A DNA stretch of 64,000 bases from Podarcis pityusensis (Eukaryota), in the NCBI GenBank assembly GCA_964106645.2, contig OZ067038.1; one strand, 5' to 3'. The position numbers and the translations under genes were made by a program. The notes under the pieces were generated by a model, which saw only the letters and a program-made list of their open reading frames with translations, made no database searches and was not told the origin of the DNA. Of the stretch, positions 1 to 64,000 are shown one piece after another. The first letter of the stretch is position 1, and each line of letters begins with the position of its first letter.

Positions 1-198
1 TGTCCCCTGTCTGAATCCTAAAGAGCTATTGGCAGTCAGTGTTGTGACAATTTTGAGTTAGATGTAACAGTGGCCTGGCTTGGTATAAAGCTACTTCCTG
101 TGTTCCATCTGAAAATGACCAACGTCTAGAGGTAAAGTGAGGGCTGCATGCCTCTCTCAGTGCTGCTGGCGAAGTGGAAAAGGGCAAAGTTTCCCTAA

Positions 199-673
199 GG
201 CCACCTTCACACCATACATTTAAAGCACTACGATACCACTTTAAATAGTCATGGCTTGCTTCCCCCAAAGAATTCTGGGAGGTGTCATTGGCTAAGGCCC
301 TCAGGCATGGCCAAACTTGGCCCTCCAGCTGTTTTGGGACTACAATTCCCATCATCCCTGACCACTGGTCCTGTTAGCTAGGGATGATGGGAGTTGTAGT
401 CCCAAAACAACTGGAGGGCCAAGTTTGGCCATGCCTAGCTAAGGGTGCTGAGGGTTGTTAGGATGCCCCACTCCCCTCCCAGAGCTACAATTCCCAGAGT
501 GGTTAAACTATAGATCCCTCTTCACAGGGAACTCTGGCATTGTAGCTCTGGGAGCTGAACGGGTTCTCCTCTCAGAACCCATAACAAACTACAGCTCCCA
601 GAATTCTTTCGGGGAAGCCATTTCTGATTAACGTGGCATCAAAATCCTTCAAAAGTATGGTGTGAATGCGGTC
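199..673. mobile_element. PIF/Harbinger-like MITE containing a nested palindromic hAT-like MITE (302-437)
   Basis: Imperfect TIRs GGCCACCTTCACACCATAC / GTATGGTGTGAATGCGGTC with TAA at both flanks; the inner element has long TIRs. Confidence 0.7.
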
Positions 674-1444
674 TAAAAGAGTTAAGAACTCTGCATCCCT
701 TTAAATTAGATTAGGTAGGAGGGACAGTGGATATGCCTCAGGTTACTGCTGCCCGAGGTGAGACATTTCTGAAGGATGGAGCAGCTGCGTTACTGCAAGG
801 CACTTCATTGGAGGTGAAGTGGCTTATAGTGCTGCTGTGTGAGGGAAGGTTTTTTCCTCTTTGCCTCCCCGCTGCCAGAGTATGAGAATTTGGTTACAAA
901 ACTGGAGGATTTTGAAACTCTGTCTTAATGGACCAAAACTGATAATCTGACAGCTCAGTTGCAGGTATGGCTGGCTTAGAAGATAAGAAGTGCTTCTCCC
1001 CGCCCCCAGTGCTGTGGGTTAACACACACATAATATCTCAGTAAGGGAGTGTGTGATGGTGAAGAGTTTCTCTTAGTTTACTTTTACTTTGCATGATGAA
1101 AATCTTTTCTGTGGGTCAAAGGAAATGCCTCACCCTTCCATCTGTTGCCGTGGAACTGGAGGTAAACAAAAGGGTGTGGGTTTAGTTTCAGATAGCCAAT
1201 GCATAAAATGAGAAACCAAAACAAAGAAGCATATATATATCCACACAGAGGCAATAACCTTCAACTTTGTAAAGTAATGCATTTATAGTTGAAGGTTTTG
1301 TCTTATCTAAGTATATCTTCTATATTTTGGGCATGCTCCCCTCCTCAACTTTGGATTGAATACCGCATTACTGACTAGTTTCGGACGGGGGACGACGACC
1401 CCTGAAAGATTAAAATGCATTAAAGATTTAAAAGATTAAAATTG

Positions 1445-1820
1445 GGTTGTGTTCCAAAGAGGGTGACCAGAATGGTGAAGGCTGGTGGAGAAGGCTGGGT
1501 GTATTTTGTCTGGAGAAGATTAAGGGGAGACATGATAGCAGTTTTCAAATACCTGGAGGGCTATCACACAGAAGCTGGAGTAGACATGTTCTCTGTTGCT
1601 CCAGGGGGTGGAAATTGCAAGGAAGCAGATTTCAACTAAGCATTAGGAGACATGCCCTGATGCAGTAAAAGCTGTTGGGACAGTGGAGCAGACTTGTCTT
1701 AGGAGATGGTAGACTCTTTCTTCACTGGAGGTATTTAAGCAGAGGCCGGACAGCCATCGGCCAGACTCTGCAGTGGGGTGCACTAGAAGTCCTCCAAGTT
1801 ACCCTGCCAAGTCTGTGGTT
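1445..1820 (+). mobile_element. Degraded CR1 LINE 3' fragment
   Basis: Encodes RRLRGDMIAVFKYL, typical of the CR1 ORF2 C-terminus; frameshifted. Confidence 0.75.
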
Positions 1821-1826
1821 CTAGAG

Positions 1827-1965
1827 CAGGACTGGACAACCTCTGTGGCCCTCCAGAGGGTTGCTGGGACTTCAAATCCCATCACTCCCAGTCTGCATTG
1901 CTAACAGAGGTGATGGGCATTGACCTTCAGCAACATCTGGAAAGCCACTGGTTCCCCCATGCCTA
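1827..1965. mobile_element. hAT-type MITE
   Basis: 8-bp TSD TTCTAGAG (1819-1826, 1966-1973); same family as many partial copies in the window. Confidence 0.7.
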
Positions 1966-2502
1966 TTCTAGAGGGTAAAATTTGACTTGTCACTTCGGTA
2001 AGCCCTAAAAGCACTGGCATTATGAACAGACCAGTTTTGCTAATGTGATATAAATGGAGCATTAGTGCCACTGGCTACTGATGGGGAGGAAATGTAGAAG
2101 AGGTGCTAATGATGTCACAACAGATGATTCCATTTCCTTTCCCCTGTTCAATCTCTCTCCATTCATAGGTGACTTATGGGAAAGCGTGACAGAGTAACAC
2201 TTTCCAGAAAGCCAGAATAAGATATACTCCCGCTTAGTTGGCTCCAAGGCAGTTGTTGGGGCAGATAATCAGGGTGTTGACTACACTGAGAGCATGTAAG
2301 GCGCCAAGTCTCCCAGCTGCTGCTGATTACTCTGACGCGACTGTCGCGCAGGCTGCCACATTTTGGCAACCCCTCCCAGAACCTTGAGCAGGGGAGAGAT
2401 TTTTGCCACCCTGGTCCAGCTCAGGGCACGTTTCTCTGCTGTGTGAGTCTTATCTTGCACACGCTCATGGGCTGGGTTTGCTCTCTGCCTTCTCCTCCCC
2501 AG

Positions 2503-5500
2503 GTAACATGCTGCTCTGCCTGTCGCCAGCCTGGCTCTCAAAGGCACCATCAGAATCCCACCCGGGAGAGTCGTCCTTGCTGGTCTTCAAGGCCGTGACC
2601 TTTGAACTCGGCGGCCGCACAACCCTGGAAGAGTTTGCACCCCCGCGCCGTGTCACCTACTTCACTGGCTGCTTTGGGCCCTGCAAGGTGCAGGGCCAGT
2701 CGGCAGCAGAACTGGCCCGAGACCTCGACTGCCCCACGGGGGGCTCAGGAGAGCTAGCTCGCCTGCTGGAGGACAAGCTCCTGACCCGCCAGCTGATGGA
2801 CCAGCAAGCATGCGTGGCTGTGCCCCCCACCCTGGCCTTCACCTTCAAGCGCCCGCTGCCTCTGCGAAGTGTGACAGAGGAGCAGCGTGTCCGCATGGTG
2901 GAGCTGAGCGGCCGTGAGGGGCAGGACAACCTGCTGCAGGAGGAAATAGCAGCCTTCCTGCAGAGTGGCGCCATGGAGTCCTATAGCCAGGTGAGGAGCC
3001 CTGAACCTCAGATGGAAAGCTACAAACAGGAGGTTTGGAAAGGTGCGTTATTATATGGCAAGAGCAGTGCACTTCCTGTATCCGGGACAGGGGTTGCCAA
3101 CTGATGGCCCTCCCATCAGCCCCAACTAGCATGGCCATTGGTCAGGGTGGGTGCAACTTGCAGTAAAGCAACATGCGGAGGGCCTCAGGTTCCTCACTCC
3201 TGGAATTTGAGCCAAGATAATCCTCTGAGCCTAAGTGTTGTCTCTATTGTTCTTCCTTATAGGTGGTGGTAAAACCATCAGGCTGGCGCTGGAACGGAGC
3301 CCAAGCTGTGTCATTCCATGCTAAGTCAGAACAGGGATGCGTCCTTCAAGCTGTCCTCACGCTGCTGGAGACCCTGGAAGAGGAAGAGAGCATTTTGCTG
3401 GAGGCCTTCATTCCCACTGCTCATGTGGTCCGGCCTGGCCCTCCTGACACGAACGGCTCCCCATGTAAGGGATATATTTTCATCCCTTCTCACTGAGGTC
3501 GGTCCACATAATGAACTGTCCTCCAAATTAGCGCCCACAATTATGATAGTTTACTCCATAAGTGAGTCACTCCCATTGACTGCTTCATGTCATCTCTTGC
3601 CCACTCCAGAGCATCTGAAAGAATTGCCTTGAACCAGCTATTTCCTGAAGGGATCTAAGTGGGCAAAAGATGGCATGGGCAGGTTGGGGAAGCTACCATA
3701 TTGGAATCTGATAATCCTTCAGGGGCATGTTGCATTGTTGGTTGTACTCCAGACTTTGGGCCTCTTCTGATGACCTGTTTACTGAACATTCATCCCAAAT
3801 TGCTTGCAGAAAGCTTATGCAGAGGTTTGATTACATCTGGTCTTTATTGACAAGTGTTCTGAGTTGTTTATGGGGTAGTTATACATCAAGGGCAATTTGT
3901 CCTGCATTCATCCCCGATTGGCATTTGGGGTATTTACATGTCTTTCCACCAGTCATTTGTTTATCCCGCACTGTCACTTTCCAAAGCACAGAAAGTATTT
4001 CTTTTAAAAGTGCATTTGTTGTGCTAAGCCAATAGAGCCCTTTGGTACCTTGTAAACGTGCAAAGCTAAAGTTCCAGCATGCACTTGAATCCCTCCTGCA
4101 AAATGATGACAGTCTGGAGGCACCCCTTCTTCTTTTCACTCCCCTCCACATGCCCCACTCCTATCAATTTGCCTCTCTGATATATTCTATCTCCCTCTCC
4201 CTCCCTCTCCTACATCTCCGATTCCAGGCAATTCATCTCCACAGCCCAATCTAGCAGTCCGAATATGTGCTGTTGTCTGCAGATCCCGAAAAGACCAGCC
4301 TCTGCTAAGCAAGGTAACCAAAGCCCACAGCTCCAATACAGATCGGGGGAAGAAAGCCCAAGGAATCCTCACTGGCAGAAAAATTGTAGCCCTGTACTGT
4401 AGTCCGTTCCTCTTACCTGTTTTCAGGGGAACAAATTGTTGGTTGAGGGCAAGGAAATAAGTGGCTCTGCCCAGTTTTAAACTGTTTTGTAGGGAAGACA
4501 CACAAACACTGATTGGTATTGGTAGATTTGGGTGATCTTTTGACTCCAAAATAATGTCTTATTTGAAACCAGGCTAGCTTATTTTATCAACTGTCCCACT
4601 CACAGTCTCTAACCTTCACCTGGAAAGACTCCAGAAATCATAGATCCCGGCACAAAATCCCACAGACACCTTGCATGCACACAACCATAACCCACTGTAT
4701 GAACAGAAGAAAGTAGAGAGATTCCAATTTGGACTGTTGGTATGGAGATGTTAAGACAAACTGGAGGAACAGGTGCTTGAATGACAGCAGCCCAGAGAGA
4801 CTGCATGCATTTTTTTGGTTCTCTTTCAGGTAGTGTGTGGTGTGGGCCGGGCAGATAAGCCCCTGAAGCACCAGGCCACAGTGCCCCAGACTTTGGAGAG
4901 CAGCCTGCGTCAGTGGGGACTAAAGGATGAGGCCCAGATTGCAGCCATTCATGCCCAGATAAAGCAGAAGGCTGAAGCAGCCATGAAGGCCTTCATGGAC
5001 ATGGAAGCTGGCCTGTCAGTTGAGCAACGAGGTGGTCGCCGAGCACAAACCGACATCATTGGTGAGTTACCCTGTCAAGTCATTACGGAGGCTGCTTCTA
5101 AGACACTGTGGGGCCCTGCACTTTCGATGCCCAGAATAGCATGAGGCTATCAGCGTTCCTCAAGCCCAGTCTCCATCAGCTGTGGGGCAGCAGTGCAAAG
5201 CAGCTGCACTTAGCCATGCACCAGCAAGCAAAACTCAATTTTAATCAGCTATGGGGAAGTCCTTGCCAAGCCCTTGTGTTCAGAAATCCTTGCACTGGTA
5301 GAATGATTGGCAAAGTGTGGTGCTGAATTCCTCCTTTTGAACCAGTGGCAGGTTGGGACCCTGAAATCCCACAGCCCCAGAGATGCAGACACCTTTTTGT
5401 TCCGGCCTCTGATGTGGACATGAAACTGTCTTAAGTAATGATTCCCCAATATCTTCAGTGTATGTTTCTGGTAGTGCAAGAACCAATCCCTTAAGTTTCT

Positions 5501-8500
5501 GCAGCCCAGTGATGGAGCCTGAGTTGCTATCGTGGAAACTTCTGCTGTAATGCCTTCTGTGAACTCTTTGCCTCAATAAAATGCTTGAGCAACAGGTTCC
5601 TACGTCAATCATTCTTCCTAAAACCAAACAAAAAAATGACAAACCCAGTTGCTGCCCGTTAGTTACATTTTGATCTCACTGACCAGCTTATGAGACACCA
5701 TTAATTCTAATTTAGATTTATTTCCCACTGTATGACGTGTACTGTACAAAACTTTTTCATCCTCTCTCTCTCACTGCCTGATGGCAGTGGCCTGCAGATG
5801 TACAAAAGCTGCATGCACACTCTTCTCCCCTTGCTTATTTTATTTATTGATTTCTCACCCCTTGACCATTCTGGCTGGGGCTAATGGGAGTTGGAGTTTA
5901 ACAACATCTGGAGGACCACAGGTCCCCATACTTGGATTAATCCATTGTTCTTAGTGCACCTTTGAGGTTTCTTCTCTTTCATGCCTTTTCTGTCTTTATG
6001 ACATATTTGGCCCAATAGTTCATTTCGATGAGAGATGTTCCCTATTGGCCCAATGTCTAAGACTCCAGCCTTTACGGAATGAGGGGCTGGTCCAGCTGCT
6101 CCTAGGAAAAGGGTTGCTGCCAGCTGCCAACCTCTAAGGCAAGAGAGCCAGCAGCAGCTGCAAATTTGGCCTGACAGCAGGCGAGGAAACTGGCGGGGCG
6201 AGAGGTACAGCAGCAGCGGCACAACTTCTCAGTGTGTGGAGCAGTAGTGAAAAGTGCAGATTCCACATTAGGAATCATTAGGGAAGGAATTAAAAATAAA
6301 ATAAATTTTTGGAGGATAATTCTGTCAAGTTGGCCCTGTAAAAAGCACCATGTTCAGAAAGCAGGGTGGGATGCTCAGTTATCAGATCCTAGTGGGTGAC
6401 AGAAGAGTACTGCTGCCTTGATGGTTTCCTGTGGGCAGGCATGTGGTTGGCAATCCATGTGAAATGGGATGCTGGATGAGATGGACCTTTAGAGCAGATC
6501 CTACCAGGGCTGCTCATACGTATAATGAAGGAGCTCTTACTTCAGTGGGGTTATTTGTTCCATCAACTCACCCTTGGGATTTGGCTAATGGTTGAGCTGA
6601 CCAGAAGTTCAGTGATCTTCAGCCACACGTTCTTGATTGACAGGGCCTCCTTTGCTTCTCCTTTCTCCAGGTGTGGATTTTCTCCTAAGCTCAGAGGAAC
6701 AGGTGCTGCAGCTGGTGGCCCTGGAGATGAACTCGCAGTTGTGCCTAGAGACCTGCTCCGTCTTCGAGTCCATGGGCCGGGTGGTGGGGGCTCCAGCGGG
6801 CGAGGCAGCACGCCCCCTGGTGGAGACGATGATGCGTCGCACGCAGTGCCACCTGATGGAGGGCAAACACGTGTTGGTCATTGGGGCCGGCGGAGTCAGC
6901 AAAAAGTTCGTCTGGGAGGCAGCCAGGGACTACGGGCTAAAAGTAAGATGCGGAAACCGGAGCCATGCAGCCCCCCACAGGCTGCAGGATGGACTAACTA
7001 GAGCAGCACCCCCCTAAAGCCCCCGTCCATATAATATAAACTTTATGGGTGCCATCTAAGCACAGAGAGGGGAGAAAGGCACAGCCCCCCTGCCAATCAA
7101 AAGGGCTCACCATTGTGCTATGCACTTACGCCAGTGGAGCTGGCCTGCTTGCTGCATTGCTGCTCCCCGGTCATGCTATTCTTGAGGCTGGCCATCTTAT
7201 CAGGATTACTTCGAGCAGGGCATCGGACAGCCCAGTCTGGAACCAAGTTTTAAGTTGGACGAGTCACTGGGGATGGAAGTGAGTTCTTGAGGATTTCAGG
7301 CGTAGCCAGGTCTGCTTCTTTCTTAACCACATCTTGCCTCCATTTAAAAATGGTAGGAAGCAAACATGAGGCACGACTGCTGTGCGGGTTCTGGATCCCC
7401 AAGATCCCAGTCTGGCTCCAGAATCGGCCACTGTGGGATGTGACCTGCCCACTGCCAAGCAGCACTTGCTTCCTTGTTCCTGGCCTTCTATAGCAGCCAG
7501 GAGGCTTCAGAGGCTAAAGCGTCTTCTGTCACTGCTTCTCCACCACAGTGTGCAGCTGTTTAAAGTCACAGGCTAAAGGAAATGGGATGGGAGCCTTACA
7601 GCTGAGGCAGCAGGGATGCATAAAAAGAACCTTTTCAATGAAATACCCCTGCTTTGCCTCTCCCATCCCTTGTATCATTATTTATTAGACTTGTTAGTCA
7701 CTTGTTAACTAAAGGTCTCCAAGTGACTTTCATTCTTACCTTCCTAAACATTGTAGTTTTGTGGCTTCTCCAAACTCAGAAGAGAAACCCTGTTCCGTTC
7801 TTGGTGCTGGGACATAACCATGCTGGTTATTGTCTCCTTTGGAGGACATGGGTGTACAGTGCAGTTTCAAGAATGAACTGTCCTGGGTTATCCTGTTTCT
7901 GGGACCTCTAGATTACCTTTGGAGCCACAAAGGGCCCCCCCTCGGAATAGGCGGGAGACTGACAAGCAGAATAGATATGGGGATAGTATGTGTGGGGAGG
8001 GGTGGTGGTGATGTTGTAATGAAATGAAAACTAAATTGGCAGGAGGAGACAGCTGGTGGTTTAGCCAGCAGCAACTAGTCCCATTTTTCTTTCAAAAGCC
8101 CAAGTGCCTTGATGCCAGTTTATTCCTCTGAGGGCTGAATTTGCCCCTGTTGGAGTCTTGCTGCCATTTTGCAGTTCAGACCCTGAACAAAACATGTTGA
8201 CCAGAGTCTATGTCAACAGCTACGGTCTTCACAATGGGACAGTCTGTATCCTTTATTCTCCTGGAAAATGGCTGTGCTCTGGAGTTACTTTAAAGTGGTG
8301 GTGGGGGGAGCCTGCTTGGATGTCCCCATGTCTCTGGAGTTGCTATATGTCCCTGCTAAAATCATCATCAGTGAAACCGTTAAGGCTGCCTTACCCATCC
8401 ACTCGGCTTATTTGTTTGTTTAGTTATTTACTTAAGCTATTTATATTAAGCGGTGTAACGTAAGCCTTAAAGGCACACAATGGATATGCTTATGGCTCAC

Positions 8501-10350
8501 AAAGCCCAGTGAGCTGAATGGAGGCACCTCCCTGATGCAAACTGAATCCAGTTTAAGGAGGCACAGTGGACACACAGAGCAGAAGAGTGACTCCCTTTTG
8601 CACACACACCCATGCAACCACCTGGCTCAGCTTTTTGTTTCCGCCCTCTTGCCAGCCGGGGTCCTTCCCCAGCACCTCTTCCTCCTACACCTAGAGGACA
8701 ATGTCTCCTCATTCTAAATTCTCTTGTTGCTGAAGCAGGCATGTAGAGAAGGATCAGATCCTGTCTCCCACCCCTGCCGCCAAACCTGTGGGTTCCAATG
8801 GAAGCTGTCCCACCTGAGCACAAATGGGATGCCTGCAAGATGGGGAGTTGCTGCCCATAGATTGGAGCCTACTTCCCAGGGGCTGTTGTGCCGTGCCTGG
8901 TCCCAAGGAGCTGTCCTTCTCTGGTACTGTCAGTAGTGATGCATCTCTGATTTTTCTCCCATCTTCTCTGCATCTCTGCCCTTCTGTGTCTGCCCTTCCT
9001 TCTTCCCCATCCCTGCTCCCACTCCTACCTCTCTCCTACCCCACTCTCTCTCTCTCTCTCCCCATCTCCACCCCCCTCTTTCTTTCTCGCTCTCTTTCTG
9101 ATCTTTCCCATCCCCAGATCCACCTGGTGGAGTCCGACCCCAACCACTTTGCCTCCCAGCTGGTGCAGACCTTCATCCACTATGACACCACAGACCACAA
9201 GAGGGATGAAGAGCATGCCCAGAAGCTGCTGGGGCTTGTGCAGGAGCGGGGCTTGCATCTGGACGGCTGCCTCTCCTACTGGGACGACTGCATGGTCCTG
9301 ACGGCACTGGTGTGCGAAGGGCTGGGCCTGCGCTGCAGCTCCCCGACAGCCATGCGCGTGGCCAAGCAGAAGAGCCGCACTCACCTGCACTTGCTGCGCC
9401 GTCGCAAAGAGGGGGCTCGCTGGCCCTCGGCAGCGCTCTATGCCGTGCCCTGCTGCCACCTAGAGAGCCACACGGATGTGGAGCGGGCTGCGAGCCACAT
9501 CAGCTTCCCTGGGGTCATGAAGCTAGAGTACGGGGCCGGGGCTGTGGGGGTCAAGCTGGTGGAGGATGCACAGCAGTGCCACCTGCACTTTGACAAGATC
9601 TCCAGGGACCTGCAGGATGACTCAGACCACCCGGGCATCGGGCTGGGCTGGGGCAACGCCATGCTGTTGATGGAGTATGTCTCTGGCACTGAGCACGACG
9701 TGGATCTGGTGATGTACGAAGGGCGGATGCTGGGGGCTTTTGTCTCTGACAACGGGCCCACCCGGGTGCCCAACTTCACCGAAACGGCAGCCTGCATGCC
9801 CACCTGCCTGCCCCCTGACCGTGAGGCGCAGCTCATCCGCGCTGCCTACCAGTGCTGCTTAGGCTGCGGCCTCACCGACGGCGTGTTCAACGTGGAGCTG
9901 AAGCTGACCGCATCCGGCCCCAAGCTCATCGAGATCAACCCCCGCATGGGCGGCTTCTACCTCCGCGACTGGATTCAGGAGATCTACGGCGTGGACATCA
10001 TGCTGGCCTCCGTCATGGTTGCCTGTGGGGTGGTCCCCCTCCTGCCTGCTCGCTCTTCCCCCCGCATGCACCTGGTGGGAGTGATGTGCTTGGTCTCGCA
10101 GCACTTGCAGGCCCTCAAGTCCACGGCCAGCCTGGAGACGCTCCAGGCCCTGCATGAGCGTGGCGTCATCCGCCTCAACCTGCTCGATGACGAGCTCGTG
10201 TCCAGCGAGTACGAGGAGCCCTACTGCAACGTGGCTTGTGCCAGCTCTAGCCGCCGCGAGGCCTGCCTCAAGCTGCTGGGCATCTGCCAGGTGCTGGGCA
10301 TCGACTCCCCACACTACCCTGTGGCCCACTTCCTCTCGCATTTCAAATAG
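2503..10350 (+). CDS. CARNS1: Carnosine synthase 1 (ATP-grasp ligase), last six coding exons: 2503-2990, 3263-3464, 4228-4313, 4830-5061, 6671-6942, 9118-10350; upstream exons not found in the window
   Basis: The spliced translation GNMLLCLSPAWL...VVVKPSGWRW...LAVRICAVVCRS...GAGGVSKKFVWEAARDYGL...PGVMKLEYGAGAVGV...EINPRMGGFYLRDW...YPVAHFLSHFK* matches human CARNS1 as recalled. All introns are GT-AG and phase-compatible. An in-frame ATG at 2508 gives about 835 aa. Confidence 0.96.
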
Positions 10351-12207
10351 CCTTGGAGATATGGCTCCCTCCGTCTGGAGCTGAGCCTGGGCCTGCTCCG
10401 GAGAGGGAGCCTTGCCTGCCCCTGCTCCTAAATTAGCCTTCCCTTGCTCCCAACTCACCACTGGGGTTTGCATTATTACACAAACACCCTATTTCCTACA
10501 GTCTTTCTCAAGTGGCTGCTGTCTCCCTCAGGAAGGAGCGTGGCACCATCTGGTGCCATCTCTGGTAAGTGCCACACACACACACCATTCACACCCTTGA
10601 ATGGGCTCACATCCTCCTTTTGCGGGGGGGTCCTATTCAATGCAGAGTCCCACCCTTTTTGAAGTCATCTCCTCTTCCGTTATTTGCAGCTCTGCTTAAT
10701 TCCCCAACTACAACCTTGGGTCCTACATTGTTCCTCCCCGCCACCATACACAGAGGCAAGATCTCGCCTCTTCACTTTCCCTTTCTTCCGCTGGGGGAAA
10801 AGTTGTTGGCTCATGGCCAGGCATCCCCTGGAGAGATCCTACTTCATGCTTCCAAAATCAGTGGAAAGAGGGCTGGGGTCAAAAAATTATTACAGTCCCC
10901 ACCAGCCACAATACTTCAGTGATCCTGCAAGAGCAAAATAGTGCAAATCTGACTCTGAGCATTCTCTCCCCCCCCCCCAACATCGAACCCCTGTATGCAA
11001 ACATCTACTTACGGGAAAGTCCCGCAAACTCCTCTGCCAACCTACTGTAACAAAAGGACCATATGCAAGCCTGCAATAACAGATGTTTACAGAGCAGTAG
11101 AATGTAAGACATTAACAAGCTAGTTCCACTGACTCAGCACTTGCAAACCCCCGCAGTAACATCCTAGCGCCGCGTGATCCTTTTAGGAGCTAATGAGCAT
11201 GCACAATACTGTGCTCATAAAATGACCATAGAAATAACAAGAGGGCAAACAGTGATGCTGTGGCAATCTCTGACATGCATGCTTAGGTGCTGGGAGAAGC
11301 CGCCAACCAAGTTTTCAGTGCTTGCAAGAGAAACTGCTGTAACAATCTCCCTGCAGTGTCCCAAGAGAGACCCTACAGTAGGATATTGCTGTGACAGCTT
11401 CTAAGCACCCACCAGTAACACATTAGCATATGAGAATCTCCAGTGAAAAACAGCACCAGCACTCCTGACTTACCTTAAAATAATCAGCCTTCCGACGGAA
11501 GCCCCTTCCAATGCCCCTGAAGACCCTACACTACTAAGAAACCATAGTGCCAGCATTCCTGAGTGTTTCTGCAATAACAAGCCACAACCTTGCCACCACT
11601 CTGAATTATGGTGAAGTAGTAATGCTTTGTGCATAGTCCTAGCATCCCCAAATAAGTGACATTACCAATTTAGTACCAGCATCCTTAAAAATGCCTATAA
11701 CCAGCATAAAGGAAAAAGAAGCAAAAGCAGTTTTGACTGGCATGGTGGAAGAGCATCTCTTGTCTGTTTAGCACGCTAGTGGAAAACTCTGGCCCTCCAG
11801 AAGCGGTTGGACTGTGACTTCTGTCAGCCCCAACCAGACATGGCCAATGATCAGAGATGATGGGAGCTGCAGTCCAACAGCATCTCGAGGGTCCATCAGC
11901 CTACCACACTTGTTTAATAGCTCATGGGTTTCCTGCAGCTTCTGAAAGAGCAGTTGCAGGATGGAGCACCTGAAGGGCCTGGGATGACATTCCAGAGCCT
12001 GTGAGGCTTAAAATGACAGGCATATTGATCCCATTGGGGGAGAGGGGAGGCAGGAACAGAGATTCAGGGTGCCCATGATTGGGTGACTAACAGCAGGACC
12101 ATTAGTTAAGTGTGCCCTCCTAACATGGGTTGGTGACCCTGCCTTCCTGCCTGCCTATCCTTCCCAACACTTCTGTAACCAGGCAGGCATAATAGTTCCT
12201 CCCCCAC

Positions 12208-12213
12208 AATAAA
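12208..12213 (+). promoter_or_regulatory. Candidate CARNS1 polyadenylation signal (AATAAA), implying a 3'UTR of about 1.9 kb
   Basis: First AATAAA I found downstream of the stop at 10350. Confidence 0.5.
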
Positions 12214-14649
12214 ATGCCGTGTAAAAACATCCAGACTGCAGAGGTGTTATTTGCACCTGCCCCAGAGCTCAATATCCAGTTGCTTATTGGCTGGTGAAAG
12301 AAAACCTGGCAGAGAATGAAGATCCGCTGAGAAGCAAGTGGACTTTGGAGGACTTCGCTGGATGGAGAAGTCTCTTCACAGCCGCCACCCCCCACCTCAT
12401 GGACCTGTTCACTTCAGGGAGGCTTCCAGATGCTTCTATAAGAAGCTGCTCCCAAAGGGGGGGTGGAAAATAGCGTTCCAGAGTTTGGCTGTTCATCATC
12501 TTATGTGAAGAACAAAGACTGGCTTCATTCAGCACCCAGACCAGATGTTCTTTTCTGCACTGCTCTGCCCAAGGGTATTCTCTCCTCTGACCTAGGGTGT
12601 TTAGAGCAGTTGAACCGGAATTTATCCCCTTCCCCAATTCCTGAAAGGAAAGAGCAGCTCTCTCTTTGTCTTAAGCACTTTGCAGGTTTAGGCAGAGCTA
12701 CTCAGTTGAACTGTTCTCTTTAACCAAAATGACTGAGAGGAGGGGTTTGACATTCTCCAATAAGGAGGGTGAGGTAGGTGTAGCTGTCATTCTCTTACCT
12801 TGGTTCTGCTTTAACCAACCCCTCACCTACATAGTTATGAATGACCTGTGAAAAGTAGTCTTCTCTGCTGCTTTGGAATGAATCCTGATACTTTTCAGGC
12901 CTTGCCATTGGAACCAAAGCTTCATTTGCTGGATCTACCCCACACATTTCCTGCCTTCTCTTCACAAAACTATCTTTGTACTTAACTAAGACCAGCAAGC
13001 TCGTGAATTCTAGATACAAAACGTACCATGAAGAAACCTAATTACGTGACCGGAATGCAGTAGTCATATTGAAGAGAGGGAAAGAGAGAGGGGGGAAAAG
13101 GTCTGGCAAACTTTCTCAATTTGCATTAACTTCTGCTCATGAAGTAATTCCATAATGTCATGGAATTTGTAATGCTTTTGCCGTGATGCAGCGTGAGAAA
13201 AGTGCTTCAGCAGGAAAGTGCTGGAGGGTAAAAAGTCCAAAGCTGTAAAATGAAATGGGGTAAGGGGTGCTGTTGGCAGAGGGACTGAGCAGTGGAGAAA
13301 GGGAGAGGAAGTAACTGCCAAGCCACTTCTGTTCAGCCATGGAGAATGCACAAGTCCCAGGCATTTGACATTCTGTAGCCTTAACCATTCTACCAGGGAT
13401 ACTGGGAGAGGTCAGAACTCAGGGAGCCCTGTCTTTTGACATCTAATCCATGCTAGTTCTTCCCTCAAAATAAGTGCCAAGGGAAGAAAAACTTGGGGTG
13501 GGGGGGAGAATATCAAGAGCACATAAAAATATTTTATTGGGCCAGTGCTTTTGTGTTCTCTTGGTTACCAAACACATCAGTGTGCTTTGTAAACGGCTCT
13601 GAATAAGCAGCATGATGTCAGGCCAGTTAAATCTTGCAGGTTTTTGTGCTGCCTTGAAATGCACTCCCCACTTTTTATCCTCTCTTCCGTTTAAGCCTTC
13701 TCTAGTTTTTCAACAGGAGTGCCAGCATGAAGGTCATTTGCTGACCACGTGGGTAGAAACAATGTTCACAATCTTGCGTGTCCTTCAGCATGTGTAACTC
13801 TATACCGTACAGGGCTTTAGCGGCAGAATACGGAGGGCTGACCAAGCTGCATGTTAACCTACATAGGTGAAGAATAAGAGCAAACTTACATGGGTCTTTA
13901 TTAGTTAGGTAACATTTTAACGTATCCCCATGAGAGGATTACCCGTGTTAGAAAAATCCACGCTTCCATTGGCCTTTGAGCTGGGAGCCTACCAAATGTC
14001 TCAGATCACAATGTAACTTCTATAAATCTCTGGTGAATACCTAGTCTTCCTGCACTAAGAAGAACACTAAGATCACGATGGGTGGCTGGCCAGTGCTCCA
14101 CCTCTAAAGCTGGTAATTGAAGGGGCCAGGAGCCACCTCTCTAAAGGCAGGATTTGGCACAGGAGTCTGCAGTTGCTGATTTCTATAAAGTCATATGGCA
14201 ATAGATGGACTGAGATACCACCAGAATGTTTAGAACTGGACAACATATCTGGAGTGCCAAACCAGCAAATGATTTTTATTAAGAAAAGAAGACAACAGCC
14301 ACAGTGTCTATATTAATAAGTCTCAATGCCATAGTGAAGGACACAACAGAGGGCTTCTAGCATAGTGGAAGAGGTTCTCTACCAATGGTGCGGAGAACCT
14401 ATCTTTGTAGAAAGATAGCCCACCCAACCTTCTAGAACTAATGGGGTCTTGGGTTTCTGCATGTCAGTTGCCCTCATGCTGCTAACCAATTAACTGCAGA
14501 CTTAAAAACAACACATGCTAGTTACAGAAACCACAGCTTGCTAAAGAGTAAGCAGTTAAACCAGTAAGTCTTACAGCTTTTTAAAAAGCAGAAAGGCCCT
14601 TCTCTTAACAGCTGATGTTTGGACTTCATAAAGTGAAGATACAAGGGGT

Positions 14650-15480
14650 ATTATTTATACCCCACCCATCTGGCTGGGTTTCTCCAGCCACTCTGGGCAG
14701 CTTACAGTGCATATAAAAGCATAGTAAAACAGCAAACATTAACAACTTCCCGATACAGGGCTGCCTTCAGATGTATTCTAAAAGTTATGTAGTTCTTTAT
14801 CTCCTTGACATCTGATGGGAGGATGCCACTGCCAAGATGGCCCTCTGCCTGCTTCCCTGTAACTTCTCAAAGTGTGGGAGCCGCCAGAAGACCCTCAGAG
14901 GAGGACTTTGGTGTCCAGACTGAGCAATGGGGGTGGAGATGCTCCTGAACCAAGGCTCTTTATTGGATTGATTCAGGGAGAGATGGCTCCAAAGGCATGT
15001 CAAGTCTCAGGCCCTGAGGAGCTTTAAAGGTAAGTCCCATGAATTGGCCCTGGAAGCTAACAGAATGACGGTGCAGAGGCCACAAGACTAACTGAATATG
15101 CTAATGCCTCCCAGAGTCCATCAGGAGATGAGCAAGAATATATTCCTGCAGTTTCTTGGTGATCTTAAATGGAAACACCACAGGCCGCATTGTAGTAGTC
15201 AAGCTATAAAAGCATGCATAAATGTAGGGGAGTACCTCCAAAAAGCAGAGTCTATGTAACGGTCACCATTGGTAAAAGTTTCCTCTGGCTACCACCAATA
15301 CTTCCTTATCCAGGAGTTGGATCCAGAACTATACCTAGATTACAAATGTATTCAAATCGGGATATCTCCACCACATCCATCATGGACACACTAATCACTT
15401 CTACAGCCTAGGTTTACCCCACCAGCAGTATCTTGTCTGGATCCCTTTGGCTTTTCCCCTCTAGTCCACTCCTTCACAAC
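14650..15480 (-). mobile_element. L2 3' fragment, increasingly degraded toward its 5' side
   Basis: Matches the 3' end and ORF2 tail of the 21705-23483 element. Confidence 0.75.
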
Positions 15481-15799
15481 CTCCAGACACTGGTTGCGTC
15501 AGCCTGTCAGTCCTGACTAGCTAGTGATACAGAATTCCAAGGCTGTCCCAGTGCCTTCATAGATGATGTAGACATTAAGCGGCATTAATGAGAAAAAGTA
15601 TTCTGGAACACCCCATGCCAAAGAGCATCACAAACAACAACCCTTTGAGGGTGGGAAAACAAAAAAGGAAAAATGCTGAAAAGCCAGCTCCAAAAAGCTA
15701 GCTGTTCTTCCCATCTGATCCAAAGTATCAAAAGCCACTGAGAAGGCTAACAAGATCAACAGGGTAATAAAGAGGACTCTTGAGGGTTGCTAAAACTAC

Positions 15800-16280
15800 C
15801 ACGGAAAAACCCAACAGTAAAGAGTCAAGGAAATAAGTTTCATCTAGAAATGTTTAGCTCAGAAGACAGGAGATGAGGGAATGGACTTGATTGCTTTCAT
15901 AAGGGGCAAAAAAATGCCATAAAGAAGATGGAGTAAAGTAGTACAAGAAACACACAAAATAGATTACTTCTTCATAGCACACATACTTGAAAACTACTGA
16001 ATTTGCTGCTAGGAAATGTAATGACTACTGACTTGCATGGCTTTAAAAGGGGTGTGCAGAAATTAATGGAGGATAAGTCTCTCCATGGCTTCTAGCTACA
16101 ATGGCTGTGTTACTTCTAGTAGAGGTAGTATGTCTACTAGATGCTGTGGAATACAAGTGGGGAGAGTGCTTTTCTGCTCTCATGTACTACTTGTGGGCAT
16201 CTGTCAGCCATCCACTTGGCCACTGTGAGAACAGGATGCTAGGCTAGATGAGTTTTTGGCCTGATCCAGCTGGACTCTTA
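15800..16280 (+). mobile_element. Degraded CR1 3' fragment
   Basis: Similar to the CR1 tail at 55962-56260 (..ggccactgtgagaacaggatgct..cctgatccag). Confidence 0.6.
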
Positions 16281-17178
16281 CGTTTGTGGGGACCCATCTA
16301 TACCTACAAGTCTTAACATCTTTGAAAAATCCCAACATCACAGTGCAGCTGTAATCAATGTACTGGCGATAACTGCTGAAGTACATGGGAGATTGTTTTT
16401 GGAATTTATAGACTGCTGGAAGTAATAGAATGTCATTCCTGCCCCCCACTTGCTGATCATGTAAAGTTTACATATTTTCCCTCCTTTCTGATTAGGTAAA
16501 GATTGTTGCCATTTTCCAAAAGCGGCAACAGGCATCAGAATTGATATGGCTGGTGGAATTCCTGCTGCCTGTGCTTTACACATGCACCCATGTGGAAGTC
16601 ATCTTTCTGCAATACAATTCCACATGGTGTGTGAATTTTGCAACCATGTGGTCAGGGCAGATTATGCGGGGCTTTCCCCTGCAACCAGCAAACTACCCAA
16701 GCTATCTGACTCACCCTCATATTTGCATAGGTTAATAAAATTGTAGAGTTGGAATGTTTCCCAAGGATCATCTAGTCCAATTCCCCTGCGATGCAGGAAT
16801 CTCAGCTTGCAGGTCCAAGCCACATGACATTGCATCAGAGAACAGTGGAGTGGCTTCCATGTGGAATTCAACCAATGTTATGGACGCCTCTTAACATCTA
16901 TTAGCACCTGTGAAAGCAGGTGACAACCAATCTCATCATGTTACACTTCATTTGATGTCATGTTACAGTAAAAAAATACGTCTGATTCTAGTTCATCAAC
17001 AATGGAGGCTTTGAGCTGCATATATGGGCTACCAGAAAGCAGCTACAGTAGTTTCTAATTCCACTTCACTAGCACAATAATTAACTCTTCTTAACAGCAA
17101 TATGTCAAAATCAAACCTTCTAAGCTTACTTGATCTCTAGAGGTAGATGGACACATTAAAGGCCAGTCTGTCCCAGTA

Positions 17179-17393
17179 CAGTGGTACCGCGGGTTACAGA
17201 CGCTTCAGGTTACAGACTCCACTAACCCAGAAATAGTACCTCGGGTTAAGAACTTTGCTTCAGGATGAGAACAGAAATCGTGTGACAGCGGCAGTGGGAG
17301 GCCCCATTAGCTAAAGTGCTTCAGGTTAAGAACAGTTTCAGGTTAAAAACGGACCTCTGGAATGAATTAAGTTCTTAACCCGAGGTACCACTG
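17179..17393. mobile_element. Tc1/mariner (Tigger-like) MITE
   Basis: TIR CAGTGGTACC..., TA TSD; related to 56354-56587 in the opposite orientation. Confidence 0.85.
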
Positions 17394-19872
17394 TACTACA
17401 TGGGGATGGATCTAAGTCCATCGTGTCCTGTTCTTTAAAGTGTTTGCACATTGTTAGCCATGTTTCTGCTGTATAATTCACTCTGAGAGTGAGAGTGGCA
17501 AGAAGCCCTGCTAACCACTCCAGGCTGTGGATGGCTGGAAGACTTCCCTGGGTCTTTAAAAAAAAAATGGGCACAGAGGAAGTGCTGTAGCACTCAGACC
17601 ATCTCATAAAGGAATCCACTGTAAAGTGGACTCATGATTCTATCCAAATCTTGATTTTCCCAGATGAGATCCAGTAACTCCAATTTGGAATCTGAATTCT
17701 GTGGATTCCTCCCTGCTAAGAGCTTTCAACTGCATGTCTCTAGTTACACACCCACACACCCAACTAATAAACTCCACATAGCACTTAGTTGCAATCTCCT
17801 AATCCACAGGCACCATTTTAATGCAAACACCAAATTTATCCACTGTTTTTGCAATAGTAGCTTCCAGCTCAAAGTTTTATATACTCGAGAGCTGTTTAGA
17901 GCTAAGAGCTACTGCAGTAATAATCCTGTCTGTGTACACTGTACACGCTTTGTTTTTTGGAATCGTAACCATTGTGGATTAAACCAAAAGTAGTGGTTTG
18001 AAGCCCTACAAAGCCAATGCATATTGCAGAAAGGCAAGTATTACGTGAAGGATCTTTTAAAGACAAATAACAAGGTTGTGTAACAGAAGGTAGATGTGCT
18101 TCCAAGGTATGGTCTGAGGGAATATGATACAAAACCTTGTCAAACCTTGTCAGACCCAAAGTTTGTTTGGGTCTAGTCAGTACTTTGATGCAGTGTTTGA
18201 AACTCCCATTGTTCTAGGCACATTTTGCAACAGGGAATTTCATTAGTGCAAAGTTTCTGAGCTCTGGGTGCAGTTCTGTGCCTAAGATTTCAGATTAAAA
18301 CTGCAGAGTGGAAGGAAAGGCGGACCTTTTTCTGCCTCCCTACTTCCAGCTACTCTCTGAAGACTGGAGAAGAGACCCTCTTAAGAATATTTGGGGGGGT
18401 GGGCAGAGGAAGGACTAGACCATGTGAATAATGAATGTAATATTTTAACTGCAGTTCGTTCATTTTCAGCTTTGTATTCTTGTTATAAAAAAAGCTCGCC
18501 TAGACATTCCGTTTTTGCACCCATAACCTAGGTTTAAGGTGCCATTTAGCTCCTAGCTTTCATATTTCAGTTTCTAACACTGCTTTGATGGGAGATCAGA
18601 CAAGAACCCCATGTACATTACACCTTGAACTCTGGGATGGAAGAAAGGCGGGGGTACAAACATACGTTAAAAAAAATTAATTTAGAATTAGTCATGTTAC
18701 TAACTCTAACATCAGCACATCCCAAATAAGCCATTAACTCCTACTCCACAGTGGTCTAATTAGGAAGCCCATACCAGCACAAGTGTTCTTGAAAAGTGAA
18801 GAATAGATCGCTCTAGATTTCTATCCTAGGAGATTTAATTTACTGCCTTTTTCTAAAAACAAACCAACTCAAGAATGTGTTAAGCGCACTCTTACTAGTC
18901 TGCAGTCTTAAGCATCTTTACGATGCAATAGTTTCCACTGAACTCAGATGTATTTGGGTATGTCTAAGGCTGGTAGCTCCTAACACTACACAACCATTGC
19001 TCTACTATTGTAAGCTGCATGTGCAATTTTGTACACTTGCAATTTTCAGATTTCAGGAGTGCAGCACTCTTTGTCAGTATACATTTTCACTATCTTCCCA
19101 TTCTAGTGAGCTTGACATGGTCTTGTGTGTGGAGACAGCAAATTAGAAGTGTTTAATAGCAAATTAGAAGATGAGGTGGGAAAGAAACAATACTAAAATG
19201 CTGCTTAATGGGAGGGGGGACCCCTGGTTTTTGTTTTTAAAAATTGTGTTAAAGGGCTTTTTCATTTTGGTGCTGTGAAATTAAATTATTGTGTAAAAAA
19301 ATAAGCATGCTGATTAAATGCTGCCACTGGGAAAGGCAATGGCAAATATATGTCCAACCAGATGTGTGGTGATAGATTCAGAACCACACTTTTTTTAAAA
19401 AGGTGGAAGATTAGGTCCAAGGCAATCTATGAGTTGCATTCAACATAGCACCAAGGTTTACTTTAAGATTCTTGTCCCACTGAACAAGCAGCCAGTACAC
19501 TGTTCTCCCCTGAACTTTTTGTAGCTGAAAGAACATGAAAGATAGAAGAATAAAGTAAGAATTAACAGAGAGAGAGTAAGGAATAAAAAACAACAGAGAA
19601 GGAAGGAAACCTAGGAAATCTTGGGAAATGAAAAAGAGAGCGATGGAGCAAGAAAAATAGAGGTGAATATGAATGAATGGAAGAATAAGGGGACCCCCCA
19701 ATTATTTTGAGGAGATTATCTCACTTCCTTAAATATAGTTGGGTTCTGTGACTCCCTTGCCATAGAAAGCAAAACTACGAATCTGAGCCCCCACCCTAAT
19801 TTATAAAGTTTCCCTGTTATAAATTGTTATTATCCCTGTAAAATATGTTGAAGATTCTGTTTCTGTCTTATC

Positions 19873-20603
19873 GTTGTGATATAATAAGGGTTAATGGAGA
19901 TCTTCACAAAATTGTTGCTCAAAACTGAATGTTTGTTGCCTCTAACACACATTATTTACAACACTGTCTGGAATAAGGTCCAGGATGCAAATGAATTAAT
20001 ATCAAAAGTATCTCTTGGCCTACCTTGCTCAGTCTGCAAAGCCTAGCAATCTGTTGGGCCTTGCAGAGGGCGGCCTCCTCTCAACCTTGGAGTCTCTCTG
20101 AGATGTTGCCTTCTACAGAACAGAACTTTCCAGAAGTCTGGTCCTGTGATATGAGTCGTCTTTTCAACATTTAGTTCTCCAGGTCAGGAGCAAAGCTCCA
20201 GGAATCTGTTATAATTGAGAAAAGCAAACCAGAGGGTTGGAGAAGAAAGGTCAAGGAACCAGCACAAAGAGCTGAAAGGAAAGTTGGGGGCCTGTTGAAA
20301 TGGCGAGAACTAAATGTGTTTCGGAGGCCTGAGTTGTACCGAAGAGCAGAAGCAGGAAGGAGTCACTTCAAAGCCTGAGCAGAACTCAGCTATGACTGCT
20401 GGAGACTGCTTTAGGGCCACAGGTACCTGAACACTAAACTGCACCACTTTGCCTTTGTAAAGAGTTTATTGCTGGCTAGGACAAGCACAAAGTCTCGGGG
20501 TGAAATTCTAACATGCACCCCTACCTGTCCGAATAAAAGTTTGATCATTTGATTTTCTTGTTTGTATTAGCCCTTAGCTCAGAACATTATTTTGTACACA
20601 ACA
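19873..20603 (+). mobile_element. Possible solo LTR
   Basis: (T)GTTGTG...CACAACA termini with TATC on both flanks, a TATA-like motif at about 20209, and AATAAA at 20532. Confidence 0.4.
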
Positions 20604-21704
20604 TATCTTTCTAGCTCGATAAAGCCCCATGGGAACATTGGGTGAACTGTTGTTCCAAGGACTAGGGACTTGACCCAGTTCTCTGTACAGGCAGCTTGTC
20701 GTATGTTACAACTGATGGGTCTGGATGCAAATGTACATCCTTCTGAACATTTTTTTTAAAAACACACACATCTACCCAGTTCAATGACTTCGTGGACATC
20801 ACAAACAAACCCCCACTCCTAAAATGTTGAACATGTAAAACAAACAAACCCTGAGGGCATGCTCACATAATTCTGAAATTGTTTCCAGTACATGCAGGAA
20901 AAGTATTCTGACAATCAAATATATATTTTGCAAAAGTGTCACACTTGTGAGTGGAAACTAGACAGATGGAATGGAAAGACTGAATATCTTCTGTGTTCTT
21001 GGTGCTACAGCTCTTCACACCTAAGATTTACCAAGTGTTTATGCAAATAAACAACAGTCAGCAGATATGTTAAACATCTTTCATTTCCTCATTATACCTT
21101 GTGATTTGTGCTGCAAGATTTGCTACACTAGCCAAAGCAGGCTATAGCTATGGTCTATTAGCACATTAACCTACTGGCAGCATGGTGTCACAACTTGATC
21201 TAAGGTGTGTAACAACAGCTATACTACCCCCAAACAAATAAATGGTAGAAAAATTAAGAAGTGGATTCTCAAATGCATTCTTGGTTGACCTAAAGATGGA
21301 TTCTGGGTCTGAAAATACTGAAGAGTTCTGGTTCAGCAAGACTCATTTCTGATCCATGTAAACGTAGAGGATAACATAGCAGTACTTGGAACTATCACAA
21401 GAGGCCACTGTTGAACAACCTCACTCCATGGAAGAGAAGGTGGAATTTTTGCAGAAAAATTAAGACTTGTGTAGATAGAAAAAAATCAAATGGCACACAT
21501 AGCATAAACTTCTAGTAAAAGCAGAAAGCTGTCACCAGCTGTGATTCCCTTATAGGCACCGTGGCTTTGCGGTGTGATTCAGCTAACAACAAACCCTGCA
21601 GGTTTAGCAACAAAATTAACGCTCTCTTGAACTGGCTCAAACTCCACAAAGCATGAGAACCAGAAGCTAAAGCTGATGTCTTCACATACATACCTCTTGA
21701 TCAC

Positions 21705-23483
21705 TAATAATAATAATAATAATAATTTATTATTTATACCCCGCCCATCTGGCTGGGTTTCCCCAGCCACTCTGGGCGGCTTCCAAAAGAATATTAAAAT
21801 ACTATGATACATCAAACATTAAAAGCTTCCCTAAACAGGGCTGCCTTCAGATGTCTTCTAAAAGTCTGGTAGTTGTTGTTCTCTTTGACATCTGGTGGGA
21901 GGGCGTTCCACAGGGAGGGCGCCACTACCGAGAAGGCCCTCTGCCTGGTTCCCTGTAACTTGGCTTCTCGCAGTGAGGGAACCGCCAGAAGGCTCTCGGT
22001 GCTGGACCTCAGTGTCCGGGTAGAACGATGGAGGTGGAGACGCTCCTTCAGGTATACTGGACCGAGGCCGTTTAGGGCTTTAAAGGTCAGCACCAACACT
22101 TTGAATTGTGCTCGGAAACGTACTGGGAGCCAATGTAGGTCTTTCAAGACCGGTGTTATATGGTCTCGGCGGCTGTTCCCAGTCACCAGTCTGGCTGCTG
22201 CATTCTGGATTAGTTGTAGTTTCCGGGTCACCTTCAAAGGTAGCCCCACGTAGAGCGCATTGCAGTAGTCCAAGCGGGAGATAACCAGAGCATGCACCAC
22301 TCTGGCGAGGCAGTCCGCGGGCAGATAGGGTCTCAACCTACGTACCAGATGGAGCTGGTACACAGCTGCCCTGGACACGGATTTAACCTGTGCCTCCATG
22401 GACAGCTGTGAGTCCAAAATGACTCCCAGGCTGCGCACCTGGTCCTTCAGGGGCACGGTTACCCCATTCAGGACCAGGGAATCCCCCACACCTGCCCGCC
22501 TCCTGTCCCCCAGAAACAGTACTTCTGTCTTGTCAGGATTCAACCTCAATCTGTTTGCCGCCATCCATCCTCCAACCGCCTCCAGACACTCACACAGGAC
22601 CTTCACCGCCTTCACTGGTTCTGATTTAAAGGAGAGGTAGAGCTGGGTGTCATCTGCATACTGATGAACACCCAGTCCAAACCCCCTGATGATCTCTCCC
22701 AGCGGCTTCATATAGATATTAAAAAGCATGGGGGAGAGGACAGAACCCTGAGGCACCCCACAAGTGAGAGCCCAAGGGTCTGAACACTCATCCCCCACCA
22801 CCACTTTCTGAACACGGCCCAGGAGGAAGGAGCGGAACCACTGTATGACAGTGCCCCCAGCTCCCAGCCCCTCAAGACGGTCCAGAAGGATGTTATGGTC
22901 GATGGTATCAAACGCCGCTGAGAGATCCAGCAGAACTAGGAAACAGCTCTCACCTTTGTCCCTAGCCCGCCGGAGATCATCAACCAGTGCGACCAAGGCA
23001 GTTTCAGTCCCGTGATGAGGCCTGAATCCCGATTGGAAGGGATCCAAATGGTCCGCTTCTTCCAGGCGTGCCTGGAGTTGTTCAGCAACCACTCGCTCAA
23101 TCACCTTGCCCAGGAATGGAAGATTTGAGACTGGGCGATAGTTGGCCATCGTGGCCGCATCTAAAGATGGTTTTTTAAGAAGCGGTTTAATAACCGCCTC
23201 TTTCAGCGGGTCTGGGAAGGCTCCCTCACGGAGGGAAGCATTCACCACCCCACGAAGCCCATCGCCCAGCCCTTCCCGGCTAGCTTTTATAAGCCAGGAT
23301 GGGCAAGGATCAAGGAGACAGGTGGTTGGTTTCACTTGTCCAAGCAGCCTGTCCACATCCTCGGAGGTAACAGATTGGAATTGATCCCACACAATTTGAC
23401 TAGACAGGACTCTAGCACTCCCCCGCCCCGGCCCTGCTCCCACGGTGGCGTCTACCTCTTCCCGAATCTGAGCGACTTTATCT
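21705..23483 (-). mobile_element. 5'-truncated L2-clade LINE with an intact RT ORF (21812-23443)
   Basis: 543-aa open frame with NYRPVSNL, LLDLSAAFD, GVPQGSVLSP, YADD and the L2-type C-terminus (HITPVLKDLHWLP, WNALP). Short 3'UTR ending in a (TTA)n tail. Confidence 0.93.
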
Positions 23484-23622
23484 AGTCAGGTTGTGCAGTG
23501 ACACATGTGCTGACTTAAACTTACCCTCCATGCACCCACACTTCTTGGACTTTCAGGGCCAAATCTAGATGAGGATGGAGAGCAAAGATACCGCAAGTTG
23601 TCCTGACCTTAAGGAGCATATA

Positions 23623-23986
23623 GTAAAGGTAAAGGTACCCCCTGACCGTTAGGTCCAGTCATGGATGACTCTGGGGTTGAGGCGCTCATCTCGCTTTACT
23701 GGCTGAGGGAGCTGATGTTTGTCCACAGACAGCTTCCAGGTCATGTGGCCAGCATGACTAAGCCGCTTCTGGCGAACCAGAGTAGCACACGGAAACACCA
23801 TTAACCTTCCCACCAGAGCGGTACCTATTTAACTACTTGAACTTTGACGTGCTTTCAAACTGCTAGGTTGGCAGGAGCAGGGAGCGAACAATGGGAGCTC
23901 ACCCCATCGCTGGGATTCAAACCACCAATCTTCTGATCGGCAAGCCCTAGGCTCTGTGGTTTAGGCCACAGCGCCACCTGCGTCCC
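23623..23986 (-). mobile_element. Full-length Sauria SINE
   Basis: GGGACGC head and (ACCTTT)n tail on the minus strand; TSD TTAAGGAGCATATA (23609-23622, 23987-24000). Confidence 0.88.
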
Positions 23987-24923
23987 TTAAGGAGCATATA
24001 TGCCTTACTAAATACAAGCCTGAGAAGCAAGAAGGGCAGGATAAGCTGGTTGTGGTCAAGTTTATTATTCTAGATTGGAAGCTGTAACATTCTGAATGAG
24101 AGAAAAATGTTAATTCACTATCATGTTGAGGTTTCCCCCAGCAGGCAAGACGTCTGGGGTGGCTTTAAAACCAAGCCAGATGGGTGGGGTATAAATAATA
24201 ATTTATTTGTATTATCAGTGGCAGGGCATCTGTTTTGCCTCCAGGTCTCAAGTTCAATCTCCAACATCTCCAGTAGGGCTGGGACACACCCCAGGGGTGG
24301 TCTGTTGTTTTTATATTTATTGTGTATTTTGTGGTTTTATATTTTGATTTTATTCTGTGAACTGCCCTAAGACCCCCCCAGGTATAGCGCGGTATATAAA
24401 TTATTTTTAAAAACCGCAAAACCATGGAGAGGCGCTGCCAGTCGGTGTGCAGAATACTGAGCTAGTTGGACCCAATGGTCTTCTCAGTATAACGCTGCTT
24501 CCCGCGTTGCCTATGCAACCCGAGATGCTTAGTGGGGTTAAAACAGACTACTGTATGTCGCTACAATTCCGTTTGTCGCTACAATTGGAGCGACAAACGG
24601 AAGGGTTAAGCCCCTTCTGCCAACACACCACAAACGACTGTGTGTGTGTAGAAAGGGGTGCGCGTGCAGGAAGGTGTTGCACTTCTCCCTCTTTATTCAC
24701 GGTGTAAAATGGAGACGACCACTTCCCCGCACCCTTAAAACAGGAAACCGGGAGTGAGGTGCCAGTGCGGCCACTCTTCTCCCGCCTCTCTATGATACGC
24801 TCCCGCAGAAAGGGCGGAAGCCTCGGTCCCATGACGACGATAACACCCGCGTCGCTGGGGAGATGACGACACTCAGGGAGGCGGGGCCTGGAAGGCCGCG
24901 GGGGTAATCGGGGATCCCCTGCT

Positions 24924-37511
<12,588 letters not shown>

Positions 37512-37523
37512 GTAAGGGAGAGC

Positions 37524-37723
37524 NNNNNNNNNNNNNNNNNNNNNNNNNNNNNNNNNNNNNNNNNNNNNNNNNNNNNNNNNNNNNNNNNNNNNNNNNNNNN
37601 NNNNNNNNNNNNNNNNNNNNNNNNNNNNNNNNNNNNNNNNNNNNNNNNNNNNNNNNNNNNNNNNNNNNNNNNNNNNNNNNNNNNNNNNNNNNNNNNNNNN
37701 NNNNNNNNNNNNNNNNNNNNNNN
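37524..37723. other. Assembly gap (200 N)
   Basis: Run of exactly 200 N, typical of a fixed-size placeholder. Confidence 0.99.
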
Positions 37724-40700
37724 CCCTTGCCATCGGAGCACCAGACCCCCTCAGCAGGCGCCGGGGGTGGTACCTTCCTCCTGAATTGCGGCTCAGCCGA
37801 CGCCACGCCAGGAACAGCAAGAGGAGCAGCAGCAGCAGCAGGCAGACCAGGAAACTCACGACGGTGTCATCGCTGCTCTTGCCGCGGCCGCCCCCTCCCT
37901 CTGGAGCTGCTCCCATGGCTTTCCCTGGAAACAGCAGGAGCAGGGCAGAGAGCGCGTGGACGAACTGGGGTCTCTACAGAGAAAAAGGAGGCAGGATGAG
38001 TCCCTGCCCCAGCAATTTTAATATGACAAGGAGTCTTGAATGTTGGCCTGCTGTCTGCAGCTGTGGCGCTGCTCCCTGGGCTGTGTGGATCATGGAATCG
38101 TGCCCTGAAAACTCCCACTTGCACAGTGTTAATTGGACTCTGATGTAGATGTTAAGGAGGGATCATGGTGAAAAGAGCAGGGCACTGCCATTGCTCGGAA
38201 GCTGTCTTAGTTTTTAAAATGTTCACCAGCAACTGCCTGCATATATATATTTTTAACCTACATGCTGCAGCTAGGAGGGCTTGCAATTAAAGAAGACAAA
38301 AAAATGAGTTCCTGGCCTTGTGTGATGTTTGGGGATTTTATTGGATGCTGCAGTAGATCTGCTCATGGGGGGGCTTTGCATCATCGGTGGCAACTCGCAG
38401 ACCACTGGACATTTGCTGAAGTGCTATAATGTAAGAGGAGCAAGAGTGTGTGTGATTGTTTCCTAGTACAAGCTCCATTGATACAGTCATAAAGACATAT
38501 CCAGGTGGCGGAGGAGAAACTACAGCCAATAAGAGTTTTATAGCGAGTTGACTATAAATTATGCAGGCTTAAGAAAATGTGCATGCATATATATTTTTCT
38601 TGCATATTCCCCTGCTTTTTTTACGTAATTTATTTTGCTATGTTAGGGAGAGACAAGGAGCTATGTAGAGTCTTTGGAAGTCATCTTCAGTGACTACTGT
38701 GGTTTTGGAAATTCAGCAAGAATTTCTCATACTTATGATTGTGAAGATATGATAAAGCATGTACTTTTAAATATAAAAGTTGTGATTCTTTAGAAAGCTG
38801 AATTCTGTATACAAAGTCACCCTCAATTTAACCTCAACCTTTGCTTCAGAAGGCAGAACCTCTGTTTGGTGCTTTGGCCATTGGCAATTACTGTACTGTC
38901 TGCCCCAAATGACCTGAGGCTCAGTATGTCAGGTGAAGGAAAAAGATATATTTTCGCTAAGCCAGCATATGAAGGTAGACAGTGCCAATTATCAAGCTTT
39001 GTAGTTACCAAGAAAGAGCTGGTCCATTTAACTTGGGAAACATGGTGTTTCCGCCCGGGAACGAACCGGGGACCTTTCGCATGTGAGGGGTCCATTTAAC
39101 TTGGGCAGGTCTTGCTTCAGCTAATTTTATAGGGTGTGTTTGTCAAATGGTGAATGTCCTATTAGGCGTATGGAAGGAAGCGGGCTGTAGAAGCAGACTG
39201 CAGGGAGTTTTGGCTAACAGTTTGGTTTAATTGGCTGCTGCATAGCCACACCTCTGTCTTACACTGGCGCTAATGGAATACAGGCTGGGCAACAAGTCTG
39301 TTCCTTTCTTTTTCCTCCGTGTCACTGAAGCAAGGCCACTGAATATAATTCAGCAATGGAGGAAAAGGCTGGTGCCATCAAGGAAAGGGTAATCTGGGAG
39401 AATATTAGGACTGAACATGCAGGGAAAGGGAAGTTCCAAATCAATCTTGGGAGACAGCCTGCATAACTAAGCCTTAACTAACCTACACCTTGGATATTTG
39501 TGGTCTTCTGTGACCTGAAAGTAGTGAAGTAGTGTTAGGCAGAGAAAGCAGCAGCAAAGGAATCTAATGTTGAGGCAATGGGACAGGATAAGTCCCTGGC
39601 AGCACAGGAACAGCAAAGTCTTTTCCCACGTTCCACGATACTAATCAGCAAGGTATCTTTACAGGACTTCCAGTCTACTAACAGGATTTTTTTTGGGTTA
39701 GGGGGTGGTGGAGTAGAATAAAGTTAGGCTAGGAGACAAGACTTTGATAGAGCAGGTTTCCTACATTTTGAGGCTATTTTCTGAGGGTGCTGGATCTGTT
39801 TTCTGATCCGCTAAGTTCACATCTATACCAAAGCCAATGGTTGCCAGCCCTTTCAATAGGCACATTTGGAATCTGGAGTGAGTGTCACAAAATGGCTGCC
39901 ACATCTAAAAAATGCAGGCCCATAAAATGGTGCAGGCACCCCCCTCCTCAGTCAACGGGGGGGGGGGGGGAGCACAAATACCAGTCGCAGGGAAGCCCTT
40001 TGCAGAAGAAAGAGTGCATGTCTAGTCCTATCCTCCAATGAAATGGTATGTTTAAGGATGTATGCTAAGTGAAGGAGAGTCTGAGCCAATACACACCGGA
40101 AGTGCAAATGTTAGGGTGTTTTTTTTAGGGGGGTATTTCTAGAGACCTTTTGTGGGCATGTGCACTAGTGAAACCTTGGGGTTGTATTCAAAGTTGTGCC
40201 AAAGAGATCTATCCCATCAGCACAAGGATTTATCATGTGACACAGCATTGTCCCACTCCTCTCTCTGTGCCCCGCATAAATCTAATGTATTTAGTTCAAT
40301 ACCACCTCATTTGCTGTGTGCCTTGCAGCCTTGGTACTCTCACTTCTAAGAACTTGTCCTCTGCATGTTTAGAAGAGAGCAGCCATCTGGCGCCATCAAG
40401 TCCCACAAGCAGCACAACGTGAACATTAGCAAATGGCTGCAGCAGCAGCTTTCTTTGAAAGGTTGCAGGCCTTTGCAACCGGTTGCTTGCTCCTTTACGC
40501 AGAGAAAGTAACTGTAAGAGCAAGAGCATCGAAAGGCCTGTGAGGGAGAAAAGAGGCCACGGGATGGACGTTGCCACTAGGGTAGCCCCTGCAGCAAATT
40601 ATCATCAGCTTCCATTTTAGTTTGGGGATCAGGAGGGAGTGGCCCTCCAGGATTCCAACTCCCATCAGCCCTAGGCAGCATAGCCAAAGGGCAGGAATCA

Positions 40701-42549
40701 TGAGAGTCCAATGATAGCTGGAGAATCCCATCCCTGAGCTACACTAAATGGAAGCCGAATTCTACTCCACCCACCCTCCAAGCAAGATACCGTGTCAGAA
40801 GGCCATTTGCATATGTATTACAGGTGGACCGTGAGGTTAGCCTTTATCACACTTTTAGCATTTTGAAGAAGTATCAGCTTTGTTAAGACATCAATGCTGA
40901 TGCTTCTTCAAAATGCTAAAACAGTTACTGAGTGCTATTAGGAGACCACAGTTCTCTGTGAATCTGTACATCGGTCTCCTTCCTTGAAACAACTGGAACA
41001 GCAGCCAATGGGCCTACGCTACAGTATTTCTGAAGAATGTAGCAAGACACAAAGCACGGATGGGGAACTTGTGGCTCTCCTGCAGGGGGTAGACCACAGC
41101 TGACATGGGGCCATAGGTCAGTGGCAGAGCAAGTATCTGCTTTGCATACTGCAGGTTCCAGGTTCAAGTTCTAGAATCTCTAGGGCTGGGAGAAATCCCT
41201 GCATGAGATCCTCAGGGGCTGCTGCCAGTCAGTGTAGACCAGGGCTTCCCAAACTGGGGTCTCCAGCTGTTTTTGGACTACAGTTCCCACCATCCATGAC
41301 TACTGGTCCTGCTAGCTAGGGATGATGGGAGTTGTAGTCCAAAAACAGCTGGAGATCCAAGTTTGGGAAACCCTGGTGTAGACAGTACTGAACTAGATGG
41401 ACCAATGGCCTGACTCAGTATAAGGCAGCTTCCTATGTTTCTATAGTCCCTGACCATTAGCCATGCTGGCTGAGGCTCATGGGAGTTGGAGTTCAATAAT
41501 ATCTGGTGAGCAACAGATTTCCTATCACTGCTATCTACTGCAGCAGAAAAGCCCTTTGCTCCATCCCATATTAAAGGAAGCAGCTTTACCAACAAAGGAT
41601 TGAAGGCGGCAAAAAGCCCAGTTTTCAACTACTCGCAAAGGCCATTAAAGAGGCCAGCATCAGAGCATAGCTTAACCTTGGCGTTCTCTAGCCCAAAAGC
41701 AGAAATGTCATCTGGTGGAACAGAAGAACTTTAAGAGGTAAGGCAGAACATCAAAGGAAACAGAAGTGTCCGAGAAGCCAACGTGCCAGAGTAGTGCGCC
41801 TTATCAAACTGCCCTGTGGAATAAGGAGGGAACACAAAACAAAGGACTATAAGCAATGAAAGAAAAGCCATTCCAGTGCCGCAGGTCCTGGGCTTTCATC
41901 ACAGCAAAAGGGAAACCGACGCCATTGATACCTTTTAAGAACTTTTGCTGCTTCCAAGTGGTCTCACAGGCAGGGAGGAAGAGAATGCGGCACCACAAGG
42001 CATCTCTTGAATTATTTTACAATTTTCTGTGCAGCCTTTTCACTTAAGAAAATGCCCAAGGGAGTACCTTCTCCTCCACTGTAGCAAAACAAATTATAGA
42101 GCAGCAGCAGAATGGCCGCTGCATTCCCACCCCCCTGCCAGTGGCAGGAGAGAGAGGACAAAGTGGAGTCCCTCTGGTCAACCAGGGATGGCCACCACCT
42201 TATGAGCAGCATTTAACCAGCCTGTGCCAACAGCCCCTCTCTTATTCTTCCTTATCTGCCTTGGTAGCCCTGCCTGCTTAACTTCTCCTGGAGAAAAGAG
42301 AGCCTGGCACCTCCTTGCAGAAGCCAAAGAACAGCAAATGGAAAGAGCCCAGTGAGAGGCTCCAAGCCTAACCAGCTATTCGCGATAAGGAAACATTCTG
42401 GTTTCTAAAAGTCTTGGCCACTACTGTCTCAAGTCCAGTAGGGTTGTGCAACTTTGCCTCTTCTCGCTCTCACACTCTCTCTCACACACATGCCACCCTT
42501 CCAAATCCATCTTCTCCAGCCCCGTTGGGTCTACCCTCTTTCTTACCAT
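37724..42549 (-). CDS. PTPRCAP: CD45-associated protein (LPAP). Exon 1 contributes only the ATG (42549-42547); exon 2 runs from 37973 into the gap
   Basis: ACGATG|GTAAGA donor and pyrimidine-rich ..TGTAG acceptor, both phase 0. Translation M-RPQFVHALSALLLLFPGKAMG (signal peptide), poly-Leu TM, then AWRRLSRNSGGRYHP, matching human AWRRLSRDSGGYYHP. The ATG-only first exon and synteny fit human PTPRCAP. Confidence 0.88.
39043..39088 (-). pseudogene. Retroposed 3' half of mature tRNA-Val(CAC) including CCA
   Basis: Minus strand reads CCTCACATGCGAAAGGTCCCCGGTTCGTTCCCGGGCGGAAACACCA. It is flanked by the 17-bp direct repeat GGTCCATTTAACTTGGG (39021-39037, 39089-39105). Confidence 0.88.
41108..41440 (+). 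mobile_element. tRNA-derived SINE with a nested palindromic hAT MITE (41240-41375)
   Basis: A/B-box-like head and a ..GGCAGCTTCCTATG tail; the inner element has the 8-bp TSD GTGTAGAC. A related SINE copy lies at about 24210-24510. Confidence 0.8.
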
Positions 42550-42599
42550 CGTCAGGAGTGGAGTGCTCTTTGCTCTGCTGCACTGCATGTAGCCTGGAG

Positions 42600-42666
42600 G
42601 AAAATGAAACTTTGCAAGCAGTGGCCCTGTGTGTGCACTTTGGGGGTGGCGGAGAGATGTTTCCTG
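42600..42666. promoter_or_regulatory. PTPRCAP proximal promoter elements (ISRE-like, GC/CACCC box, ETS)
   Basis: GAAAATGAAACT 42600-42611, GGGGTGGCGG about 42642, and TTTCCTG about 42660, lying 50-120 bp upstream of the ATG. Confidence 0.45.
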
Positions 42667-45600
42667 CCTCTGCTCTTCACCCTGCACAGAGAAAACACTA
42701 CAAAGCTATACTTAGCACCTGATGCAAAGAATCAACTATTTACCTCTTTTGGGTACTTCCAACCATTATCAGGCTTAAGCAGAACTTCCCCATTGCACTG
42801 ATAAGCATCTCTCATTGGGAAGAAAGCCAGAATTATTAACCAAATTTGTTTCTCATGCCAGTGTCTGTTCTGCTTAAATTTGGGGTGGGGAAGAGGGAGA
42901 TATAAAATGTACCAAATCAAGTACTTTGGACAGCTATCAATGGTTGTCCCACCTTATTCACAAGGCTTTCAGGGCCTATGCTATGTACTGTAGCAGATTC
43001 CTGTGTTTGTTTGCTCCTCATCTGGGCTTGTACAACTGGATTAAGGACTCCTGATTGTAAAGGATAGTCCACTGCAGCTGATAGAGGAGTTTAAAAAAAG
43101 GTAAAGCACACTTCCACACCACCTACATCCCGGGAGGACGACGGCGGGGTGGGGTGGGTTATATAGAAGATGTACAGAGGGTGCTCAAGAAACTTTGCAG
43201 CTGTTTCCTTGCCCAGGAAAAGTAGAGCCAGGATGTGCTCTCTTCATTTCCACCACTTCATAGCCCTTGCAGTCGTATGGGAAAAGAGAGCGACCACTTT
43301 TCTACCCCATCAGCAGCTTTTGTCTATGCAGAGAGCACAGATCACAAATTGGTACCGCAGTGTGGAGGCTTTGCATGCATGGTTTGCATGCACCTTACAA
43401 CAACACTATTTCCTGCAGGCTCAGGCAGCAGAGGCGCCTTAATTCAACAGTGCCAACCACAAGTTTCCTGTCACCCCCACCCCCCAGAACAGCTTCTGCT
43501 GCTTGGTCTAGGACAGGAAGAGCAGCACACCTGCCACCCGCCACCTACACTCTTCCGGAGAACCTTAATGCGCAGCGGGTACCTACAGCATGCATGCACT
43601 TTGGTAGAAATCATATTGGCTTCTCCAGCAGCCACAAAAGACGTTGCTAGGAGCTAGATGCCCCACAAGCCCAGGAGATATTCTCTCTCTGCACATTCAG
43701 TGTTTACTGCGGTGGGAGATTGAATGTTTCAGAATTACTTTGCTTTGAAAAAACCTTAAAACTGCTTTTCAGAAAAAGCTCCTAAGGGAGCATTCAATTC
43801 ATTGTGGTATTTTTAAATAGTGGAAACAAACAATAGATTGTGTGTGCACATACACACACAGAGTAATGAATATAGCAATTGATAGGACTGCATAAAAGGC
43901 AATTCGACAGGAGCTAATTCAAACCAAAGGCCTGCCTGAACAATGTGGTCTTCAGCAGCTTGCAAAATGTCAAAGGGAGGAAGCTAGAGATGTATCTCTC
44001 ACCCTTCTGAACTATGCTTCAGTAGAGGAGGGAGGTGGAACAGAAACACACACACCCTCCAGCAGATCTCCCAGGGCAAGCAGAATCAGCTATTTCTTTA
44101 AATTCCCTGAACTGGGCTTGGTTGGAAATACACCAGGAACGACTGCAGATTAAACAAAGGAGCCCCATGCCTCATGTCACAAGCTCCTGGCGTCAGCATC
44201 CTGCATTAGCTGCAGATTCCAAATGATCCAATGCAGCCCCACAACGTTGCAGCAGTCCAAGCAGGATGTGACCCAGGCATGACTCTTGCAACAGTGGTGC
44301 AAGAGTGTTTTACATGTATGATGTGGCTGTGACCTTGCATGCCTTGATGGGAGAACAGAGAAGAGATGTAGGAGGGAATTGTTTTTGCTCCTGGCCCTGC
44401 CCACCAGCAACTTATGGCCCTTGGAAGTTTGTCTAGAAGAGAATGTGGCCCTCAGGCTTAAGAAGGTTCTCTGCCCCAGCCTAGCCCCAGTTCTGTCAAG
44501 ATTTGCCATAAGTCATCAGCTCCACTGTCTCATTGCTCCCAGTTCCTTATCAAACCAAAGACAACAAGTGGGCTGCACTCAAAAAGGCATGTACCACTTT
44601 ATGCACATTAGGCAAGTGCCTGTGCACACACAGCTGCAGAACACATTCCTCTTGCACATGTCCAAGGCTGGCTGTTCCAAGCTCAAAGGAGGGATGCCCC
44701 ACTGGAACTGAAGGAAGCAAAGTTCTTTCATTGCCAAGGAGTTTCTTGCAACAAATACAAGCACTGAGCAAAAGCTCAGGCAGATGCCAGATCAAAAAGG
44801 AAGGGGAGGGAAGACGCAGTGGGAGTTGCAGGAGAAAACAACATGAAGCTTCTTACAGTCCAAGCACTGTAAGCCAACTGAATATGAAAAGCCCCCTGGT
44901 GGAGAGTGCCAGAAAACCTTTCCTTTAGCGACCTATCCTTTTAAGGATATCAAGAGAGAGATTGCCAAACTAAAACCCAGATTAAACTTGGCTCAGCAAC
45001 TAAGATAGTGGGAAGTAGCAGAAACAAGAGGGCGCCTGACCTGCTCAAGTCAAAATGCAACCACGAAAGCAAGCCTGTTTCCCATACAATTACCTATCCC
45101 TCCTTGAGCAGGCATCTCACCAGGTAAATATCTAGGCTGGCATGTAGTAATTTGCTCTGTTTATGTGTGAGGGATAGCTCTACCTACATTCCTCTTTCTT
45201 CCAGAAGAGGGAGGCCTCATTTAACCTCCTGCCTCTATAGTGCATATTTCTCCAACCTTGTTCCTCTTTTAAAAAAATGCAAGCTCCTGCGCTACACATA
45301 CACACAAGGATTGTTCCAATTACATTCAAAAGTAGCAGCAAGCATGCATTTTACCTTGCTTAAAAATCCAGATTGTAAGTAACAGGAAATAAGCTTTGTT
45401 AGAATTCAAAACAAAAGTGGAGCAGCCAACAGGAAAAGGCCTGAATATTCACACATGTTCAGGGCATGCAAGACACTCTGAAACCCAGTATAAACACAGA
45501 ACAAGTGAAGCAATCTTCCCATTAAAAAAAAGTGAACATTAAAAGTTCAGGTTGGAAAGCCATTGCTTACTCACACAGACAGCCCTACCTTTCCATGTAA

Positions 45601-45964
45601 AGTTTGGCTCCTATACCCCTGAAAGCTATATGGCACATGCAGACACCAGTCATTTCCTAACACTGATTTAGAAAGGCTGAAGTTTAAGTGAAGTGTTCTT
45701 GTTTTTCCTGCAAGCATCCAACATGACTTGTGTCCTCCTTGGTTTCTTTGGGCAGCTCTAGGTGAGAAGAAATGCCAGGGCTGTTGCCTGTTCCACTGTG
45801 TTTTTCCACCACACGCTGAAAGTGAACCCACATAAAATGGTGGGAAGAAACCAAATGCTCCAGGGAAAGGCTGCGCTTACCCTGAACTCCTCTGAATTCA
45901 TCTGTGGAAAGAAGGGAGGCGGCAGCAACAGACTTGTGCACAGAGCTGTGGCTTTATAAAGACT

Positions 45965-45970
45965 TTTATT
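45965..45970 (-). promoter_or_regulatory. Candidate CORO1B polyadenylation signal (AATAAA)
   Basis: TTTATT on +, about 740 nt after the CORO1B stop. Confidence 0.6.
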
Positions 45971-46707
45971 TGGAATGAAAATATAGATTATTGAACCTGA
46001 ACAGTTTCTTTCCGCCTCCAAGCCCCTCGTGTGTTTCGTCAGAACCTGCTTGGCTGGAGGGAGGGAGGGAGGAGTGGTCCCAGAGACAAGAAACTTAAGG
46101 ACTGTGACTAGATGGCAGATTTACTTCATAGTCAAGCCTCAATGATCCCATCCATGGTCTCTTTGAAGTAAAATAAAATTCAGGCAAGGAAGCAGAAGAA
46201 TCCTCAACAGGATTCTCAGTGGTCCTAGCAGGGAAAAAGGGGAGAAGAGGCCTGGCCCATAGGAAGCACTGGCTTCCAATAAACCGCAAAATCCACCCGC
46301 CATGAGAGATTGGGAAGGGGAATCCCAGCCTTCTCGCCAGTGGAAACCGTGGGCATGTCAGACTGTGCAGTTAGCTAGTCCTGATCCCCACAGGGGGACA
46401 TACAAGCCAACCCCAGCCATGGGAAGGGGACAGGGCCAGAGGGACTCTGGCCAGAATAAGGCAAAGGGACAGATGTGGGGAGACCAGCACATCGCCCCTC
46501 GGGTAAAACAGGGTGCGGGAGAAGGAGGAGATTTGGTCCGAGACAAAACCCAAGAAACATTCCCAGTAGCAGCAAGAGAGGGCAAGTCCCTGTCTCACAC
46601 CACAGGGCAGGATGAGGCAGTGTATAAAGGGATTACTGGCAGCTCAAAAAAAGGTGAAGCGTTTAAGAAGATCCATGCTGGTGAGGTCTCCTCCGTGGGG
46701 ACCCCTC

Positions 46708-56995
<10,288 letters not shown>

Positions 56996-58509
56996 TCATG
57001 CACAACGCTCCCCAAGGGCGATGCTGCAATATGATTTCTAATAGGATTGTAATAAGGTTGTTCAGAAATGTGGAGCAGGAATCAAAGGAATTCGGCAGAG
57101 CTGCCGCACAGATTGCAATCACTTCACTTGCTGAAGATGTTGCAAGTCCGACCTCTTTCGACAATGAGCAGGAAGCCTCGGGTGCTCTTGATCAAACTTG
57201 GACCCCCCCCCCCAACATTCATATTTCGCCCTATATACATAAATACCTCTGTGCACTCAGGCTCTCGGCAGCTCTACATTTTTGGCCTCCATACAAATTT
57301 TTGCACTCCAGCTCATTTTATAATTGACAACTCGCATTTTCTCTGTGCTTTGCTTCTGTGTATAGGCAATAGTCACGTGCAGAGGCTCACTGATGACTAG
57401 CCTCTGGCTGGATTATTTGCCACTTGTTGTCCTGTTTCTGTTTCAATCGCTGCCAGTCTATCGTCTAATATCCAACCTCCTTTATTATGGGAGGGTGGGT
57501 TTCTACCTCGATTCGGCTCTATGTGGGTGGGAGGGAAACACAGCGGAAGAGGGAATTAGCAGCTTTCTCCTTTATGAATCCTGCAGTAGAATCCCAGCTT
57601 CATTCCAAACACTTGCCCTTTCAATAGATGCGTGCACACCGTAAATCAAAAGATACAGTGCTCTACACAATCTGGTACATAGGCTCTGCTATCCCATTTC
57701 TTTGGTTTACATGTGAAATGCCAGAAATGAAAATACACTTACAAGACCAGAGTACATACCCACCCCAATGCCACCCCAGAAAAGTGGCAGGCCAAAATCA
57801 CTGAAGTTAAAACCCCTTAGTGTAATTAATCAAAAGGCCCCATCAAGGCCTATCTATGGATGACTGACAGCGGACCTTCAGCCGTCAGTCGCAAGAGAAG
57901 GAAAACGCACTGAACTTCCTGTAGCCTTATATAGACGTGTTTTTCATGGAAGCAGTGCCCACCAAAAGCAAAATTCAGCCTGCTGCTTCAACACCTGATC
58001 AGAGTGAGACCAAACAAAAACCTTTAAGGCTAGAAGCAAGCATTTAAAAGCTCTGCAACCACAGCATACAACCCTTACAGTAAAGGGAATCAATCCATTT
58101 AAGCACAAGTTCTGTTTCAAGCACACAGTCGTAAGACTTTTGGGGAGATGGGGTAGGAACTTCCGTCTTCAGGTTTCAGCGGCAGCCCCACCCACTACTC
58201 CAAACTTTAACCAGGTGTGACTCAAAGCCACAGGAGAAAGATCCCTTTGGGTGGTTCCTGTGAGAATGGCCGATGACAGAGAAGGACTCAAGAATGGGCA
58301 AGCCTTGTTTATTCTTCTGTGCAGCCAGGAAAACTTTGGAGGAAGACAGGAAGGTGCAGAAGAATTGGCCAGATGCTACCTAACACCAGCGAACCAGAAC
58401 TTCGAACCCAGTAGTCTTCCTGTATTGGCGTTTGGGGACCAAAAGGAGGCGGAGGGAGAAAACAACATAAAGCAAGAACTTGAGAAAAGTAACGGGTTCA
58501 GGGTTGTTG

Positions 58510-58512
<3 letters not shown>

Positions 58513-58543
<31 letters not shown>
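58513..58543. repeat. (AC)n microsatellite
   Basis: Read directly. Confidence 0.95.
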
Positions 58544-58551
<8 letters not shown>

Positions 58552-59049
58552 CCTTTCCTCGGGAAAGGAAGTGTTTCCCGAAAACTCCTTTCCTGCAAGA
58601 AACAACCCCACAGGGAAATGGTTAAATCACAGCACAGTTGGTCCACTGAAGCCGCAGCCGGATGTGCAGCCGAACATTTTGCAACCAAAGCGCAGCTGTT
58701 ACTATCGGACGAAAAGGGACCAGAAGAATCTGGCGCAAGGAAGGTGTGGCCCCACCAGCGCTTACCTGGCACATACCCTACCTTCCTCCAAACTACAACA
58801 TACCCTTTTAAGGGGCCAAGGCATTATACAAGCCTTGCCGGGGCGAGGGGAGTGACCTGACCGGGTACTTTTTCAATAGGGAAGAGCAACTATGCTGGGG
58901 TTTAGCCCCAGAAACTATTGAATGCTAGCGGTCGAGCCCGATGACACAGACACAGCCAAAGGGAGCCTCTGAGCACCTACAGAGTGCTTTCCCTCCCCCT
59001 GGCACCGAGGAACCGCTCCCTTATACATGCATTTTGGTTTGCATACAAG

Positions 59050-59860
59050 CAGCAAGCTCTCGATCTAGAAAGTACCGAAAGGGAAGCTGGGGAGGCGAGG
59101 TGGGGAAATTGCCGCTCCCTTCCCGTTCCCGGCACCGGAGAGGCAAAGGCACAGCAGCAGGGCGGGACTCTGGGGAGGCGGGGGCGCAGAGGAACAGCGA
59201 CCGAGCTGGGTCTGGCGAAACCGACGCCTCCGCCTCTTCCTCCCCTCTTGAGCCTGCCTGATTCCCCGCTCTTCCCGCCCGGGAAGCGCCTCCGGGCCCG
59301 GCTCTCTCCGCCTCCCCTCTCCCCACCCGCAATCCCCGCCGAGCTTCACCCGCCCACCGCCACTCACCGGCTGGGGAGGACGGGGGCGACCGCAGCAGCC
59401 TCTCCCTTGCGCGCTGCCCAGGGCGGTGCAGGCGGCTGCGGGGAGGGAGGGAGGGAGCAGCAGAAGCAGGAGGAGGAGGAGGACCCCGGTTGGGCTGGGC
59501 TCTCGGCGGCTACAGGAAGTGACAGCAGCAGCGGCGAGGGCAGGCCGAGGAAGCTTCCTTCCCCGCGCCCAGTTCACCTGCCTTCGGGGCTGGGAGAGGC
59601 GAGGCGAGGGGAAGGGCTGCCTCTGGGGTCAGCGGCCGGCCACGCACCCCGGCGCGCGCCAAGGGCTGCCTGCCCGGGCAACACCCGCCGCGACGGGACG
59701 GGGGAGATGGGCCGGGCCGGGCCCAGGAACTGCCGTCTCCGCCGCTTGTCTTGGCGCGCAATTTCCAGGCTGCGAGGGTGGCGCAAGAGACTGTGCGCAG
59801 AACTCCGCCAGCCTGGAGAAAGTCGAGGAGAAAGTGCCTCTGAGCATGCGCCGAGTGCAT
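59050..59860 (-). promoter_or_regulatory. CORO1B: CpG-island promoter and non-coding exon 1 of CORO1B (donor after 59368; acceptor of the ATG exon at 56940)
   Basis: Very GC/CpG-rich. Minus-strand CCG|GTGAGT donor at 59368/59367 and ETS site CAGGAAGTG at about 59513. The ATG exon has an acceptor 2 nt upstream of the ATG, so it needs an upstream exon. Confidence 0.75.
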
Positions 59861-61955
59861 TCCTGCTTTCCCTGCTGGGAACTAATGAGAGTAACCAAAC
59901 TGTGAAGGGAAGGCGGGGATTTTTCAGGAGGTCTCCTTTGGCAGAATTGTGGGCGTCGGAACCGCTGTTCTTGATGAGAAACTTGCTCCTAGTGATGTGA
60001 AAGTTACCTTAGGGTGGTGGGAGGCTATAAAGCTTCTCAGGGCAGGGACGGAGCCACCCTCTCATTCTGCGCATAATATAATATAAGTGATTCTGAGATC
60101 GCATGCACACAATTTCCTTTGACTCGCAGGGCGCAGACTTTTAAGCCTGCCAGTTCCGTGTCGGCCGGTGCGTGGAAGGTGCCTGAGCCCGCTGGTGTGG
60201 ACTGTCCTGAACTATACTTGGAAAGAGACGCGCAACTGCTTCAAGGCAGGATGGGCTTGTTCAGAATTTATTGCAGTTCTTAACCCCTTCAGTGTACATT
60301 AGGCATTAAGAAAGAAATCAGCAGAAAAAGTTCCCTGCCCCAAAGAGCTTACATTAGAATTTGAATGTGAAGCCAGTGGTTGTGGGCTTGGGAATAAGTT
60401 TCATTGAACTCAGTCGGGCTTGCTTCTGAGTAGACACATAGGATTGCCCTGACAAATGAAATGGGTCAACTAGGGAGCAAATGGGAAGAAGGGATGGATT
60501 TTGGACCCCATCCCAGTAGAGGCTGGCCATTAGGTAAGAGGGGCGTGGCTCCACCAACCTCAGACTGCTCTTAGCCAGCTCCCACCTGTCTGTCTGTCTC
60601 ATCCTGCTTACAACCTTTCAGGGAGTGGCACAGCCTATCAACCTCCTCCTCTTCCTCCTCCTCCTCTTTGGTCTCTGTGCTGCCTTTTGTAGAACTCAGC
60701 AGGATGGGGACAAAGCTGGAATTAGTTGACTCAGCTTGTCCTTGACCCTGGCTTCCAGCCTTCTGCCCCATCAGTCCCAATAGGCACCAGGTCTTTGCAA
60801 ATAATTCTGACCTTTGCAGGAACGGAAGACATTGATTGGGATTCAACTAAGTTTTGCTCAGGGTAGATGCATTGGAATTAATGTTCAACGGGTCTAATTT
60901 GCATAAAAAAGTTAGTTGACTACCACTCTTGATCTCCCCGGGGCTCGGGATGTATGCTTAGGAAACTTCTTCCTCTGTGAATCTGTATGTTATCAGAGGT
61001 GGGTCAATTGTAAATACCACAAAACAATTTTAAGTTTATGACTGGGATCTCTGTTGCATGAATTAGAGCACATATTAAGCTTATGTAGTGATATGACAAT
61101 CTGCATTATCTGTATTATTTCCAAAAGACTTCCAAAAATGTCTGCAACTGGATGCTCCGGTTTGAAGCTCAAATGCATGAAAAACTGTTGCAAAAAAAGA
61201 ACTAAACCAATTGAGGAAGCTTATATGGCTGATAAGGACTTTGCTAAATCCTCTATATTTTTGTTACATTCAACTTATTAAAGTAACACATGCAAGAGAG
61301 ATGCATTGCAAACATCTCAGAAGTAAGCCCCCCTGTGTTCAATTGGACTTACTCCATATTTAGTTATTTAATCAAACATTTCACTTTTTTACATAAGGCC
61401 TTCCCAGAAACAGGAAGCTTCCCCATTATCGCTAGGGCTATTACCATAAAATTGCAGTAGATTAGCTAATGTGTATTTGTGGAGCTCAGTTAACCATATG
61501 TTGCCATATTTTATACCATGTTCTGCCTAAAAGGAAATTTGATGAGAAAATGATGCAAAACAGGAATGGCCTATTTAAAAGAATCCGTCACCTATCTGAC
61601 AAGGAGGGAAAAGGTTACACTGAAAGTTGCAAATTTTTCGACGGCTCAGAAATGTAGGAGATTTGCTTTGTTGAAAGGCATTTGTATTTACTATCTTTCA
61701 TTATCTTCCCTCTGCTGAAAGTGGTTTCACTTCTTTTGATTTTACCTTTTTTATCTTCTGTTGTTTATGATCTTTGAAATGACCTTGTTCATTTAACAAT
61801 AAAGCAATAAACATAATTGAGATCGATTTGTGTGTAAATTGAAAGCTGGCGTGTTGTTACACCACACATATAATGTAATCCAACTACATAGAACGTATTC
61901 CCTGCTTTGTTTTCATATACCCTGAGCCACCTGTTAAATCCAGTTTGTTCTAAAG

Positions 61956-62140
61956 CAGGCACATCCAACTTCCAAGAGACTGCAATCTACTCCCACTATA
62001 AAAAAAGCTGACAATGATCTACCCATTGGATTAACTAGAGTTGTTGAGCTTTGGGGGGGGGGGGTCAGGGCCCTGCGATCAACCATGATCGACCAGGGAC
62101 ACGCCCTGGTAGATCGCGATCGACCTGTTGGGCACCCCTG
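61956..62140. mobile_element. hAT MITE
   Basis: CAGG...CCTG ends and 8-bp TSD TTCTAAAG (61948-61955, 62141-62148). Confidence 0.8.
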
Positions 62141-62760
62141 TTCTAAAGGGTGTGTGCTGCCTCCTCAATGACCAAGAGTTGTCAGTAATTTCAGTTCAGT
62201 GCTGGGAGGCATCACCTTTTGCATATATTATATTCTTCTTTTCCTGAGGCTAATGAGACTATCCTGGCTTCCATCCCCCCAAAGTGAGTGTTGTTTCCAG
62301 GAAGAACCTGGCTGCATTTCTGCAGACTAGGGCGTGAGTTATACTGACTTGTGAATAATCATGCATAACATCCTATGGTGTGGTGTCTTGTGTCCAGAGT
62401 TGGAAAATCAGCCACTATGTGGAGCTAAAGTACAGAAAAGTAGGGTAGGACTGCAAGTGCTATGGGCGTGATGAGCAGGTACATTACAACCACTGTCTCG
62501 TGGTGATTTTATACCACTGTTGCAACCCTGGAAAGGCAGCACCTCTGGGACCTAATTCCTTGTCTCCTTTTGGCCACTGATGTCCTCATTTCAGCTGCTT
62601 GGGAGAGCTTAACTGGAGACGGCTAGCTCATGCTCAAGGCAATGTGCCTGGAAAAACATCAACACATGCTCTGCCACTTGGCAGCTATAGATGGGAGAGC
62701 TTGGAGATGGCTTTGTCCATGGGACAAAGGGGTTGGAAGCCAGCCCTGCCATCTCTACAA

Positions 62761-62846
62761 TAATCCTCACTAATTGGCTTCCCCACCCCACCCTGCTCCT
62801 CCCTGGAGGTGGAGTATAAGAGGATTTCTTGGCTTCTTCTTAAGCC
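62761..62846 (+). promoter_or_regulatory. Photoreceptor-type proximal promoter of CABP4
   Basis: TAATCC (CRX/OTX) 62761, CTAATTG (PCE-1/Ret-1 reverse complement) 62770, CACCC boxes, TATAAG 62815, TAAGCC 62841. Confidence 0.65.
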
Positions 62847-62904
62847 CACCCCCCCCATTCTCAGTCTTCACAGGGTGCCTATCTCCGAGAGAGACACCTG
62901 TCCC

Positions 62905-63138
62905 ATGCAACGCAAGCAGTCCGGAGAGGCAGAGGGCCCAGCCAAGGGCAAAGCGCAGGAAGGCGAGCAGCCCCCCAAGGAAGAAAGCGAGCCCAAGGGC
63001 AGCAGAAGCCCTGGCTCTGAATCCAGGCAAAGATCCAACTCCAGTCACGGGCGCAAACACAGCAAAAAGCATCAGGCCGACCCCCATGCAGCTGCCATTA
63101 AGACCTACTCCCCTTTCCTCAACACTGTCTTTGGCAAG
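62905..63138 (+). CDS. CABP4: Calcium-binding protein 4, first coding exon (gene continues beyond the window)
   Basis: MQRKQSGE...HQADPHAAAIKTYSPFLNTVFGK|GTGAG resembles the end of human CABP4 exon 1 (HDAAQRTYGPLLNRVFGK). Position and orientation after CORO1B match human. Confidence 0.85.
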
Positions 63139-64000
63139 GTGAGTTGCTGTCTGTAGAAGGAGGGGATGCAGAAGGGAGAAGCGGGGCTGAGAGGCGATGC
63201 GTCCTGGACATCAGTGGCAAACTCATGCTCCAAGGAGATCTTTGTGTAGCCAAAATGGAGCCATCCACACACATGAAGGTGGTATCGGCAGGCTTGGGAG
63301 AAACCCAGGGTTTGCAGAAGTAGAGGGAAAATTAAAGAATATTAAGGGGACACCCCTATAACAGTCAAATGAGGACTGAGCAGATTCAGTAGGCATGGGA
63401 TGCTGGCTAATGGTTGAGAGGGCGTGAAATCAAATAGGGAGGTGGGCACGAACGTGCCTGGAAGTGTGACCCCAGCATTTCGTTGCAGGTTCCACATGGG
63501 GAATGCAGAAAAGGGAACTAGGAAAGCGGAGCAGTAAGGGCTGAGTGGGCTCAGGAAGGACAATGCGGAAAGTGGTCTAGGATAAATGGCAACGAAGTAC
63601 AAGCAACGTATTGTGCAGAGTTGCTGAGTGGGGGCAGGTGGCCCATTCAGTGTTGGCTCAAAGCTGAGGTGGTGTCAACATGTAACATGAACACAGGAGT
63701 GGCAACAGAATGATCTCCTGGGGTGGGAGTGAAATGAATGGGGCTTCCTCCCACCTTTGTAGTGTCAGTGATGGGCATAGTGGCCAGCTAGTTATACTGG
63801 TACAATAGTTAGCTTTGCCACCTCTCCCATTACGCTTCCACTGTGTTGTCCCATTGTTAATTGTGTTTCTTTAGGATGTCATGTATTCAGCCGTTGAACT
63901 GTTTGCCATCTTGTTTACTTGTTGAGAAAAGTTTTGAAAAGAATTACAAAACTGATCCAGGGAAAGTGGGCAGGCTGGTTTTGTGACCTGGCAAGCACTA

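What the first reader, a model, noticed from the sequence alone, without database searches (positions are those of the whole stretch)
39021..39105. Genomic fossil of a reverse-transcribed mature tRNA-Val 3' half, with CCA, a possible m1A58 misread and a template-jump junction
Seen: a 51-bp insert (39038-39088) between perfect 17-bp direct repeats, with no poly(A). It consists of the tRNA-Val(CAC) 3' half, from the anticodon loop to the CCA, plus an extra TGTTT. Established: eukaryotic CCA is added post-transcriptionally, and m1A58 causes RT misincorporation. Here the T-loop reads TTCGTTC, with T at the A58 position. Inference: the template was a mature, modified tRNA. The cDNA strand reads target-GG, AAAC, A, TGG..., which fits priming by GG pairing with the tRNA 5' GUUUCC, copying to G1, adding one untemplated A, then jumping across the acceptor stem to the CCA end. 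An alternative is a tRNA primer carrying the first 5 nt of an LTR (..AAACA|TGG = U5/PBS). Described tailless tRNA retropseudogenes are mostly 5' portions, so this geometry is unusual. The TSD length is similar to those of the Sauria SINEs here, hinting at the RTE/BovB machinery.
Basis: partly seen in the sequence, partly recalled or inferred. Interest (0 to 1): 0.7.

Follow-up and report, generated by a model that had tools for sequence, protein, structure and literature searches.

The report
tRNA retrocopy with methylation misread scar
A 46-base piece of the processed end of a valine tRNA sits in this lizard-type genome between two identical 17-base repeats, and it carries a one-letter change at the position of a known tRNA methyl mark, likely a copying error made when a reverse transcriptase pasted the RNA into DNA; several other tRNA fragments in the same genome show the same change.

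Summary
Observation confirmed. The insert is tRNA-Val(CAC) positions 31-73 + CCA + a 5-nt linker between perfect 17-bp repeats. The likely parent gene has A58 and no encoded CCA; the insert differs only at C38T (CpG) and A58T. T58 is shared by all four organisms whose contigs were laid. It is part of a small class: 6 of 14 CCA-ended tRNA copies have non-A at 58, against 9 of 322 other non-CpG sites (p=6.5e-6; copies picked partly by eye). dATP opposite m1A-U is the published RT error. So 'mature, m1A58-modified template' is well supported (~0.85). The LTR-primer and BovB ideas were not supported. No empty site was seen, so the TSD reading is inferred. The scan noted a similar A58T retrocopy in a mammal before. 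Side finding: lone Gypsy LTRs with primer-tRNA sequence read past position 58. Probably neutral DNA; interesting as a fossil of RNA modification.

The parts
39021..39037 (.). 17-bp direct repeat next to the CCA end (likely target site duplication; the + strand 3' GG would be the primer end)
   Evidence: unchanged in contigs of 4 of 4 runs laid; not a repeat-family sequence
39038..39042 (-). 5-nt linker TGTTT; with the next 2 repeat bases it is the exact reverse complement of tRNA positions 67-73, and equally T + tRNA positions 1-6
   Evidence: folds as a 7-bp hairpin with a CCA loop over 39036-39052, -5.9 kcal/mol
39043..39045 (-). CCA end, not encoded in any Val gene found
   Evidence: 0 of 10 genes followed by CCA
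39046..39088 (-). tRNA-Val(CAC) positions 31-73; likely parent is the gene in L021 (41 of 43 identical)
39061..39061 (-). T at position 58 (A in the parent gene): likely m1A58 misread
   Evidence: no other letter in 4 of 4 runs
39081..39081 (-). T at position 38 (C in the parent, in a CpG): likely later CpG decay
   Evidence: also shared by 4 of 4 runs
39089..39105 (.). second copy of the 17-bp repeat; joins tRNA position 31 without microhomology

Best explanation
This is a tRNA-Val(CAC) 3' fragment with CCA, T at position 58 and a short inverted tail between 17-bp repeats, likely a retrocopy that a non-LTR retrotransposon reverse transcriptase made from a mature, m1A58-modified tRNA piece. 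Shown: the anatomy, the parent gene with A58 and no CCA, and the genome-wide excess of changes at position 58. Inferred steps: (1) the template was a 3' fragment (31-76), or copying ended at 31; (2) its CCA-OH end was first extended by TGTTT(CC), copied from base 73 backwards on itself or on a CCA-less tRNA-Val (self- or cross-priming); (3) the target's GG-3' end paired with the new CC and primed copying back through the tail, CCA and T arm, putting dA opposite m1A58; (4) run-off at base 31 and second-strand repair of a 17-nt staggered break gave the repeats. The enzyme is unassigned. The insert is likely neutral. Confidence in the core (mature modified template, misread at 58) is about 0.85; the figure given is for the whole path.
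For: Parent gene differs at 2 of 43 positions, one a CpG. Position 58 changed in 6 of 14 CCA-ended copies against 9 of 322 other non-CpG sites and 0 of 76 other A sites, Fisher p=6.5e-6; 6 of 16, p=1.6e-5, with two Asp copies added; 4 of 14, p=1.1e-3, if the Leu and Gly cases are scored as unchanged. In the Ser search position 58 varied in 3 of 7 matches (2 of 6 events) and position 59 in 0 of 7. The parent reads A58-U59, and m1A-U gives efficient dATP misincorporation (PMC4787781, passages). A Gypsy-type family here stops matching its primer tRNA at position 59/58 in 28 of the first 30 loci, as expected if A58 is modified. The tail needs no untemplated base if copied from base 73. Self- and cross-priming of RNA templates by an R2-type RT is stated in PMC8594491 (passages). 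The 5' junction has no microhomology, as for run-off. Weak: the Asn copy has 1 extra base + 3 nt matching the inverted 3' end, and one of three Leu paralogues 1 + 4 nt.
Against: No empty site was seen: all 4 runs laid carry the insert, so the repeats are not shown to be a TSD. The cut site matches neither the L1 consensus TTTT/AA (PMC2912911, passages) nor the BovB/Sauria Tn-TA pattern. Priming in cis with a 3-nt loop and no starting base pair is sterically strained; in trans it needs a CCA-less tRNA-Val. The hairpin would also hide the CC that must pair with the target. No second exact junction of this kind was found among the 13 other copies compared; Gly, Ala and two of three Leu paralogues show none. 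C38T is also shared by all four organisms, so at least one ordinary mutation fell on the same early branch as T58. The class count used by-eye selection and an ungapped extension that lowers the background.
Confidence: 0.42

Rival explanations
1. Template jump: the target GG primed on the 5' strand of a whole tRNA, copied to G1, added one A, then jumped to the displaced CCA end and copied to base 31. Same core, different tail.
For: Fits the letters exactly. Works in cis on one molecule; A is the favoured untemplated base, and R2-type RTs jump only on reaching a template 5' end (PMC8594491).
Against: Needs 2-bp priming inside the paired acceptor stem and an A overhang jumping to a 3'-A template; a +1 overhang suppresses non-complementary templates and high dATP suppresses jumping. 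Needs an unexplained stop at 31. The Asn tail does not follow its tRNA 5' end.
Confidence: 0.27
2. A free cDNA of the mature tRNA (made by any RT, including an LTR-element RT) was captured at a staggered break, and a repair polymerase such as Pol theta made the 5-nt inverted tail by brief synthesis on the cDNA before joining.
For: No L1 or BovB cut-site signature. The Asn copy has 22 extra nt that resemble its flank, like a templated repair insertion. Read-through tRNA cDNA is made in this genome at LTR ends.
Against: A clean 17-bp duplication without deletion is more typical of endonuclease-primed insertion (known pattern; TSD peak 14-16 bp in PMC2912911). Copying on the cDNA should run on through CCA, not stop 3 nt short.
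Confidence: 0.16
3. The piece is a tRNA-Val primer with the first 5 nt of an LTR end, i.e. a broken plus-strand strong-stop product.
For: The + strand reads CA directly before TGG, as at LTR/primer-site junctions. Ser- and Leu-primed read-through products next to LTR ends exist here.
Against: The exact 14-mer gave 4 matches, 3 of them unrelated to tRNA; a CpG-tolerant 16-mer gave 10, 9 unrelated. The flank matches nothing else and the junction 18-mer has only 8 one-mismatch hits with unrelated flanks. In the LTR cases the repeat includes the terminal CA; here it does not. It leaves the 7-of-7 inverted match as coincidence.
Confidence: 0.07
4. A real retrocopy, but T58 is an ordinary later mutation.
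For: One site, one event; C38T also arose before the four organisms split; other non-CpG sites in the class differ at 2.8%.
Against: The only non-CpG change in 43 nt falls on 58, is the change predicted for m1A-U, and recurs in other copies.
Confidence: 0.08

Closest known systems
Tailless retropseudogenes (Schmitz et al. 2004, not held; Noll et al. 2015, PMC5322556, passages read; Kojima 2010, PMC2912911, passages read)
   Same: tRNA-derived, no oligo(A), flanked by direct repeats, 2-nt possible pairing with the target (2-18 nt reported); reported in the green anole.
   Different: Those are 3'-truncated at loops and primed internally. This keeps the mature 3' end with CCA, is 5'-truncated and has an inverted tail. 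'CCA' did not occur in the main text of PMC5322556.
CCA-bearing tRNA retropseudogenes (mouse tRNA-Phe pseudogene, Reilly et al. 1982; recalled, not retrieved)
   Same: A genomic copy of a mature tRNA 3' end, taken as proof of an RNA template.
   Different: No misread at 58 or inverted tail that I recall; not checked.
tRNA/LINE-1 chimeras with tRNA halves (bioRxiv 10.1101/2025.02.02.635956, passages read)
   Same: Half-length tRNA pieces inserted with 9-19 bp TSDs; pre-cut halves proposed as templates.
   Different: Those are fused to L1, mostly positions 1-37 and antisense; no LINE part here.
m1A58 stop and read-through on primer tRNA in retroviral plus-strand synthesis (PMC8599865, passages read)
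   Same: RT meets m1A58 when copying from the CCA end; stops or reads through.
   Different: Here the product is fixed in the germline at a unique, non-LTR site.
RT signature of m1A (PMC4787781; mim-tRNAseq PMC8062790; passages read)
   Same: A-to-T read at m1A followed by U.
   Different: In vitro enzymes; here recorded in genomic DNA by an unknown enzyme.

Membership tests
tRNA retropseudogene (RNA-templated copy) | Post-transcriptional feature absent from the genes (CCA) | tested here: met
   0 of 10 Val genes encode CCA
tRNA retropseudogene (RNA-templated copy) | Flanking direct repeats of TSD length | tested here: met
   17 of 17 bp, beyond chance
tRNA retropseudogene (RNA-templated copy) | Empty orthologous site with one copy of the repeat | tested here: inconclusive
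Tailless retropseudogenes | No oligo(A) tail | tested here: met
Tailless retropseudogenes | 3' truncation at a loop or single-stranded region | tested here: not met
   3' end complete with CCA; truncation is 5'
Tailless retropseudogenes | Target complementary to the RNA's terminal 2-18 nt | tested here: inconclusive
   2-nt overlap, but with the inverted tail, not the tRNA end
L1-mediated insertion | TTTT/AA endonuclease site | tested here: not met
   cut would fall in CTTGGG/CAGG
RTE/BovB-mediated insertion | TSD length like Sauria-type SINEs in this genome | tested here: met
   11 of 12 SINE TSDs of 9 nt or more are 10-18 nt (22 copies examined)
RTE/BovB-mediated insertion | Tn-TA signature (TSD starts with T/A, T run about 10 nt upstream; PMC13295347 section 11) | tested here: not met
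   TSD starts with C (G in the other orientation), no TTT upstream; 10 of 12 SINE TSDs start with T, though only 4 of 12 had the T run
LTR primer-binding-site junction | A repeated LTR ending next to a Val primer site | tested here: not met
m1A58 misread | Excess of changes at 58 among CCA-ended copies | tested here: met
   6 of 14 vs 9 of 322
m1A58 misread | Parent tRNA is methylated at A58 in germ cells | not testable with these tools
   needs tRNA-seq or mass spectrometry; indirect support from primer-site ends

The most novel reading that the evidence does not exclude
Genomes hold a readable fossil record of tRNA modification: CCA-ended tRNA retrocopies keep RT errors at m1A58 (T, G or a skipped base), the error type may fingerprint the enzyme (T in 4 of 5 short copies at non-LTR sites; T, G or a skip at Gypsy LTR ends), and tail-less mature tRNA ends can be made insertable by an inverted copy of their own acceptor strand, a route not described for retrocopies.
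Probability: 0.35. Interest if true: 0.65.

Novelty: new variant of a known kind. Interest (0 to 1): 0.45.

Why it matters
The insert itself is probably neutral. It matters as a record. If the T58 reading holds, genomic tRNA fragments show that a germline RNA modification existed when the copy was made, and how the reverse transcriptase of that time handled it. That can be screened in any assembled genome without RNA. It also shows that mature tRNA 3' ends, not only 5' parts or A-tailed forms, get inserted. The inverted tail points to an RT activity (self-priming or jumping) known mainly in vitro. Five paper searches aimed at this combination found no description, but most subscription and older papers are not held.

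Tried and rejected
ARAGORN and Rfam on the window found no tRNA: the fragment is too short. DNA search with 751 nt found only the tRNA genes; this search skips common words, so rarity was checked by exact patterns too. A gene or SINE with T58 or encoded CCA-TGTTT: not found; Val genes differing within the 17-mer pattern would be missed. Val-primed LTR family: not found. BovB and L1 cut-site signatures: not met. Twin priming as in inverted L1s was rejected by reasoning, because a tRNA template gives only antisense cDNA from either end. A circularised tRNA would give CCA joined directly to G1, without the extra T. Pre-tRNA leader as source of the extra T: 0 of 10 genes have T at -1. Empty site: not seen in 4 runs; more distant organisms remain unexamined. 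Most hits of the generic T-loop+CCA patterns are chance or SINE/LINE repeats; for the non-A pattern the reversed control (381) exceeded the real count (102). Schmitz 2004 (PMC524414) is not held. The recalled 1982 mouse CCA pseudogene paper was not retrieved. No supplements were read; those of PMC5322556 and of the 2025 preprint may list 3' fragments of this kind.

Full report
1. Observation. The sequence is as described. A perfect 17-nt direct repeat lies at 39021-39037 and 39089-39105. In 100 Markov-simulated windows the longest repeat within 150 nt was 15 nt, once. The 51 nt between read, on the minus strand, tRNA-Val(CAC) positions 31-73, CCA and TGTTT. The window is G000:C1:84630001-84694000 of a 1.5-Gb genome.

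2. Parent gene. A 17-nt pattern from the fragment had 11 matches: this locus and 10 Val genes. All 10 have A58, none is followed by CCA, none has T at -1. Only the gene in L021 has the same T loop and acceptor stem; the insert differs from it at 2 of 43 positions, C38T (CpG) and A58T. One other gene (L016) has T38 but differs elsewhere.

3. Age and relatives. Twenty public DNA runs of 11 coded organisms hold the stretch. I laid 4 of the 20 (organisms A, B, C, E). All carry the insert, both repeats unchanged, and no other letter at 39061 (position 58) or 39081 (position 38). The only changes inside the insert are at CpG sites 39052, 39063 and 39068. So the insertion and both differences predate these lineages. 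No empty site was seen, and more distant organisms were not examined, so 'TSD' is inferred from anatomy.

4. Is T58 a misread? One site cannot prove it, so I looked for a class. T-loop + 11 nt + CCA patterns gave 102 matches with non-A at 58 (100 listed) and 140 with A (all listed across). I read 95 regions of these 242 in context; the rest I judged by eye from the 25-mer, partly against recalled tRNA ends. Fourteen independent CCA-ended copies with a parent gene in hand were compared (one, L157, came). Left out: the second arm of a palindrome (L053), two paralogues of the Leu copy (L118, L119), two Asp copies without a fetched parent (both A58), SINE heads, and hits on bacterial-looking contigs. 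Position 58 differed in 6 of 14 (Val T, Asn T, Ser T, Ser G, Gly T, Leu T), against 9 of 322 other non-CpG sites and 0 of 76 other A sites; Fisher p=6.5e-6. With the Asp copies: 6 of 16, p=1.6e-5. Scoring the two weakest (Leu, only 22 nt; Gly, whose CCA may be gene-encoded as in L082) as unchanged: 4 of 14, p=1.1e-3. The ungapped extension lowers the background somewhat. A Ser-only search with 58 and 59 both free gave 7 matches, 3 changed at 58 and 0 at 59. PMC4787781 (passages) states that m1A followed by U gives very efficient dATP misincorporation; the parent reads A58-U59, so T is the predicted letter. A Gypsy-type family with a Ser primer site (143 junctions) stops matching the tRNA at 59/58 in 28 of the first 30 loci, the stop assigned to m1A58 in HIV-1 (PMC8599865, passages). 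I put the misread at about 0.85-0.9.

5. The tail. TGTTT plus the first two repeat bases is the exact reverse complement of positions 67-73; a 5-of-5 match at a given register has about 1 chance in 1000. The segment folds as a 7-bp hairpin with a CCA loop. Because the acceptor stem is self-complementary, the same letters equal T + positions 1-6. Copying from base 73 needs no untemplated base, fits a pre-cut 3' fragment and the microhomology-free 5' junction, and self-/cross-priming by this RT is stated in the same paper. Against it: a 3-nt loop with no starting pair is strained, and the hairpin hides the pairing CC. Other copies help little. The Asn tail has one extra base and 3 nt matching the inverted 3' end but not the 5' end; one of three Leu paralogues has one extra base and 4 nt; Gly and Ala show nothing. 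I give self/cross-priming 0.42, jump 0.27, repair-polymerase tail 0.16.

6. LTR primer and BovB. No Val primer-site family: 3 other matches of the 14-mer and 9 of a CpG-tolerant 16-mer were unrelated to tRNA upstream. The flank is not repeated. Of 22 Sauria-type SINE copies in my loci, 12 had a repeat of 9 nt or more; 11 were 10-18 nt and 10 began with T, as in PMC13295347 (section 11). This site begins with C and lacks the T run. It is not an L1 site either. The enzyme stays unassigned.

7. Context. The window holds an ATP-grasp gene, kinase exons at about 24.9-36.1 kb and a minus-strand exon near 37.7-38.0 kb encoding a single-pass membrane protein; I recall these as CARNS1, RPS6KB2 and PTPRCAP. 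The insert lies about 1.1 kb upstream of that exon, probably intronic. It lacks the A box, so it cannot be a tRNA gene; CpG decay in relatives fits neutrality.

8. Known kinds. It works like a tailless retropseudogene but fails their 3'-truncation feature (PMC5322556, PMC2912911, passages). tRNA halves in L1 chimeras are mostly 5' halves (2025 preprint, passages). CCA-bearing tRNA pseudogenes are old knowledge (recalled; not retrieved). Searches found no paper on m1A58 scars in genomic copies or on the LTR structures below; I saw only their listings, and the library lacks most subscription papers. The scan noted a poly(A)-tailed tRNA-Phe 3' copy with A58T in a mammal (e1-7856022); I did not test it.

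9. Side finding. Eight of the 14 copies (seven Ser, one Leu) sit at LTR ends with the primer-site match running past 58. L184 (found, base 58 skipped) and L156 are lone LTRs followed by primer site, extra tRNA sequence and a second copy of the LTR's last bases, with 5-bp target duplications. L050, L084 and L157 have the same layout without a clear duplication. These look like integrated plus-strand strong-stop DNA that read through m1A58. The window's insert is not of this type.

10. Verdict. A real, probably neutral retrocopy of a mature modified tRNA end; a new variant of a known kind; interest 0.45. The class-level scar is the best-supported novelty; the tail mechanism is open.

Noticed in passing
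L184 (G000:C2:107350020), L156 (C11:10965089), L050 (C5:14862872), L084 (C6:28687598), L157 (C18:10166957): Lone Gypsy-type LTR + Ser primer site + tRNA sequence copied past position 58 + second copy of the LTR's last 8-18 nt ending in CA. 5-bp target duplications in L184 and L156, unclear in the other three. Looks like integrated read-through plus-strand strong-stop DNA that regained an integrase end by switching back to U5. Not found in print or in earlier notes.
   Followed up: partly
L053/L054 (G000:C6:2944465-2944550): Perfect 172-nt palindrome: LTR end, primer site and tRNA-Ser read-through on both arms, G at position 58 in both.
   Followed up: partly
L065 (C2:13626477); L069 (C2:109681016): L065: LTR end, primer site, read-through, then an LTR start, like a circle junction that kept tRNA sequence. 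L069: 48 nt of tRNA-Leu(AAG) + CCA between inverted copies of an LTR-like end.
   Followed up: partly
L158-L187: The base right after the 18-nt Ser primer site (opposite tRNA position 58) varies among copies: C 19, G 6, T 4 of 29; both Ser isodecoders appear as primer sites.
   Followed up: no
L029 (G000:C1:15253089): tRNA-Asn positions 44-76 with T58, 7-nt tail, 22 extra nt upstream and a 13-bp direct repeat: the closest sibling of the window's insert.
   Followed up: partly
L082 (C5:85729440), L188 (C20:50676396): Near full-length Gly(TCC) and Asp(GTC) copies followed by CCA, A58 kept, no flanking repeat: genes with chance CCA or older retrocopies.
   Followed up: no
L189-L191 (G000:C88, C86, C252): Small contigs with 54-56% GC and CCA-ended, bacterial- or phage-like RNA ends; C252 has a cluster of 5 tRNA calls in 1.3 kb. 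Likely contamination or a symbiont in the assembly.
   Followed up: no
window 8818-10350 (+), about 24930-36170 (+), about 37410-37980 (-), 21812-23485 (-): ATP-grasp exon, protein kinase exons, a single-pass membrane protein exon (recalled as CARNS1, RPS6KB2, PTPRCAP) and a LINE reverse transcriptase frame of 557 aa.
   Followed up: partly
G000:C19:35.08-37.25 Mb; C20:455-462 kb: A 25-mer recurs about every 90-100 kb on C19 (12 matches), and T-loop-like repeats cluster on C20 and C59: large tandem arrays.
   Followed up: no
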